Assembly: GCA_965203465.1 (NCBI GenBank)
Contig: CBDBCR010000003.1
Coordinates: forward strand, 192,001-256,000
Direction of reading: 5' to 3'
DNA length: 64,000 bases
Source of the DNA: Nitrosopumilaceae archaeon
GTDB taxonomy: Archaea; Thermoproteota; Nitrososphaeria; Nitrososphaerales; Nitrosopumilaceae
Made by a program: the position numbers and the translations under genes. Shown here one piece after another: positions 1-64,000 of this stretch. The notes under the pieces are model-generated. The model had not been told where the DNA came from, ran no database searches, and saw only the letters and a program-made list of their open reading frames with translations. The first letter of the stretch is position 1. Each line of letters opens with the position of its first letter.

Positions 1-1302
1 GCTGAACGTTATGGTGAGCAGCCCGGTCTCCTCGTAGAGGGTCGCCGAAGAGACGGTCGGCGGCGTCTGTTCTGTGACCGTTCTGATCCCCGTGCTCGAC
101 GAAGACGCCACAATGGCCTGGTCCGACAGGTCCTTTACTGCACCCGCGTCAAAGCGCAGGTGCGGCGCCGCGTATCCGACGATCGTAGTCTTGAGCGCCT
201 CGGGCACCGTTATGGATATCTCGGAGTCCGTGTCCACGGACGAAGTCACCGTGGAGCTGGACAGCGCCGTGCCGCCCGAAGTGAACGAGCCGTCGTTGAC
301 GAATATCTTGGTCAGATCCACGTTGGCCGGGCCGTCCTTTACCGATTCGCTGAACGTAAGCGTCAGTACGTTGGCTCCCGCGTAGAGCGACGGCCCGGGC
401 GCGGCCAGCGTCGGGGGCGTGTTGTCCCGCATGTAGGAGACCCAGACGAAGGTGCCACCCGCTACGAAGTTTCCCGACGTGTCCTTTACTGCATCTTGGT
501 ACTCTACCCAATAGTATTGCCCGCCCAAGTTTATGGCCCTTTTGCGGTGGTCCTCGCTGAGCTTGATTGTGAGCGCGGCGGAATCGCCCGAAGACGTGAC
601 CGTGGAGCCGTCCCGGGGGCAGGGCGCGGGCAAGCACTGGGCGGACTGGTCGGCTAGCCCCATTTGCAAGGTCCCCAGGTGGAATTGTCCCTGGCCGTGC
701 AAGAACAGATGCATGTGGTGCAGGTTTACGTCCTCCCGGTCTGCCTGCACGAGCTCGTCAAAGTTGAGCGTGAGCAGGCCCGACTCTCCGTCCAGGGAGG
801 CCGAGGTTATCGACGGGCGGGTGGTGTCCGGCGTCACGCTGGCACTCGGGATGGACAGATCCCCGTCGCCGACGGCGGGCAGCGCCAGCGAATCCGCGTC
901 GGACTTGAAGGCGTTCGCCCCTATCAGCACCTCCAAGTCGCCCGACATCGCCCTGACGGCCTCTTTTTGCGCGTTGCTCAGCCCTATCACGACGGTGCTG
1001 GAGCTCGATATGATCGAGGCGCTGGTGTCCAGCGTGAGCGTCGGCGAGTTGTCCGCCTCGCGGACGGTGATCTTGGGGAGGGTGTCCGCCTCGCTCGTGT
1101 GCGCGCCCACGTCCACGTCGAATTTGAGCGTCAGCTTGCCCGCGTAATAGGCGGTGTTTTGGCCGCTGCCGGTCGAAAAGTTGTTCAGATCCACCGAAGC
1201 CGATTCCAGCACCGGGGTGGCCGCCTCGGCCGCCTGCATGCCAACCGCGCAGGCGGCGAGCGCCGCTACCGCCAGAACGTAAGAGCCAAGAGATCTTCCC
1301 AG
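1..1302 (-). CDS. Large secreted surface protein with repeated Ig-like domains (5' part only; runs off left edge)
   Basis: Manually translated minus frame: signal-like GRSLGSYVLAVAALAACAVGMQAAEA, then repeats such as DNTPPTLAAPGPSLYAGANVLTLTFSE and EQTPPTVSSATLYEETGLLTITFS. Absent from ORF track, consistent with no stop in the window. Start uncertain (CTG 1302 or ATG 1239). Confidence 0.75.
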   Translation of the reverse strand, partial: MGRSLGSYVLAVAALAACAVGMQAAEAATPVLESASVDLNNFSTGSGQNTAYYAGKLTLKFDVDVGAHTSEADTLPKITVREADNSPTLTLDTSASIISSSSTVVIGLSNAQKEAVRAMSGDLEVLIGANAFKSDADSLALPAVGDGDLSIPSASVTPDTTRPSITSASLDGESGLLTLNFDELVQADREDVNLHHMHLFLHGQGQFHLGTLQMGLADQSAQCLPAPCPRDGSTVTSSGDSAALTIKLSEDHRKRAINLGGQYYWVEYQDAVKDTSGNFVAGGTFVWVSYMRDNTPPTLAAPGPSLYAGANVLTLTFSESVKDGPANVDLTKIFVNDGSFTSGGTALSSSTVTSSVDTDSEISITVPEALKTTIVGYAAPHLRFDAGAVKDLSDQAIVASSSSTGIRTVTEQTPPTVSSATLYEETGLLTITFS

Positions 1303-1316
1303 TCCTAAGCCACCGT

Positions 1317-1340
1317 CCCCCCCCCCCCGGTATTATATAA
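1317..1340 (-). promoter_or_regulatory. TATA box (TTATATAA, 1333-1340) followed by G12 tract (1317-1328)
   Basis: Minus strand reads TTATATAATACC-G12-ACGGTGGC directly upstream of the surface protein gene. Confidence 0.6.
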
Positions 1341-1401
1341 GTCAAGAGCCGGTACCGCGCGCCAAACTACACATAAATCGAAGGGCGTCGGGCCCCATCC
1401 C

Positions 1402-2529
1402 ATGGTCACGGTCTCTGTCATAAAGGCCGACATCGGAGGCATAGGCGGCCACACCAAGCCGAGCGACGGCGTCTTGGAGGCGGTCAACAGGACGGTAAAC
1501 AGGGACAAGGAGCTGTGGCTGGACAGGTACATCGGGTACTGCGGCGACGACATACACATCGTGGTCTCGCACGAGCGCGGCGTCGGGGACGAAAAGATAC
1601 ACAAGATGGCCTGGGAGGCTTTCATGGACGGCACCCAGATAGCAAAGTACCAGGGCCTGTACGGGGCGGGGCAGGACCTGCTAAAGGACTCGTTTTCGGG
1701 CAACATCAAGGGCATGGGCCCCGGCGTGGCCGAGATGGAGTTCGACGAGAGGCCCAACGAGGCGTTCACCGTCTTTGCGGCCGACAAGACCGAGCCGGGC
1801 GCGTTCAACTACCCGATGTACAGGCTCTTCGTCGACGGCCTGAGCAACACCGGCCTGATAGTCAACAAGTCCCTCGCCGAGGGCGTAAAGTTCCGCATAA
1901 TGGACGTCCAGGAGGGCGCCACCGCCGAGCTGGAGCTGTGGGCCGACAAGCCCACCGTAGAGGCCGCGCTGATGTACCCGGGAAGGTACGTCATAGACAC
2001 GATAACCACGAAGGGCGGCGAGCCCATAGTGGCCGCCTCGACGGACCGCCTCCACAACATCGCCGGCACGTACGTGGGCAAGGACGATCCGGTCTGCATC
2101 GTGCGCACGCAAAAGGCGTTCCCCGCGACCGAGGAGGCCGGCAGCGCCTTCAACAACCCCCACTACGTGGCGGGCAACACGCGCGGCAGCCACAACATGC
2201 CGCTCATGCCCGTGAGGCTCAACTCGGCGGCGTCCATCAACTTTTGCATACCCATAGTCGAGGCGCTCGTCTTCAGCATGCACGGCGGCAGGCTGACCGG
2301 CCCGTTCGACGGCTTCTCCACGCCCGACTGGGACCTGGTCAGGGAGACGGCCTCGCGCAAGGCGCGCGACATGCGCAGCCAGGGCTTCGTGCACCCTGCC
2401 ACGCTGGTCCCCCACGAGCTGGAATACGCCGAGGGGTACAGGGCCCGCATGGACGTCCTAAAGTCGCGCATGGTGCCGCTCGAAGAGCGCCCGCGGCCGG
2501 CCGGCGGCGCCTACGAGGATCCCGACTGA
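1402..2529 (+). CDS. fbp: Fructose-1,6-bisphosphate aldolase/phosphatase (class V FBPase)
   Basis: Motifs IKADIGG, GDDIHI, GLYGAGQDLL, ADKTEPGAFN, YVGKDDPV. Confidence 0.95.
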   Translation: MVTVSVIKADIGGIGGHTKPSDGVLEAVNRTVNRDKELWLDRYIGYCGDDIHIVVSHERGVGDEKIHKMAWEAFMDGTQIAKYQGLYGAGQDLLKDSFSGNIKGMGPGVAEMEFDERPNEAFTVFAADKTEPGAFNYPMYRLFVDGLSNTGLIVNKSLAEGVKFRIMDVQEGATAELELWADKPTVEAALMYPGRYVIDTITTKGGEPIVAASTDRLHNIAGTYVGKDDPVCIVRTQKAFPATEEAGSAFNNPHYVAGNTRGSHNMPLMPVRLNSAASINFCIPIVEALVFSMHGGRLTGPFDGFSTPDWDLVRETASRKARDMRSQGFVHPATLVPHELEYAEGYRARMDVLKSRMVPLEERPRPAGGAYEDPD

Positions 2530-3548
2530 TGGTCTCGGTGGCCACGCTCGGATCCCACTGCGCCCTGCAGGTGCTCAAAGGCGCAAAGGACGAGGGCTTC
2601 GAGACCGTACTGGTCTGCGAGAAAAAGAGGATGGGGCTGTACGCCCGGTTCGGGTTCATCGATCACGCCGTACCCGTGGACTCGTTTTCGGAGATAGTTG
2701 GGGGCGCGTGCGCCGAGGCCCTCCGGAGGCACGATTCCGTGCTGGTGCCGCACGGCACGCTGGTCTCGCAGCTGGACCCCGAGGCCATCGAGGGCCTGGG
2801 GGTGCCCGTGTTCGGCAACAGGTTCATGCTGCGCTGGGAGTCGGACCGCGCCATGAAGGACAGGCTGATGCGCGAATCCGGCCTGGACGTGCCCGCGCAG
2901 GCCCCCGATCCCGGCTCCATAACAAAGCTCTCCATAGTAAAGAGGCAGGGGGCCGCCGGCGGCCGCGGCTACTTTATGGCCTCGAGCGAAAAAGAGTACC
3001 GCGAAAAGCGCGCCTCGCTCGTGGAGCGGGGCACCATATCCGACGACGAGCCGCTGTACATACAAGAGTACGTCGGCGGGGTGCTGGCGTACCTTCAGTA
3101 CTTTTACTCCCCCCTTTCGGGCACCCTGGAGTTTTACGGCGCCGACCGGCGGCACGAATCGGACATCGAGGGCCTGGCCAGGACGCCCGCCGAGCACCAG
3201 AGGCCCGGCCACGTCCCCTCGTTCAACGTCATAGGCAACAGCCCCATGGTGCTGCGCGAATCGCTGCTCGGGCGCGTCTACGAGATGGGCGAGGGGTTCG
3301 TCGAGGCCTCGGCGCGCCTGGTCCCGCCAGGCATGAACGGGCCGTTCTGCATAGAGGGCGTGTACGACGCGTCCGGCAAGTTCTGGGCGTTCGAGTTTTC
3401 GGCGCGCATCGTGGCCGGCACCAACGTGTACACGCAGGGCTCGCCGTACTCTGTCTTTTACGGCGAGCCCATGAGCATGGGCAGGAGGATCGCCCGCGAG
3501 CTGCGCGGGGCCGAAAAAGAGGGCCGGCTGGCCGACGTGGCCGCCTGA
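2529..3548 (+). CDS. purP: PurP-family formate-dependent FAICAR synthetase (ATP-grasp)
   Basis: VATLGSHCALQVLKGAKDEGF, GPFCIE, FEFSARIVAGTN. ATG overlaps the fbp stop (TGATG). Confidence 0.9.
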   Translation: MVSVATLGSHCALQVLKGAKDEGFETVLVCEKKRMGLYARFGFIDHAVPVDSFSEIVGGACAEALRRHDSVLVPHGTLVSQLDPEAIEGLGVPVFGNRFMLRWESDRAMKDRLMRESGLDVPAQAPDPGSITKLSIVKRQGAAGGRGYFMASSEKEYREKRASLVERGTISDDEPLYIQEYVGGVLAYLQYFYSPLSGTLEFYGADRRHESDIEGLARTPAEHQRPGHVPSFNVIGNSPMVLRESLLGRVYEMGEGFVEASARLVPPGMNGPFCIEGVYDASGKFWAFEFSARIVAGTNVYTQGSPYSVFYGEPMSMGRRIARELRGAEKEGRLADVAA

Positions 3549-5600
3549 TCAGCTGCCGACGACCGCCGCGGACAGGCCCTCGGCGCTGCGCCGCACGGCC
3601 TCGACCACCGCGCCCGGATCCGACATGCCCGACAGGTCCTCGAGGCGGGCCTCGCCCATCAGGCAGACCCGCGGGGCCACGCTCCTGCCTCGCACCTGCG
3701 ATTCCACCCAGGAGGCCACCTGCCCGGGCGCGCCCGAGGCGGCGCGCGCGTCGTCCATCGACATGCGCAACCGGCCGCGCCGGTCCAGCACCACGACCGG
3801 GCGCCGCGCCCTGCCGAGCAGGCCGCCCTTCCTGTCCGCCGAGAACGCCACGTGGTGCTCGGTCGAGGCGGCCACCGAGGCGGGCGAGCCGAGCATCTGC
3901 GAGGCGCGCTCCAAGAGCTCGGCCTCGCCGAGGCGCCCCGAGTCGGAGCTGTCCATGTCCACGCTGCCCACCGCGCAGACGCGCAGCATCGCCTTTTCGG
4001 GGACGAACTCGGTCGACACCGAGACGGTCTGGGGCACCGCGCCGCGCGCTATCATCGAGTCGTGCGCCCCGCGCACGGCCGCCGAGACGGCGCCCGGATC
4101 CGGCGAGGACATCGGTATCTCGGATTCGTCCTGCATCATGGCGGAGGCGGCCCCTATCGACGATATCACCTCGGCGTCGGCGGCCAGCTCGTACTCCAGG
4201 CCCAGCTGCTTTGCCACGAACGGGGCCAGCACCGAGGCGCCGCCCCCGCCGCCGACGATGCGCGCCGAGCCGCCCAGGCCGAACTCCTTGACGGCGCGCG
4301 CGACCGCCTTTGTTATGGGGAACGATGCCGTCTGTATCACCGAGAGGGCCGCCTCCGAGTACGAGACGCCCAGCATCGAGCCGAGCATCCCGAGCGCCGA
4401 GCGCGCCGACTCTTGGCGCGCCGACGAGTTGTCCCCCGCGGGCAGCGAGTCGAGCGCGTTGGCGGCGCACGTGGGCGTTATCGCGAAGGCGCCCGAGCCC
4501 GACTCCACGACCGCGTACCTGCCGCCGGCCACGTCGAGCATTTTCGCCTCGCCGCCGGAGAGCTCGTCCGGCCCCGCGTAGCACGAGTACGTCAGGCCGG
4601 CGATGTGCGCGCTGCGCGGTCCCACCGAGTCTATCCTGCCGTTCTTGACCGAGACCAGGCTGCCGCCGGCGACTCCCAGCACGCGCACGTCCATGGAGCG
4701 CACGCACGTGGGGTGCTCGTCGACGGTCACGTACTTTATCTGCGGCCTGCCGCCGCGTATGACGCAGATGTTCGTGCTGGTCCCGCCAACCTCCACAAAC
4801 ACGCCGTCCGAGACGCGCGTGTGCAGCAGGGCGCCGGCCACGCTGGCCGCCGGGCCCGAGAGGACCGTCGATATGGGCTTTGTGCGGAACGCGCCCATGT
4901 CCGAGATCCCGCCGTCGCCGCGCATCACCATCAGCGGCGCGGCCACGCCGGCGCCGCGCAGCGCCGACTCCACGTAGTCTGCCACCTGCCTGGCGCGCGG
5001 CAGCACGCTGGCGTTGACCGCCGCGGTCAGCGTCCTTATCTCGAGGCCGTACGCGCCCGAGATCTCGTGCGAGGCCGTCGCCGGCAGGCCCTTTTTGCGG
5101 GCGCACTCCATGACGAACTCCTCGTTGGACGGATCGTCCACGCCGAACGCCTCGGTGGCCACGACCACCTCGGCGCCCCCCCCGCGCAGACGGCCGAGCG
5201 CCGAGCCGACCTCCTCTTCGGTGAGCAGCCTCGAGGTGTCCAGGAACTCGTGCAGCACGTCCATGGAGCCGGACAGGCGCGTGCGCCTCGTCACGTTCTT
5301 GCGCTCGGGCCCCACCCCCATGGCCACGACGCCCACGCGCGCCGTGTCCCGCTCGAGCAGCGCGTTTATGGCCTGCGTCGTGCTGTGCGATATCATGTCT
5401 ATCTGATCGGGCCGTATCTCCGAGCCCGACATCAGGGCCTCGAGGGCCGCCACTATGCCGCCGGCCACGCCGCGCGGATCAGAGTGCGTCGTGGGCACCG
5501 AGGCGCGGCCGGCCACCCCGCCGCCGCCCGACTCTACGGCGACGGCCTTTGTGAACGTGCCGCCCACGTCTATCCCTACGCGGAAGCGCCGCTCAGTCAT
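3549..5600 (-). CDS. Hydantoinase/oxoprolinase family protein
   Basis: GIDVGGTFTKAV, SHSTT, SGPAAS, EVGGTSTN motifs. Confidence 0.85.
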   Translation of the reverse strand: MTERRFRVGIDVGGTFTKAVAVESGGGGVAGRASVPTTHSDPRGVAGGIVAALEALMSGSEIRPDQIDMISHSTTQAINALLERDTARVGVVAMGVGPERKNVTRRTRLSGSMDVLHEFLDTSRLLTEEEVGSALGRLRGGGAEVVVATEAFGVDDPSNEEFVMECARKKGLPATASHEISGAYGLEIRTLTAAVNASVLPRARQVADYVESALRGAGVAAPLMVMRGDGGISDMGAFRTKPISTVLSGPAASVAGALLHTRVSDGVFVEVGGTSTNICVIRGGRPQIKYVTVDEHPTCVRSMDVRVLGVAGGSLVSVKNGRIDSVGPRSAHIAGLTYSCYAGPDELSGGEAKMLDVAGGRYAVVESGSGAFAITPTCAANALDSLPAGDNSSARQESARSALGMLGSMLGVSYSEAALSVIQTASFPITKAVARAVKEFGLGGSARIVGGGGGASVLAPFVAKQLGLEYELAADAEVISSIGAASAMMQDESEIPMSSPDPGAVSAAVRGAHDSMIARGAVPQTVSVSTEFVPEKAMLRVCAVGSVDMDSSDSGRLGEAELLERASQMLGSPASVAASTEHHVAFSADRKGGLLGRARRPVVVLDRRGRLRMSMDDARAASGAPGQVASWVESQVRGRSVAPRVCLMGEARLEDLSGMSDPGAVVEAVRRSAEGLSAAVVGS

Positions 5601-7734
5601 GGCCCTTCCGCGAGACCCGCATCGACTCGAGGCGGGCCGCCCGGCGCGGGCGCAGCACCAGCACGTACAGCGAGGCGCCAAGGTACACCGAGAGCAGCAG
5701 TATCTGCGCGACGACCGTCTCGAGGGTCGGGTATATGCCGGTCATGGCCGCCGTGTTTATGTCCAGGCGCGGGACGGTGCCCAGCAGGCTCGTGTAGGGA
5801 ACGACGTCGATGACCTGCAGCTCCCGCACGCCGTTGCCGAGGAACGCTATGGACAGGTACGCGCCCACGCCCATGGTCAGCCCGAAGAGCGCCCGCAGCG
5901 GGAGCTTTTTGCCCAGCCGGCGCACCGCCCAGTATATGGCCAGCAGCGAGGCCAGGCCCAGCACGAAGCCGAGCGCCACGTACCCCTCCATGTACCGGGC
6001 GAAGCCGGACATGGCCTGGTAGAACAGGACCGTCTCGAAGCCCTCCCTGTACACCGTGAAGAATGCCAGCATCACGAAGACCGAGGCGCTGCCCGTCGCG
6101 GTGGCCTGCCACACCTTGGCCTTTACGAACTCCATCCACTTGCGGTGCTCCAGCTTGCCCAGCACCCAAAAGCTGACGTAGAACAGGACGGCCGTGGCCG
6201 AGAGCGCCGCGACGGCCTCTATCAGTTCCCGGTCGGCCCCCGATATCTCTATCAGGTAGGAGGCCACCGCCCAGGTGGCCGCCGTGGCGGCGACGGCGGC
6301 GGCCACGCCGTAGTACACGTACTTTGAAAAGCGCGTGTTGCGCGACGATTCCAGGTACATCAGTATGACCCCCAGTATCAGGACCGACTCGAGGCCCTCG
6401 CGGAATATTATGGCGAACGAAGAAGTAAACGCGATGGCCGGCGCCAGCGTGCCGGGCCCCGAGACGAGCCTCTCTGATTCGTCGAGGTTGCGGTCTATCG
6501 CGGTGGCCAAGGCCTGCACGTCCTCGGCCGGCTCGCCACGCGATATGGCGCTGCGCAGCTCGGCGAACTGGAACTCGACTTCGAGCGTAAAGTCCGGATC
6601 TATCGCGCGCAGGGGCACCTCGACGTACTCGTAGCTGTCGAGGTACGCGGTGCGCGCCAGCGCGTGCGCCTCAACGGCGTCGCCGGCCTCGTAGGTCGCG
6701 ACTGCCTCGCGCAGCGTGTCCCGGATGAAGTCAATCTCGCTGCGCACCTCGGACTTTTGGTCCTCGGTCGCGCTGCCTATGTCGAGCAGCTCCTTTTCGG
6801 GCGCCGGCCCCGAGGACGAGACGGCCGCCATGGCCTGGGCTATGGTCAGGCTCGGCAGTATGGTTTCGTTGAGGAAGGAGAGTATCTCGGGCGCGGGCCG
6901 CTCCTCCTTTATCATGTCGCGCAGGTCCTCGCGCATCTGCCACTCTAGCTCGTAGAGCAGATCGGGGTCGGCGCGCTCTATGTTGGCCTCGAGGTACTCG
7001 AAGTTCTCCAGGTACGCCTCGATGCACAGCTCTTCCGCCAGGGCGTAGTCGCCCTCTTCGAGAGCGGCGGACATGTCCGAGTACAGGGAGCGTATGTTGG
7101 CGTACAGGTGCGCCTCGTCGTGGCCGCCCAGCTCGTGCCCCGTCAGGTCGCGGCTGATGGCCGCGATCAGCGTCCCGACGGGGTGGAAGTCGTACTTTTC
7201 CTCCATCATCGATTCGAGCTCGTCCCAGAACGATTCCAGCTCCAGAAAGAGGCGTTCCTCGTGGCCCGCGGTGTCCGACAGCGCCCGGGCGCGCGCGACC
7301 AGGTCGCGCGAGAGCTCGTAGGCATCTTCGTTGCCGCCGCGCGAGTGCTCCTGGTAGGCCTCGTCGGCGGAGCCGAGCAGCAGCGATGCGGCAAGCGCCG
7401 GATCCGGCGAGACGGGCTCTATTCTGCCGAGCGCCTCGCGCACCTGCGCCGCCTTTTCGGAAAGATCCCCCCCCTGCGAGGCCTCGCTGTACAGGTCCAG
7501 CACCCCGATGTGGACCAGGTCGGCCGATTCGGGGTCTGCCTCGCGCAGGGAACCGAGGCCGGCTGCCACCACGTCGGCGGCCATCCGCATGGCGTACGAG
7601 TGGTCGCCGGGCCCGTCGGCCGAGCCGAGCGCCGAGGATACGGCCTCCTTTACGTAGAGGACCTGCGTGCCGTCCGCGTAGGCGGGGGCCGCGGCAAAGG
7701 CGGCCAGTGCCAGCAGCATCAGGCAACCGCGCAA
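5593..7734 (-). CDS. FTR1-family iron permease with large N-terminal extracytoplasmic region
   Basis: Two REG(L/F)E motifs (IFREGLE, VYREGFE), hydrophobic C-terminal half, signal peptide. TTG start ~24 nt after TATA-like TTAAAT. Confidence 0.85.
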   Translation of the reverse strand: MRGCLMLLALAAFAAAPAYADGTQVLYVKEAVSSALGSADGPGDHSYAMRMAADVVAAGLGSLREADPESADLVHIGVLDLYSEASQGGDLSEKAAQVREALGRIEPVSPDPALAASLLLGSADEAYQEHSRGGNEDAYELSRDLVARARALSDTAGHEERLFLELESFWDELESMMEEKYDFHPVGTLIAAISRDLTGHELGGHDEAHLYANIRSLYSDMSAALEEGDYALAEELCIEAYLENFEYLEANIERADPDLLYELEWQMREDLRDMIKEERPAPEILSFLNETILPSLTIAQAMAAVSSSGPAPEKELLDIGSATEDQKSEVRSEIDFIRDTLREAVATYEAGDAVEAHALARTAYLDSYEYVEVPLRAIDPDFTLEVEFQFAELRSAISRGEPAEDVQALATAIDRNLDESERLVSGPGTLAPAIAFTSSFAIIFREGLESVLILGVILMYLESSRNTRFSKYVYYGVAAAVAATAATWAVASYLIEISGADRELIEAVAALSATAVLFYVSFWVLGKLEHRKWMEFVKAKVWQATATGSASVFVMLAFFTVYREGFETVLFYQAMSGFARYMEGYVALGFVLGLASLLAIYWAVRRLGKKLPLRALFGLTMGVGAYLSIAFLGNGVRELQVIDVVPYTSLLGTVPRLDINTAAMTGIYPTLETVVAQILLLSVYLGASLYVLVLRPRRAARLESMRVSRKGHD

Positions 7735-7901
7735 CGGGCCGCCGGGCCCCGGTTTTCTATTTAAGTCAAATACCAATTATACGATCGTGTAAAGCGGCCG
7801 TTCGCCGAAGGGCCCCGTCTTGCGTCGGCGTCTTGCCCCGGCCATGCCGCGCTCCGGATGCCGCTCTGCAAGCCCGGTGTTTTTGCTACTCGGCCACGCC
7901 T

Positions 7902-9239
7902 TTACGCGCCGTCTCTGCTTCCCGCGAACGGCACGCCCCTTGCGGTCTCGCATATGCAGCCCGCCCTCGCCTTGGGGCTGTCCGATATTGCGAACCCGTC
8001 CTTGATCTCCACCAGCTGGCGCGAATCGGGGTTTTCGCCTAATGCTTCCAGCATTCCGATCAGCTTGTTCACCGCCATGCTGGCGGCCATGGTGGTGAGC
8101 GATACGATGCTGGGCTGAGCTTCGAGCCCGTCATAGTATCCTTCGTTTGCAAGCCGCGTCCGCTCTCGGGCGGTCAGCGACTCTTGCAGGATCACGCGCC
8201 CGTCCAGCGTTCCGGTGCACCACAGGCACGGCCCGTCGGGCGTCACTGCCTGTACCTTGGCAACTGCCTGTAGCACGCCTCCCCCGTCTGCCATGTGGAT
8301 TCTGCACCCGACGTCGATCAGAGGCACCAAGTACCTGTGGGATACCTCGTTCAAAACGCACCTGCTAGTCAGGTTGTCGGTGCATGCGAACATGACATCG
8401 GACTCTATCAACGCGCCCCTCATGGCCACCGTCGACGCGTCGGCGCACACCGCCTCCACGTTACACTCTGAAAATGACGAGATGTGCTCCCCCACCACGA
8501 CTGACTTGGGCCTGCCCACGTCGGCGTCGGTCGCCCCGTACACCCGGGGCAGGTTGGTCGGATCCACAGAATCCATGTCTATCAGCCTCAACCGGCCCAC
8601 CCCCATCCGTGCAAGCTGCACGGCCACCGACGAGCCGGTGCCCCCGGCGCCGACCACCGTGACAGCCAGATCCCGCAGCTGCGATTGGGCGAGCCGCCCC
8701 AGCGCCCGCGCCTGCCGGTCGAACTTTGCAGGAGAGTCTCCGCACATGCCGGAGGGGCGTGCCAGCGTTTCGCCTGCGGCCCTTATGCGATCAACCTGAC
8801 AAAACTCGCCGTCCGCGTCGCGCACCACGCCGCGCGCATCCTCCATGCCGAACACGAGGCTGCCCAGCGGCCTGTCCGGCAGTATATGGCCCAGGTTTTC
8901 GAGTAGGCGAACGTTGGACTCTTGGTCGATTTTGCCGAACTCGGCGCGGCGAGAGCTCGGATGGGTGTGCGCGAAAACCAGCCCAAGGCCCCCCTCGTCG
9001 GCCCTCATCGCGCATCGGTTCACGAACGACGAGTTGGGCTCGAGTTCCACGCTCGACGCCCTGTTCCACGAGCCCGCTTCCGGTTCCAGAATTTCCGCCA
9101 CCAGCAGGCCGGCAGACTTTTGCGTGCGGTAGTGTCGCACCAGCAGAAAGCACCCGTTCTCGCGAGGGGCCGTAGAAAACAGCAACCTGCGCAGATCGCG
9201 GTACAGTTTGCCCGGAAACGCCACTGTCCACACGGTCAA
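7902..9239 (-). CDS. JAB/MPN peptidase-like domain fused to ThiF/E1-like adenylating enzyme
   Basis: N-term ENGCF...AHTHP...FGKID (JAB E/H/H/D). C-term VVGAGGTG, IDMDSVDPTNLPR, CLWC and CIC Zn motifs. TTG start overlaps upstream TGA (TTGA). Confidence 0.85.
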   Translation of the reverse strand: MTVWTVAFPGKLYRDLRRLLFSTAPRENGCFLLVRHYRTQKSAGLLVAEILEPEAGSWNRASSVELEPNSSFVNRCAMRADEGGLGLVFAHTHPSSRRAEFGKIDQESNVRLLENLGHILPDRPLGSLVFGMEDARGVVRDADGEFCQVDRIRAAGETLARPSGMCGDSPAKFDRQARALGRLAQSQLRDLAVTVVGAGGTGSSVAVQLARMGVGRLRLIDMDSVDPTNLPRVYGATDADVGRPKSVVVGEHISSFSECNVEAVCADASTVAMRGALIESDVMFACTDNLTSRCVLNEVSHRYLVPLIDVGCRIHMADGGGVLQAVAKVQAVTPDGPCLWCTGTLDGRVILQESLTARERTRLANEGYYDGLEAQPSIVSLTTMAASMAVNKLIGMLEALGENPDSRQLVEIKDGFAISDSPKARAGCICETARGVPFAGSRDGA

Positions 9240-9624
9240 TCCTCCCCCGGTAGCCTCTGCTGCACGTACGCTACGAACCCCGCAATGTCGCCGCGCGACG
9301 GGTTCCATCCGCGCTCTCTATAAGTGGAGTAGCTGAACCTGCGCCATGCTCGTCCCAGGCGTGATTCTTCCACCTCGCCCCCCGCGGGAATTTGGCCATC
9401 GCGCAATGCAAGAGACGTATCTGCCCAAAACACGCCAAACCCGGCCTGCTGGCAATAGGGCGTAGTAAACACCATTACGCGGCCACATCCATGTTGTGCG
9501 TTCCTTTAGGTACCGGGAAGTCTCGGAATGCGACGTAGGTTTTTGCGTTGCGTTCTGTGACAAACGTACCAAATCTACTCTTTTGCAGGACGGCCAAATC
9601 GCTGTCCAGATCGTGTGGGATCAA
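9236..9624 (-). pseudogene. Prokaryotic E2 (family E-like) conjugating enzyme, single frameshift near 9478-9481
   Basis: TTG9624 gives MIPHDLDSDLAVLQKSRFGTFVTERNAKTYVAFRDFPVPKGTHNMDVAA*. The shifted frame continues VMVFTTPYCQQAGFGVFWADTSLALRDGQIP...GRAWRRFSY...WNPSRGDIAGFVAYVQQRL, a pattern typical of Prok-E2_E. Confidence 0.65.
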
Positions 9625-9842
9625 CCGTACGGCACGCTCTTTAGTATGGCATTACATTGCATGCCGCACTCTATAGTCACAGCGGCATCGGGTGCCAGTT
9701 TTTCGGCGTCCCGTCCACTCATCTTAAACAGGTCGTATTCGTCTGGTGTTAAGCCGGCCAATTCGAGTACCCGCCTTCCTTGTAGCGGGCCCTCATCAAC
9801 ACGGATCTCTTGCTTGTTGACCCGAATCACGCAAGTCGCCAT
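9621..9842 (-). CDS. Ubiquitin-like (multi-ubiquitin/beta-grasp) protein ending in Gly
   Basis: MATCVIRVNKQEIRVDEGPLQGRRVLELAGLTPDEYDLF...VPYG*, resembling the Multi_ubiq pattern. First gene of the E2/JAB-E1 operon; TTAAAT box ~24 nt upstream. Confidence 0.75.
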   Translation of the reverse strand: MATCVIRVNKQEIRVDEGPLQGRRVLELAGLTPDEYDLFKMSGRDAEKLAPDAAVTIECGMQCNAILKSVPYG

Positions 9843-10244
9843 GCCCCTGTGCATGCAGGGTATGATTTAAGGGCATCTCACTTAACAAGGTTAATCGCGT
9901 GAACAAGATCAATAAAGTAAAGATGCGCCAAGCCGCGGACAACACTGGGATCCACGTAGCCCCGGCAGGCTGCGATGTCAAGAGGGCGTCCGATCCGCTG
10001 ATGGCCACGCATGCCGATGCCCTGTCGTGCACGTGCGTGACAACTATGCCACCGCCAAGTTTCTAGACGTGGTTTGCCGAGAACCAAATCTACGTCAACG
10101 TATCCACGGGCAGAGATCACCGCGATAGCCGGATGCCGTCGTGCATGGCGTGGTGCGCAGCGCCGTATTACGCGCCCTCGTATCAGAACAGATCCGTCTC
10201 CAGACACGAGAAGTCATGCGTAATTACTCTCAGTTCGCGTATCC

Positions 10245-10495
10245 ATGCCTAGAAAACGCGAACATGGGCATTTACGCATGACTTCTACGGAGTACGTAAT
10301 GGGGCTATTCTGGCGATCATTGAAAAATCGCCTCCCCTTCTGCATGTCAGGCAGGCATGAAACGGAATCTTCCATGACCGGCAGAATAGATCCAATGGAA
10401 GAGCGGAAGTTCGTCTCTGAAGGCCAGCGGGCGCAGAAGCGAAGTGCGGGTTACCGAGCAGGGCAAAAAAGCGCTCAAAATATTCGGCACATCGT
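10245..10495 (+). pseudogene. Possible decayed winged-helix regulator
   Basis: Fragments in different frames: MEERKFVSEG... and VTEQGKKALKIFGTS*, resembling the wHTH 'T.KG..L' wing motif. Confidence 0.25.
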
Positions 10496-10817
10496 AGAGT
10501 GTGCGCTCTGCGCCAGACGGGTTTACCAGACACGTTGGCCGGTTGTGCGATGCCAGTGAAGGTATCTGGTAGCCCAACACGTCACGTTATGCGTGACTGC
10601 CGACATTCTGACAGAGGCGGCGTTTTGCGTGTCGAGTTCATGCGCTTGCCTCCGATCAGGCAATTCCGGCAACTCCCGGCCGCCCCTGCGAGCCAGCATT
10701 TCCGGCAATGCGCTTTTCGACTGCGAGACGTTCGGTGAACGCGTCGTCTGCCACGGCCAGACATCCCGCGTCGTAGTGGCAAGAGCGTTGCGCACGTGCC
10801 TCTGCCGCCTGCCGCGT

Positions 10818-11312
10818 TCAGGCCCGCCCTATCTTCTTTTTGTAGTACGCTTTGGTCTCTTCGTCAGGAATGACGGTGTGAAACGCGCGCGGTCTGTAGT
10901 GCTTCTTCCACGGAGTGTCGCTTGCGTGGGTGAGCGCTATGAGGCGGTTGCCGGACAGTTTTCCGTAGACGTCTATGACGGCGTCCAGTATCTCGCGCCT
11001 TTTTTCGTCTATCCTGCTCTTGAAAAAGTCCAACCGGTCTCCGAATTCAGGCTTGCCAAACGCCGTGCCGCAGTATTCCAACGACTGGATGGGATCCGAT
11101 TCGTGGTCTCTCAGCGCGAAATACAGCGACGGAAATACCGGCCCGTACCTCCACGCCTGGGCCTTTTCCCTGACCAGAGGCACGTCGAGCGCCGCCAGCG
11201 AGTACCCGTGGGCGATGTACGCCGTTTTGATTACTTGGAGCGAGGTCACGCTTGCCTTGCTGTTCGCTATTATGTAGTCGGCAACAAGCAACGCCGAATA
11301 ACCCCCGTCCAT
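10818..11312 (-). CDS. Panacea/SocA (DUF4065) antitoxin-domain protein
   Basis: VADYII...TSLQVIKTAYIAHG...AQAWRYGPVFPSLY...LIALTHASDTPW...IPDEETKAYY. Confidence 0.85.
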   Translation of the reverse strand: MDGGYSALLVADYIIANSKASVTSLQVIKTAYIAHGYSLAALDVPLVREKAQAWRYGPVFPSLYFALRDHESDPIQSLEYCGTAFGKPEFGDRLDFFKSRIDEKRREILDAVIDVYGKLSGNRLIALTHASDTPWKKHYRPRAFHTVIPDEETKAYYKKKIGRA

Positions 11313-11533
11313 CGTGCATCTGCACAAAAGCCCGTATTAAAAGATGGTTCGGCAGGTTTTGTTCGGTAGCTGGCGGCTGGTGCCTGCGCTAGGCGGCTTC
11401 CCGTCTGATCGGCTTTCCCCAGATGCCGAACCCGGTTGCGCGGCGGCACGCCCAGGAAAAGCTGCATGCCCGACGGTCTGGCCGGCCGCCCCGACTGCGG
11501 ACAGCATTGCGGATCTGTCGGCGTCCCGTCCGC

Positions 11534-12592
11534 TCACGACACGGCCTCAAGCACCGCCTCGGCGACTTCCGAGACCTGCCCGTCCTCGAGCTGCGGGTAC
11601 GAAGGAAGGGACAGTACCTGCTCGCAGAAAGACTCCGCGCGCGGCAGGGACGCGCTGCCGGCGAACACGGGCTGCCTGTGTATGGGCGTGGCGTAGTGTA
11701 CGATGGTCCCTATCTCCTTCGACTTCAGGTGCCTCCGTATCCGATCCCTGCCCGCGTGCTTTAGTACTATCTGGTGAAAGACCGACTTTCCGCGCGGGTT
11801 TTCCCGCAGAAGGCGGCCGCCGCCCAGTTTTTTCCGGTACAGCTCGGCTATCCGGCGCCTCCTGGAGTTGGCCCCGTCCAGTCCGGACAGCTGCACCCTG
11901 CCGGCCGCCGCGTTGACCGTGTTCAGCCTCATGGTGTACCCCAGCCTCTCGTGCACGGTCGGATCGCCGGCGGCTCTGCCGTTGTCCCGCATCGAGGCGA
12001 CCGCCGAGGCCAGTTCCTCGTCGTCGGTGGTCACCATGCCGCCGTCGCCCATCACGGTCATGTTCTTTGTCGTGTAGAACGAAAAGCAGCCGGCCCTTCC
12101 GAGGCTGCCGCACTTTCTGCCGCCGAACTCGGCGCCGTGCGCCTGGCACGCGTCCTCCACTACGGGTATGCCCTCGTCCTCGGCGTACGACGAGACCGCG
12201 TCCCAGTCGCACGGGTTGCCGTAGATGTGCACTGGCACCAGCGCGCTCGGCCGCCCCCCGCACGTGGAAACGTCGATGTTCCCGTCCGACTCGTGTATGT
12301 CGCACAGCAGGGGCCGCGCGCCGGCCGCCAGTATGCAGCTTGCAGACGCCACGAACGAGTTGGTGGACGTGGCCACCGCGCCCCCCGCGGAGACGCCCAG
12401 CGCCGCGAGGCACAGGTGCAGCGCCGAGTTCCCCGAATTCACCGAGACCGCGCGCTTGGTCCCCACGTACCTGGCAAACTCCTCTTCGAACTTGTAGACG
12501 CTCTCGCCCATGACCAGCTTTTCGTTGCGCAGCGCGTCGGTCATGGCCTCGACGGTCTCCGGCGTCACCGACGGCACGAAGAACGGTATCAC
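11534..12592 (-). CDS. DegT/DnrJ/EryC1/StrS PLP-dependent sugar aminotransferase
   Basis: FEEEFARYVG, NSGNSAL, EDACQAHG, FSFYTTKN, GDGGMV. Confidence 0.9.
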   Translation of the reverse strand: MIPFFVPSVTPETVEAMTDALRNEKLVMGESVYKFEEEFARYVGTKRAVSVNSGNSALHLCLAALGVSAGGAVATSTNSFVASASCILAAGARPLLCDIHESDGNIDVSTCGGRPSALVPVHIYGNPCDWDAVSSYAEDEGIPVVEDACQAHGAEFGGRKCGSLGRAGCFSFYTTKNMTVMGDGGMVTTDDEELASAVASMRDNGRAAGDPTVHERLGYTMRLNTVNAAAGRVQLSGLDGANSRRRRIAELYRKKLGGGRLLRENPRGKSVFHQIVLKHAGRDRIRRHLKSKEIGTIVHYATPIHRQPVFAGSASLPRAESFCEQVLSLPSYPQLEDGQVSEVAEAVLEAVS

Positions 12593-12663
12593 GCGGCGGC
12601 CGGCCCCGGGTTTCAATATATAACATGGGCCGCCGGCTTGCGCGGGCGCGCCGCCTGCCATAT

Positions 12664-13122
12664 ATGCAGGGCGCGCGGGCGCGCCGCGTTGCGAGGCGAA
12701 GCGCGGGGCGCATCCGCGCCGGCGCCCCCGGGTCGGTCAGGACCAAGAGCGTCTATGCGCCGAAGGAGCGGGGGGACGGGATCCGGGTGCTGGTCACCAG
12801 GTTCTACCCGCGCGGCGTCAAAAAGGATCACTTTGACAGGTGGTGCAGGGATCTTGCGCCCGGCGCGCAGCTGCTCAGGGAATACAGGGGCGGGTTCGCG
12901 GGCCGCGAGGCGTTCTGCGCCGCCTTCAGGGGGCAGCTGCGCGGGGGCAGCGCGGCGTCGGCCATGGCAGGTCTGCGCGCAGAATCGCGGCGCCGGCCCG
13001 TGACCCTGCTGTGCTACGAGCCGTCCGGCGCCTTTTGCCACCGGCACCTGCTCAGGGAGATCCTCGCCAACCCGTCCCTGATCCGCAAAGACTTCGAGCC
13101 CGGCTACGACGACCCCGGATGA
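12664..13122 (+). CDS. DUF488/YeaO-family protein (start uncertain)
   Basis: KSVYAPKERGDGIRVLVTRFYPRGVKK...DLAP...VTLLCYE...CHRHLL. Confidence 0.75.
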   Translation: MQGARARRVARRSAGRIRAGAPGSVRTKSVYAPKERGDGIRVLVTRFYPRGVKKDHFDRWCRDLAPGAQLLREYRGGFAGREAFCAAFRGQLRGGSAASAMAGLRAESRRRPVTLLCYEPSGAFCHRHLLREILANPSLIRKDFEPGYDDPG

Positions 13123-14378
13123 GGGCCGGCCCCGCCGGCGAGCTCGCGCGCGCGCGACATCGAGACGTCGCCCTCCGAGGCCATCTGCTCCGCTATCCGG
13201 TCGGCCTCGCCGGCCCGGGCGCCGGCCGCCGCGGCCAGGTTGCGCGCGTGCAGGCGCATGTGCCCCTTTTGTATGCCGTCGGTCGCAAGGGCCAGCATGG
13301 CGGCCAGGTTCTGGGCCAGCCCCGCCGAGGCCATGACGCACGCCAGGTCGGCCGCGCCCGACGCCCCGCACACCGCGATGCAGGCCGCCGCGGTCGGGTG
13401 CGCGCCCGATATCCCGCCCACGGTGCCCACCGGCATCGGCAGCTCGACGCTGCCGCGCAGGTTGCCGCCCTCCACGCTCCACTCCGAGAGCGACGAGTAC
13501 GCCCCTCCCCTCGCGGCGTACGCGTGCGCCGCCGCCTCGACCGCGCGCGTGTCCTGCCCCGTCGCCGTGGCCACCGCGGCCACGCCGTTCATGATGCCCT
13601 TGTTGTGCGTGACGGCCCGGTACACGTCGTGCTTTGCGAACAAAAAGGCGGACACCACGTCGCGCGCGGCCCGCTCGCCGCCCATCATCCGCGCGTCGAA
13701 GGTGGCAGAGGCGCGCGCCAGCCGCCTAGTCGAATAGTTTGACAGTATCCGCAGCAGCGCCCGCCCGCCGGTCAGCTCCGATACGAGCGGCGCGACGGCC
13801 TCGCACATGGCGTTGGTCACGTTGGCCCCCATGGCGTCGCCCACGTCGACGAGCAGCTCCACGGAGAGCATGGGCTGCCCCTCCGCGTCTATCTGCCTGC
13901 ACGAGACGCGCTTGGCGCCCCTGCCCAGGCGCGCCAGCGTCGAGCTGCACGCGTTGGCCGCCTCCAGTATGCGCCCCGACTCCGAGAGGACGGCGGCGGC
14001 AGCGTCGGGCCGCGCCCCGAGCACCTGCACCTGCCCCGTGCTGTACGATTCGGGGCACTCTGCTCTGAAACCCCCGTGCGGCCTTGCCAGCTTTGCCGCC
14101 TTGGAGGCGGCGGCGACCACGGAGGGCTCCTCGACCGCCATGGGCACCAGCGTCTCTTTGCCGTTGATGACGAAGTTTGTCGCCACCCCCAGGGGCAGCG
14201 CGAAGGTGCCCAGCGCGTTCTCGGTCATGCGCTCGGCCCGCTCGTAGTCCAGGCCCCCGTCGGGCGAGCGGAGGGCGCCGGCCTGCCCTTCGGAGAGGCC
14301 GGCCAGCTCGCGCACGGCCTCGAGCCGCTCGTCGCGCGTCCTCTTGTGGAATCCGGGCAGCGAGCTCAGGCCCCTCAC
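13104..14378 (-). CDS. mvaA: HMG-CoA reductase, class II
   Basis: ENALG, PMAVEEPSVVAAAS, DAMGAN, RILSN, RAVTHNKGIMNG, GIQKGHMRLHARN. Confidence 0.9.
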   Translation of the reverse strand: MRGLSSLPGFHKRTRDERLEAVRELAGLSEGQAGALRSPDGGLDYERAERMTENALGTFALPLGVATNFVINGKETLVPMAVEEPSVVAAASKAAKLARPHGGFRAECPESYSTGQVQVLGARPDAAAAVLSESGRILEAANACSSTLARLGRGAKRVSCRQIDAEGQPMLSVELLVDVGDAMGANVTNAMCEAVAPLVSELTGGRALLRILSNYSTRRLARASATFDARMMGGERAARDVVSAFLFAKHDVYRAVTHNKGIMNGVAAVATATGQDTRAVEAAAHAYAARGGAYSSLSEWSVEGGNLRGSVELPMPVGTVGGISGAHPTAAACIAVCGASGAADLACVMASAGLAQNLAAMLALATDGIQKGHMRLHARNLAAAAGARAGEADRIAEQMASEGDVSMSRARELAGGAGPHPGSS

Positions 14379-15490
14379 CTCAGTATCCGCAGCAGGCGGT
14401 CGTCGTCGCCCGACGGGAACCCCCGCCCGTCGGTGTTGGACGTGAGTATGTACACGTCCCCGCCGGGCCCCTGCGCCACGTCCCTGATGCGCCCCACGCC
14501 GCTGAGCACTATCTTTTGCGAGTGCAGTCCCGGATCGGAGGTATCCAGCGAGTACAGGTTGGAGGCGCGCAGCGAGGCCATCAGCAGCCGGCCGTCGAGG
14601 CCGTCGATCCCGCCCCTGTACGCGGCGATGCCGCCCGGCTCGATCGCCGGATCGTAGCAGAGGATCGGATCCTCGTACCCCTCCCCGGAGCACTCCTGCT
14701 CGGGCCAGCCGTAGTTGCGCCCGGGCAGCACGACGTTGATCTCGTCGTTCTTGGTGGGGCCCGCGTCTGAGACGTAAAAGTTGCCCGCCCCGTCCCAGGC
14801 CATCCCCTGCGGGTTGCGGAAGCCCGAGGCGAACACGTGCGAGCCGCCCTCCGGGTTGGTCTCGGGGACCGACCCGTCGTCTGACATGCGCAGTATCTTG
14901 CCGGCAGGCGAGCCCGGATCCTGCGGCAGGTGCGACGAATCCGAGACCGAGCCGGTCGCCACGTACAGGTAGCCGTCGGGGCCGAACTTTATGGCCCCGC
15001 CGTTGCTGAACTCCGAGCCGGGTATGCGATCGAGCAGCGTCCTGGCCGAGGCCAGCCGGTCGCCCGACTCGGTGAACGAGACCACCTTGTTCCAGAGCCG
15101 GCCGTCCTCGACGTACGTGTGGTACGCGTACAGCGTGCGGTTGGACTCAAAGTCGGGGTGGGCCGCTATGCCCAGCAGCCCCCCGTCGAAGGCGCGCGGG
15201 ACGCGGAACGAGGCCAGCGGGGCCTCGAGGACGCGGCCGTCCCTGTACACCAGGACGCGCCCGTCCCTCTCCGCGATGTATATGGCGCCGTCCCCGAAGG
15301 CCATGGAGCGCGGCCTGTCCAGGCCGGTGGCCAGCACCTCGACCGAGTCGTTGCCCTGCCGCGTCGTGAGCGGATCGGGCAGCGGCGGCGGCGCGCCCGG
15401 CGAGGCCAGTATCACCGCCGCGGCGGCCGCGGCGGCGGCGATGCCGGCTACGCGCAGGCGCTTGTCGAGCCCGCCCGGTTTTTCGGTCAT
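14375..15490 (-). CDS. PQQ-dependent sugar (glucose/sorbosone) dehydrogenase, membrane-anchored
   Basis: GGLLGIAAHPDF, GGAIKFGPDGYLY, GKILR, GFRNPQG, DEIN, GRNYGWP. Confidence 0.85.
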   Translation of the reverse strand: MTEKPGGLDKRLRVAGIAAAAAAAAVILASPGAPPPLPDPLTTRQGNDSVEVLATGLDRPRSMAFGDGAIYIAERDGRVLVYRDGRVLEAPLASFRVPRAFDGGLLGIAAHPDFESNRTLYAYHTYVEDGRLWNKVVSFTESGDRLASARTLLDRIPGSEFSNGGAIKFGPDGYLYVATGSVSDSSHLPQDPGSPAGKILRMSDDGSVPETNPEGGSHVFASGFRNPQGMAWDGAGNFYVSDAGPTKNDEINVVLPGRNYGWPEQECSGEGYEDPILCYDPAIEPGGIAAYRGGIDGLDGRLLMASLRASNLYSLDTSDPGLHSQKIVLSGVGRIRDVAQGPGGDVYILTSNTDGRGFPSGDDDRLLRILR

Positions 15491-15829
15491 GCCCACCCGG
15501 CCCAAGCGCCCATGCGCCGTCCGGGGCGCGCCGTGGTATAAAGCGTGGGGCCGGCGCGGATGCAAGAGTTTGGCCTCGCCCGAGCGGGCCGGTTCTGGCA
15601 TCGGGCGTGAAAACCCCGCGCCGGGCCGGCTGGGGGCGGCCGGCCGGCGGACGGACGGCCCGGGCTCGACGCGGCGCCCGCGCCCCGTTGCGCCTGCAGG
15701 CTCTGGAAAGCGCGGGACAGGCCGCCGTCCGAATCTCCGAACGGAGCGCTCTGCAGGGCGCCTAGCCGAGCTCGCCCCGGACCTGCCCGCATCCTAGATC
15801 TGCGCGGCCCCTCCGAACGCCGGATTTTT

Positions 15830-16318
15830 ATGGCTGGCCGTACCGGATACGCCGTGGGAGAAGCAAGCGCGAAAGTCGGGGATCTCGCGGAGCAGTTCGC
15901 GAACAAAGAGGCCCGCCTTCCAGAGGCGGTAGAAGACCGGGTGTCCAGGCTGGAAAGGCGGATGGAGCGCCAAGAGCGCGCCACCGACGAACTGCGGTTT
16001 CGGGCGAATTCGGGGTTCTCGCAGGAGCGCATCGACAAAGTCGTAGAGTACATGGAAGGCGCGTTCGGCGAACTGGAGGGCGTGGAGCAAATCCGCTACC
16101 TGATCTTGGAGGACGGGACGTGGCGCGTGCTCGCAATCCACTCCATGGAAGACAGGGTGGAGGCGCTGAAGCGCGTCTGCAAAAAATCCGTCCAAGTCGA
16201 GAGGGCGTTCGGGGGCATGGACGTCTTGTCTCTGGTGATGCACAAGACGGAAGTGCTCCCCGAGCACCTTGCGGGCACCAAGGCGGTTTTTGCCAGGGGA
16301 GGCGCAGATCGCCGATGA
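15830..16318 (+). CDS. Hypothetical protein, possibly divergent MNT-fold antitoxin
   Basis: 162-aa ORF with coiled-coil N-terminus and alpha/beta C-terminus. Coupled (ATGA) to a HEPN-like gene. Confidence 0.5.
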   Translation: MAGRTGYAVGEASAKVGDLAEQFANKEARLPEAVEDRVSRLERRMERQERATDELRFRANSGFSQERIDKVVEYMEGAFGELEGVEQIRYLILEDGTWRVLAIHSMEDRVEALKRVCKKSVQVERAFGGMDVLSLVMHKTEVLPEHLAGTKAVFARGGADRR

Positions 16319-16662
16319 GCTGGCACGCCAAGCAAAGATCCCACAACCACGACGTGCAGCGGATCTTGTCGAAGCACCCCCTGTGCAGGGACTGGAAAAT
16401 CACCGCGCTGTTCTATTCCCTGCTCCACATGATCGACGGGTGTATGATCTCTATAGGCGCGGAACCACAAAACCACAGCCATCGCAGATGTCTCGTTAGG
16501 CAACATCTCCCCCACATCTACGAAGATTACGACCGTTTTTACAACCTGTGCCTGAGGGCGAGGTACTTGGCCCTGTTCGACAGTATAACGGAGGGCGAAA
16601 GGCAACACGCCGTGGAGCTGCACGGATCCATATGCGCCCGCGTACAGAGCAAGATGCCGTAG
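16315..16662 (+). CDS. HEPN-like protein
   Basis: DWKITALFYSLLH...PQNHSHR...YDRFYNLCLRARY pattern, 115 aa. Confidence 0.6.
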   Translation: MSWHAKQRSHNHDVQRILSKHPLCRDWKITALFYSLLHMIDGCMISIGAEPQNHSHRRCLVRQHLPHIYEDYDRFYNLCLRARYLALFDSITEGERQHAVELHGSICARVQSKMP

Positions 16663-16921
16663 GCGGCGCTGAAAGATCCCGCAGCGGGGCCAAGTTTTTG
16701 CGTCCGCCGGTTTTGGCGTTGTTTACGCCGTAGGCCAAAGCGCGCCGTTCCGCGTAAAATGCCTGCGACGTGAGGAGCCGCGCGCGGCCGGCCGAGGCTA
16801 AACCCATACGGCGCGGAGTTCGGGCAGGCCGGCAAGATCCCGGGCCGGGCATGCTGTTTGTGCACCAGACGGCCACGAGCCGCCGGCAACACATTAAGCG
16901 GCCCCCGCGCGGCCGCGCTGC

Positions 16922-17545
16922 GTGCACAGCTGCGCCAGCGGGCTCGTCATGGCCGGCGGGCGCGGCTCGCGCATGGGCAATTCAAAAAAGCTGCTCGCGC
17001 TGTACGGCGGGCGCGAGTCGGTGCTGCGCGTCGCGGACGCCATGGCAGGTTCGGGCCGGATAGGCTGCGTAAGGGCGGCGGTCTCGCCACACGCCCCGCG
17101 CGCGCGCGCCCTGCTAGAATCGCGCGGCGTCGAGACCGTAGAGACGCCCGGCCGCGGCTACCCGCTCGACATGGCCGCGGCGCTCTCCGGGGCGGAGCTG
17201 CCCGCGATGGTCGTGCCCGGGGACATGCCCGCGATGGACGCCGGCGCCGTGCGCCAGATACTCGACGCGTGCGACCCGTCTGCTCCCTGGACCAGCGTCG
17301 TGTGCGACGCCGGCTTTGCAGAAAAGATCGGCGCCGAGCCGGGCCCGTGCGCGCCGGGCGGCAGGGTTTACTCCGGGATATCGGTGGTCGGCGCGCGCGT
17401 GCCGGAGGGCGAGGCGACCGAGACGCTGCTGGTGTACAACGACGCGCGCGCCGCGTTCAGCCTGAACCGCCCCCGGGATCTGGGCCTACTCTGCGCTGCC
17501 CGAGGCGGTGCCGCTGATGCGGGCCGCCGAGCCGGTCGGCCGTGA
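16922..17545 (+). CDS. cobY: CobY/MobA-like nucleotidyltransferase (probable adenosylcobinamide-phosphate guanylyltransferase)
   Basis: VMAGGRGSRMG..KKLL, ETPGRGYPLD, PGDMP, LNRPRDL. Confidence 0.7.
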   Translation: MHSCASGLVMAGGRGSRMGNSKKLLALYGGRESVLRVADAMAGSGRIGCVRAAVSPHAPRARALLESRGVETVETPGRGYPLDMAAALSGAELPAMVVPGDMPAMDAGAVRQILDACDPSAPWTSVVCDAGFAEKIGAEPGPCAPGGRVYSGISVVGARVPEGEATETLLVYNDARAAFSLNRPRDLGLLCAARGGAADAGRRAGRP

Positions 17546-17683
17546 TATCGGGTTGCCGCACGAGTTGCACGCCACCTCGGTGGTCGCGTGCGAGTACACC
17601 ACCTGCTCCTCGCCGCACTCGGCGCAGTTCACCCTGTTGAACCTGCTGCTCGGCTCGGGCACCGGTATCCTGGACCTCCTCAT
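17486..17683 (-). CDS. rps27e: 30S ribosomal protein eS27
   Basis: PEPSSRFNRVNCAECGEEQVVYSHA...CNSCG..ISRPTG. Confidence 0.93.
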   Translation of the reverse strand: MRRSRIPVPEPSSRFNRVNCAECGEEQVVYSHATTEVACNSCGNPISRPTGSAARISGTASGSAE

Positions 17684-17961
17684 GCTGCCACCAACTCGAA
17701 CTTTTTGATCCGGATGCCGGTCTTGTTGAACTTTTTCTTGCACGCCGTGCAGGTGAGCATGGGGGTGACCTTTTTGGTGACCTTTGCCGGCTTTGCCAGT
17801 TTCGGGAACTTTTGGCCGCCGTACCCGCGCTTGCGCTCGGCGTGGCGCCTCTCGCCCCTGGCAGAGCCGCGCCTCTTGCCGGCCTTGTATATGGAGACCT
17901 TTTGCTCGGTGTGCGTCCTGCACTTTGGGCAGTACTTGCGCACCAGCTTGGGTATGTTCAC
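17680..17961 (-). CDS. rpl44e: 50S ribosomal protein L44e
   Basis: IPKLVRKYCPKCRTHT...GYGGQKFP...KVTKK...CTAC. Confidence 0.95.
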   Translation of the reverse strand: MNIPKLVRKYCPKCRTHTEQKVSIYKAGKRRGSARGERRHAERKRGYGGQKFPKLAKPAKVTKKVTPMLTCTACKKKFNKTGIRIKKFELVAA

Positions 17962-18029
17962 GCAATCGGCGGCCGGCGGCCATAATTTAAGCATACACGC
18001 TTAATAGGGCGCCGGCCCCTCCCGCCTGC

Positions 18030-19784
18030 GTGCCGCTCGCCCCCCCTGAAAAGGCCAGTATGGTCGCCATGGGGGAGCTCGGCGCCGACCTGGTGGTGAG
18101 GGGCGCGAGCGTGGTCTCGGTGTACACCGGCGAGATACTCGAGGATACGGACGTGGCCGTGGCCGGCGACACGATAGCGTACGTGGGGCCGGATGCCTCG
18201 CACGCGCGGGGCCGGCGCACGCGCACCGTAGAGGCGCGCGGCAGGTACCTTGCCCCGGGCCTGGCGGATCCGCACACGCACATAGACCAGTTCGTGCTGC
18301 CCTCCGAGGCGGTCGGGCGGTCGCTGCTGCGCGGCGTCACGTCGATCTTTTCCGATCCCATAGACGCGGTGGCCGTGGCCGGGGCTCGCGGCTTTGCCGA
18401 GTTCCGCAGGCTCTGCTCGGGCCTCCCGGCGCGCGTCTTCAACGCGGTGCCCGGCGGCCTGCCGGTGGACCCCGAGTTCGGGCACGGAAAGACCCTCTCG
18501 CCGGCGCGGGCGCGCGCCGCTATGCGCGAGCCGGACGTGCCCTGCCTCGGCGAGGTCTTTTCGTGGACGCGCGTGACCTCGCGCGATCCGGCCACCATGG
18601 AACTGGTCTCGGCGGTGCTCGACTCGGGGTGCCCGGTCAACGGGCACACCGCGGGCGCGTCGGGGAAAAAGCTAAACGCGTACGTCGGCTCGGGCATAAT
18701 CTCGTGCCACGAGCCGATAGACTTCGGGCAGGCGGCCGAGAGGCTGCGGCTCGGCATGTGGGTCATGGTCAGGGAGGGCTCCATCCGGCGCGACTTGGCC
18801 GCCATAATCTCTGAGGTGGTCTCGCGCGGCCTGCGCACCGACCGCGTCATGTTCTGCTCGGACGGCCTCGATCCGCGCGAGCTCGAATCGACGGGGCACA
18901 TAGACCACTGCGTGCGCGAGGCGGTCCGGCTGGGCGTGCCGCCGGCCGAGGCAGTCATGATGGGATCGCGCAACTGCTTCGACTATTACGGCATGGGGGC
19001 GCGCCTTGGCGGCATCGCGCCGGGCAGGTTGGCCGACATGGTGCTGGCCGACGACGTGGAAGACTTTAGGCCGTCGGACGTGTTCGTCGGCGGCAGGCAG
19101 GTGGTCTCGTCGGGCAGGCTGGCCGTGCCGGTGCGGCGGCGCGCGCCGGGCCCGGCGCTGCGCGGGACCGTCAGGGCCGGGCGCGTATCGGAGCGCGACT
19201 TTGCCTTGCCGGCGGCGGGCGACGAGGCCGAGGCCAACGTGATCCGGCTCTCGACGCCGATAGTCACGTCGCTGGAGCGGCGCGCCGTCCCGGTCATAAA
19301 CGGGAGCGCCTCGGCAGATCCGGCCGGCGGCGTCTGCAAGGTCGCCGCCTTTGACAGGTCGGGGCGCACGCGCGCGCGCGCCGTGGGTTTCCTAGCCGGC
19401 ATGGGGCTCGAGTCGGGGGCGCTCGCATCGACGTGGAACTTTCACGAAAACGACCTGCTCGTGGTCGGCGCGGACGATGCGGACATGGCCGCCGCGGCCA
19501 ACGCGGTCTCGGGCGGCGGGCTGGCCGCGGTGCGCGGGGGCCGCGTGGTGGCGCGCCTGCGCCTGCAGGCCGGCGGCATCATGTCCACGGGCAGTTTCGA
19601 GTCGGCCGCGCGCGGGCTGGACGCGTTCGAGGAGGCGGCGCGCTCCATGGGCTGCCCCCATCCGCACCCGCACGTGCCTATTATCTTCCTGCCCTTCCTT
19701 GCGCTGCCGCAGGTGCGCATACTGCACAGCGGCGTAATAGACGTGCGCAGGCGCGAGCGGATAGAGCCGCTGGTCGCGGCGTGA
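18030..19784 (+). CDS. ade: Adenine deaminase
   Basis: PGLADPHTHID, GEV, NGH, CHE, REGS, CSDG, GHIDH, GGIAPGRLAD. Confidence 0.85.
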   Translation: MPLAPPEKASMVAMGELGADLVVRGASVVSVYTGEILEDTDVAVAGDTIAYVGPDASHARGRRTRTVEARGRYLAPGLADPHTHIDQFVLPSEAVGRSLLRGVTSIFSDPIDAVAVAGARGFAEFRRLCSGLPARVFNAVPGGLPVDPEFGHGKTLSPARARAAMREPDVPCLGEVFSWTRVTSRDPATMELVSAVLDSGCPVNGHTAGASGKKLNAYVGSGIISCHEPIDFGQAAERLRLGMWVMVREGSIRRDLAAIISEVVSRGLRTDRVMFCSDGLDPRELESTGHIDHCVREAVRLGVPPAEAVMMGSRNCFDYYGMGARLGGIAPGRLADMVLADDVEDFRPSDVFVGGRQVVSSGRLAVPVRRRAPGPALRGTVRAGRVSERDFALPAAGDEAEANVIRLSTPIVTSLERRAVPVINGSASADPAGGVCKVAAFDRSGRTRARAVGFLAGMGLESGALASTWNFHENDLLVVGADDADMAAAANAVSGGGLAAVRGGRVVARLRLQAGGIMSTGSFESAARGLDAFEEAARSMGCPHPHPHVPIIFLPFLALPQVRILHSGVIDVRRRERIEPLVAA

Positions 19785-19898
19785 GGCGGCCCTGCCTCGC
19801 GGCGCGCCCGGAACCGGCGCCGACGTTCAGTCCTCAGCGCCCGCGCCAGACCCCCGCAGCGGATCTTGGACGCGGCGTAGCTGCCCAGTTCGTGTAGT

Positions 19899-20285
19899 TC
19901 AGCCCCGTTCGCGCTCTGGCGGTTTTGCTGTGCCGTTAGGATAATCTGGCGCCCCGTCCGGCGGCGCGGTCGTCCTGCTCGGCTCTGCCGCAGGCTCTGG
20001 CGCCCCGTCTTGCTCTGCGGACTCTGGCGCCCCCCGGATCTCCGTGCACGCCTCGCGGCGGGCATCCCCGAGCTCGGCGCAGACCTCGCGGCCGGCCTCC
20101 CTTATTTCGTCGCCGATTGTACGCGAAGGCCACGTCACCAGACCCGCCAACCCTACAACGAGGAACGCTACGCCTATAGCTGCGTAATGAAAGTTGGACA
20201 GATGGCTCGCCGCCATAAAACCCGCACCCAAGGCCATCATGGCCACGAATATCATCCGCTGCTTCAGAACGATGTCCTCCGCCAC
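19899..20285 (-). CDS. Hypothetical 2-TM membrane protein
   Basis: Two hydrophobic helices followed by a charged tail; AT-rich box upstream of GTG. Confidence 0.5.
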   Translation of the reverse strand: MAEDIVLKQRMIFVAMMALGAGFMAASHLSNFHYAAIGVAFLVVGLAGLVTWPSRTIGDEIREAGREVCAELGDARREACTEIRGAPESAEQDGAPEPAAEPSRTTAPPDGAPDYPNGTAKPPERERG

Positions 20286-20627
20286 GCGCGAAAGGCGCGC
20301 CTGCCCAATATTACCATAGAAGCCTCCCGTCGGAAATCTTCCCGCCCCCGCCAAGTACGTGTCGGCGCTGTCCGCGGCACACCCGGCAGATGTCGAATAC
20401 GGCAGCCGCCCGTGAACGCCCCGCCGGGCCGGAGGCGGACGCGTCGGACGCCCGCGGCGCCCGATCCTACGGCGCGCCAAGAGCCGGCGCCTCGGTTAAA
20501 ATTGAGGCCCCGCGGGCGTCGGGCGGGGATGAGGAGACACGCCGCTCCAGTCTGAGCACGCACGGCGCTGAAGAACCCGCGACGATCCGACCCTTGCTTT
20601 AAATACGCACGGGGCCCACGCCCCGCC

Positions 20628-22079
20628 GTGCCAGACTACGACGTCATAGTGGCAGGCGGGGGACTCGCGGGGACCGTCACGGCCCAGTCGATACTGCGCT
20701 ACGGCCCCGAGCTGCGCGTGCTGGTCATAGACCGCAACAGGCCCCCGATGCCGGGCGCAAAGAGCGCCGCCGGCTGGGTCTGCGGGGACGCCGTGAGCAA
20801 GGAGGCAGTGGACTACATGACCGAGCGGACCGGCGTGAGCTGGTCGGCCCCCGAGATAGAGCACCACGTAAAGGGTGTCATGGCCTTTTCCCCAGACAAG
20901 GAGACGGCCATACCGTTCGACGGCGAGGGGTACATGCTGAACCGGAGGGTGTTGCCCGAAAGGCAGAACGAGCGGGCCGGAAAGATGGGCGCCGACTTTG
21001 ACTTCGGGGTCAACCTGACCGGCCTGTCCTACGACGGCCCCCAGGTGTGCGGCGTGCGGGGCAGGGACATTTCGGGCCAAGAGTACTCGCGCACGTGCCA
21101 CATAGTGGTGGATACCACCGGCATGACTTCCATGCTGCGCAACCAGATATCGAACACCGACAAGATGGAGCGCAAAGTGGACAGGCGCGACGTGGAATCG
21201 ACGGGCAGGCGCATCATGTACTTTGATGACGGAAAGGAGGACACGACCGAGTTCGATCCCGAATACTGCATAATACACCTAGACCAGGACATCGCCCCGG
21301 GAGGCTACGGGTGGGTCTTTCCAAAGGGGAAGAACAAGGTCAACGTCGGCCTGGGCGTGGAAAAGACCCTGCTGGAGGCGCGCAACAAGAGGATGTCAAA
21401 GTCGGACAGCGTAAGCTCGCTGATCGAGCAGTACATAGAGAGGAACCCCGCCATACGCAGCCCGCGCCTGTCGTCCGACGAAGCAGACAGGGACAACGCG
21501 TCTGGGAACTTCCAGGTATCGGTGAGGCGGCAGAACGACTGCATGGTCTCGGGCGGCTTTATGCTGGTGGGCGATTCTGCGTGGATGCCCAAGCCGCTCG
21601 ACGCTGGCGGCATAGGGCCGGCCCTGATAGCGGGGACCATCGCGGGCAGGTGCGCCGCGCAGGCCGTGCAGTCGGGCGACGTCTCGGAGGCGGGCCTGTG
21701 GAGGTACAACAAGGAGTTCGTCGAAGAGTACGGCTACAAGACGGCCGGCCTGGAGATATTCCGCAGGCTGATACAGACGCTCACCAACGAGCAGATAAGC
21801 TACGGCATGAAGCACTTTATGGGAAACCTGGACGTCGAGGCCATATCAAAGGGCGAGCACCCCGACTTTGGGCACCTGGGCAAGCTGTCGATGATCATAC
21901 GCGGGGCCCTCAACAAGCGCCTGGCAGACGGGCTGCGCTTCACCACCTCGCAGAACAAGAAACTGACCGCGCACTACCGCGACTATCCGGGATCGCCGGA
22001 CGGCTTTGCGCGCTGGAGCGGCCGCCTGCACCAGATCCTCGACGAGTCCAACAGGGGCCTTGCCGGCTTTCAGAACTAA
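20628..22079 (+). CDS. Geranylgeranyl reductase family flavoprotein
   Basis: DVIVAGGGLAG, CGDAVS, PGGYGWVFPKG, LVGDSA...PLDAGGIG. TTTAAATA box ~23 nt upstream. Confidence 0.85.
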   Translation: MPDYDVIVAGGGLAGTVTAQSILRYGPELRVLVIDRNRPPMPGAKSAAGWVCGDAVSKEAVDYMTERTGVSWSAPEIEHHVKGVMAFSPDKETAIPFDGEGYMLNRRVLPERQNERAGKMGADFDFGVNLTGLSYDGPQVCGVRGRDISGQEYSRTCHIVVDTTGMTSMLRNQISNTDKMERKVDRRDVESTGRRIMYFDDGKEDTTEFDPEYCIIHLDQDIAPGGYGWVFPKGKNKVNVGLGVEKTLLEARNKRMSKSDSVSSLIEQYIERNPAIRSPRLSSDEADRDNASGNFQVSVRRQNDCMVSGGFMLVGDSAWMPKPLDAGGIGPALIAGTIAGRCAAQAVQSGDVSEAGLWRYNKEFVEEYGYKTAGLEIFRRLIQTLTNEQISYGMKHFMGNLDVEAISKGEHPDFGHLGKLSMIIRGALNKRLADGLRFTTSQNKKLTAHYRDYPGSPDGFARWSGRLHQILDESNRGLAGFQN

Positions 22080-22083
22080 AATT

Positions 22084-22149
22084 CCGGCGCGGGCAGGTTT
22101 TTCCGCCAGCGGCCGGCGCGGGCAGGTTTTTCCGCCAGCGGCCGGCGCG
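22084..22149. repeat. 29-bp tandem repeat, ~2.3 copies
   Basis: CCGGCGCGGGCAGGTTTTTCCGCCAGCGG at 22084 and 22113, partial copy at 22142. Confidence 0.85.
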
Positions 22150-22393
22150 CCAACGTGCCGCGGGGCGAGGCTCGGCGCTGCCTCGCAGGCACGGCACCGT
22201 CGGGGGCGGACGGGCCGGCCCTGTTGCCGAAAACGCGGCGCGTGTGACTATGGCGCGAGGCGACCCCCGCCACGAGCGGGGTCGGGCAGCCAACTGCCGG
22301 AAAACGGTTAGTCGTTCAACCCAGGACGCAGGGCCGTTGCCGACGCCAAGTCGCGCTTTCCGCCAGAAAATCAGGCACGGAGGACGCAGGGTA

Positions 22394-22493
22394 ACGCGAG
22401 GCGATCCGTGCCGCACTGGGTTGGGCACCCGATTCCGATGGAAGGTACAGTTTGTGTAAAGTAGTGACGCGAGGCGATCCGTGCCGCACTGGG
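22394..22493. repeat. 27-bp direct repeat pair with 46-bp spacer
   Basis: ACGCGAGGCGATCCGTGCCGCACTGGG at 22394-22420 and 22467-22493. Confidence 0.85.
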
Positions 22494-22546
22494 CAACTAG
22501 GAAAATAAAGTGCCAAATAAGTCCCCGCCGAGCCTCAGAACAACAC

Positions 22547-22891
22547 ATGGAACAGATGGTTTTTACCAAGGGCAGAACTGACAATATTCAGGTACAGACA
22601 GACAGTGCCAACTCTACGCACCGGTTGACGTTCGATGGCGACGAATGGAACGCCGTCGCCGTTTTTGAAAAAAAATGGAATCCCGCACACAACACGCCGT
22701 TGCACATCCCCGAACCCGTACGAGTGATAAAAGAGAACGGGGTAGAAGAGATGCGATACAACAGCTCCGCGATGGAGCTAGGCAGGATCTACCAAGTGTT
22801 GTGGAACGGAAAGATGTACGGACTGCGAAAGACAGAGGGCGAGGTGGAGATTCTAAGGTTTTATCCGGACGATCATAAACATGGGGATTAG
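22547..22891 (+). CDS. Hypothetical protein (AT-rich islet)
   Basis: MEQMVFTKGRTDNIQVQ..., protein-like composition with codon usage unlike the flanks. Confidence 0.55.
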   Translation: MEQMVFTKGRTDNIQVQTDSANSTHRLTFDGDEWNAVAVFEKKWNPAHNTPLHIPEPVRVIKENGVEEMRYNSSAMELGRIYQVLWNGKMYGLRKTEGEVEILRFYPDDHKHGD

Positions 22892-23039
22892 GGGCAGGTT
22901 CGGCTTGATCGAAGGAGCATACAAGAAAGAAGCGGCCTCCCTCTTGGTCTCGAAACCGTGCGAGCACGTCTTGTTAATAAAAGAGCGTGCGTTCAAAAAG
23001 GACATCTTGGTGATCATGCACGGCAAGGCCGACGGGTAA
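22881..23039 (+). CDS. Small hypothetical protein (52 aa, possibly truncated)
   Basis: MGIRGRFGLIEGAYKKEAASLLVSKPCEHVLLIKERAFKKDILVIMHGKADG*, overlapping the upstream stop. Confidence 0.35.
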   Translation: MGIRGRFGLIEGAYKKEAASLLVSKPCEHVLLIKERAFKKDILVIMHGKADG

Positions 23040-23080
23040 GCAAGCGTCACGGAGCATTTGATAGGGAGCGGGGTGAGCAG

Positions 23081-23541
23081 GTGACAAGGTTGGATCTAGA
23101 AGGAATAGTCGGCGACATCGAAAAAATGGGGTATGTGACCGTGGAGCTCAAGGACAGGTTGAAGCCCAGTTTTTACAAGCTTGGCGATGGCACGGTGGTG
23201 CGAGTGCTGATCAGCATCAACCACCTCACAAGCCACACCAAATCTCCACATGGATACAACATCAGCTGGAGCAGCGCGATAACGTGCCAAAAGAAAACAG
23301 ACATCCTGAGAGATACACGCAGTTTGATCCGGCCAGCGTGCAATCCAACATATTGGACGACGATATGCAGTACGAGACACTTGTAGAGAATTTCAACAAC
23401 TACTCGATAAACAACGGTATGACGGTGAGCGTCAAACCCGCAGTAACGCAAGTGGGTAAAACCAGATTTTGCACAGAAGACGGCGAGCTGATCTACGGAG
23501 TGAACGTCATGCCCGTGTTCAAGGTCACCAAGGGCGGCTAG
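23081..23541 (+). pseudogene. Frameshifted hypothetical protein with internally duplicated beta-rich domain
   Basis: YKLGDGTVVRV in the first frame and YSINNGMTVSVKP in the second; frames join near 23284. Confidence 0.5.
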
Positions 23542-23593
23542 ACGGCGTTGCCCGGACGCGCGGCGCCCGCCCCGGACAAACCCGCCCGCCACC

Positions 23594-26500
23594 TCAGCGC
23601 CGCCTCGCGAGCATCACTGCTATCAGGATGCCGGCGGCAGTCGCAGCTGCCGCCGCGTGCCAGGGCTCGAAGCCGGATTCTGCGGCCGGCGCGGCGTGCT
23701 CGATCCCCGGTTCGGCGGCGGGCTCGCGCGTCAGATCCGGCGCGGGCGGCGGGCCAGCCTCCGGTTCGGGCTGCGCGGCTGCGGGCTCTGGCCCGCTTTC
23801 GGGGGGCGCGTCTTCCGCCGACAGCGTGCCGGGCCCGGTCTCCGGCCGCGGTAGCTCGGCGGCAGGCTCTCGGGTCACGGGCGGCTTTGCGGCAGGCCCT
23901 TCCGTCCCGGGCCGTTCTGCGGCAGGTGGCCCCGCGGCGGGCGCCGGCCCGAACGCCGTGAAACGGAAAGAGCCCGAGCACGAATCCAAGTCCAGCTGCC
24001 TAGAGTCGACGGCGTCCGGCGTGCTCTGGTGGACCGCCCGGACGTGCAGGGAGCGCGCGTCCGGCAGTATGGGTGCCGTCCAGACCGCCGAATCGGGCGC
24101 GCCGGCGCTCCGTTCGGAAGGGTGCGCCACGGTTCTGGCCCCCGCCTGCTCGAGCGTCACTATGATCCTTTCGGACGGCGAGGCGGTGACCGCCGCGTAC
24201 GGCTCCTCGGAGCACCGCTCGTACGAGACCGAATGTATGACTGCCAGCTCGACGCCGACGCTGCCCGTGCCGCGCGCGGGGACGCCCGGGATCCGCGCAG
24301 GGGCGGCATCGTCCGGGGCGGGCCCGGACGCCGCGTGCCTGGCGCCGTCCGAGACGGACGGCAGGTCGGCCGCGCTCACGGGCGGGTGCGGCAGGCCCGT
24401 CGCGGCGCCGTCCTGCAGTGCCGGCGAATCGGAGAGCAGTCTTGCGGACGCGCCGGCGCGCGCGGAGTCGGACAGTGCGGGCGAGTCTGATTTGGCCGCC
24501 GAAGACAGGCGCGCGATCGCCGAATCGGCCAAGACGGGCGAGTCCGAGTCGAAGGCGGCGCGGGCGCTCTGCCACCGCGCAGAGTCGGACGGGGCCAGCA
24601 GGCCGGACGCGCCAAAGACGGATTTGTAGGCGCGGGCGGAGTCCGCCAAGACGGCCGTGTCCGATCCGATCCGCAGGACGGCGGCAGATCCGGAAGCAGA
24701 GTGGGAGAGGGTCGGCGAGCTGGACTGTACGATCCCGGATCTGAGCGCCCGCGCAGAGTCGGAAAACTGCGCGTGATCGACTTGACCCTGCACGAACAGG
24801 CCCGCGTACGAGGCAGAACTCGACGGCGCGGGCGAGTCCGAGACAGCGATTCCGGAACGGTACGAGCGTGCGGAGTCGGAAAAGACGGCCGTGTCCGAGG
24901 AGGCCGAGACCTTCATGTCCGCCCGGGAGGCGGAGTCGGAGAGGGTCGGCGAGCTGGACTGTACAAAGCCGGACTTGAAGGCTCGGGCGGAGTCCGAGAT
25001 GTTCGCCGTGTCCGACGAGCCTGCGACTAGCATGCCTGCAAACGACGCAGAATCTGACAGGACGGGCGAGCTCGACTGCTCAAAGCCGGACTTGAAGGCT
25101 CGGGCGGAGTCGGACAAAGTAGACGCGTCGACGGATACGCTTACCCTCATGTCCGTGCGCGAGGCAAAGTCCGAGAGGGCCGGCGAGCTGGACTGTACAA
25201 AGCCGGACTTGAAGGCTCGGGCGGAGTCGGTAAAGACGGCGGTGTCCGAGGAGGCCGAGACCTTCATTTCCGTCAGGGCCGCGGAGTCCGATATGGACGG
25301 CGAGCTCGACCGTTCAAAGCCGGACTTGTACGAGCGGGAGGAGTCGGCAAAGACGGCGGTGTCCGAGGAGGCCGAGACCTTCATTTCCGTCAGGGCCGCG
25401 GAGTCCGATATGGACGGCGAGCTCGACCGTTCAAAGCCGGACTTGTACGAGCGGGAGGAGTCGGCAAAGACGGCGGTGTCCGAGGAGGCCGAGACCTTCA
25501 TTTCCGTCAGGGCCGCGGAGTCCGATATGGACGGCGAGCTCGACCGTTCAAAGCCGGACTTGTACGAGCGGGAGGAGTCGGCAAAGACGGCGGTGTCCGA
25601 GGAGGCCGAGACCTTCATTTCCGTCAGGGCCGCGGAGTCCGATATGGACGGCGAGCTCGACCGTTCAAAGCCGGACTTGTACGAGCGGGAGGAGTCGGCA
25701 AAGACGGCGGTGTCCGAGGAGGCCGAGACCTTCATTTCCGTCAGGGCCGCGGAGTCCGATATGGACGGCGAGCTCGACCGTTCAAAGCCGGACTTGTACG
25801 AGCGGGAGGAGTCGGCAAAGACGGCGGTGTCCGAGGAGGCCGAGACCTTCATTTCCGTCAGGGCCGCGGAGTCCGATATGGACGGCGAGCTCGACCGTTC
25901 AAAGCCGGACTTGTACGAGCGGGAGGAGTCGGCAAAGACGGCGGTGTCCGAGGACGCGGCGGCCTTCATGTCCACGTCGGAGGCCAAATCCGAGAGGGCA
26001 GGCGAGCTGGAAGAGACGGAGCCCGACTTGAAGGCTCGGGCGGAGTCGGCAAAGACGGCGGTGTCCGAGGACGCGGCGGCCTTCATGTCCACGTCGGAGG
26101 CCGAATCCGAGAGGGCAGGCGAGCTGGACGGCGCGAGGCCGGACTTGTAGGAGCTGGCAGAGTCCGAGACGGCGGCGGAATTTGACAGGCTCGCGAGCGT
26201 CCTATTGTATGCCGACGCAGAGTCCGAGACGGCCGGCGAGTCCGTACGCGGGTGGCCGGACTTGTAGGCCCTATGCGAATCCAGAACCGACGGCTCGTCC
26301 TGGCCCAGCCCTATATGCACTCCCAGTTGCGCGCCGCTCACGCCGGCAAACCGGTTGCCCAGCGTGTCCTCGAACGCACTGCCGGATATGTCGAGGGTCA
26401 GCGGGCCGTCGCGTAGGTGAGCAAGCACCAAGCGGCGCGTCTGCTCTTGGGTAAGCTTTAGCGCCGTCGTGTCCGTATCCGAGCTCGGGCCCACGGCGCC

Positions 26501-26950
26501 GGCCAGGCGGGTGACGGTGTTGCGGCCCGCCACGGCGACGCCGCCCGCGCTGATCTCGGAGGCGTCCATCTGCTTGTCAAAGTCCAGGCGCAGCGTGCCG
26601 GTTGCAAGATCCAGCAGCGGCGTGCCCTCGAGCACCGGCCGTACCGCATCTATCTGTAGCGCCTTGGAAAACGAGAGCGACAGCGGCGCGCCCGGCGCCG
26701 GCAGGCCATGCACTGTCGTCTTGCTGGAGGCGCCCACGGTGCCGCCGCGCAACAGGAACGACCGCTCTGATACGTACCCCAGATCCGGCGACCTGTCCCC
26801 GTACTGCACGACGTAGCTGAACGCCAGCGTGTCGGTTCCCGAGCCCGAGACGTACCCCGCGTGCCTGTCGACGGCGCCGGTCTCCAGCAACAGCGTCGGC
26901 GTCCCGGTCACGTTGACCGGCTCGGAAAACTCCACTTCGATCTCGATCAC
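23594..26950 (-). CDS. C-terminal part of giant adhesin: Ig-like domain, Ser/Ala/Asp-rich repeat stalk, C-terminal TM anchor
   Basis: IEVEFSEPVNVTGTPTLLLETG Ig-like motif, 39-aa repeats, ends AGILIAVMLARRR. In frame with the upstream ORF across a single TAG. Confidence 0.8.
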   Translation of the reverse strand: MIEIEVEFSEPVNVTGTPTLLLETGAVDRHAGYVSGSGTDTLAFSYVVQYGDRSPDLGYVSERSFLLRGGTVGASSKTTVHGLPAPGAPLSLSFSKALQIDAVRPVLEGTPLLDLATGTLRLDFDKQMDASEISAGGVAVAGRNTVTRLAGAVGPSSDTDTTALKLTQEQTRRLVLAHLRDGPLTLDISGSAFEDTLGNRFAGVSGAQLGVHIGLGQDEPSVLDSHRAYKSGHPRTDSPAVSDSASAYNRTLASLSNSAAVSDSASSYKSGLAPSSSPALSDSASDVDMKAAASSDTAVFADSARAFKSGSVSSSSPALSDLASDVDMKAAASSDTAVFADSSRSYKSGFERSSSPSISDSAALTEMKVSASSDTAVFADSSRSYKSGFERSSSPSISDSAALTEMKVSASSDTAVFADSSRSYKSGFERSSSPSISDSAALTEMKVSASSDTAVFADSSRSYKSGFERSSSPSISDSAALTEMKVSASSDTAVFADSSRSYKSGFERSSSPSISDSAALTEMKVSASSDTAVFADSSRSYKSGFERSSSPSISDSAALTEMKVSASSDTAVFTDSARAFKSGFVQSSSPALSDFASRTDMRVSVSVDASTLSDSARAFKSGFEQSSSPVLSDSASFAGMLVAGSSDTANISDSARAFKSGFVQSSSPTLSDSASRADMKVSASSDTAVFSDSARSYRSGIAVSDSPAPSSSASYAGLFVQGQVDHAQFSDSARALRSGIVQSSSPTLSHSASGSAAVLRIGSDTAVLADSARAYKSVFGASGLLAPSDSARWQSARAAFDSDSPVLADSAIARLSSAAKSDSPALSDSARAGASARLLSDSPALQDGAATGLPHPPVSAADLPSVSDGARHAASGPAPDDAAPARIPGVPARGTGSVGVELAVIHSVSYERCSEEPYAAVTASPSERIIVTLEQAGARTVAHPSERSAGAPDSAVWTAPILPDARSLHVRAVHQSTPDAVDSRQLDLDSCSGSFRFTAFGPAPAAGPPAAERPGTEGPAAKPPVTREPAAELPRPETGPGTLSAEDAPPESGPEPAAAQPEPEAGPPPAPDLTREPAAEPGIEHAAPAAESGFEPWHAAAAATAAGILIAVMLARRR
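25232..25933. repeat. Six identical 117-bp (39-aa) coding tandem repeats, with degenerate copies ~24400-26280
   Basis: Unit starts at 25232, 25349, 25466, 25583, 25700, 25817. Peptide SSDTAVFADSSRSYKSGFERSSSPSISDSAALTEMKVSA. Confidence 0.92.
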
Positions 26951-26956
26951 GCTGCC

Positions 26957-29900
26957 CTAGCCGTACTGGCCGTCAGGCGTCCCGGAGCCGACCCGCGCGA
27001 CGAACGCGGGGCGGATTTCCGACATGATGTGGACGGCGCCCGTGCGCTCGTGAAAGGGCGCGCCCACCGCGATCTCGGCGGCCCCGTCACCGTCGATGTC
27101 CGCCAGGGCGGCGACCGCGTCGCCGAACGTGGAGTCGGCGCCGAGCCTCAGCCCCGCCACGGTCGTCCCGTCTACAATATGCGCGCCCTTGACCGACCCG
27201 TCCTGGTTCAAGAGCAACACGTACGCAGAGCCCGCGCCCGGCGCGCCCACCAGCAGATCCTCCACCCCGTCGCGGTCCATGTCCCCCGCCGCGCCCAGGG
27301 AAGTGCCAAACTGCGCCTGATCGGCCAAGATCGGCACGTTCGGCGTGGAGGGGTTGATCTCGGCCGTGCGCTTCACTGTGCCGTCGGGATTTAGGTACAG
27401 TATGTGGACCGCGCCGGAGTTGGTCAGATCCCCATCGTCGTCTCCCAACGCGCCGACGGCCAAGTCGGCCACCCCGTCGCGGTCCAGATCGCCGAGCGTG
27501 GTAAGGGACGAGCCGAAAAAGTCGCCGCTCGTAAGCTGCGGGCCGTTGGCGGTGGAGGGGTTTATCTCGGCGGTCCTTTTCACGGTGCCGTCCGGATTGA
27601 GGTACAGTATGTGGACCGCGCCGGCAAGCGGGTACCCGCGGGTGGCCCTGTCGGCCCCCGCCGCGAGATCGGGCACCCCGTCTCGGTCGAGATCCCCGAC
27701 GGCCGCAAGCGACGATCCGAACCCGTCGCCGACTGCCAGCACCGGGCCGTTTTCGATCGAGGAGTCGATCTCCACCGTCCTTTTCACGGTTCCGGTGGAT
27801 GTCATGAGGAACAGGTGAACCTCGCCGGTGACCGTGCTGCTCCTCATGCCAGGCTGCCCGGTCCTGATGCTAAAGCCGGACGCGCCGGCCGCGATGTCCG
27901 CGGCTCCGTCGCCGTCGACGTCCCCCACCAGAGCTACCGACGAGCCCAGCGCGTCGGCCAGTCCTAGCTGCGGCCCGTTGGCGGTCGACGCGTTGATCTC
28001 TGCCGTGTTCTTCACGGTGCCGTCCGAGTTGAGGTACAGCAGGCGGACGGCGCCGACGCTCGAGGCGCCCTCGTCGTCTCCGGGCACCCCCACCGCGACG
28101 TCCGCCGTCCCGTCGCGGTCCATGTCCCCCAGCGAGGCGACGGACAGGCCGAAAGCGTCGGCGCGGGCGCCCCCCGAGTTGTCCAAGGTCGCAAAAGACG
28201 CCATCGTGCCGTTCCACAGCGGGGCCCTCGCCCCGAGGCGCACGACATGGACCGCGCCGACATCCGGGGCGCCCGCGTCGTCGCCCGGCGCCCCGGCGGC
28301 CAGGTCCGGCGCGCCGTCGCGATCCAAGTCCCCCACCATGGACAGCGACGAGCCGAACGCGTCGCCGGCGGCCAGCGAAGGTCCGTTGGCGGTCGACGCG
28401 TTGAACTCGATCGTCCGCTTCACGGTGCCGTCCGAATTGAGGTGCAGCAGGTGCACGGCGCCGGCGCGCGAGCCGCCCTCGTCGTCGCCCGGCGCCCCGG
28501 CGGCCAGGTCGGCCACGCCGTCGCGATCCAAGTCCCCGATCGCGGCCAGCGAGGAGCCGAACCCGTCGCCGCCCGCCAGCAAAGGTCCGTTGGCGGCCGA
28601 GGCGCCGATCTCTGCCGTCCTCTTTACCGTCCCGTCCGAATTGAAGTACAGCAGGTGGACCGCGCCGGCGTCCGCCGCTCCCCCGTCGTCGCCCGGCGCC
28701 CCGGCGGCCAGGTCGGCCACGCCGTCGCGATCCAAGTCCCCGATCGCGGCCAGCGACGAGCCGAACCCGTCGCCGCCTGCCAGTAAAGGTCCGTTGGCGG
28801 TCGACGCGTTGATCTCGATCGTCCGCTTCACGGTGCCGTCCGAATTGAGGTACAGCAGGTGCACGGCGCCCGCGTCGGGCGCCCCCCCGTCGTCGCCCGG
28901 CGCCCCGACGGCCAGGTCCGGCACGCCGTCGTAGTCCAGATCCCCCACCGCGGCCAGAGACGAGCCGAACGCGTCGCCGCCCGCCAGCGAAGGCCCGTTG
29001 GCGGTCGAGGCGTTGATCTCGATCGTGCGTTTGACGGTGCCGGTGGAGGTCAAGAGGAGCAGGTGGACGGCGCCCGCGTCGGGCGCCCCCTCGTCGCCGC
29101 CCGGCGCCCCCGCGGCCAGGTCGGCCACGCCGTCGCGATCCAAGTCCCCGATCGCGGCCAGCGACGAGCCGAACGCGTCGCCGGCGCGCAGCCGCGGCCC
29201 GTCCGCTGTACGGGCGTTGATCTCGTACGCCCGCTTTTCGGTGCCCGTAGACGTCATGAGCAGGAGGTGCACGGCGCCGGCGCGCGAGCCGCCCTCGTCG
29301 TCGCCAGGCGCCCCGGCGGCCAGGTCGGCCACGCCGTCGCGATCCAAGTCCCCGATCGCGGCCAGCGAGGTGCCGAACCCGTCGAATTCTTGCAGGCGCG
29401 CGCCCTCGGGCGTCAGGGCGTTTACCTCGGCGGCGCGCCTTACCGAGGCGTCCGGGTTCATGTACAGCACGTGGACCGTGCCGGCGTTGCTGCCGCCCGC
29501 GTCGTCCAAAATCGCCCCCGCCGCCAGGTCGGCCGTGCCGTCCCCGTCCAGATCCGCCGCCGCGATCGACGAGCCGAACCTGTCGAATTGGCCCAGATCC
29601 GGCCCGTTGGCGGAAGAGTCGCTGATCGCCGAAGCGCTCTTTACTGTGCCGTCCGGGTTCATGTACAGCAGGTGGACTGCGCCGCCGCGCACCGTCCCGC
29701 TGTCAAAGACCGCCCCCGCGGCCAGGTCCGGCGTCCCGTCCCCGTCGAAGTCCCCGACGGCGGCAAGCGAGGTGCCGAAATAGTCGTCTCTTGCAAGCGG
29801 CGGGCCGTTGGGGGTCGAGGCGTTGATCTCTACAGTCCTCTTTACTGTGCCGTCCGGGTTCATGTACAGCACGTGGACCGCGCCGGCGCGCGAGCCGCCC

Positions 29901-31076
29901 TCGTCGTCGCCGTAGGCCCCGACCGCCAAGTCTTCGGTCCCGTCCCCGTCCAGATCCAGGGCGGCAAGCGACGTGCCGAAATTGTCGTCTGCCGCAAGCG
30001 ACGGGCCGTTGGGGGTCGAGGCGTTGATCTCTACAGTCCTCTTCACTGTGCCGTCCTGGTTCATGTACAGCACGTGGACCGCGCCGGTGCCGGTGCCGCC
30101 CTCGTCGTCGTCGTCCGCCCCGACCGCCAGATCTTTTGTTCCGTCGCCGTCCAGATCCAAGGCCGCCAGCGACCAGCCGAAACGGTCGCCATGTAAGAGC
30201 GAAGGCCCGTTCGGGGTCGAGGCGTTGATCTCTACAGTCCTCTTTACTGTGCCGTCCGAATTGAGGTACAGCAGGTGGACCGCGCCGGCGTTCTCGGCGC
30301 CCGCGTCGTCGTTCTGCGCCCCGACGGCCAGTTCCGTCACCCCGTCGCCGTCCAGGTCCCCGAGCGCGGCAAGCGACCTGCCGAAATTGTCGTTTGTCGC
30401 AAACGACGGGCCGTTGGGGGTCGAGGCGTTGATCTCGGCTGCCCGCTTTACCGTGCCGTCCGGATTGAGGAACAGCACGTGTACCGCGCCGGCGGCCGAC
30501 CCGCTCACGTCGTCACCGATGGCGCCCACCGCCATGTCCGGCGCGCCGTCGCCGTCCAGGTCCCCGAGCGCGGCGGCAGACGAGCCGAACTCGTCGTTGG
30601 CCGCTATCACCGGCATGCCCCCGAAAGCGTTGATCTCCGAGGCACGGAGCGGGTACGCGTAGTTGCGCGCCAGCGCCTCGCTCCCCCCGAATTGGAGCAG
30701 CAGCGCGTGGGGGCCCGGCGTGTTGACGCGCACGGCAAGCTCGGACACGCCTCCGCCCCCGTACCCCGCAAAGACGAGCCTGTCACCGTCGCGCGCGGGG
30801 GCCGCGTCCCGCCCGCCCGCGTCGCGCAGCCACGCGAACGAGACGTCGCCCGTCTCCCCCACGACGGTGCCCTCGGCGCCCGACACGGCTAGGTCGTGCG
30901 CGCCCCGCACCTCGAACCGCACTGTCCACAGGCCGCCCACCTCGGGGTACGACTGCTGGTTGAGCACAGTTATGCCGTCCGCGTAGGCTGCCGGTGCCGC
31001 GCACGCGAAAAGCGCGGCAAAGACGGCGAGCCTAAAAGACAGCCCCCCCCCCCCCGCGATGCCGGGCGCGAGTCAT
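26957..31076 (-). CDS. FG-GAP (integrin-alpha-like beta-propeller) repeat surface protein, N-terminal part; signal peptide out of frame at G13 tract
   Basis: 18 repeats of FG.SL..(G)DLD.DG..DLA.GA. ATG31076 gives MTRARHRGGGG-LSFRLAVFAALFACAAPAAYA^DG only if the tract is G12. Confidence 0.85.
31043..31055 (-). repeat. G13 homopolymer within signal-peptide coding region
   Basis: Plus strand AG-C13-GCGAT. Confidence 0.9.
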
Positions 31077-31295
31077 GGCCGGCATCGTCGAAAGTCGCGG
31101 GCAGAGATCCAGCACTGCGCTCTGGCGTCATTCTCGTCGGCGTGCGAAATCCCGGGCTTCCTTTTATAGACATATCCGGGGCCGGCGCGCCCCTAACGCG
31201 GATCCCGGCCGGGCGCGATCGGTCAGTCCCCGACGGAGCGGCCTTGGATCCGCATTTTTCAAAACCGACTTATTGGACTGCCCCCGCGCCGCCCC

Positions 31296-32075
31296 GTGTA
31301 CTTGGACTGGAACGGCGCCATGGCCGACCTTGCGAGGGCGCGCGACGCGGGGCTCTTCGCCCTCATCATAGGCCCAAAGGGGACCGGCAAGACCACGCTG
31401 GTGCGCGACTTTGCGGAGCGGTCCGGCGCCGCCCTCCAGACGGTCAATTTCAGCCTCAGGACGCGCGAGAGCCACCTCGTCGGCGCAAAGACCCTCGAGG
31501 GCGGCTCGGTCGGGTTCGACGACGGGGTGCTGGTGCGCTCCATGAAGGGCGGCGGGATGCTGTACCTCGACGAGATCAACGCGGCCGAGGCGGACGTGCT
31601 GGTCCGGCTCGACGAGGCCCTCGACGACAGGCGCCAGATAGTGCTGAAAGAATCGTCGGGCGAGACGGTGCGCGCGGCGGACGGGTGGTTCGTCGTCGGC
31701 ACCATAAACCCGCTCACGCACGCGGGCACCAAAGAGCTGCCGCCCCAGGTGCTCAGCCGCTTTCCCGTCCGCATAAGGCTAGAGTACCCCCCGCCAGACG
31801 TCGAGGCGCAGATAGTAGAGAGGCACGCCCCCGGCGCCGACCCCGAGCAGGCCTCGCGCGGCATCGCCCTGGCCGGCACCCTCAGGGAGGCCGCCGGCGT
31901 CGAGGAGCTGGAATACTCGCCCAGCCTCAGGGAGACCATATCCTTCGCAAAGCTTGTCTCGGGCGGCCTGCCCGAAAAGGAGGCGGCCATGCTGGTCTTC
32001 GGCAACGTGTACTCCCAGTGGGGCGAGTCAGAGTACCGCAAAGTCTCGGACGTCATATCGTCGATGTTCCCATGA
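31296..32075 (+). CDS. MoxR/CbbQ-NirQ-NorQ family AAA+ ATPase
   Basis: GPKGTGKT, LYLDEIN, GTINP...GTKELP..VLSRF, SPSLRE. Confidence 0.9.
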   Translation: MYLDWNGAMADLARARDAGLFALIIGPKGTGKTTLVRDFAERSGAALQTVNFSLRTRESHLVGAKTLEGGSVGFDDGVLVRSMKGGGMLYLDEINAAEADVLVRLDEALDDRRQIVLKESSGETVRAADGWFVVGTINPLTHAGTKELPPQVLSRFPVRIRLEYPPPDVEAQIVERHAPGADPEQASRGIALAGTLREAAGVEELEYSPSLRETISFAKLVSGGLPEKEAAMLVFGNVYSQWGESEYRKVSDVISSMFP

Positions 32076-33547
32076 TAGAATACGCTTTCCTCGCGGGGCG
32101 CTGGTCGGGCAGGCGCGTGGCCGTGTCGGTGGGCGGCAACGGGCCGCCCGCGTCGCGGGCCGGCGCCGTCGCGCTGCCCTCCGAGGAATCGTACCCCGGC
32201 GCGGAACCGGACAGGCGCAGGCAGGCGCGCGCGGCCCTGTGGCAGGAGGCTGTCAGGCAGCGCCACTGCGCCGAGTTCCAGGGGGGCGAGCACGCCTTCG
32301 GGTTCATACTCAACGCCATGGAGGCCAGCAGGTGCGAGGCGCTCGGCCTGCGCGAGTGGCGCGGCATGGCGGGCGAGGCCGCGTTCGCGCGCGCCTGGGA
32401 AGGGGCGCGCAGGCCCGGCGTGGAATCGTTCTACGGGCGCGCAAGGATGGTCGAGGCGTTCTACCAGGCGTTCCGGTTCGGCCGCGTCCGCGGGCGCATG
32501 CAGCCGAGCCACCTCGAGAGGGCGCACGAAGCGGCGCGCCTGGCGCGCGAGGCCATAGACGAATCCCTGCAAGCGGGCCTTGGCACGCCGCACGTAAAGT
32601 CGCGCGTGCCCACGATCATAAAGGCGCTGGGCATAGACCCGCTGCTGAGCGTGCCGGCCGTGCCGCTGATCCCCAAAAGTGGCATGGCCCTCGACGAGCG
32701 CGATCTGCGGCGCGAGCTTGAAAGGGACGGCCTCGAGAGCCCCGACAGGGCCGGCGAGATCATGCGCGCGGGGGGCGCCGGCGAGGCGGCCGAGCCGGCG
32801 GGCGGCGACGGGGAGGTCTCGGAAGGGGTAGAGGTGCCCGGCCCCGGCGGCGACGGCGAGCTGATACGCGACGCCGACCTGGTGGCCAGGCTCAAATCGA
32901 GGTTCAGGCGCCTGCGCTTCGGCTGGCGCGAGGCGCAGGGGGCCTCGGGCGACGAGTTCGACGGCGACGGGTACATCGACGGGTCGGGCCCGTTCCTGTC
33001 CGATTCCAGGGCGGCCGTAAAGTCCAACGTGATGGTGCTGCTTGACCACTCGTCGAGCATCGCGGACTGGCAGTCAGAGTACAAAAAGGCCACGCTGGCG
33101 CTGTGCGAGCTGCTCGCGTACGTGCGCGCGCGCTTTTCGGCCTACGCGTTCGGCGCGCGCGGCAGGGAGACGGTCTGCTGGCTCGTAAAGCCGGGCGGGG
33201 CGCGGTGGGGGCGCCTGCACGCGGACAGGCTGGCGCGCGTCTCGGCTTCCGGCTCCACGCCGCTCGCCGAGGTTTACGGCAGGATGATGCCGGCCCTGCA
33301 GTCGGCGAGGCCCGACGTGCTGATCACGCTGACGGACGGCGAGCCGTCCGACGCGGCGGCCGCTCGCTCGGCCATCAGGGCCATAAGGAGGCTGGGCGTG
33401 AGGGCCTCGGCCGTCGGCCTCGGGCCCGACACGGTCAGGGCCACGGCCATCGCGCTCAACCTGGGCGGGCTCGGCTACGAGAGGGCCGTCGCGGTCAGCC
33501 GCCTGCAGGAGCTGCCCGGCAGGGTCATGTCGCTCTTGGACAGGTGA
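32072..33547 (+). CDS. von Willebrand factor A domain protein (CbbO/NorD-like partner)
   Basis: MIDAS LLDHSSS, GSTPL, LTDGEP. ATGA-coupled to the AAA gene. Confidence 0.85.
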   Translation: MIEYAFLAGRWSGRRVAVSVGGNGPPASRAGAVALPSEESYPGAEPDRRRQARAALWQEAVRQRHCAEFQGGEHAFGFILNAMEASRCEALGLREWRGMAGEAAFARAWEGARRPGVESFYGRARMVEAFYQAFRFGRVRGRMQPSHLERAHEAARLAREAIDESLQAGLGTPHVKSRVPTIIKALGIDPLLSVPAVPLIPKSGMALDERDLRRELERDGLESPDRAGEIMRAGGAGEAAEPAGGDGEVSEGVEVPGPGGDGELIRDADLVARLKSRFRRLRFGWREAQGASGDEFDGDGYIDGSGPFLSDSRAAVKSNVMVLLDHSSSIADWQSEYKKATLALCELLAYVRARFSAYAFGARGRETVCWLVKPGGARWGRLHADRLARVSASGSTPLAEVYGRMMPALQSARPDVLITLTDGEPSDAAAARSAIRAIRRLGVRASAVGLGPDTVRATAIALNLGGLGYERAVAVSRLQELPGRVMSLLDR

Positions 33548-33719
33548 GCGGGCCGCCGGTCGGGCCGCGCCCGCCGCCGGGCGCATGTCTTCCGATCGGC
33601 CAAGCCCCCGCATTCTAGACGCATGTGCGTGCGAGGCCAAGCCGAGCCTGCTTTGGCAGACACCCGTACAGCCGGGTGATCGTGTGGTTAATAAGGGAGT
33701 TGCTGGCCTCCCGAGGACA

Positions 33720-34085
33720 TGGCTACGGAATCAAGCGTTGAAGACATCGTCTTTGACGACGGAGAGAGAATCGAAATCGCCTGTTCGTATCCCGACGCCG
33801 AAACTGCCATAAAGGCGCTCCATGGATTTGTAGGAGAGGGGAATGAATAGGAAATTCATTTCTTTTTCTTTGGACTTCAAAAAGCAGTACACAAACAGAG
33901 ACAAGAGAGTTCGTAATGAAATTGACGACATTGTTAGGGGCTTGACAGAAATCGTAAGACATGTCATAAAAAAGGAGCTCCCGTTCAAAAAGATGAAGAT
34001 CACGCTACGCATAAAGTCATCCAAGGAAGTGCTGAGCGTGATAGTTATGCCAGTCCCCAGAATCATAATACGGCGCATCGAATAG
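33720..34085 (+). pseudogene. AT-rich hypothetical gene, probably frameshifted near 33840
   Basis: MATESSVEDIVFDDGERIEIACSYPDAETAIKALHGFVGEGNE* overlaps MNRKFISFSLDF... in another frame. Confidence 0.35.
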
Positions 34086-34517
34086 GATGCCCGGCGTCGG
34101 GGACGCAAATTTGAGGATGTGCGCAGGCCAAACGCGCAGTCGCGTGCGTCCATGTCGTTGATGTTCGTTTACGCGCGTTTTGTGTACGTTCTGTCGGTCG
34201 TGAAAGATTTAACCCGCGCCCGTCTTGGCAACGTGCAGGGCAAAATCTTCACCCCTCTCCAACAGGTCCGGGCTTGTTTACACTCGGCAAGCACAAGGTG
34301 CGATTGAACAGGGTTGCAACCCGCACGGATTTTCCGAAACCGGATGCAGGTTCCTAGCAGTTGGAGTGACCCGGCGGCACCGGCGGGCTAGGCCGCACGC
34401 ATGACGAATGCGCCGTTTTTTGCCACGTCAAGGCCCGCCGTCATGGATCGCCCGCCGGCCGGACTTTGGTTAACCGCCTCAAGAAACAGTTAAGAGGGCG
34501 CCCCCGGAGGTGGTCGC

Positions 34518-34796
34518 ATGGCAGGCGCGTGCACAAAGTGCAAGTCCCCGATACCGGACGGCGAGCAGCTGGAGCCGGCGGCCGCAAAGTACCCGTGCTG
34601 CCCCAAGTGCTGGGCCGAATGGAAGGAGTACCGAATCATGGTGATGAACGAGATGCACCTGGACATGTCGATGGCAGACCACCGCAAGGTCCTCAAAAAG
34701 CACGAAAAGGTCTTCGCCGGCGTGCTGACCCCCGAGGGCGACGTGGTGGATTTTGCCGACGAGGAGAACCGCAACCCCGAATCTACGCCCAAATGA
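34518..34796 (+). CDS. Fe(II)-trafficking/oxidative damage protection protein (YggX-like) with N-terminal Cys cluster
   Basis: CWAEWKEYRIMVMNEMHLDMSMADHRKVL. Confidence 0.75.
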   Translation: MAGACTKCKSPIPDGEQLEPAAAKYPCCPKCWAEWKEYRIMVMNEMHLDMSMADHRKVLKKHEKVFAGVLTPEGDVVDFADEENRNPESTPK

Positions 34797-35235
34797 CGGC
34801 GCGCGCGCTCTCGGGCACCAGAGCCATGACCGTCCTGCGCTCGCCCTCGTCCAGCCCGCCGGCCGCCTCGCGGATGGAGGCGCATATGCGGCCACGCTTT
34901 TGCGCGTCCAGCGACAGGAGCGATCCCAAAAGCCCGTCGGCGTGGAACTCGGCCACGCGGGCCGGCTCCCTCGCCGCCTGCCTCAGGTACCTGGAGAATA
35001 TCTCCAGACGCTCCGGTCCGGTAAAGTCCGAGAGCACCTCGAGCCACGTGACGAGCAACTTTTCGAGCGTGTGGAACGGCATCGCGGGCCCGGCAAGCAG
35101 GGCGTTTCGCACCAGCTCGTCCCTTTCGGGGACGGGCAGGGTGTAAAACTCGCGCATCCTCCTGTACAGTATCGGCTTTCTCAGAAAGTCGGGCAGGCTC
35201 GCAAGGCTCGATATGATGCTGCCGGCGTGATCCAC
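34783..35235 (-). CDS. Conserved hypothetical protein
   Basis: LASLPDFLRKPILYRRMREF..., helical, host-like codon usage. Confidence 0.65.
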   Translation of the reverse strand: MDHAGSIISSLASLPDFLRKPILYRRMREFYTLPVPERDELVRNALLAGPAMPFHTLEKLLVTWLEVLSDFTGPERLEIFSRYLRQAAREPARVAEFHADGLLGSLLSLDAQKRGRICASIREAAGGLDEGERRTVMALVPESARAVIWA

Positions 35236-35573
35236 GCCGGCCGGGAAACCGGGCCATTAAAGTGCCTACCGTCCTGGATCCGGCGGCCGTCGAAAAGTTC
35301 ACCCCGCGTAGCAGGCGGGGCGGAATCTAGATCGGCCGCGGCAGGCGGTTCCCGCGTCAGGCCGGCGCCGCTGCCCGACGACCCGCCGCCGCGGCAGTCC
35401 CGGAAAGGCGCGCCTGCGGGTACGCGCAACGGCCAACGCGCCAGAGCCGCACGCGGGAAAAGACATCGCTTGGCAGACCGGAGCCGCGCGGCCGGCAGGC
35501 GAGACGGCACTGCCCGCCCCGGAGCCCGCCCGGGCACCGCATACACAAATACCCCCGCCGCGCCCATGCCCCC

Positions 35574-36581
35574 GTGATAATAAGCCGCACGCCGCTGCGC
35601 GTCAGCTTCCTGGGAGGGGGCACCGACTATCCGGAGTGCATATCCGAGCACGGCCCCGGCGCGGTGCTGGGCACCTCGATAGACAAGTACCTGTACTGCT
35701 CGGCGTCGAGGTTCTACAGCGGCCTGTTCGACTATTCCATACACCTCTCGTACAGGACCGTCGAGCGGGTAAGATCCCTAGATCAGATACGGCACGCGCC
35801 CATGCGGCGCTGCCTGGAATACGTGGGCATACAAAACGACGTCGAGGTCGGGCACACGGCCGAGCTGCCCGCCTACTCGGGCCTCGGCTCGTCTTCGGCC
35901 TTTGTGGTGGGCCTGCTCAACGCGCTGTACTGCCTAAAAGGGCAGAGGATCGAACCGCTCGAGCTCGCCCGCCGCGCCATACACGTCGAGCGCGAACTTC
36001 TCGGCGACAACGTGGGCCTGCAGGACCAGACGCTGACCTCGGTCGGCGGGCTGAACTTGGCCGAGTTTGGCGGGCCGAATGACATACGCGTGCGCCCCCT
36101 GCGGCTGGAACCGGGCAGGTCGGCCGGCCTCAACGCGCACCTCGCCATGTACTTTACGGGCATACAGAGGCGCGCCTCGGACGTGATAGCGGGCCAGGTG
36201 AGCAGGGCGCGGCAGAACGCGGGCAGACTGGGGCGCATGCGCGACATGGCGCGCCGCGGGGCCGATCTCTTGGAGTCGGGCGAGGGCCACGGCGGGCTCG
36301 ACGAGTTCGGCGCCCTGGTCGGCGAGGGGTGGCGGCTCAAGCGCGGGCTGGGCGCGTCGGTCTCGTCCGACGCCATAGACAGCATGTACGAGAGGGGCAT
36401 GTCGGCGGGCGCCTACGGGGGCAAGCTGCTCGGCGCCGGGGGCGGCGGCTTTCTGCTCTTTTTCGTGGCCCCCAGCAGGCGGGCCGAACTGGACGCCGCG
36501 ATGAAGGATCTGACGCAGGTGCCCGTAAGGACGAGCGCGCGGGGCAGCTCCGTAATAGAGGGGTTTTCGGACAGGACGTAA
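35574..36581 (+). CDS. GHMP sugar kinase (HddA-like heptose-7-phosphate kinase family)
   Basis: SRTPLRVSFLGGGTDYP, SGLGSSS, GLQDQ, GGKLLGAGGGGF. Confidence 0.85.
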   Translation: MIISRTPLRVSFLGGGTDYPECISEHGPGAVLGTSIDKYLYCSASRFYSGLFDYSIHLSYRTVERVRSLDQIRHAPMRRCLEYVGIQNDVEVGHTAELPAYSGLGSSSAFVVGLLNALYCLKGQRIEPLELARRAIHVERELLGDNVGLQDQTLTSVGGLNLAEFGGPNDIRVRPLRLEPGRSAGLNAHLAMYFTGIQRRASDVIAGQVSRARQNAGRLGRMRDMARRGADLLESGEGHGGLDEFGALVGEGWRLKRGLGASVSSDAIDSMYERGMSAGAYGGKLLGAGGGGFLLFFVAPSRRAELDAAMKDLTQVPVRTSARGSSVIEGFSDRT

Positions 36582-36734
36582 GCTTTCGGGCCGCCACGAT
36601 CTGCGGGGCCGGTCGGCCGCTGCCCGCACTTGCCTGCGCGCTCACGCTTTGAGCGCGGCGGCCGCGTTCGCCCGTCCCGCGCCGTCTCGGCCGCCGGCAT
36701 AAGTTTTTGAAAGGCGGCATCTGCGAATTCGCAG

Positions 36735-37448
36735 ATGGGGGGAGAGCCGAAGGCCGGCAGCGTGTACGGGCACGAATGCGCCCTGGCCTCGCGCAGAATG
36801 CCGCGCAGTCTAAAGCCCTACATGAACAGGAAGAACCGCATGGACGGCCTCGCCCTGTCCGGCATGGTGCCCGAGTCCTCCGTGCAGGCCGTGTTTTTCG
36901 ATCCCCAGTACAGGGGCGTGCTGGACAAGATGTGCTACGGCAACGAGGGCAAGAGCCGCGGAATCCAGAGGTGCGTCATGAAGCAGATGGCCGAGGGCGT
37001 GATACTGGAATTCCTGCGCGGCATAGACCGCGTGCTGGTTCCGAGCGGCACGCTGTTTCTGTGGGTGGACAAGTTCCACCTAGTCGAGGGCGTCTCCGGC
37101 TGGACGGAAGGCACTAGCCTGAACGCAGTGGACATGATCACTTGGAACAAGGACAGGATTGGGATGGGTTACAGGACGAGGCGGTGCTCCGAGCACCTGG
37201 TCGTGTTGCAAAAGGCCCCGAAACGGGCCAAGAACGTGTGGCGCGATCACGGGATACCCGATGTGTGGTCTGAAAAGATATCCGGCAAAAACCACACACA
37301 TGCCAAGCCGGTAGAGCTGCAGGCCAGGCTGATCGGGTGCGTGACCACGCCCAACGGCGTCGTGATGGATCCGGCGGCGGGCGGATACAGCGTGCTCGAG
37401 GCGTGCAAGAGTGCAGGCCGCGACTTTATCGGCTGCGACCTGCGCTGA
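36735..37448 (+). CDS. Orphan DNA N6-adenine/N4-cytosine methyltransferase (beta class)
   Basis: FFDPQY catalytic motif, [17 protein letters not shown] motif near C-terminus. Confidence 0.85.
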
Positions 37449-37759
37449 CGCGATCCGGACGCCGAGCCGGGCGGCAGCTCTGCCCGACAGCGGCTCGCAC
37501 TTTTCTCCCGGATCCGCGCTCCGACGATCGGGGCCGGAACCGGACTTGAAAAGCGCGCGGCGGCGAGCAGAATAGTGAGCGCGGGCGCGCCCGGCTACAT
37601 GTGCGAGCCGGGCGGTTTCGCGGGCCTCGCAGGCCGCACGAGGGCAAGTCCGCGGCCGTCACGTGCGCCTCCCGGCGCCCTCCGGCGGCAGGCCCGCACT
37701 TGCGCGCACTGCTAGGCGCCCGTACAAAACTAAAATTGCGGGCGCCCGGCCCCCTCCCC

Positions 37760-38776
37760 GTGGCGTGCACGGTGGTCGTGGGCGGGTTCTTCGGAGACGA
37801 GGGCAAGGGCAAGATAATATCGTACCTCGCCTCGCGCGACCGCCCGTCCATAGTGGTGCGCGGCGGCGCCGGGCCCAACGCGGGCCACACCATACGCGAC
37901 GGCGGCCGCACCTACAAGGTGCGCATGCTGCCCAGCGGGTTCCTGCAGAGGGGCGCGCGCGTCATGATAGGGCCCGGCGTGGTGGTGGACCCGGTGGTGC
38001 TGCTCTCCGAGATAAAGGAGTTCGGCGCGGGCGGCCGAATCCTGATAGACCGCCGCTGCGGCGTCATAGAGCGCAAGCACGTGGAGGCCGACTCCGCCGG
38101 AAGGCTCAAGGAGGGCATAGGCAGCACGGGCTCTGGCACGGGGCCCGCCAACGCCGACAGGGCCATGCGGGTACTGCGCCTGGCCGGCGAGGCGGACGCC
38201 GTATCGGAGTACATAGGCGACGTGCCCGCCGAGGTCAACCGCGCGCTGGACAAAAAAAAGGACGTACTGGTCGAGGGCACGCAGGGCACGTTCCTGTCGC
38301 TGTGGCACGGCACGTACCCCTACGTCACCTCCAAGGACGTGACCGCCTCGGGCGTATGCGCCGACGTGGGGATCGGGCCCACCCGCGTCGACGATGTAAT
38401 GGTGGTCTTCAAGGCGTACGTCACGCGCGTGGGCACCGGGCCGCTTGGCGGCGAGATGGCGCCGGCAGACGCAGAGGCGCGCGGATGGGCAGAGTTCGGC
38501 ACCGTGACGGGCAGGCCGCGCAGATCCGCAGAGTTCGACATGGGCCTCGCGCGCAGGGCCGTCATGCTCAACGGGGCCACCCAGGTAGCCATAACGAAGA
38601 TGGACGTCGTTTTTCCGGGGTGCGCCGGCGCCACCTCTTACGATCGGATCGGAGAAGGCGCGCGCGCGTTCGTGCAGAAGGCAGAGGCCGAGCTGGGCGT
38701 GCCCGTCGCGCTGCTCGGGACCGGCCCGTCCGTGTCGGACGTGGTAGACAGGCGCGCGCCCGCCCGCCCCGCGTAG
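37760..38776 (+). CDS. purA: Adenylosuccinate synthetase (short archaeal form)
   Basis: GDEGKGK, GPNAGHT, EGTQG, GTYPYVTS, EFGTVTGRPRR. Confidence 0.95.
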   Translation: MACTVVVGGFFGDEGKGKIISYLASRDRPSIVVRGGAGPNAGHTIRDGGRTYKVRMLPSGFLQRGARVMIGPGVVVDPVVLLSEIKEFGAGGRILIDRRCGVIERKHVEADSAGRLKEGIGSTGSGTGPANADRAMRVLRLAGEADAVSEYIGDVPAEVNRALDKKKDVLVEGTQGTFLSLWHGTYPYVTSKDVTASGVCADVGIGPTRVDDVMVVFKAYVTRVGTGPLGGEMAPADAEARGWAEFGTVTGRPRRSAEFDMGLARRAVMLNGATQVAITKMDVVFPGCAGATSYDRIGEGARAFVQKAEAELGVPVALLGTGPSVSDVVDRRAPARPA

Positions 38777-38825
38777 GCGGCGCGCCCGCCCAAGACTTAA
38801 TTTGCCGGCGCGCCGGCGAGGCCTC

Positions 38826-39530
38826 GTGGAAGGCTTTGCCCCCCGCATGAAGGCCGCCGCAGAGGCGGGCGGCCGCGTCATACTTGCTTGCGACGACGAG
38901 ATATTCGCCGGCTCCAAGGGCAAGAGGTTCCTCAAAAGGATGGAGGGGCGCGCGTGCGCCGTAAAGATAAACATGCACCTGCTGCTGCCGCTCGGCGCCG
39001 CCCGCATAAGCGGCATCGTCTCGGCGGCCGCCGGCATGGGGATGCTCTCCATCGCGGATCTAAAGCTCAACGACATCCCGGACACAAACTCGGCCGCGGC
39101 CGAGAGCCTCTGGAAGATGGGCTTCGACGCCCTCATAGCCAACCCCTCGATGGGCCCCGCGGCCCTCTCGGAGCTGGTCGCGGGCGCCCACGAAAAGGGG
39201 CGCGGCGTCGTGGCCCTGTGCCACATGAGCTCGCAGAGCGCGCGCAGGTTCTACGATATGCGCTCGGGTGCCCGCCGCGTCCACCAGACGTTCCTGGACT
39301 GGGCCTCGGAGGCGGGCGCCGACGGCGTGGTGGCCGGCGCCACGTTCCCTAGGATAATATCGGAATGCAAGGAAAGATCCCCCGGCATGGCCGTCTATTC
39401 ACCCGGCATCGGGGCGCAGGGCGGCGACGCGCGGCGCGCCGTAAAGGCCGGCGCCGACTACCTCATAGTGGGCCGCTCTCTGCTGCGCGCGCTGGATCCG
39501 CGCTCGGCCGCATCGGACCTCAACATGTAG
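38826..39530 (+). CDS. pyrF: Orotidine 5'-phosphate decarboxylase
   Basis: DLKLNDIPDT, SPGIGAQGG, LIVGRS. Confidence 0.9.
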   Translation: MEGFAPRMKAAAEAGGRVILACDDEIFAGSKGKRFLKRMEGRACAVKINMHLLLPLGAARISGIVSAAAGMGMLSIADLKLNDIPDTNSAAAESLWKMGFDALIANPSMGPAALSELVAGAHEKGRGVVALCHMSSQSARRFYDMRSGARRVHQTFLDWASEAGADGVVAGATFPRIISECKERSPGMAVYSPGIGAQGGDARRAVKAGADYLIVGRSLLRALDPRSAASDLNM

Positions 39531-39952
39531 CCGCGCGCCGAGTCGAGCAGCCTGCGCGCGTTCTCGAACGTGGCCTTTTTGCGCGCGGCCGGCATCGGCT
39601 CCCAGCAGTACGCGCGGTGCTCCTCGGAGAGCACGACGCGCGAGGTGCGCGTGCGCGCCAGGAAAAAGACGACGGACTTTTCGACCGGCCGGCCGCCCGG
39701 CGCGTAGAACCGGTACCGGACCGTCTTTTTGAAGCCCGGATCGAACTCCAGGTCCGTTATGCCCGTCTCCTCGCGCGCCTCGCGCACCGCCGCCTGCACG
39801 TCCGTCTCTTCCCCCTCGACGTGCCCCTTTACAAAGTCCCAGTGGCCCTGCGGGTAGTTTAGCAGCAAAAACAGCGGCCCCCCGGAACCCCGGCGGTACA
39901 CCAGCGCGCCGGCGGACCTGGCGCGCAGCGGCCCGCGCCCGTCCCTCCTCAC
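39458..39952 (-). CDS. NUDIX hydrolase (Ap4A hydrolase-like); start uncertain
   Basis: HWDFVKGHVEGEETDVQAAVREAREETG Nudix box, LSEEH. Confidence 0.8.
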   Translation of the reverse strand: MRRDGRGPLRARSAGALVYRRGSGGPLFLLLNYPQGHWDFVKGHVEGEETDVQAAVREAREETGITDLEFDPGFKKTVRYRFYAPGGRPVEKSVVFFLARTRTSRVVLSEEHRAYCWEPMPAARKKATFENARRLLDSARGYMLRSDAAERGSSARSRERPTMR

Positions 39953-40737
39953 CTGCCCGACCTCCTCTTGCGCCTCTGGAACGTCCGGATGGCGCGCATC
40001 AGGTCTATCTTGCGGAACTCGGGCCAGAATATGTCCATGAAGACCAGCTCGCTGTAGGCGCTCTGCCACATGAGGAAGCCGCTCAGGCGCTTCTCGCCCG
40101 ACGTGCGCAGTATCATGTCCGGCTCGGACTGGGGCAGGTGGGACGTGTACAGGTTCTCTTCGATGTCGCGCTTGCTTATCGATTCGACCTCCAGCGAGCC
40201 GTCCTTTATGCGGGCGCCTATCTTGCGCACCGCGTCGACCAGCTCGTTCTGCCCCCCGTAGGCCAAGGCGATGTTGAGGAAGCGCCGCTCGTAGCTGCGC
40301 GTGGCGGAGTCCAGCTTTTCGAGCATCTCGCGTATGCTGGCCGGCAGCAGGTCGGTCCTGCCTATCCCCTTGACGCGCATCCTGTTGCGGTGTATGCGCG
40401 GATCGCGGTACAGCTTTTCCAGCCTGCGCAGTATCAGCTCGAACAGGCCGTCCAGCTCCGAATCCGGCCGCTCGAGGTTCTCGGCAGAGAGCGCGTACAG
40501 CGTCACTATGCGTATGTCCAGCTCTTCGCACCAGTCCAGCAGGTTCTCGACCGCGTCGGCCCCGCGGCCGTGGCCGTCGGCCCCCCCCAGGTTGCGGCGC
40601 GCCCACCGCCGGTTGCCGTCCAGTATCAGCGCCATGTGGTTGGGCATGTCGCCCCTGCGCACGTCCCTCTCCAGCTTGCCCGAGTACAGCCGGTACAGCC
40701 CCGAGGCTCCCAGTATGACCTCCTTGGCCCTCCCCAT
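39949..40737 (-). CDS. uppS: cis-polyprenyl diphosphate synthase
   Basis: ILDGNRRWA, YALSAEN, YGGQNE, RTSGEKRLSGF, WPEF. Confidence 0.95.
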   Translation of the reverse strand: MGRAKEVILGASGLYRLYSGKLERDVRRGDMPNHMALILDGNRRWARRNLGGADGHGRGADAVENLLDWCEELDIRIVTLYALSAENLERPDSELDGLFELILRRLEKLYRDPRIHRNRMRVKGIGRTDLLPASIREMLEKLDSATRSYERRFLNIALAYGGQNELVDAVRKIGARIKDGSLEVESISKRDIEENLYTSHLPQSEPDMILRTSGEKRLSGFLMWQSAYSELVFMDIFWPEFRKIDLMRAIRTFQRRKRRSGR

Positions 40738-40823
40738 GGCCCGGCGCCCGGGCCCGTCTACAAATATTGCTATCGGTGCCCACCTGAAGCATTATAACGG
40801 CTCGGCGGCCCCCGCGCGCCGGA

Positions 40824-41771
40824 TTGAGGACAGTTCTTGCCGCCCTGCTGCTAGCAGCGCTGCCGGCCGCCTGGGCGCTCGAAGCTTCGACGGACAACCA
40901 AGTGTACTCGGACGGCAGGCCGCTGTTCGTGTACGGGACCGCGCCGGCCGGCGAGGACGTCATAGTCAGGCTCGTCTCGCCTGACCGGACCATACCAAAG
41001 TTCGACCAGGTGCGCGCCGGCACCGACGGCGAGTTCTGGCACGCGTTCATGACCTGGCCTGCCTCCTCGGTGGAGCTGCCCTACGGCACCTACACGGTCG
41101 AGGTGATATCGTCCGACGGGGAATCGGTGGCCATACCGGTGACGTTCTCGCAGACCACCGAGCTCGAAGAGGCGCCGGTCGTGCGGCGCGTCAACACGCT
41201 GGTGTACGCGCCCGAGACCGGCGCTGCCGGCGCGCCCATGCGCATATTCGTCCAGGTGACCAGCGACGGGCTGCTCGTCGGCCAGAACGATCCGGGCGCG
41301 CTGCTGCGCACCTCGCACGTGCACCTGCCCGGCGGCCAGGCCGTCGACATGTCCGGCTCCTTCCAGACCCTGCACAGCGGCCTGTACTACGCCGACTACA
41401 CGCCCGAATCGGTGGGCACGTACGTCTTTCACGTGGTCTCGTTCCACCAGGGCAGCGTCTCGCACGGCTCGGCCGCCGCGACGGTCCTCTCGGAGGACAT
41501 CGGCGGCATATCGGAGGGCATATCCGACCTCAACAGCGTGCTGCACGAGACGTCCCAGGAGCTGCGCACGCTGAAGTCGGACGTGGCCGAGTTCGACGCG
41601 ACGCTGAAGGGGGCCAGCTCCAACATCGAGGCCGGCGTGGGCTCCATATCCGAATCCGTGCTGACCACGGCCGAGGCCTCCTCGCAGCTCAACTCGCTGC
41701 TGATACCCGTCGTCACGTCCATCGGGATCATAGTGGCGCTGCAGGTGGCCATACTGGCGAGGCGCAGGTAG
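40824..41771 (+). CDS. Secreted, C-terminally anchored hypothetical protein
   Basis: Signal peptide, beta-rich domains, coiled segment, TM + RRR tail. Confidence 0.75.
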   Translation: MRTVLAALLLAALPAAWALEASTDNQVYSDGRPLFVYGTAPAGEDVIVRLVSPDRTIPKFDQVRAGTDGEFWHAFMTWPASSVELPYGTYTVEVISSDGESVAIPVTFSQTTELEEAPVVRRVNTLVYAPETGAAGAPMRIFVQVTSDGLLVGQNDPGALLRTSHVHLPGGQAVDMSGSFQTLHSGLYYADYTPESVGTYVFHVVSFHQGSVSHGSAAATVLSEDIGGISEGISDLNSVLHETSQELRTLKSDVAEFDATLKGASSNIEAGVGSISESVLTTAEASSQLNSLLIPVVTSIGIIVALQVAILARRR

Positions 41772-44700
41772 ATGCGGTGGGCGCGCGCGGCGGTCCTGCT
41801 CGCGGCCGCCCCCGCCCTGGCGTGGGGCCTCGGCGCCGACATGGCGCCGGCAGGCGAGGGGCCCGGGATCGAGTTCGAATCGTCCATAGCCCAGATCCCC
41901 GCCTCGGCCTCGGGGCAGCACGCCGCGCGGGTGCTCGTCTTCGGCTCCGGCGCGCCCCCCCAGCTGCCCGGCGTCTCGGTGTACTCGCCCCACGGGTTCT
42001 TTTCGGTGGCCACCGTACCGCACGGCTCGATCCCGGCGCTGAAGGCCCGCGGCCACGCGGTCATGGCAGACTTTATGGTGGAGCTGGACGGGGGCTACTC
42101 TCTGGGGCCGGCCGCGCAGGCAGGGCAGAGCAGCTCCACGTACACCGGAAAGGGCTCCACGGTGGCCATAGTGGACACCGGCGTGGACTTTTCCAACCCC
42201 GACCTGCGCGGCTCGCTTGCGCGCGACGCGCGCGGCCACCCCGTCATGCTCGACGCCGACGGGCAGGGCATCGTGATAACCAACGCCACGTTCTACGCCC
42301 ACATCGACGGCGACGGGATACTGCGCAACTATCCTGGGCCCCTGCCGGAGAACGCCACTGCGTCGGTGTACAGGAACCCGGACGGCGTGTTCCTGGACAT
42401 AGAGCGCGGCGGCGAGGGCACCACCATCTGGGTGTACAACTCTTTCTACCCGCAGGCAGGCGAGGAGCCCGTCTTCGAGGCGGTGCTAAACAACGACATG
42501 AAGATAGGCGAGAGCCACCGCGACTACATCAGGTCGCTGAGCGGGGTGTACCACCTGGGCGTGGCCTACCAGGGCGCGCTGTCGGGGAGCCTGGCCAGCC
42601 TGCAGCTGGTCCCCCTGCTGGTGACCGACCCCAACGTGGAGGGAGTCTACGACACGGTCACGGCCGACCTGTCGACCTCGTGGGGCGACTATACGGATTC
42701 GGACGAGCTTGACTTTGACTTTACCGACGAGCGCCCCGCGATACTGGGCAGCGGCAACGAGTTCCTGGTGTACGATTCGGACGGCGACGGGCGCGACGAC
42801 TACAGCGCCGGGGCCGTCGGCGCGCGCGTGCTCGACGTGTACGCGGCGGTGCAGCGCAACGCCACGGCGCGCGTGCACGACGCGGCCAACGCGGTCAACG
42901 GCACGCTGCTGCCCCCCATAGACCCCGAGGGCAACTTTGTGGGGCTGATGACCGACTTTGACGGGCACGGGACGGCCAGCGCCGGCACCGTGGCCTCGGC
43001 GGCCCAGTCGTCCTACGACGTGTACGGCAACGGCACAGAGTACTCGGTGCGCGGCTCGGCGCCGGGCGCCTCGATACTGCCCGTAAAGTCGATATGGTTC
43101 GGCGACACGGTGTACGCGTGGCTCTGGGCGGCCGGCTTCGACAACGAGGGGACCGAGTGGGTGTTTTCGGGCAGGCCGCGCGCCGACGTCGTCTCGAACA
43201 GCTGGGGCCTGTCCAACTTTCCGGACCTCGGAGCTCCCCCGGGCCTCGACGTGCTCTCGCTGGCGATGGCGGCTCTGTCCGCGCCCGGCTCGCTCGACGA
43301 CGACTATCCGGGGGTGCTGATGGTCTCGAGCGCGGGCAACTCGGGGCCCGGCTACGGCACCCTGGGCGCCCCCAACGCCTCGCCGCTGGGCCTGACCGTC
43401 GGCGCGTCGACGACCAACGCGTACGTGGGGTACGGCCCGTTCAAGGACCAGCCGCGCTTCGGCAACTCGACCGAGCACGGCGGCCACCTGGCCGACTTTT
43501 CGTCGCGCGGCCCCGGCGCGCTGGGCGACCCAAAGCCGGACATCGTGGGGCCCGGCGCGTACTCTTTCGTGCCGTCCAGCGTGCTGCGCGCGGACCCCGA
43601 GGACGAGCCGTTCTCGCTGTACGGCGGCACGAGCATGGCCGCGCCGGCCGTGGCCGGCGCGGCGGCCGTGGTCATGGAGGCCATGCGCGAGGAGGGCCTC
43701 TGAGGCGGATCCGTTCTCGGTAAAGAACATACTCTTGTCCACCGCGCGGGACATGGGCAACGATCCCTACTCGCAGGGCGCCGGGCTGTACGACACCGAT
43801 TCCGCGCTGGGGTACGTCTCGGGGTCGGGCCCGTTCGCCGTGTACAACGACGCCTCGTACGCCAACGTACGCGGGGCCCTCGAGGGCGCCGTCCAAAAGA
43901 CCAACTCGACCGAGCTGCAGCTGGGGCGCTTTTCGCTGCCCCCCCGCGACTTTCCCATGACCTCGTGGTTCGGCGGGCACGTCGAGCCGGGAGGCACGAG
44001 CACCGCCGAATTCACGATATCGAACAGGTCCGCCGAGCCCATACAGGTCGGGGTCTCGGCGGTGCGCCCGCACGTCGTGCAGCAGAGCTCCGCGCATGGG
44101 ACCACCGAGCCGCGCGTCACCGAGCCCGGCTACGAGGCGCCCGAAGACGGCGAAGAGGCGTACGCGCCAAACTACGTGCCGCTCTCCGAGGTGCGCGAGT
44201 ACGCCGAGCTGGGGGCGTTCTACGAGCCCGTCGGCATACCCGACGGCGCCGACATGATGGTGCTCAACGTCAGCTTTGAAATGGACGAGTTCATGCCCGA
44301 GGCCGACGAGTACGCCGACAGGCTGTCCATAGCCTCGGTGTACGTTTACGACTGGCACGACCGCGACGGCGACGCGCGCGTGACCAGCGACGAGCTGGCC
44401 ATGGTCTCGCGCGGCGGCTCGTGGGGGACCGTGCAGGAGCTGCGGCTGAGCGATCCGGCCTCGCTGTTCTCCGGCGTGCCCCTGGTCGGCATATACCCGG
44501 TGCCCGTCGACTTTTCGTACTGGCGGGGCCAGACCGACCAGGACGCCGAGCCCATGGACTACACGCTGACCGCCACCTTTTACGCCGACGCCCCCTGGGA
44601 CGCGGTCTGGACCAGCTCGCGCACGGCCTCGGTGCCGGCCGGCGGGACGGCCACCATAGACGCCTCGATAAAGGTGCCCGAGGGGACGCCCACCGGGGCC

Positions 44701-45263
44701 TACCAGGGGTTCCTTGAGTTCAGCAGCGCCACGTATTCTGCCAGGGCGCCGGTCTCGTACGCGGTCGCCGAGCCGGTCTCGGCCGGCTCGCGGGTGCTGG
44801 TGTCCGGCTCCTCCAGAGCAGCGTGGTGCACGGGCCCGGATACATAAAGGGGGCCTTTGACATGTCGGCGCGGTACATGGCAGGCGACTGGCGCCAGTAC
44901 TATTTCGACGTGCGGGATCCGGGCGTGGAGTCGGCCGTGCTGGACCTGTACTGGGAGGACGAGCGCACGAGCGCCTCGGTCTTCGTTGCCGCGCCGGACG
45001 GGCGCATCGCCTCGACCAGCACGCCGTCGGGGGCGTTCGGGCACTTTATCGGCTGGCCGTCGCTGGACTGGCTCGGCACCACGGGGTTCAGCGAGGGCGG
45101 CGGGTTCTACCCGGTGACCTCGAGGAATTCGACCTCCACGGCGGTGCACGTGCCGGTAAACCAGACCGGCGTCCATTCGGTGCTCGTGCATTCGACGCTG
45201 TTCGGGGGAAGCTCCGTGACCGAGCCGGTCGCCCTCGAGGCGCGGTTCTACGGGCCACGATAG
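41772..45263 (+). pseudogene. Large S8 subtilisin-like protease, two frameshifts (~43701, ~44817)
   Basis: IVDTGVD, GHGT, GTSMAAP triad. Sequence continues EADPFSVKNILLSTARD after an extra T at 43701; second frame change near 44817. Confidence 0.8.
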
Positions 45264-45312
45264 TGCCAAGCCGCGGGGCCAGGTTTAAGGCTCGGATCCG
45301 GGGCGGGGGCGC

Positions 45313-46683
45313 GTGGAGGCCGACGCGGTCGTAGTCGGGGCGGGCGTCTCGGGTCTGTGCACGGCGGCCCTGCTGTGCGGCGAGGGCGCCAGGCCCCGCG
45401 TGGTGGAGGCGTCCGGGCGCGTGGGCGGGCGGACCTCGTCTTCGGAGTTTCGCGGCCACATACTGGACAACGGCTTCCACATCATGCCCTTCTACAAGGC
45501 CTCGGCGCTGTACGGCGTGCTGCGCAGGCTGGGCCTCGAGGGCAGGCTCGAGTTTGCCGGCGTGGACCGCATAGCGTTCTGGTCGGGCGGGCGGTTCTCA
45601 AAGTACCCGCGCGGCATAGGCGACCTGCTCAGGATGGACATGATGCCGCCGGCCAGCCGCCTGCGGCTGCTGCGCGTCATCCTCCCGATGGCCTTTTCGA
45701 GCATGGACGCGGCCGCGCGCCACGACCGCACGCCGCTCTCGTCGGTGACCGGCAGGCTGGACGGGGGCGGCAAAGCTTTCTTCGAGGCCGTCTGCATGCT
45801 GGCCTTTGCCGATATACCCGAGAGGGTGGCGCTGGGCGAGTTCGTGCGGACCATGATCAGGGCCAACCCGTTCCGCGGCGGCACCAGCGAGTTTGCGTAC
45901 CCCGCGCGCGGCGGCTACGACCGCATCTGCGAGGTGCTCGCGCAGTACGTGCGCGAGAGGGGCGGCACCGTCGAGACGGGCGCCAGGGCCAGGCGCGTGG
46001 CCGTAAAGGGCGGCCGGGCCGCCGGCGTAGAGATGCAGGACGGGCGCTTCCTCGAGGGGAGGTGCACCGTCGTCTCGATGCCCGCCTACGACGCGGTCAG
46101 GGAGCTGTTCGAGCCCGGCGATCTGGGCATCGCCTTTGCCGAAAGGGCAGAAGAGCTCGACTCGGCCACGGCCGTCGTCGAGACGCACTACTGCACCTCC
46201 GAGCTTCCCGACCGGCGGCAGGTTGTCTTTCCGGTGGGCGCGCAGCGCGCGGCAAAGGGCGTGTTCTTCGTCTCCAACATCGCCCCGGCCGTCTCGCCTC
46301 CCGGCGAGCACCTGCTGATGGCCGGAACGCCCGTCTCGGCCGCCGACGCAAAGAGCAGCTCCGCCATATCCAGGATAAACGCAAAGATGAGGGGCGAGAT
46401 AGCCGAGATATACCCCGGGTTCGAATCGTCGCTCTTGTGGGAGCGGCCGATGGCTTGGAGCAAGGTCGAGGCAGTCTCGAAGGGGCCCGGCATGGTATGG
46501 AAGGACAAGTGCCCGCACGTCTGCCCGGACGTGGACGGCCTGTTCTTCGTGGGCGACTCTACGGTCGGCCACGGCATAGGGACCGATTCGGCCGCGCACA
46601 GTTCGGTGCTGTGCCACCCGAGGATAACGGAGTTTCTGCATGGTTTAAAGGACGCGCCCCCGCACCCGGGCGGGCCGCGATGA
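45313..46683 (+). CDS. FAD-dependent oxidoreductase (phytoene desaturase-like)
   Basis: VVGAGVSGL, EASGRVGGR, LDNGFH, YPARGG, GLFFVGD. Confidence 0.8.
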   Translation: MEADAVVVGAGVSGLCTAALLCGEGARPRVVEASGRVGGRTSSSEFRGHILDNGFHIMPFYKASALYGVLRRLGLEGRLEFAGVDRIAFWSGGRFSKYPRGIGDLLRMDMMPPASRLRLLRVILPMAFSSMDAAARHDRTPLSSVTGRLDGGGKAFFEAVCMLAFADIPERVALGEFVRTMIRANPFRGGTSEFAYPARGGYDRICEVLAQYVRERGGTVETGARARRVAVKGGRAAGVEMQDGRFLEGRCTVVSMPAYDAVRELFEPGDLGIAFAERAEELDSATAVVETHYCTSELPDRRQVVFPVGAQRAAKGVFFVSNIAPAVSPPGEHLLMAGTPVSAADAKSSSAISRINAKMRGEIAEIYPGFESSLLWERPMAWSKVEAVSKGPGMVWKDKCPHVCPDVDGLFFVGDSTVGHGIGTDSAAHSSVLCHPRITEFLHGLKDAPPHPGGPR

Positions 46684-46734
46684 AGAATCAGAGTTATGCC
46701 TGACACGTGATGAAAAGGCATTTGACCGAGCTGC

Positions 46735-47337
46735 CTAAACCACCCGGCGGCGCACCGCCTCGAGTTCCGCCCCGCCGACCAGCCCAGCCGATGCGAGCTC
46801 GGCGGTGATCTTCGAAATGTCCGCAAGGGCGTGCAGCCGCACGCCGCGCTCCCCCATCGACTCTGCGGCGCCCTCTAGGCGGTCGAGCACCACGAAGGCG
46901 TCCTTGACGATCGCGCCCTCTTGGCGCAGCTGCTCGACTGCGCGCACGACCGAGCCGCCCGTCGTGGCCACGTCATCTATCACGACGGCGCGCTCCCCCT
47001 CCCGTATGCGGCCCTCGACGGACTTTGAGGTGCCGTGCCCTTTGGGCGACGAGCGGACGTACACGAGCGGCTTTACGGTCTCGGAGGCCAGCGCCGAGGC
47101 CACCACGAGGCCGCCGGTCGGCACCGAGGCGAGCGGCCCGAACGAGTCCAGGCCGACCGTACCGGACACGAGTTTCTGCATCTGCTTGACCAAGAGCCGA
47201 AACTGCACCGGGTAGCTGGGCACCATCCTCAGGTCCACGTAGTACGGGCTGGGCCTGCCGCTGGAGAGCGTGAATTTTCCGTACCGTATTATGCCCTCTT
47301 TGTGCAGGAACCGGGCGAACTCGGAGGCAAACCCCAC
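46735..47337 (-). CDS. pyrE: Orotate phosphoribosyltransferase
   Basis: FTLSSGRPSPYYVDLR, VVIDDVATTGGS. Confidence 0.92.
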   Translation of the reverse strand: MGFASEFARFLHKEGIIRYGKFTLSSGRPSPYYVDLRMVPSYPVQFRLLVKQMQKLVSGTVGLDSFGPLASVPTGGLVVASALASETVKPLVYVRSSPKGHGTSKSVEGRIREGERAVVIDDVATTGGSVVRAVEQLRQEGAIVKDAFVVLDRLEGAAESMGERGVRLHALADISKITAELASAGLVGGAELEAVRRRVV

Positions 47338-47389
47338 GGCGCGGGCCGGGCGCACTGGATTTATTTTGGTTTGCCTACGCGGCGCCGGC

Positions 47390-48448
47390 ATGCCCGAGAT
47401 ATGGCTGCAGTACGGCAAGACCGATGTGGTCATGGACGTGCGCGCGGAGAACCTGCAGGATACAGTCTCGTCTTCGGGCAAGGCCATGCCCGACGAGGAG
47501 CTGGCCGAGAGGATCTCGTCGATAGACCTGAAAAAAACAGAGATAGCCGCGCTGGACGGCTCTTGGGGGACGCGCCGCGTCCTCTCGGCCATCCTGGCAG
47601 AGTGCGAAAAAAAAGGCCTGCCGCGCCCGCGCATAAGCGCCGATCCGCGCGCCTCGGGCATGCTGGGCGTGCCCGGCGTCGAGGCCCGCGCGGAAAGCCC
47701 GTCCGACGGGCTGCTGTTCGTAGGCGAGGCCGGCATGGACGGCCTGCTCGGCTTTAGCACCGTGGCCACCCGGCTCCTGCGCAGGTTCGGCCAGGAGCAC
47801 ATGCTCTCGGCTTTCGCAAAGCGCGAGGGCAACATGCCCTCGCCCGGAAAAAAGACGCCCGCCATGGAAGAGGCGCGCAGGTTCGCCGACGGCTTCGAGG
47901 TCTCGTGCGTCGAGGTGGTGGCAGGCCCCGGCGGCGTGGTGGACGCGGCAGTCGGCCACCCGTCCAAGACCTTGGAAGTGTGCTCGTCGATGGAGTCAGC
48001 CGCCGTCTCGGACGCCCCGAGGTGCGGCGCGCTGGCAGTCAGCCCAGGTCCCGGCTCGGGCTCGGACGATCTGGCCGGCGCGCTGCAGTCGCTCTGGAAC
48101 TGCCACCCCGGCGCCGCCGAGCGCGGCGTGGTGGTGCTGTTTGCAGAGTCGTCGGGCGGCCTCGGAACCGAGGCGCTGCGCAGGTTCGTCGAGGGGCGCA
48201 TCGACGCGGACCGCATAGCCAGCGCGCCGGCCTACGTCGAGGGCATGGAGGACCTGATGTACCTGTCCGGCGTGCGCGCGCGCGTGCAGGCGTGCCTCGT
48301 CTCGGCGTTGCCCGAGCTGTACGTAAAAAAGCTGGGCATGGTGCCGCTCGGCGGGGCACGGCAGGCGCTGGCCCACGTGCTAAAGTCCAAGGGGGCTAGG
48401 CAGAAGGTGCTTGTTGTAACAGATGGAGCAAGGGTTCTAATGCGGTGA
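47390..48448 (+). CDS. Conserved protein with degenerate LarA (lactate racemase)-like fold
   Basis: MPEIWLQYGKT N-terminus, AESSGGLG, C-terminal VLVVTDG resemble LarA-family ends. Confidence 0.55.
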   Translation: MPEIWLQYGKTDVVMDVRAENLQDTVSSSGKAMPDEELAERISSIDLKKTEIAALDGSWGTRRVLSAILAECEKKGLPRPRISADPRASGMLGVPGVEARAESPSDGLLFVGEAGMDGLLGFSTVATRLLRRFGQEHMLSAFAKREGNMPSPGKKTPAMEEARRFADGFEVSCVEVVAGPGGVVDAAVGHPSKTLEVCSSMESAAVSDAPRCGALAVSPGPGSGSDDLAGALQSLWNCHPGAAERGVVVLFAESSGGLGTEALRRFVEGRIDADRIASAPAYVEGMEDLMYLSGVRARVQACLVSALPELYVKKLGMVPLGGARQALAHVLKSKGARQKVLVVTDGARVLMR

Positions 48449-49529
48449 GCGAATCCGGTATGGGCGCGCACAGCACCGCGCAGGCCATGACGCCGACGTA
48501 CGCGGCCTTGCGCCGCGCCGAGAGCGGCGTGATGTCGTCCATCAGCGTCACGCCGGCGTTGCGCCCGCTCATGAACAGCACGAACAGCGCGACGAACCAA
48601 AAGTTCATCAGCACCAGTATGCCGGCGCTCGCGTAGGTTAGCAGCCGGAGGGCCTTCCTGCCCAGCACCGTCCTTGCCATGTGCCCCCCGTCGAGCTGGC
48701 CTGCCGGCATCAGGTTGGCGAACGTAAGAAAGAACCCCACCCACGCGGCGAACAGCACCGGCGTCATCAGCACCTGCCCCCCGTCGCCCTTGCCGAACAG
48801 GGCCATGCTGGCCTTCATCAGCAGCGGCTCGCCGAACTGCCACTCGCTCAGCTGCTGCGACTCGTAGAGCGTCATGTACGTCTGCTCGTCTATGACCGGC
48901 GCGGCCCACGCGCCGTACAGGCCCACCACGACGGTGACGGCGAGGCCCGCTATCGGGCCGGCTATGGCCACGTCGAATGTCATCTTGCGGTTTATCATCA
49001 GGCCCTTTGCCATGATCAGCGCGCCGAATGTCGGGATCCCGATGACGGGCAGGCCCGGGATAAAGTACGGCCACGTGGTCCTGATGCGGTGGAGGCGCGA
49101 GAGCGCTAGGTGGCCCAGCTCGTGCACGCCCAGAATGCCCAGCAGGCAGGCCGTGTACAGTATCGCCATCTCCAGCGGGTCGCCTATCGGGACGATGGAG
49201 TTGGTGCCCTCGGTGCGGTAGTACCCGTCCACCATGACGAAGCCGACCACGACGGCGAACAGTACCCGCGGCAGCCAGTACGACGAGAGCAGCCTGCCCC
49301 GCCTGCGCTCCTCGAGGCGCCGCGCCACTATGTAGAGGCGGCCGCCCTTTCTTCCTATCTGGCAGGCGACCCCGTCGGTCTCGAGGCGCTGCGCCAGGCC
49401 CTCGAACCTGTCGTGGAATTCGGCGTCCCCGATCCTGAACAGTATCCTGTCGTCGTTCTGGTCTATCTGCTCCACGTCGAACTCGGCAGAGACGGCCCGG
49501 ATTATCTGATCCTCGCTGAGGTGCTCCAC
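48396..49529 (-). CDS. Site-2 protease (M50) family membrane metalloprotease
   Basis: HELGH, IAGPIAG, NLMPAGQLDGGH. Confidence 0.92.
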   Translation of the reverse strand: MEHLSEDQIIRAVSAEFDVEQIDQNDDRILFRIGDAEFHDRFEGLAQRLETDGVACQIGRKGGRLYIVARRLEERRRGRLLSSYWLPRVLFAVVVGFVMVDGYYRTEGTNSIVPIGDPLEMAILYTACLLGILGVHELGHLALSRLHRIRTTWPYFIPGLPVIGIPTFGALIMAKGLMINRKMTFDVAIAGPIAGLAVTVVVGLYGAWAAPVIDEQTYMTLYESQQLSEWQFGEPLLMKASMALFGKGDGGQVLMTPVLFAAWVGFFLTFANLMPAGQLDGGHMARTVLGRKALRLLTYASAGILVLMNFWFVALFVLFMSGRNAGVTLMDDITPLSARRKAAYVGVMACAVLCAPIPDSLTALEPLLHLLQQAPSA

Positions 49530-49902
49530 CGCCGCCCGGCGGCCCCCGCGCTGATTAATTGCTTTCGAGGCGGCGGGATTCGACCCGGCCGAAGGCGCCC
49601 GAGGCGGCGCCAGCTTGCGGGAGCGCCCGTCTGCGGGCGCGCTAGGACGGATCGCCGACTGACCTTGGCGCTACGATGCGGTTGATCGGACGCGCGCGAT
49701 GGGTTGGTAAAACACTGGGTTTGGCCGATCCTCAGCCACAGAGTGGCAGAGATGGCAGGACAACAAGATGCACGAATCGTGTCTTTGATCGTCCTCGTAT
49801 GGACCAAGACATGCCAGAGACAGGACAAGTATGCGCAGTCCCGAACGACCAATCGAGAGCATATGCCAGATAGTATAAAAGGCGCCGCGTCGAGCGCGTT
49901 GT

Positions 49903-50439
49903 GTGAACTCTGGCCCAGACATCTACGCATTGGTCAGTTTGGGCGCATCCGTCGCAACAATCTTGACTGTCGCGGTATCTGCGATCAAGTATTTTAGGAA
50001 CAAAAAAGCAGAAGAAAGCAGAGCGTCAGAGAATCTGTATCTGGAACTTAGAGATGTGCTAGATGGGTTGAATGTCGATAAGTTTCCTGAAAATTTCTGC
50101 GAGGCAGGCATAGATGATTATACAGGCAAAAAGAAAAAGGTGTGTTTTATGGCCAGAACCCTCAACCACGATTTTTACGACAGTCTGATCTACTCTGGAG
50201 GGATCAACTTTCTGGATCCGGCACTCCAGCAACAGGTTCAAGACGCCTTCAAACGAATCAAAACACACAACAAATACGTGGACACCGTGCTAGAGATATC
50301 AGATCATAATAATAGCACCATACCGGTTCGTGCATACAGATATTGTGAATGGATAGAGAATACTGAAAAAATCCTACAAAAAGAGCTTCCAAAAATATTG
50401 AAAAAGTTACAGATCCGCTTTAAGGCGAATCGTCAGTAG
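49903..50439 (+). CDS. AT-rich hypothetical protein with N-terminal membrane anchor
   Basis: 178-aa ORF with TM helix then Lys/Asn-rich domain. TATAAAA ~24 nt upstream. Confidence 0.65.
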   Translation: MNSGPDIYALVSLGASVATILTVAVSAIKYFRNKKAEESRASENLYLELRDVLDGLNVDKFPENFCEAGIDDYTGKKKKVCFMARTLNHDFYDSLIYSGGINFLDPALQQQVQDAFKRIKTHNKYVDTVLEISDHNNSTIPVRAYRYCEWIENTEKILQKELPKILKKLQIRFKANRQ

Positions 50440-50730
50440 ACTTTGGCTTGCCCATTCTTAGCACATTGTGTGCAGTCGAGTTGGTCTGCCGTACGGGCGG
50501 CATTTCTTGGCTTCCGTACAAAGGTCTTTCTTCAGAGTTCCGATCAGTTTTTTCCGGCATGCTTGACGTTATAGCACGATGTATTTAAACATAAGTCGTC
50601 ACAAATGGTCGCCTTTTTAAGCAGGTCTGCCAGATTCCCCCGATCCCGCGGCCGGCCCGTTCCGGCATCGCGCGCGCCCGCCGGCAGGAACCCGGCAAGA
50701 GCCAAATAGCGGAGGGCGCCCACGGCGGGC

Positions 50731-50940
50731 GTGAAGATACTCTGCCCCAAATGCCTCAAATCTGCAGAGCTCGCGCCGGACTTTTCGTCGGTGTGCTGCA
50801 CCGAGTGCGGCCTGGACATGGGGTACGGCGAGTACGTGAGGTACGTGGCCCACAACAACCCAAAGTATTCGGACATACTGGGCGACTATGCGGGCAGCAC
50901 CGAGGGGCAGTCTGCCGGCACGCTGGACGAGTGGGACTGA
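50731..50940 (+). CDS. Small Zn-ribbon protein
   Basis: CPKC...CTECG, 69 aa. Confidence 0.7.
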   Translation: MKILCPKCLKSAELAPDFSSVCCTECGLDMGYGEYVRYVAHNNPKYSDILGDYAGSTEGQSAGTLDEWD

Positions 50941-51586
50941 CGGTTTATTATCGAGCCGGCGCGCGCGGGCTCGGTTGGATCCGCTCGCGGGCGCGCTCAA
51001 CGGCGCCGGGTTTGCAGTCGGCGCGGCCATAGGGGCCATATCGTTCGCCGGCTTCAGGAACACGGGCAGCCCCACGCTTCTCAGGCTGGCCGTGGCGTTC
51101 TCGGCGATAGGCGCGGGCTTTCTGCCCATCTGGGCCGGCGGCCTCGGCGCGCCCGGCTGGGTCGGCACGCTGGGCCTGGCCATGCAGGCGGTGGGGTACT
51201 TTTTCATCGCGTTCTCGCACAGCATGAAGGCGTTCCTCCCGCGGTCCGGCAGGCTCACGTCCGTCTATGCGCTGCCGCTGTTCCTCGGCTCGTACGTGCA
51301 GATGGGCCACATCGTCAGGTCGGTCTCCTTCATACTGCTGGCCTACGGGGCCATAGAGACGGTCCTTTCGTACATCGAGAACAGGAAGCCGGGCACCGCC
51401 ATGGTGGCGGCGGGCCTCGTGATGCTGGCCCTCGGCGAGTTCCTCTCGTGGTACTCGCTGGTCTATCCTGATTCCCCGCTGCTGCTGGCATCCGGCGCCG
51501 TCAAGATAGGCGGGCTGCTGGCCATATTCGTGCCCGTCAGCAGGGTGGCGCTGGCCGGGCGCGTGCGCGCGGGCCAAAAAGATTAG
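50888..51586 (+). CDS. Multi-pass membrane protein (true start probably ~50970)
   Basis: About 7 hydrophobic segments; adjacent to a wHTH gene. Confidence 0.65.
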   Translation: MRAAPRGSLPARWTSGTDGLLSSRRARARLDPLAGALNGAGFAVGAAIGAISFAGFRNTGSPTLLRLAVAFSAIGAGFLPIWAGGLGAPGWVGTLGLAMQAVGYFFIAFSHSMKAFLPRSGRLTSVYALPLFLGSYVQMGHIVRSVSFILLAYGAIETVLSYIENRKPGTAMVAAGLVMLALGEFLSWYSLVYPDSPLLLASGAVKIGGLLAIFVPVSRVALAGRVRAGQKD

Positions 51587-51646
51587 AGCGTCTTGTCAAC
51601 TTTTTTTGAGATCGGCGCTTATTTGGAGGGACGGGAAGCGTAACCC

Positions 51647-51928
51647 ATGGCCGAGCACAGGGCCCAGATAGAGGTGATAGGCGAGATACTCTCGACGGCC
51701 TCGGACCAGACCGAGGAGGGCGCCGGGGTCACCTCGCTGGTGAGGAACGCCAACGTCCCGCACGCGAGGATCTCGGGGGTGCTCGGCACGCTGGTCGCCC
51801 GCGGCCTGCTGGAGCGCTCGGCCGGCGGCAGCCACGCCAGGTACCGCATCAGCGTGTCGGGCCGGCAGTTCCTGCGCGAGTACCGCGCGTTCCGCGAGGT
51901 CGCCGACAGTTTCGGGCTGTCCATCTAG
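51647..51928 (+). CDS. Winged-helix transcriptional regulator
   Basis: HRAQIEVIGEIL...LVRNANV...LVARGLL...YRISVSGRQFL. Confidence 0.8.
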   Translation: MAEHRAQIEVIGEILSTASDQTEEGAGVTSLVRNANVPHARISGVLGTLVARGLLERSAGGSHARYRISVSGRQFLREYRAFREVADSFGLSI

Positions 51929-51961
51929 AATTAATACGGGCCGCGCGGCCGCGCGGGGAGG

Positions 51962-52543
51962 TTGGCAGAGACCGTCCCGTGCTCCGAGGCCGGGATCGAG
52001 AAGGCGCGCGGCGCGGTCGCGGGCGGCGGGGCGATCGTGTTCCCCACCGACACCGTCTACGGGCTGGGCTGCGATCCGTACAACCCGGCCGCGGTCGAAA
52101 AGGTGTACAGTATCAAGAACAGGCCCCGATCGAAGGGCCTGCCGGTGCTCGGCCTGCGGGCCCGCATCGAGGAGATCGCGGCCGTCGACGGCGTTGCGGC
52201 CCGGCTCGCGGAAAGGTTCTGGCCCGGCCCCGTCACGCTGGTCGTGCCGCTGCGCGATCCGAGGCTTGCCTGCACGCTCGGTTCCCGTACCGTGGCCGTG
52301 CGCGAGCCGTCGGGAAGATGCGCGCAGGCCGTGCTCGTGGCCTGCGGCCTGCTGGTCGGCACTAGCGCCAACGCCTCGGGCATGCCGGCGCCGGGTTCGG
52401 CCTCCGAGTGCGCGCTGGAGGGCCACGATCTTCTCATAGACGGCGGCCCGGCCGGCGGGGAGCCCTCCACGGTGGCAGACTGCACCAGCGGCAAGATACT
52501 GCGGCGCGGCGCTTCCGCAAAAGAGGTCGAGCGCATGCTTTGA
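51962..52543 (+). CDS. sua5: L-threonylcarbamoyladenylate synthase (Sua5/TsaC)
   Basis: FPTDTVYGLG, IKNRP, FWPGPVT, TSANASG, PSTV. Confidence 0.92.
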   Translation: MAETVPCSEAGIEKARGAVAGGGAIVFPTDTVYGLGCDPYNPAAVEKVYSIKNRPRSKGLPVLGLRARIEEIAAVDGVAARLAERFWPGPVTLVVPLRDPRLACTLGSRTVAVREPSGRCAQAVLVACGLLVGTSANASGMPAPGSASECALEGHDLLIDGGPAGGEPSTVADCTSGKILRRGASAKEVERML

Positions 52544-53061
52544 ACGTCATAGTCACGTGCCCGCGCCGCTTCGAGCCCGAGGCCGGCCAAGAGGCCTCGC
52601 GCATGCTCGCAAAGTCCGGCATCGGCGTCAGCCGCGTGGAGGCGACGGGCATGCCCGGCATACTCGTGCTGCAGGCAGACTCGGATCCGGTCAGAGCCGT
52701 GGCCGCCATGGCCGAGGCCGTGGCCGACGAGCCCTGGTCTGCCAGGTACGTGCAGAGGGCCATACCCGTGCAGGAGAGCGTGCCTGCCGGCGAGCAGGAG
52801 ATAGTGGGCGCGGCCGTGCGCCTCGCCTCCCGCATAGGGCCCGGCAGCGCGTACAGGGTCACGGTCGAAAAGCGCCGCACGTCCCTGTCGGCGCGCGCCC
52901 TCATATCCGGCATAGCCGGGGAGCTGGACAGGAAAGTCAGCCTGGACGAGCCCGACTACGTGGTGATGGTCCAGATACTCGGCCCCGAGGCGGGCGTCTC
53001 GGTGATAAGGCCCGGCGACGTGCTGCGCACGGCCCTGGCCAAAATGTCAGAGGACAGCTGA
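52540..53061 (+). CDS. THUMP domain RNA-binding protein
   Basis: MNVIVTCPRRFE...YRVTVEKR...KVSLDEPDYVVMVQILG. Confidence 0.85.
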   Translation: MNVIVTCPRRFEPEAGQEASRMLAKSGIGVSRVEATGMPGILVLQADSDPVRAVAAMAEAVADEPWSARYVQRAIPVQESVPAGEQEIVGAAVRLASRIGPGSAYRVTVEKRRTSLSARALISGIAGELDRKVSLDEPDYVVMVQILGPEAGVSVIRPGDVLRTALAKMSEDS

Positions 53062-53817
53062 CAGCTCGGCAAGCGAATCTTCGAGCGGCGTGCTCGACGA
53101 GGCGGCCCCCAGGTGCCTGCGCGTTATGCCGAACCTGCGCCGCAGGTAGGCGCCGGCCGAGCGCGAGTACCCGCAGTCGCGCATCCCCGATCGTTGGAGG
53201 CCCGCCGAAAGCCCGTCTAGGTCGCGCCCGCGCCCCAGCGCGACCAGCACGAACCCGCTACCCGGCTTTACGCCGGCCTCGCTTATGGCGCGCGAGATCT
53301 GCGTCGTGATGGCAAAGCGCAGCAGCATCTCGGTCTCCAGCCTTTCCGAGATCATGGTCCCGCGCCGCTCCGCCTCGGCTGCCAGCAGCAGGATCTTGCG
53401 CAGGTGGCCGCCGCCCAGCACCATCATGGAGCGGACCGCCTGCAGGCGCAGGCGCGGGTGCTCCAGGCGCAGCCGGTCCAGGAACTCGGGCCCCAGCCGG
53501 GCCCGCCCGCTCACGCAGATCCAGAGCGCGCCGTATTTTCCGACCGGCGCGCGCGAGCCGCCGTGCACCACCGGTATGACCGCCACGTCGTCGCCCGGCG
53601 CGACGGGGCACTCGGGGCCCCCGCGCGCGGACGAATCCGCGCCGTTGACGGCCACGAGAACCGACGAAGAATCCACGCGCGCGCCCGACTTGCGCATGCC
53701 CTCCAGGCGCTCCAGCAGTTCCCCGACAGTCCGGGGCGCCGGATCTACTGTCACGGTCTCGGATCCGAACGCCGCCCGGGCGCCGCCCAAGAGGCGCACG
53801 CGCAGCTCAGGGCTCAT
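53047..53817 (-). CDS. MoaD/ThiS (SAMP-like) ubiquitin-fold domain fused to KEOPS subunit Cgi121
   Basis: LVAVNG...GDDVAVIPVVHGG followed in frame by ...ETEMLLRFAITTQISRAISEAG (Cgi121 motif). Confidence 0.8.
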   Translation of the reverse strand: MSPELRVRLLGGARAAFGSETVTVDPAPRTVGELLERLEGMRKSGARVDSSSVLVAVNGADSSARGGPECPVAPGDDVAVIPVVHGGSRAPVGKYGALWICVSGRARLGPEFLDRLRLEHPRLRLQAVRSMMVLGGGHLRKILLLAAEAERRGTMISERLETEMLLRFAITTQISRAISEAGVKPGSGFVLVALGRGRDLDGLSAGLQRSGMRDCGYSRSAGAYLRRRFGITRRHLGAASSSTPLEDSLAELSAVL

Positions 53818-54649
53818 CCGCCGGGGCCTCTGGTTCGGGCTCGCGGGTCTTGCAAAACTGCTCGGCGTCGACGATCGAGAGCGTCCCGCCCGTCTCCTCC
53901 GAGGCGCGCTGCGCAAAGGCCAGCAGGTTGCCGTCGCCCGAGACTATCGTCACGCGCGAGGATTCGGACTGCTTCATGGCCGCCGCGAGCAGGTCCCTGT
54001 CGGCCGCGGCGGCCGCGTACAGGCGCTCCAGATCCTGGTCCTTGTCCTGGCCGCTCATCGACTTTAGCTCCAGCCACCGCCCGGCCTGCTCGGATTCTGC
54101 GTCGTCTAGCGCAGACCTGTGCATGTCTTCGGCCTTTTTGAGGTGGGCCGCGCCGGGCCTGAGCCTCGTGAACAGGCCCTTGCGCCCCTCGAATATGGCC
54201 GACAGTATAGAGCGCAGCTCCGAGGGCGGCACGCGGTCGCGCAGGTCCGAGTGCGCCGCCATCCACACCTCGAGCTCTTCGCACACGGTGTCCGGTATCG
54301 TTATGCGCCTGCCGGCGCCGGCGGCCGGATCGGCCAGGGCCACCGGGCGGCCCGAGACGTGGTCGAGCACGGGGCCGTGGAGCACGTCGGCGTCGAGTAT
54401 CACGAGCGTCTCGCGCGCGGCCGACTTTGCCCTGGCCGCCTGGCTGCGCTCCTGCTCTTCGGATTCCTTCTGGCGCCGCAGCTCGCGCCTGACCATGCGC
54501 GTGATGAGGCCGGCCATGCAGTTGCGCAGCTTTTTGGATCTGATCACCGAGACCTGCTGCAGCGCCTTTTTGTTGTCGGCAAAGTCGCCGCCAAACTCGG
54601 AGCGGTGCCCCTCGAGCACCTCCTCGCAGAGGCGCCGAACCCTGTTCAA
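53807..54649 (-). CDS. rps17e: 30S ribosomal protein eS17 fused to C-terminal PIN domain
   Basis: FGGDFADNKKALQQVSVIRSKKLRNCMAGLITR (eS17), then VILDADVL, IPDTVCEEL, ADRDLL, IVSGDGNL (PIN). TTG start overlaps the TatD stop. Confidence 0.8.
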   Translation of the reverse strand: MNRVRRLCEEVLEGHRSEFGGDFADNKKALQQVSVIRSKKLRNCMAGLITRMVRRELRRQKESEEQERSQAARAKSAARETLVILDADVLHGPVLDHVSGRPVALADPAAGAGRRITIPDTVCEELEVWMAAHSDLRDRVPPSELRSILSAIFEGRKGLFTRLRPGAAHLKKAEDMHRSALDDAESEQAGRWLELKSMSGQDKDQDLERLYAAAAADRDLLAAAMKQSESSRVTIVSGDGNLLAFAQRASEETGGTLSIVDAEQFCKTREPEPEAPADEP

Positions 54650-55419
54650 CGCGCCGCGCGCCTGCCGGGGCCTTTTATACGTATGGAGGGGTCGAAGCCC
54701 AGGTAGCGCTCGGAGTTGGCGCGCAGCAGCCCGCGCATCCGCTCGTAGCTCAGCCCGAGCTTGCTCGCGGCGCGCAGCGCCACGCTGTGCGCAAAGCAGG
54801 GGCGCGCGGGCCGGCCCCCGAAGCAGTGCGAGAACCCGACCGGCCCGTCGGTCTCGACCAGCACCCGGTCGGGGTCGGCGCGCGCGAGCAGCGCCTGCTT
54901 TTCCCCCGCGTACAGCAGCAGCGGCCCGAACGAGACGAAGCACCCCGCGTCCATGGCCGCGGCAAGCTGCCGCTTGCTCCCGTCGAACCAGTGCAGCAGC
55001 ACGCCGCGCAGCGAGTACGACGGGAGCGCGGCGAGCACCCCGTCGAGCGCCTTGCGCGAATGGACCGAGACGGGCAAGCCCAGCCTTTCGGCGCACGAGA
55101 GCATCTGCCCGAACACCTCTTCCTGCCTGGCCGCGCCGGCGCCGTAGGACGGATCCAGGCCCACCTCGCCTACGCCCGAGGCCGAGCTTGCCATCTCGAT
55201 CACCGGGCCCGGGTCGGAGCCGGCCGCGGACGGGTGCACGCCGACGAACGGCACCACGTTGCCGCTGCGCGAGGCAAGCTCCAGGGTGGCGCGCGAGTCG
55301 GCCTCGCACGTAGAGACGCAGCAGGCCACGGTGCCCGTCCCTTCCAGGCAGGCAAGCTCGCGGGCCGGCTCGTACAGCCCGTCCGAAAGGTGCACGTGCG
55401 AATCCATCAGCCACCCCAT
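54646..55419 (-). CDS. tatD: TatD family nuclease
   Basis: DSHVHL, GVHP, GEVGLD, VHSR, HWF, VETDGP. Confidence 0.92.
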   Translation of the reverse strand: MGWLMDSHVHLSDGLYEPARELACLEGTGTVACCVSTCEADSRATLELASRSGNVVPFVGVHPSAAGSDPGPVIEMASSASGVGEVGLDPSYGAGAARQEEVFGQMLSCAERLGLPVSVHSRKALDGVLAALPSYSLRGVLLHWFDGSKRQLAAAMDAGCFVSFGPLLLYAGEKQALLARADPDRVLVETDGPVGFSHCFGGRPARPCFAHSVALRAASKLGLSYERMRGLLRANSERYLGFDPSIRIKGPGRRAAR

Positions 55420-55481
55420 CGGCGCGGCGCGCCCGGCGCCCGGTTATAGGCGCTTTTATCGCTATGGCGCGATACGTGCGC

Positions 55482-55703
55482 GTGAAGGATTCGGAGCTTG
55501 GCGTCCCCGCCATGTACAGGATACTCAAAAAGTCCGGCGCCCCGAGGGTAAGCTCGGGCTCGGCCGAAGAGCTGCGCCGGATAACCGAAGAGGCCGCCAT
55601 GGCCGTCGCCGCCGAGGCGGTGCGCATGGCAAGGCACGCCAAGAGGAAGACGGTCATGGCCGAGGACGTGCGCGCGGCCGCCGGCTCGCCTAGGTTTAAG
55701 TGA
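55482..55703 (+). CDS. Archaeal histone
   Basis: RILKKSGAPRVS...ARHAKRKTVMAEDV histone-fold signature. Confidence 0.9.
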   Translation: MKDSELGVPAMYRILKKSGAPRVSSGSAEELRRITEEAAMAVAAEAVRMARHAKRKTVMAEDVRAAAGSPRFK

Positions 55704-55728
55704 AGCCCCCCTCCGGCGCGCGGCACGC

Positions 55729-55800
55729 GGTGAGGTGGCAGAACGGCTATGCGTGGGTCTGCAAAACCCATCCAAGGGGGTTCGACTCCCTCCCTCACCT
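55729..55800 (+). tRNA. tRNA-Cys(GCA), no intron, CCA not encoded
   Basis: Acceptor stem GGTGAGG/CCTCACC, anticodon arm TGGGT-CTGCAAA-ACCCA, T-loop GTTCGACTC. Confidence 0.95.
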
Positions 55801-55803
55801 TCC

Positions 55804-56301
55804 CTACCGCAGCGCCCTCTTGATGACCAGCGTCAGGACGGCCAGCGCCCACGCCGTGCCGGCAGAGAGCACCGCGATGCCGACGGGCCCGAGCGCGAGG
55901 CGCCACGACTCGTTGGCGTATCCTATGGCGCCGGTGACGGGCAGCTCGCCCGCGTCGTTGCGTATGATCAGCGTGTAGGTGCCAGCCTCCCCTATCTCAA
56001 AGTACTCGTCGACGGCCGCCGTGCCGACCGGCTCGGAGAGCAGCACGAACCCGCGCGGCCCGATCACGCGCACGTCGATGTCGCCCGCCTCGAAGCTGTT
56101 CTTCTCGACCAGTATGACGCCCGTCGTGTTGACGTCCGGGTCCAGGTGCGCGTGCACCTTGAGCAGCGGGAGGTACTTGCCGATGATTAGCGTGTTCTCG
56201 ACCAGCGCGTCGGACGTCGTGATGGAGCCGTACAGCCACAAGAGCAGCCCCCCGCAGATCATGGCCCCGGCGGCCAGGAGCATCGCGTTGTACGACAGCA
56301 C
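55804..56301 (-). CDS. Membrane protein with two TM helices flanking a beta-rich (GOLD-like) domain
   Basis: N- and C-terminal hydrophobic helices, GTYTLIIRN motif. Confidence 0.6.
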   Translation of the reverse strand: MLSYNAMLLAAGAMICGGLLLWLYGSITTSDALVENTLIIGKYLPLLKVHAHLDPDVNTTGVILVEKNSFEAGDIDVRVIGPRGFVLLSEPVGTAAVDEYFEIGEAGTYTLIIRNDAGELPVTGAIGYANESWRLALGPVGIAVLSAGTAWALAVLTLVIKRALR

Positions 56302-56386
56302 GGCCGGCCCCTCCTGCCCGCGTGGTTTAAGCTTTTCACGGCCCGCCCGCCCATCAGATAAATAGGAAAGCCGGGCCGGCGCCGGC

Positions 56387-56950
56387 GTGGGCCCGTGGAG
56401 GAGCGACTTTCTGGGCATAGCCTACAGGTACTACGACCTGAGGATGAACGCGGTGCCGCTCTTCGCGGAGCGCGCGCCTGCCGCCGAGGCGTGGCGCGAG
56501 ACGGTCAGGTGGTGGCCGGATCACGCCGTCAGGATGAGGTTCGTCGAGGACGGCGGCCACTACTGGTTCGTGCTCGGCTCGGACTCGCAGCGCCCCGAGT
56601 CCAACGCCGGCTTCGCCAAGAGGCTGGAAATGTCGGACAGCTACCGGCGGTTCAAAAATGGCCACGCCGGCGAGGCGTACCTGCGCTTCGGCACGTACAG
56701 GACGCTGTCCAAGGCCGACGCAAAGGACGACGCGCTGTGCGGCTGCGGCCACGAAAGGGCCGACCACGGCCTGGCGCGCGAGCAGGAGGACTGCCTGTAC
56801 GAGGACTGCGCGTGCGAAAAGTTCTCCACGTTCGAGGTAAGGCTGCTCAGGAAGAAAAAGACCGTCACCGACATTTCGTTCCTCGGGATGGACGGGGCCA
56901 GGGACGACGCGCTGGCCTGGAACTTTCTCAACTCGAAGGGCCTGGTCTAG
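56387..56950 (+). CDS. Conserved hypothetical protein with Cys/His cluster
   Basis: CGCGH...DH...C..EDCAC; host-like codon usage. Confidence 0.7.
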   Translation: MGPWRSDFLGIAYRYYDLRMNAVPLFAERAPAAEAWRETVRWWPDHAVRMRFVEDGGHYWFVLGSDSQRPESNAGFAKRLEMSDSYRRFKNGHAGEAYLRFGTYRTLSKADAKDDALCGCGHERADHGLAREQEDCLYEDCACEKFSTFEVRLLRKKKTVTDISFLGMDGARDDALAWNFLNSKGLV

Positions 56951-57099
56951 CCGTTCACGCGCGCGTGGTCGCCCGGGTAGTGCCGCGCTATCAGTTTCGA
57001 GTAGCAGCTCCCGCACAGCGGGCCGCTTGCGTCCCACCCCTCCATCGGCATGTACGTCTGCCGTATCCTGCCGCCGCACTCTGAGCATGTACTCGGCAC
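56947..57099 (-). CDS. Small Zn-finger protein (50 aa, below ORF-track cutoff)
   Basis: MPSTCSECGGRIRQTYMPMEGWDASGPLCGSCYSKLIARHYPGDHARVNG*. TTTTATA box upstream. Confidence 0.7.
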   Translation of the reverse strand: MPSTCSECGGRIRQTYMPMEGWDASGPLCGSCYSKLIARHYPGDHARVNG

Positions 57100-57164
57100 G
57101 GCGCGAGCGGCGCGGCGCGCGTATAAAAACCAAGAGATAAAACCGGGGGGGGAAGGCCCGCGCC

Positions 57165-58979
57165 ATGCGCGCGCTACTGTGCGCCGCGGCGCTCGCGGCG
57201 GCCGCCGTCCTGCCCGCCCACGCCGAGTGCGGCGGGGGCCTGCTCGAGATGGTCTCGGCGCGCGGCGGCGAGGCGTGCGTGAGCGCGCACTCGGCGCACA
57301 AGCTCGAAGGGCGGGGCTGGTCGCACGCGCCGCTCTCGGTCTCGGTGGTCGATACGATCACCGTCGCGAGCACCGCCGACTCGCTGCTGCCGTCGGACTC
57401 GGCGGTGACAAGGGTGCTCACGGGCAGGGGCGTGCCCGAAGAGATCGAGAGGAGGGTGCACGAGTCGTACTGGGCCACCAGGGACAGGATCAACATCCTG
57501 ACCGGCGCGGAGTCTGCATGGCTGGAGGAGAACCCCACCATCAGGGTGGCCTACGAGCACAACTGGCCGCCGCTAGAGTACGATCAGGGCGGCGGCATAG
57601 GCGGGCTGACCGCCGCGTACATCGAAAGGTTCGAAGAGTTCACCGGGGCCGAGTTCGTCCCCGTCAGATCCATGACCCTGACCGACGAGGCCCACAAGAT
57701 AGAGTCGGGCGAGGCCGACATGGCGTTCATGTCGGTGGACGAGGGCAAAAAGCGCGAATACATGTACTTTACCGAGTTCCACACGGCGCTCGCCTCCAAC
57801 CTGATCACGTACGGGCAGCGCGACGTGTCCGCAGATGATCTGCAGTCGGCCAGGATAGGGACCGTGCGCGGCGGCGAGATCGAGGAGTGGCTCGACACGC
57901 GCCACCGCGACGTCGAATACGTCTCGCTGCACGACCACGCGGCCGCGTTCGAGGCGCTCGAGGACGGCCGCATAGACGTGCTGGTAGACTCGTGGATAGT
58001 CGCGGAGCACATGGCCCTGCGGAGCGGCTTCGAGGGCCTGCACAACTCGGGGCCCGCCGGCCACGTATCGGAGATCTCGATCGGCTGCTCCAAAGAGGAC
58101 GCCGTGCTGTGCCGCATACTGGCCAAGGCACTCGAGTCGATACCCGACGAGGAGAGGGAGCGCATGCTCGTCGAGGCGATCGGCGGGTCGGCGGCCGACC
58201 AGGAGATCGCCGTGGCCGTCCACGAGGCGTACGCGGCCACCAAGCAGAGGGTGACCGAGCTGCTGGCCGAGGAAAGAGAGTGGCTGGCCGGCAGGGGGCA
58301 GATCAGCGTCGTGCACGAGGCCAACTGGCCGCCGCTGGAGTTCGTGGACGAGGACGGCGCGTTCGGCGGGCTGACCGGGATGTACGCGGACGCGTTCTCC
58401 GAGTTCGCGGGGGTCGAGTTCGTGCCGCACCGCGCCAATTCCTGGGCCGAGGGGGTGAACGAGCTGCACGCGGGCGATGCCGACATATCACTCATGATAA
58501 CCGAGACCGACGATCGGATAAAGTACATCGGGTTCACCGAGCCCCACACGGTCCTGTCGTACAGCATGATCACCCACGGGGAGGCGGAGCTCGGCCCCGA
58601 GGACATAGGCGGCGTGCTCCTGGGCACCATACGCGGGTACGGCATCGAGGAGTGGCTGGACATACACCATCCGGGCGTCGAATACGTCTCCATACACGGC
58701 CACCACCACGCGTTCGAGGCCCTCAAAGACGGCCGCATAGACGCCCTGGTCGAGATCTGGCCGGTGGTATCGCACATCGCGGACGATGCCGGCTTCGAGG
58801 GGCTGCACAACGCAGGTCCCATAGGCCACACGATGGACCTGGCCGTGGGGTACACCAAGACCGAGCCGGTGCTCGGAGACATCGTCGAAAAGGCGCTCGG
58901 ATCCATATCCGAAGACCGCAGGGAAGAGATGCTGGTAGAGGCCATACTGGCGCCGCACATCCGGGCGCGCGCAGAATAG
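57165..58979 (+). CDS. Secreted protein with two tandem type-2 substrate-binding (Venus flytrap, BvgS/EvgS-like) domains
   Basis: Duplicated LT..E..WL...I.V..E.NWPPLE...GGLT..Y...F...GTVRG...AFEAL.DGRID units. Confidence 0.8.
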   Translation: MRALLCAAALAAAAVLPAHAECGGGLLEMVSARGGEACVSAHSAHKLEGRGWSHAPLSVSVVDTITVASTADSLLPSDSAVTRVLTGRGVPEEIERRVHESYWATRDRINILTGAESAWLEENPTIRVAYEHNWPPLEYDQGGGIGGLTAAYIERFEEFTGAEFVPVRSMTLTDEAHKIESGEADMAFMSVDEGKKREYMYFTEFHTALASNLITYGQRDVSADDLQSARIGTVRGGEIEEWLDTRHRDVEYVSLHDHAAAFEALEDGRIDVLVDSWIVAEHMALRSGFEGLHNSGPAGHVSEISIGCSKEDAVLCRILAKALESIPDEERERMLVEAIGGSAADQEIAVAVHEAYAATKQRVTELLAEEREWLAGRGQISVVHEANWPPLEFVDEDGAFGGLTGMYADAFSEFAGVEFVPHRANSWAEGVNELHAGDADISLMITETDDRIKYIGFTEPHTVLSYSMITHGEAELGPEDIGGVLLGTIRGYGIEEWLDIHHPGVEYVSIHGHHHAFEALKDGRIDALVEIWPVVSHIADDAGFEGLHNAGPIGHTMDLAVGYTKTEPVLGDIVEKALGSISEDRREEMLVEAILAPHIRARAE

Positions 58980-59010
58980 GTTTATTTGCAAACGGCCGGC
59001 CCGCGCCGGC

Positions 59011-60369
59011 ATGGCCATACTGCCGATAGACTCGGGCAGGTACGGCACGCCCGAGATGCTCAGGGCGTTCGGCGCCGGGCGCAAGGTGGAGCTGCAGCTC
59101 TTGGTCGAGGCCGAGGTGGCCCGCGCGCAGGGCGCGCTGGGCGTAATACCGGAGCGGGCCGCGCGCCAGATAGCGGCCGCGGCGAGATCGGGGAGGGTCA
59201 CGCCGGCCTCGGTGGCCCGGATAGAAAGGAGGACCGACCACGACACGGCGGCCTTGGTGGAGGCGCTGGGCGCGCAGTGCCCGCCCGGGGCCCGGCCGTG
59301 GGTGCATTTCGGCCTGACCAGCAACGACCTGGTGGACACGAGCACGTCGATGCAGATGCGCGACGCGCTGGACATAATCGCGCCAAAGACGGCGAGGCTC
59401 GCCCTGGCGCTGGCGGGATCGGCCGAAAAGTACGCCCGGCTTCCGGCCGTCGGCAGGACGCACGGGCAGCACGCCAGCGTCATCTCGTTCGGGCTAAAGT
59501 TCGCAAACTGGGCGGCCGAGATGGCCCACCACCTGGAGCGCATCGGGCAGGCCAGGGAGCGCGTCTTGGTGTGCAAGACGCTCGGCGTGGTCGGCACCGG
59601 ATCCCTGATGGGCGCGCGCGCCGTCGATGTGCAGGCCGAGGTCGCGCGCAGGCTGGGCCTGCGGCCGGCCGGCGCCGCCACGCAGGTGGTCGCGCGCGAG
59701 AGGCACGCAGAGTACGTCTTCGCCCTAGCGCTGCTCGGCTCCACCCTGGACAAGATGGCCACCGAGGTGCGCAACCTGCAGAGGACCGAGATAGGCGAGG
59801 TCGCCGAGGCTTTCAGGAAGGGCCAGATGGGCAGCAGCGCCGTGCCCGTAAAGCGCAACCCCACCAAGAGCGAGCGCGTCTCTTCGCTCGCGCGCCTGCT
59901 CCGCTCGTGCGTGCAGGTCTCGCTGGAGAACGTGCCGCTGTGGCACGAGCGCGACCTTACCAACTCGGCCAACGAGAGGTTCACCCTGCCGACCGCCTCG
60001 ATACTCGCAGACGACATGGTCGGCTCCATGGCCTCGGTGGTCTCGAACCTGTCCGTCGACGAGGCGCGCGTCAGGGCCAACCTGGACGCGACAGGCGGGC
60101 AGATCTTCGCAGAGTTCGTGCTGGAGGCCATGGTGAGGAAGGGCGTTGCCCGCAGCTCCGCCTACAGGGACGTGCAGCGCGTGGCCTTCGAGGCGCGCGC
60201 CTCGGGCGCAAGGTTCCTCGACGCGCTGCTGCAAGACGGGGCCGTCTCCGGCGTGCTCGGGCCTGCCGAGCTGCGGCGCGTCTTTGATCCGGGCAGGCAC
60301 CTCGGCGCATCGGCCCGCATCATATCGGCGGCCGCGAGGTCTGCGCGCCGCGCCGCCGCAAGGACTTGA
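59011..60369 (+). CDS. purB: Adenylosuccinate lyase
   Basis: HFGLTSND, GRTHGQHA, GSSAVPVKRNP, WHERDLTNS. Confidence 0.93.
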   Translation: MAILPIDSGRYGTPEMLRAFGAGRKVELQLLVEAEVARAQGALGVIPERAARQIAAAARSGRVTPASVARIERRTDHDTAALVEALGAQCPPGARPWVHFGLTSNDLVDTSTSMQMRDALDIIAPKTARLALALAGSAEKYARLPAVGRTHGQHASVISFGLKFANWAAEMAHHLERIGQARERVLVCKTLGVVGTGSLMGARAVDVQAEVARRLGLRPAGAATQVVARERHAEYVFALALLGSTLDKMATEVRNLQRTEIGEVAEAFRKGQMGSSAVPVKRNPTKSERVSSLARLLRSCVQVSLENVPLWHERDLTNSANERFTLPTASILADDMVGSMASVVSNLSVDEARVRANLDATGGQIFAEFVLEAMVRKGVARSSAYRDVQRVAFEARASGARFLDALLQDGAVSGVLGPAELRRVFDPGRHLGASARIISAAARSARRAAART

Positions 60370-61084
60370 GAGCCGCGCGGTGTATGCCCGAGCCGTACTG
60401 TAGCGCCTTTTTGGGCCTGCCGCATATGTCTTGCGGCACGCCGCACAGCCCCGCCGCCTCCCGGACGGCGTGCTTGCGCAGCGCGTCAGAGGCGCCGCGC
60501 ACCTTTTGATCGAGCGGCACGGCGCGCGCGCATTCGGCAAACCCTGGCGACAGGAACGGCTGGACAAGCCGCACGCCGGCGGCGCGCGCGAGCGCCCCAA
60601 TCTTCCCGAACATCTCCAGCTCCGATTCGAGCTTTGCGTCTATCATGGACTCCAGGTGGTCCTGCCCAGAGGCGTACTCGCGCCGGTACGCGTCGTAGCC
60701 GCAGAAAAGCTCGTCTATGCCGTTGGCCGCGGCGACCGTGCCAAGATCCAGCTCCGAGGCGAGCTCGAAGACGCGCCCGAACGCGACGGCGTTTTCTGCC
60801 CACGAGAGCTTTCCGCCCATCGCCTCGAGCGCCGCGTCTAGCCGGCCGTCCAGATCCGTGACGTGCGCGGTGCGCAGCTCCAGGCCGCACCTGCCGGCGG
60901 CGGCCGCGGCGGCCTCGAGATCCGGCGAGCCGGGCATTCCGACCGTCAGGGCCGTCACCTCGCCGCGCTCCCGGCACAGAAAGGCGAGCAGCGTGCTGTC
61001 TATGCCGCCGGAAAAGGCCACGCCCACCCTGCCCGGCGGCACCGAGGAGCCGACAGCCCCGCGCATGCGCCCCAGCAGGTCCAC
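60320..61084 (-). CDS. Asparagine synthase C-terminal-domain protein
   Basis: [10 protein letters not shown]-loop, [21 protein letters not shown]. Confidence 0.85.
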
Positions 61085-61132
61085 GGGCGCCGGATTGCAA
61101 ATGGTTATAAAATTCCAGCACGGGGGCGCGCC

Positions 61133-61405
61133 ATGCTGTCAGAAGGGGAGGCGGCCGGAGAGCTCGCCTCGATGGACGGGTGGTCGCTGGAAAAAGGGGC
61201 CATATCCAAAAAGTTCGAGTTCGCCACGTTCAGCGAGGCGTTCGGGTTCATGGCGCGCGCCGCGCTGGCCGCAGAAAAGATGGACCACCACCCCGAATGG
61301 ACCAACGTGTACAACACCGTCTCGGTCAGGCTCACCACCCACGACGCGGGCGGCCTTACGCGCAACGACATCGAGCTTGCGCGCCTGATGGACGGGCTGG
61401 CCTGA
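61133..61405 (+). CDS. Pterin-4-alpha-carbinolamine dehydratase
   Basis: [15 protein letters not shown]...[10 protein letters not shown]. Confidence 0.92.
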
Positions 61406-61508
61406 GTGCGTGGATTCCGGTGCGCGGTCCGTTGGCAAGGGCGGGGGACGGCGGCGCGTTAAGCCCGCCACAAGGTATAATGCTCCGGGCCCGGGGGGGG
61501 CCGCCGTG

Positions 61509-62537
61509 ATGCTCGACGAGCTTGCAGGCCAGGTGCGCGGCGTGGTCTCGCGCATGGACGCCCGGGAGCCGACGGACATGGACGGCAACGCGATAGAGCC
61601 GGGCCAGTTCCTACCCATCGCCTCCGGGGAGCCGGCCAAGACGGCGTTCGTGGACGGGGGCAACGCCTCGATCAGCGAATCGCCCTCGTTCGTGGCCTCG
61701 CTCAACCGCGTCTGCTTTACCGTGTACAGGGGCGAGAAAAGGGAGACGCCGGGCTGCTCGGCGGCGGAGTTTTTCTCGCTCACGACCTTTTCGAGGCGCG
61801 GCGGCGCCGTCAGATCCGAGGCCCGCATGTTTTCCGAGCCGGGCGACGCGCGGTGGATGCCCGACGAAGACGACATGAGGGTAAGCCAGGTAAGCTCGGA
61901 TCAGCGCCCGAGGATCTCGTCGCTGCCGCGCAAGGTCGCAGAATGGAAGCTCGCCCTCTGGGCGGCCGTCAACGAACTTGGCGAGGGCGACGTGCTCGTC
62001 ATGGACGGCCCCCTGCAGGCCGGCTCCGAGGGCAGAGAGGAAAAGTACGCGCGCGAGCTGTACGACATGGCCGAATCGAAAAAAGTGGTGCTGTGCGGCC
62101 TCTCAAAGACCAGCAGGGCCATGACAAAGTCGGGCCAAGTCCTGCTGCCCCCCATACACAGGGCGGGCCTCGAGGCGCGGGGCAGGACAAAGTGGTTCGT
62201 GCCGGTCGGATCCGGCGGGGGCGGCAGGTGGCGCTCGCTGGCGGTCCGCCTGCACGAAGAAGCGGACTACGTCTTCCGGCTCGACATACTGGACAGCCAG
62301 TACGAAGAGGCCGGCCGCGTCATGTCCAGCCTGGCGGCCAACTCGACGGATCCGTCCATACCCGGATACCCGTACGGCGCCATAGACGCGGACAACGTGG
62401 CGCGCGTGCGCGGCGGGCACGCCGCGGCGGCGAGGGACGCGCTGACGGCCAAGATGATGTCCGGTCCAGAATGGGAGGCCTACGACAGGAACGCAAAGTC
62501 CATAGACATGCACGGGAGGCTCGACAGGGTGGTCTGA
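61509..62537 (+). CDS. nurA: NurA 5'-3' nuclease
   Basis: AFVDGG, VMDGPL, GLSKTS, GYPYGAIDAD; directly upstream of HerA. Confidence 0.85.
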   Translation: MLDELAGQVRGVVSRMDAREPTDMDGNAIEPGQFLPIASGEPAKTAFVDGGNASISESPSFVASLNRVCFTVYRGEKRETPGCSAAEFFSLTTFSRRGGAVRSEARMFSEPGDARWMPDEDDMRVSQVSSDQRPRISSLPRKVAEWKLALWAAVNELGEGDVLVMDGPLQAGSEGREEKYARELYDMAESKKVVLCGLSKTSRAMTKSGQVLLPPIHRAGLEARGRTKWFVPVGSGGGGRWRSLAVRLHEEADYVFRLDILDSQYEEAGRVMSSLAANSTDPSIPGYPYGAIDADNVARVRGGHAAAARDALTAKMMSGPEWEAYDRNAKSIDMHGRLDRVV

Positions 62538-64000
62538 ATGGAGGGCAGCACGGTGGGCCAGATAGTCGACGGCAAGTTCGGCAACGTGGCGGTCAGGCAA
62601 AAGTCCGGCGAGGCCCTCGAGATAGGCGACCTGCTCGTCTCCGAAGAGGGCGGCCACACCCTGGTCATGCAGGTCTTCGGCCTAGAGTACGGCTCGCAGA
62701 TCCACCAGGGCATGCGCGAGGTCATGGCAGGCGAATCGCTCGAGCGCGGCGGGACCGGCGCTCGCTTTTACAGCCCCGAGACTGCAAGCTACGTGCTGGC
62801 GCGCGTAAAGCCGCTGGCGAGGCTCTCCCCCGCCGGCGACGTCAGCCTCCCAAAGTCGCTGCCGGAGTTCTTCGGCAAGCTGCGCAGGATCTCGCCGGCC
62901 GACCTGGACTTCCTCCCCGGCAGGGAGGACGGGGTGTTCGTGGGCCACATACGGAGCGGCGCCAAGGTGATGCGCGAGGCCGAGGTCTGGCTGCCCGCCG
63001 AGGACACGTTTTCGCACCACGTGCTGATACCGGCCACCACCGGGCGCGGCAAGTCCAACCTCGTAAAGACGATGCTCTGGCACCTGCTCGATTCTGGAAA
63101 AGTGGGCGCGCTCGTGCTCGACGCGCACAACGAGTACTATACTGGCGGCAAGGCCGACGGGTACGCCGGCCTGAAAGACCACCCGAGGGCGCACGAGCGC
63201 CTCGCCTACTACACTCCGTCGGACAACCCGCCGCCGGGCGCAGAAAAGCTCACCATAAACCTGGAATCCGTCAAACCGGAGCACTTTGAGAGCATAGCCG
63301 AGCTGAGCACGGCTCAGACCGAGGGCATCGAAACGTACGGGCGCAGCGGCAGGGACTGGATAGCCACGCTGGTGCGGACCAGCTCGGACATGCTCACGGA
63401 TCAGGGCAGGTCCGAGACGAGGGCCGCGACCCTCTCGGTGATAAAGCGCAAGCTGGGCCTGATGCTGGCCCTGTCCGTCGACGAGGACGGCAGGGTCGTC
63501 TCGGCCCACGACGTCTTCGATTCGGGCGGCAGGGGCAAGACCACGGTATCGGACATGGCAGAGCAGGTAAAGTCGGGCAAGGTGGTCATCGTGGACACCT
63601 CGAGGCTGGGCGACGAGGCCGAGCTGCTAGTTGGCACCATGGTCGCCTCGAAGATATTCCAAGAGTACAAGAACGCAAAGGCCAGGGGCGCGCTCGACGC
63701 GCTGCCCGTGGCCACCGTCGTCATAGAAGAGGCCCCGCGCGTCATAGGCGAGGGCGTGCTGGCCACGCACGACAACATATTTTCGACCATCGCCAAAGAG
63801 GGCCGCAAGTTCAAGGTGGGCCTGACGGCCATCACGCAGCTGAGCAGCGTGATACCAAAGACGGTGCTCGCCAACATGAACACCAAGATAATACTGGGCA
63901 ACGAGATGAAGCAGGAGCGCGACGCCATCGTGGCGTCGGCCTCGCAGGACCTGTCCGACGACGACAGGAACATCGCCAGCCTCAACAAGGGCGAGGCCAT
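62538..64000 (+). CDS. herA: HerA helicase/ATPase (runs off right edge)
   Basis: HAS barrel start, TTGRGKSN Walker [27 protein letters not shown]. Confidence 0.9.

Follow-up and report, generated by a model that had tools for sequence, protein, structure and literature searches.

The present locus is best compared with the Bub operons, which are described as bacterial and were collected via searches for DUF6527 (Ye, Gong, Chambers, Corbett; PMC11601596; statements on this work refer to its main text and Table S1). Type I Bub (6E.1) is exemplified by BubA, BubB, BubCD, and BubE of a Citrobacter sp., and BubE was reported to be present in all Bub operons. When Ser and His of the Citrobacter E2 were mutated, both residues being changed together, conjugation was abolished; BubCD incubated in vitro without the E2 gave rise to a Ubl adduct that depended on ATP and was deemed off-pathway by the authors. 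According to the same authors, protection from phage by Bub was not demonstrated. The text presents the Ubl of Type I as fused to the E2, whereas the Type I rows of Table S1 give separate gene ids for Ubl and E2. As for archaea, the only mention in the main text is that of a Pyrococcus peptidase structure; Table S1 contains an entry from Ca. Nitrosopumilus, which is assigned to Type II Bub (PMC11601596).

The operon analyzed here resides in a stretch of 64,000 nucleotides (the window) and likely belongs to an archaeal branch of the Type I Bub-like systems, as a copy that was acquired laterally and is now decaying. Its genes for a Ubl, an E2, and a JAB-E1 fusion are all encoded on the minus strand, and both the Ubl/E2 and the E2/E1 junction consist of a TTGA overlap. 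A TATA-like box (TTAAAT; 9865..9870, minus strand), the first base of which lies 28 nt upstream of the Ubl start codon (ATG at 9842), is the putative promoter; at least 12 host genes in the window have A/T-only hexamers starting 28–31 nt before their candidate start codons, a comparable spacing. The DNA is richer in AT than its surroundings, with a GC content of 0.53–0.56 across about 9250–10750, where the window as a whole averages 0.672 (sd 0.053), and the same is seen at third codon positions (GC3 of 0.57 for the Ubl, 0.58 and 0.65 for the E2 fragments, and 0.79 for the E1, versus 0.87–0.91 for neighboring host genes). The host is archaeal; the neighbors of the operon include genes for FBPase_3, HMG-CoA reductase, geranylgeranyl reductase, and NurA/HerA. 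The overlaps, the box at host-like spacing, the AT-richer DNA, and the archaeal host had all been part of the original prediction, and each of them was borne out. No tRNA gene was found at the borders of the island within the window, nor were there convincing flanking repeats. When synteny with four genomes of the same genus was checked for an insertion, the FTR1-like neighbor was not found in them, and their DegT matches were only about 30% identical.

The first gene (9621..9842, minus strand) encodes a Ubl of 73 aa when translated from the ATG at 9842, or of 77 aa from an alternative ATG at 9854, and its C-terminus reads NAILKSVPYG. It matches Pfam Multi_ubiq with 30.1 bits (cut-off 24.5; E=5.7e-7). 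The small ORF had been proposed to encode a 73-aa Ubl ending in VPYG, which is correct, and its AlphaFold2 model indeed adopts a beta-grasp fold (mean pLDDT 85.3). Foldseek placed Citrobacter BubA (9ea8_B; TMq 0.77) among the top matches of the model, next to 8u38 and 9d5b, two multi-ubiquitin proteins of bacteria (TMq 0.79). None of the seven conserved columns of the family is changed in the window Ubl, and the same C-terminus is kept in relatives at 59–85% identity. PADLOC returned no match for the Ubl.

The last gene (7902..9239, minus strand, TTG start) encodes a BubCD-like protein of 445 aa in which a JAB/JAMM peptidase is fused to an E1 adenylation domain. The adenylation part is evident from Pfam ThiF (E=2.1e-36), whereas Prok-JAB is matched only weakly, with 14.7 bits against a cut-off of 25. 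The best solved match is Citrobacter BubCD (9ea4; E=1.6e-28), to which residues 11–407 align end to end, and the presumed JAB-ThiF fusion is thereby corroborated; at the level of ThiF, the protein is also weakly similar to Cap2 (7tsq; E=5e-6), and the matches from PADLOC were confined to the ThiF part and were of a generic E1-E2 kind. The metal site of the JAB domain, the adenylation residues, and the crossover-loop Tyr are all kept (E27, H91, H93, D105; GxGGxG; R232; CxxC and CxC; Tyr368). Among 41 E1s of the family, E27, H91, D105, G367, and Y368 are invariant, and H93 is present in at least 90%. As had been read from the sequence earlier, the crossover loop, that is, the stretch between CLWC and QPS, contains no Cys and carries a GYY motif; by residue count, Y368 aligns with the catalytic Tyr of Citrobacter BubCD. 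The protein deviates at 4 of 133 conserved columns, compared with 0–8 in close relatives, and the few strain variants that contigs of other sequencing runs contained in the E1 were about half synonymous.

The E2 gene lying between these two is interrupted. An N-terminal fragment of 49 aa (9475..9624, minus strand) starts with the TTG that overlaps the Ubl stop codon, aligns with residues 1–49 of intact E2s, and ends at a TAA created by the frame break; it has no match in Pfam. The C-terminal fragment of 79 aa (9236..9475, minus strand, ATG start), which is in a different frame, matches Prok-E2_E with 29.3 bits (cut-off 25; E=7.8e-7) but covers only positions 55–120 of the 123 of the profile. 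The two ORFs meet at TAATG; the gene is one base short, and one residue is lost. TAATG is a typical signal for stop/start coupling, so the two pieces could both be made and might reassemble. Thus, the E2-like nature of the gene is supported by the Prok-E2_E match, whereas its interruption had only been implied in the original prediction, which spoke of frameshift repair. PADLOC matched neither of the fragments, and a word-index search with the 79-aa fragment recovered its own ORF alone, whereas an exhaustive HMMER search recovered 41 further relatives. Short E2-like representatives (62–109 aa) were considered as parallels of the split but rejected, being N-terminally truncated calls that keep Asp and His.

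The C-terminal fragment retains the conserved Ser (RRFSYS) that had been noted at this position. Together with the Tyr in the E1 loop, the occurrence of Ser instead of Cys in the E2 agrees, as far as residues can tell, with the Cys-independent chemistry that had been proposed. The partners of this Ser are gone: the active-site Asp is replaced by Gly and the His by Ser, although the aligned intact E2s have Asp in 24 of 24 cases and His in 23 of 24, and both motifs are present in all 16 further metagenome E2s and in the five nearest representatives. Overall, the window E2 deviates at three of nine conserved columns, one of them being a lost Pro, whereas 21 of the 25 other rows deviate at none.

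Assembly errors most commonly take the form of a single-base difference, and the composition of the region is atypical, so the frame break could be an assembly or sequencing artifact, or the whole segment could be bacterial contamination or a chimera. Runs X3, X4, and X5, which stem from three other studies, contain contigs that span at least 9416–9647 without gaps at the break and carry the same break, and it is therefore not an assembly error. The Asp, His, and Pro substitutions are, moreover, independent of the frame, the flanking genes and the closest relatives of all three proteins are archaeal, and the promoter spacing is that of host genes. An artifact or contaminant is accordingly highly improbable, and bacterial contamination, which had been named as one of the conditions that could overturn the assignment, is largely refuted. 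Strain variants among the contigs of other runs were very few in this part of the operon, namely a synonymous change in the N-terminal E2 fragment and a non-synonymous one each in the C-terminal fragment and the Ubl.

That the same arrangement of frames occurs in three other studies can also be taken to mean that it is stably carried. The operon might then be a working, minimal Cys-independent system, which makes its E2 as two pieces (49 and 79 aa) via re-initiation at TAATG, or via ribosomal frameshifting, and which relies on Ser alone. The overlap at the break, the single missing residue, the retained Ser of RRFSY, and the intact Ubl, E1, and promoter fit such a view, but it has to accommodate Gly and Ser at the near-invariant Asp and His sites, the lost Pro, the failure of the Citrobacter Ser/His double mutant to conjugate (PMC11601596), and a neighboring regulator that is clearly a pseudogene (see below), which indicates relaxed constraint on the locus. 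We consider it unlikely. A working conjugation system, as originally predicted, is therefore doubtful for the window copy, the E2 being frameshifted and lacking Asp and His, and the regulator being degraded.

The relatives of the operon were surveyed across archaeal genomes, as had been suggested, and related cassettes were found in Nitrosopumilaceae/Nitrososphaeria, Thermoplasmata, and Bathyarchaeia records. Of 31 related loci in genome contigs, 10 are archaeal, with identities of 45–57%, and 21 are bacterial, with identities of only 27–36%. In the E1 tree, the window protein groups with seven archaeal rows (SH-aLRT 82), and this group is nested in a clade with a support of 98 that also holds two paralogues from the same genome. 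Alignment queries of genome and metagenome contigs returned no relative closer than 57%, and single-protein locus scans found nothing; relatives of the Ubl and the E1 at about 80–85% identity are full length, the closest proteins being E1s at 76–83% and Ubls at 84–85%. Because the nearest relatives are archaeal, the immediate source of the operon is an archaeal lineage rather than bacteria, and, judged by its sequence, the operon is a genuine Bub-type system of that lineage. The notion of a horizontally acquired operon of bacterial type thus holds for its lateral origin and not for its bacterial source. Lateral origin is indicated by the lower GC3 and the sporadic distribution: in a sample of 401 genomes of the phylum, Prok-E2_E occurs in 3, and among 41 relatives, 3 have the E1.

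The intact archaeal cassette consists of a divergent regulator with an HFX_2341_N (CARF-like) domain and a winged helix-turn-helix (wHTH), followed by Ubl, Prok-E2_E, and JAB-E1 genes with stop/start overlaps, and it contains no BubE/DUF6527. Order and orientation in the window match those of L006/L010, L012–L015, L019, and 13 metagenome loci. The regulator is present at six of the seven archaeal genome loci with flanks and at 13 of 20 metagenome loci, and an E2 at every examined locus with upstream sequence. A TIR-type gene follows the E1 in L010, L012, L014, L015, and L019, and a deaminase gene in L013; many intact relatives also have no recognizable effector. The intact E2 of L006 matches Citrobacter BubB with E=1.8e-8, and across this match and that of the window E1 to BubCD, the residues Tyr, Ser, His, and Asp line up. 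In the part of the literature covered, which includes the main text and Table S1 of the Bub paper, no description of a BubE-less archaeal cassette was found.

In the window, the regulator, like the E2, is present only as a broken gene. The pseudogene (9923..10494, plus strand) derives from a divergent HFX_2341_N/Csa3-like and winged-helix regulator and was located by tblastn and by a regulator profile. With the regulator of L006 as the query, tblastn matched 9935–10177, with an in-frame stop inside, and 10417–10488, where 16 of 24 residues are identical. A profile built from six regulators matched three collinear, stop-delimited pieces (E=0.0057, 4.7e-8, and 7.9e-9; the next best piece of the window had E=2), which together recover only about 95 of the 247 profile positions. 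Credible remnants of the TIR, deaminase, and AAA genes of relatives were not found in the window (tblastn, E ≥ 0.17). The lack of an effector is in itself no sign of decay because many intact relatives are without one as well. DUF6527 (BubE) was likewise not detected in the ORFs around the operon, and the only one recovered when the whole genome was searched in six frames lies on another contig, inside a Type II Bub operon.

Type I Bub is the closest of the known systems. The window operon has in common with it a Multi_ubiq beta-grasp Ubl ending in Gly, an E2 of the Prok-E2_E/BubB type in which Ser replaces the Cys of other E2s, a JAB-E1 fusion whose crossover loop has an invariant Tyr and no Cys, and Ubl and E2 as separate genes, as in the Type I rows of Table S1 (PMC11601596). 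The window has separate ORFs with a TTGA overlap, and, given the separate gene ids in Table S1, fusion of Ubl and E2 may not be a defining property of Type I Bub. The differences are that neither the window operon nor the archaeal cassette contains BubE/DUF6527; that the archaeal regulator is CARF-like/wHTH instead of CapW, CapH and CapP, or CapK and CapS; that TIR or deaminase genes occur in the archaeal relatives, whose E1s form an archaeal clade; and that the E2 in the window is split and without His and Asp, whereas Type I E2s have an invariant Ser, His, and Asp according to the same source. Type II Bub (6E.2), consisting of BubA, the E2-E1 fusion BubBD, and BubE, shares the Ubl family and the Tyr/Ser logic (PMC11601596), but the window has a separate E2 gene, a JAB domain fused to the E1, and no DUF6527.

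The original prediction had likened the operon to bacterial Bub/Bil systems, which is apt for Type I Bub, given the Ubl/Prok-E2_E/JAB-E1 set and the BubCD match, but less so for Bil (bacterial ISG15-like), which makes a poor comparison. Bil has the same set of Ubl, E2, JAB, and E1, and an antiviral role (PMC11601596), but its JAB protein is separate, its chemistry proceeds via thioesters, its E1 has tandem adenylation domains and a Cys domain, and its E2 uses Cys; in the window, one adenylation domain is fused to the JAB, the E1 loop contains no Cys, and the E2 has Ser in the active site. Type II CBASS with Cap2 and Cap3 likewise attaches E1/E2/JAB-type machinery to a defense effector, but there the E2 and E1 are fused in Cap2, which uses Cys chemistry to conjugate the cyclase itself, and no free Ubl is present (PMC11601596). 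The window operon shares with SAMP/UbaA the archaeal host, a beta-grasp modifier, and a ThiF-type E1, and is distinguished by its Prok-E2_E gene, its fused JAB, a Ubl ending in Tyr-Gly, and the missing loop Cys. The SAMP systems are not known to use an E2; they have modifiers with a C-terminal Gly-Gly, separate JAMM proteases, and an E1 with an active-site Cys.

The 2.26-Mb genome contains four Bub-type loci. Besides the window operon, these are two intact paralogous operons and one canonical operon of Type II Bub (G000:C1, about 730–733 kb), in which Multi_ubiq is followed by DUF6791-ThiF and this by DUF6527. A further alternative is that Ubl and JAB-E1 of the window are kept for a role that does not need their own E2, be it direct transfer from the E1, use of a paralogous E2, or a carrier-type role. 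In its favor, family-conserved residues are kept in Ubl and E1 but not in the E2, the C-terminus of the Ubl is conserved in relatives, whose E1s are full length, two intact E2s of this family are encoded elsewhere in the genome, and Citrobacter BubCD forms its (off-pathway) adduct without an E2 (PMC11601596). Cross-use is, however, not expected, as the paralogous E1s are only 38–41% identical to the window E1 and the paralogous E2s only 34% identical to the E2 of L006, a member of the clade of the window operon; no E2-less operon was seen among the examined loci, and recent inactivation would explain an intact Ubl and E1 equally well. Such a role is thus rather improbable.

By homology, the intact cassette would be controlled by its divergent CARF-like/wHTH regulator. 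Its JAB-E1 would adenylate the C-terminal Gly of the Ubl and take the Ubl onto the crossover-loop Tyr as an oxyester, from where it would be passed to the Ser of the Prok-E2_E enzyme, assisted by His and Asp. The latter enzyme would then attach the Ubl to targets, and the JAB domain would trim or remove it. In several relatives, the TIR or deaminase protein is the presumed effector of an antiviral or conflict response. We infer oxyester intermediates and a function against viruses from homology; the antiviral role considered plausible in the original prediction is at least in keeping with the conflict-system context of the relatives (TIR, deaminase, and CARF-like regulator).

The window copy, which we regard as decaying, departs from this scheme in several parts: Ubl, promoter, and JAB-E1 look intact, the E2 is split, the regulator is reduced to fragments, and neither an effector nor BubE is present. 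As the E2 is one base short and the Asp and His partners are gone, transfer of the Ubl via the operon's own E2 is most likely lost or badly impaired. The function is probably carried by the two intact paralogous operons together with the Type II Bub operon. Selection may still act on Ubl and E1 because the relatives at about 80–85% identity are full length, and a dead operon would not predict an intact Ubl and E1 unless the inactivation was recent. The catalytic Ser of the E2 is kept, and the Ubl and E1 columns show no decay, both of which run counter to a decaying operon. If the copy were alive, Ubl and JAB-E1 would be under selection in marine or sponge-associated thaumarchaea without the need for a catalytically complete E2, and the operon would be a domesticated derivative of an archaeal Bub-type defense cassette that has dispensed with regulator and effector, which we regard as doubtful. 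The Ubl may in that case be transferred directly from the Tyr of the E1, via a two-piece, Ser-only E2, or via an E2 borrowed from a paralogous operon.

One thaumarchaeal Type II Bub operon was already known from Table S1 (PMC11601596). The present analysis reveals a distinct archaeal branch of Type I that lacks BubE and is paired with a CARF-like/wHTH regulator; a gene for a TIR or deaminase protein often comes next. If the archaeal cassettes work as their residues suggest, Ubl conjugation via Tyr/Ser oxyesters would not be confined to bacteria, and in archaea it would be linked to classical immune effector domains, which would bear on the connection of ubiquitin-type signaling with immunity before eukaryotes arose. 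The window copy, although less exciting than the family it belongs to, can serve as a natural experiment on which components of such a system go first.

On the minus strand of the window, the Ubl gene extends from an ATG at 9842 (alternatively 9854) to a stop at 9621 and encodes 73 (or 77) amino acids ending ...NAILKSVPYG; its product matched Pfam Multi_ubiq with 30.1 bits (curated cut-off, 24.5). It is followed by an ORF of 49 aa (9624-9475), which starts with TTG within a TTGA overlap with the Ubl TGA and had no Pfam match, and, in another frame and beginning at TAATG, by one of 79 aa (9475-9236), which matched Prok-E2_E over no more than the C-terminal half of the profile (positions 55-120 of 123; 29.3 versus 25 bits). 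The JAB-E1 gene (9239-7902; 445 aa), again with a TTG start within a TTGA overlap, here with the TGA of the 79-aa ORF, encodes a strong ThiF domain (E = 2.1e-36) and matched Prok-JAB weakly in Pfam. The first base of a TTAAAT box (9870-9865, minus strand) lies 28 nt before the ATG at 9842. At least 12 host genes in the window, among them those for FBPase, an FTR1-like protein, geranylgeranyl reductase, adenine deaminase, and OMP decarboxylase, have A/T-only hexamers starting 28-31 nt before candidate start codons, and the spacing of the TTAAAT box would fit leaderless archaeal transcription from a TATA box. GC content between ∼9250 and 10750 is 0.53-0.56 (window mean, 0.672), and GC3 is 0.57 for Ubl, 0.58 and 0.65 for the E2 pieces, and 0.79 for E1, versus 0.87-0.91 for flanking host genes. 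All that the original prediction had read from the DNA itself was present, that is, the ORFs, the TTGA overlaps, the TTAAAT spacing, the AT-richer DNA, and the Cys-free loop after CLWC. The same AT-richer patch holds a gene for a SocA/Panacea antitoxin-domain protein (10818-11327, minus strand; E = 9e-17), preceded at about 30 nt by an A/T box of its own; a neighboring gene for a toxin partner was not recognized. Three other low-GC patches of the window (about 22250-23500, 33500-34500, and 49750-50750; GC 0.43-0.57 vs a mean of 0.67) hold ORFs without Pfam matches and may be further acquired islands.

Among all solved structures, the 445-aa protein best matched BubCD from Citrobacter (9ea4; E = 1.6e-28), the JAB-E1 protein of the bacterial Ubl conjugation system Bub, over residues 11-407, covering both the JAB and the E1 part. 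All 41 aligned family members share E27, H91, and D105 of the JAMM site, and at least 90% have H93; also invariant are GxGGxG, R232, two Cys pairs (CxxC and CxC), and G367-Y368. R232 aligned with the adenylation Arg of the Citrobacter protein, and Y368 falls on its catalytic Tyr, by a manual residue count assuming a two-residue tag offset between chain and published numbering. Beyond CLWC, the rest of the E1 loop is free of Cys. The intact E2 of an archaeal relative (locus L006) matched Citrobacter BubB (E = 1.8e-8), its FD, S, and H aligning to the Asp, Ser, and His named as active-site residues of BubB (PMC11601596). A model of the Ubl, built with 15 aligned sequences, is a confident beta-grasp (mean pLDDT 85.3); its best structural matches were the bacterial multi-ubiquitin proteins 8u38 and 9d5b (TMq 0.79) and Citrobacter BubA (9ea8_B; TMq 0.77), with ubiquitin and NEDD8 ranking behind these. 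The system of the window is of the Bub Type I kind.

Bacterial contamination as the source of such an operon was rejected. Archaeal-type genes (FBPase_3, HMG-CoA reductase, geranylgeranyl reductase, mevalonate-type GHMP kinase, and NurA/HerA) occur across the 64 kb, the window lies within contig 3 of a 2.26-Mb genome (4 contigs, estimated 96.9% complete), the same stretch is present in contigs from runs of several studies, and the proteins of locus L006 (from G006, a family-level relative) are 100% identical to those of L010, the same locus in a record whose title reads Thaumarchaeota archaeon. The operon segment belongs to an archaeal host and is no contaminant; the Ubl is a beta-grasp and the E2 family matches BubB, and none of the outcomes named beforehand as refuting the original prediction was observed. 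Elsewhere in the window, a ThiS-family Ubl domain is encoded in a 298-aa frame (53047-53943, minus strand) near a Sua5/YrdC gene (51935-52543, plus strand), an arrangement reminiscent of the t6A/KEOPS-linked Ubl fusions described in marine Thaumarchaeota (PMC2948915).

The genome harbors two more complete Ubl/E2/JAB-E1 operons, L002 (G000:C1:882203-886480) and L003 (G000:C1:376923-381215; followed by an AAA_15/AAA_21 ATPase), whose genes are intact and whose E1s are 41% and 38% identical to that of the window and 65% to each other. Their E2s (128-130 aa) are intact and read WSIH, and the C-termini of their Ubls (GR and GA) carry one residue beyond the Gly, which implies processing by the JAB domain. 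Upstream of both operons lie genes for a conserved 85-92-aa protein and a 112-114-aa membrane protein, to which no function was assigned. A canonical Type II Bub operon (loci L005 and L009; G000:C1 about 729800-733300) encodes a Multi_ubiq Ubl (81 aa), a DUF6791-ThiF E2-E1 fusion (400 aa), and DUF6527/BubE (133 aa), and adjoins a Type ISP restriction C-terminal domain protein (fragment) and a GMT-wHTH protein.

A pattern scan with one genome per species returned 31 loci, 10 archaeal by title (45-57% identity; Nitrosopumilus, Nitrosopumilaceae, Nitrosotenuis, Nitrososphaeria, Thaumarchaeota, Thermoplasmata, and Bathyarchaeia) and 21 bacterial (27-36%). A quick maximum-likelihood tree was built from 29 E1s and rooted on the Type II BubBD of the genome; because of long branches and composition warnings, it was used for coarse groupings only. 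In it, the window grouped with seven full-length archaeal rows (SH-aLRT 82), nested in a clade (98) with the two paralogues and one Flavobacteriaceae row; 14 bacterial rows formed a separate clade (97). The latter share a layout of WYL regulator, unfused Ubl, Prok-E2_E, JAB-E1, a 500-560-aa TCAD9/APH kinase-like protein, and DUF6527 (e.g., L025, L037, L028, and L020); no description of it was met in the portion of the Bub literature examined. In a Flavobacteriaceae operon without BubE, Ubl (L018:2524-3120) carries two fused DUF1508 (YegP-like) repeats; PMC13373217 names a YegP homologue among genes associated with CapK/CapS.

DUF6527 is absent from the archaeal loci. A divergently transcribed regulator, consisting of HFX_2341_N (Csa3/CARF-like Rossmann) and a DUF6293_C winged helix, is present in six of the seven archaeal loci with flanks, and TIR_2 directly follows E1 in five (L010, L012, where the contig end cuts it, L014, L015, and L019). 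These TIR_2 proteins (265-277 aa, domain C-terminal) are mutually homologous, although some Pfam scores are under the cut-off. L013 has a deaminase in place of TIR, and L011 has nothing after E1. Among 20 further metagenome loci (44-57% identity), the regulator is found in 13 and E2 in 16, and no downstream effector was recognizable. Because of this gene content across archaeal and metagenome loci, the conserved core is regulator, Ubl, E2, and JAB-E1, with a variable effector. Distribution is rare and patchy: E1 is present in 3 of 41 related genomes and Prok-E2_E in 3 of 401 sampled across the phylum, all three within the family of the window. A Nitrosopumilus sp. chromosome retains only a 92-residue E1 remnant (L031:3501-3776; 57% identical), adjoining a nucleotidyltransferase-like and HEPN-like gene pair; it looks like another decayed copy. 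In one metagenome locus (L060:2708-2989), the open E2 frame covers profile positions 47-127 only, missing the N-terminal third but keeping Asp and Ser-x-His.

At the regulator site upstream of the window operon, a profile of six regulators found only fragments, at 9866-10063 (E = 0.0057), 10067-10249 (E = 4.7e-8), and 10390-10494 (E = 7.9e-9), collinear, separated by stops and frame changes, and together accounting for about 95 of the 247 positions of the profile; nothing else in the window scored better than E = 2. Inside this decayed region lies a perfect 15-nt inverted repeat (10209-10223 and 10272-10286, with 48 nt between the arms), and a 5-nt deletion polymorphism at 9913, between Ubl and regulator, occurs in contigs from runs X3 and X4 of other studies.

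Taken together, the two E2 ORFs cover the full length of intact E2s (127-135 aa) in alignment, apart from a single residue lost at the junction, where the DNA reads ...GCC GCG TAA in one frame and ...GTA ATG GTG in the other; given this frame switch, the gene is one base short of open reading. An assembly slip was rejected, since in three other studies, contigs of one run each span the junction gap-free, so the frame break is a property of the population (a fourth run matched perfectly and may be the source). The Asp of the FD/PD motif, present in all 24 intact E2s, is Gly in the window; the His of S-x-H, present in 23 (Lys in the other), is Ser; and a conserved Pro is Gln. Three of nine conserved E2 columns are changed, compared with none in 21 of 25 other rows. 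All 16 metagenome E2s, and likewise the five nearest representatives in an exhaustive HMMER search (the nearest 51% identical), read FDMFW and RRFSYH. In E1, 4 of 133 conserved columns are changed (close relatives, 0-8), one being the JAMM S-x-x-D Ser (to Gly), and in Ubl, 0 of 7; Ubl relatives (59-85% identity) keep ...KSVPYG, except the most distant (...KSVLFG). Two less likely readings, a two-piece, Ser-only E2 that works and use of Ubl and E1 without an E2, draw what support they have from the undamaged Ubl and E1 and from TAATG at the junction. The evidence is explained most economically by lateral acquisition of an archaeal Bub-type cassette that is now being lost, its regulator gone and its E2 inactivated, with Ubl and E1 so far without visible damage.

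By analogy with the Citrobacter work, E1 of an intact system would adenylate Ubl and hold it as a Tyr oxyester; Ubl would then be passed on as a Ser oxyester on E2 and transferred to a target, with JAB for processing or removal. The TIR, deaminase, and CARF-like partners and the patchy distribution suggest, by context, an immune role; phage protection is undemonstrated for Bub according to its authors.

As far as its sequence goes, the window locus appears to match the working parts of Type I Bub, but differs in lacking BubE and in an E2 without His and Asp whose gene is not intact. The text of the Bub paper describes Ubl as fused to E2, yet its table gives Ubl and E2 of Type I as separate genes (PMC11601596), so the unfused Ubl here may not set the locus apart. 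The same table has a Type II row for Ca. Nitrosopumilus, so archaeal occurrence of Bub as such is already implicit there. The part of the literature that was searched held no description of a BubE-less archaeal branch with regulator and TIR/deaminase partners. We regard the BubE-less archaeal clade as a variant of Bub, and the window copy as a degenerate member of this clade.
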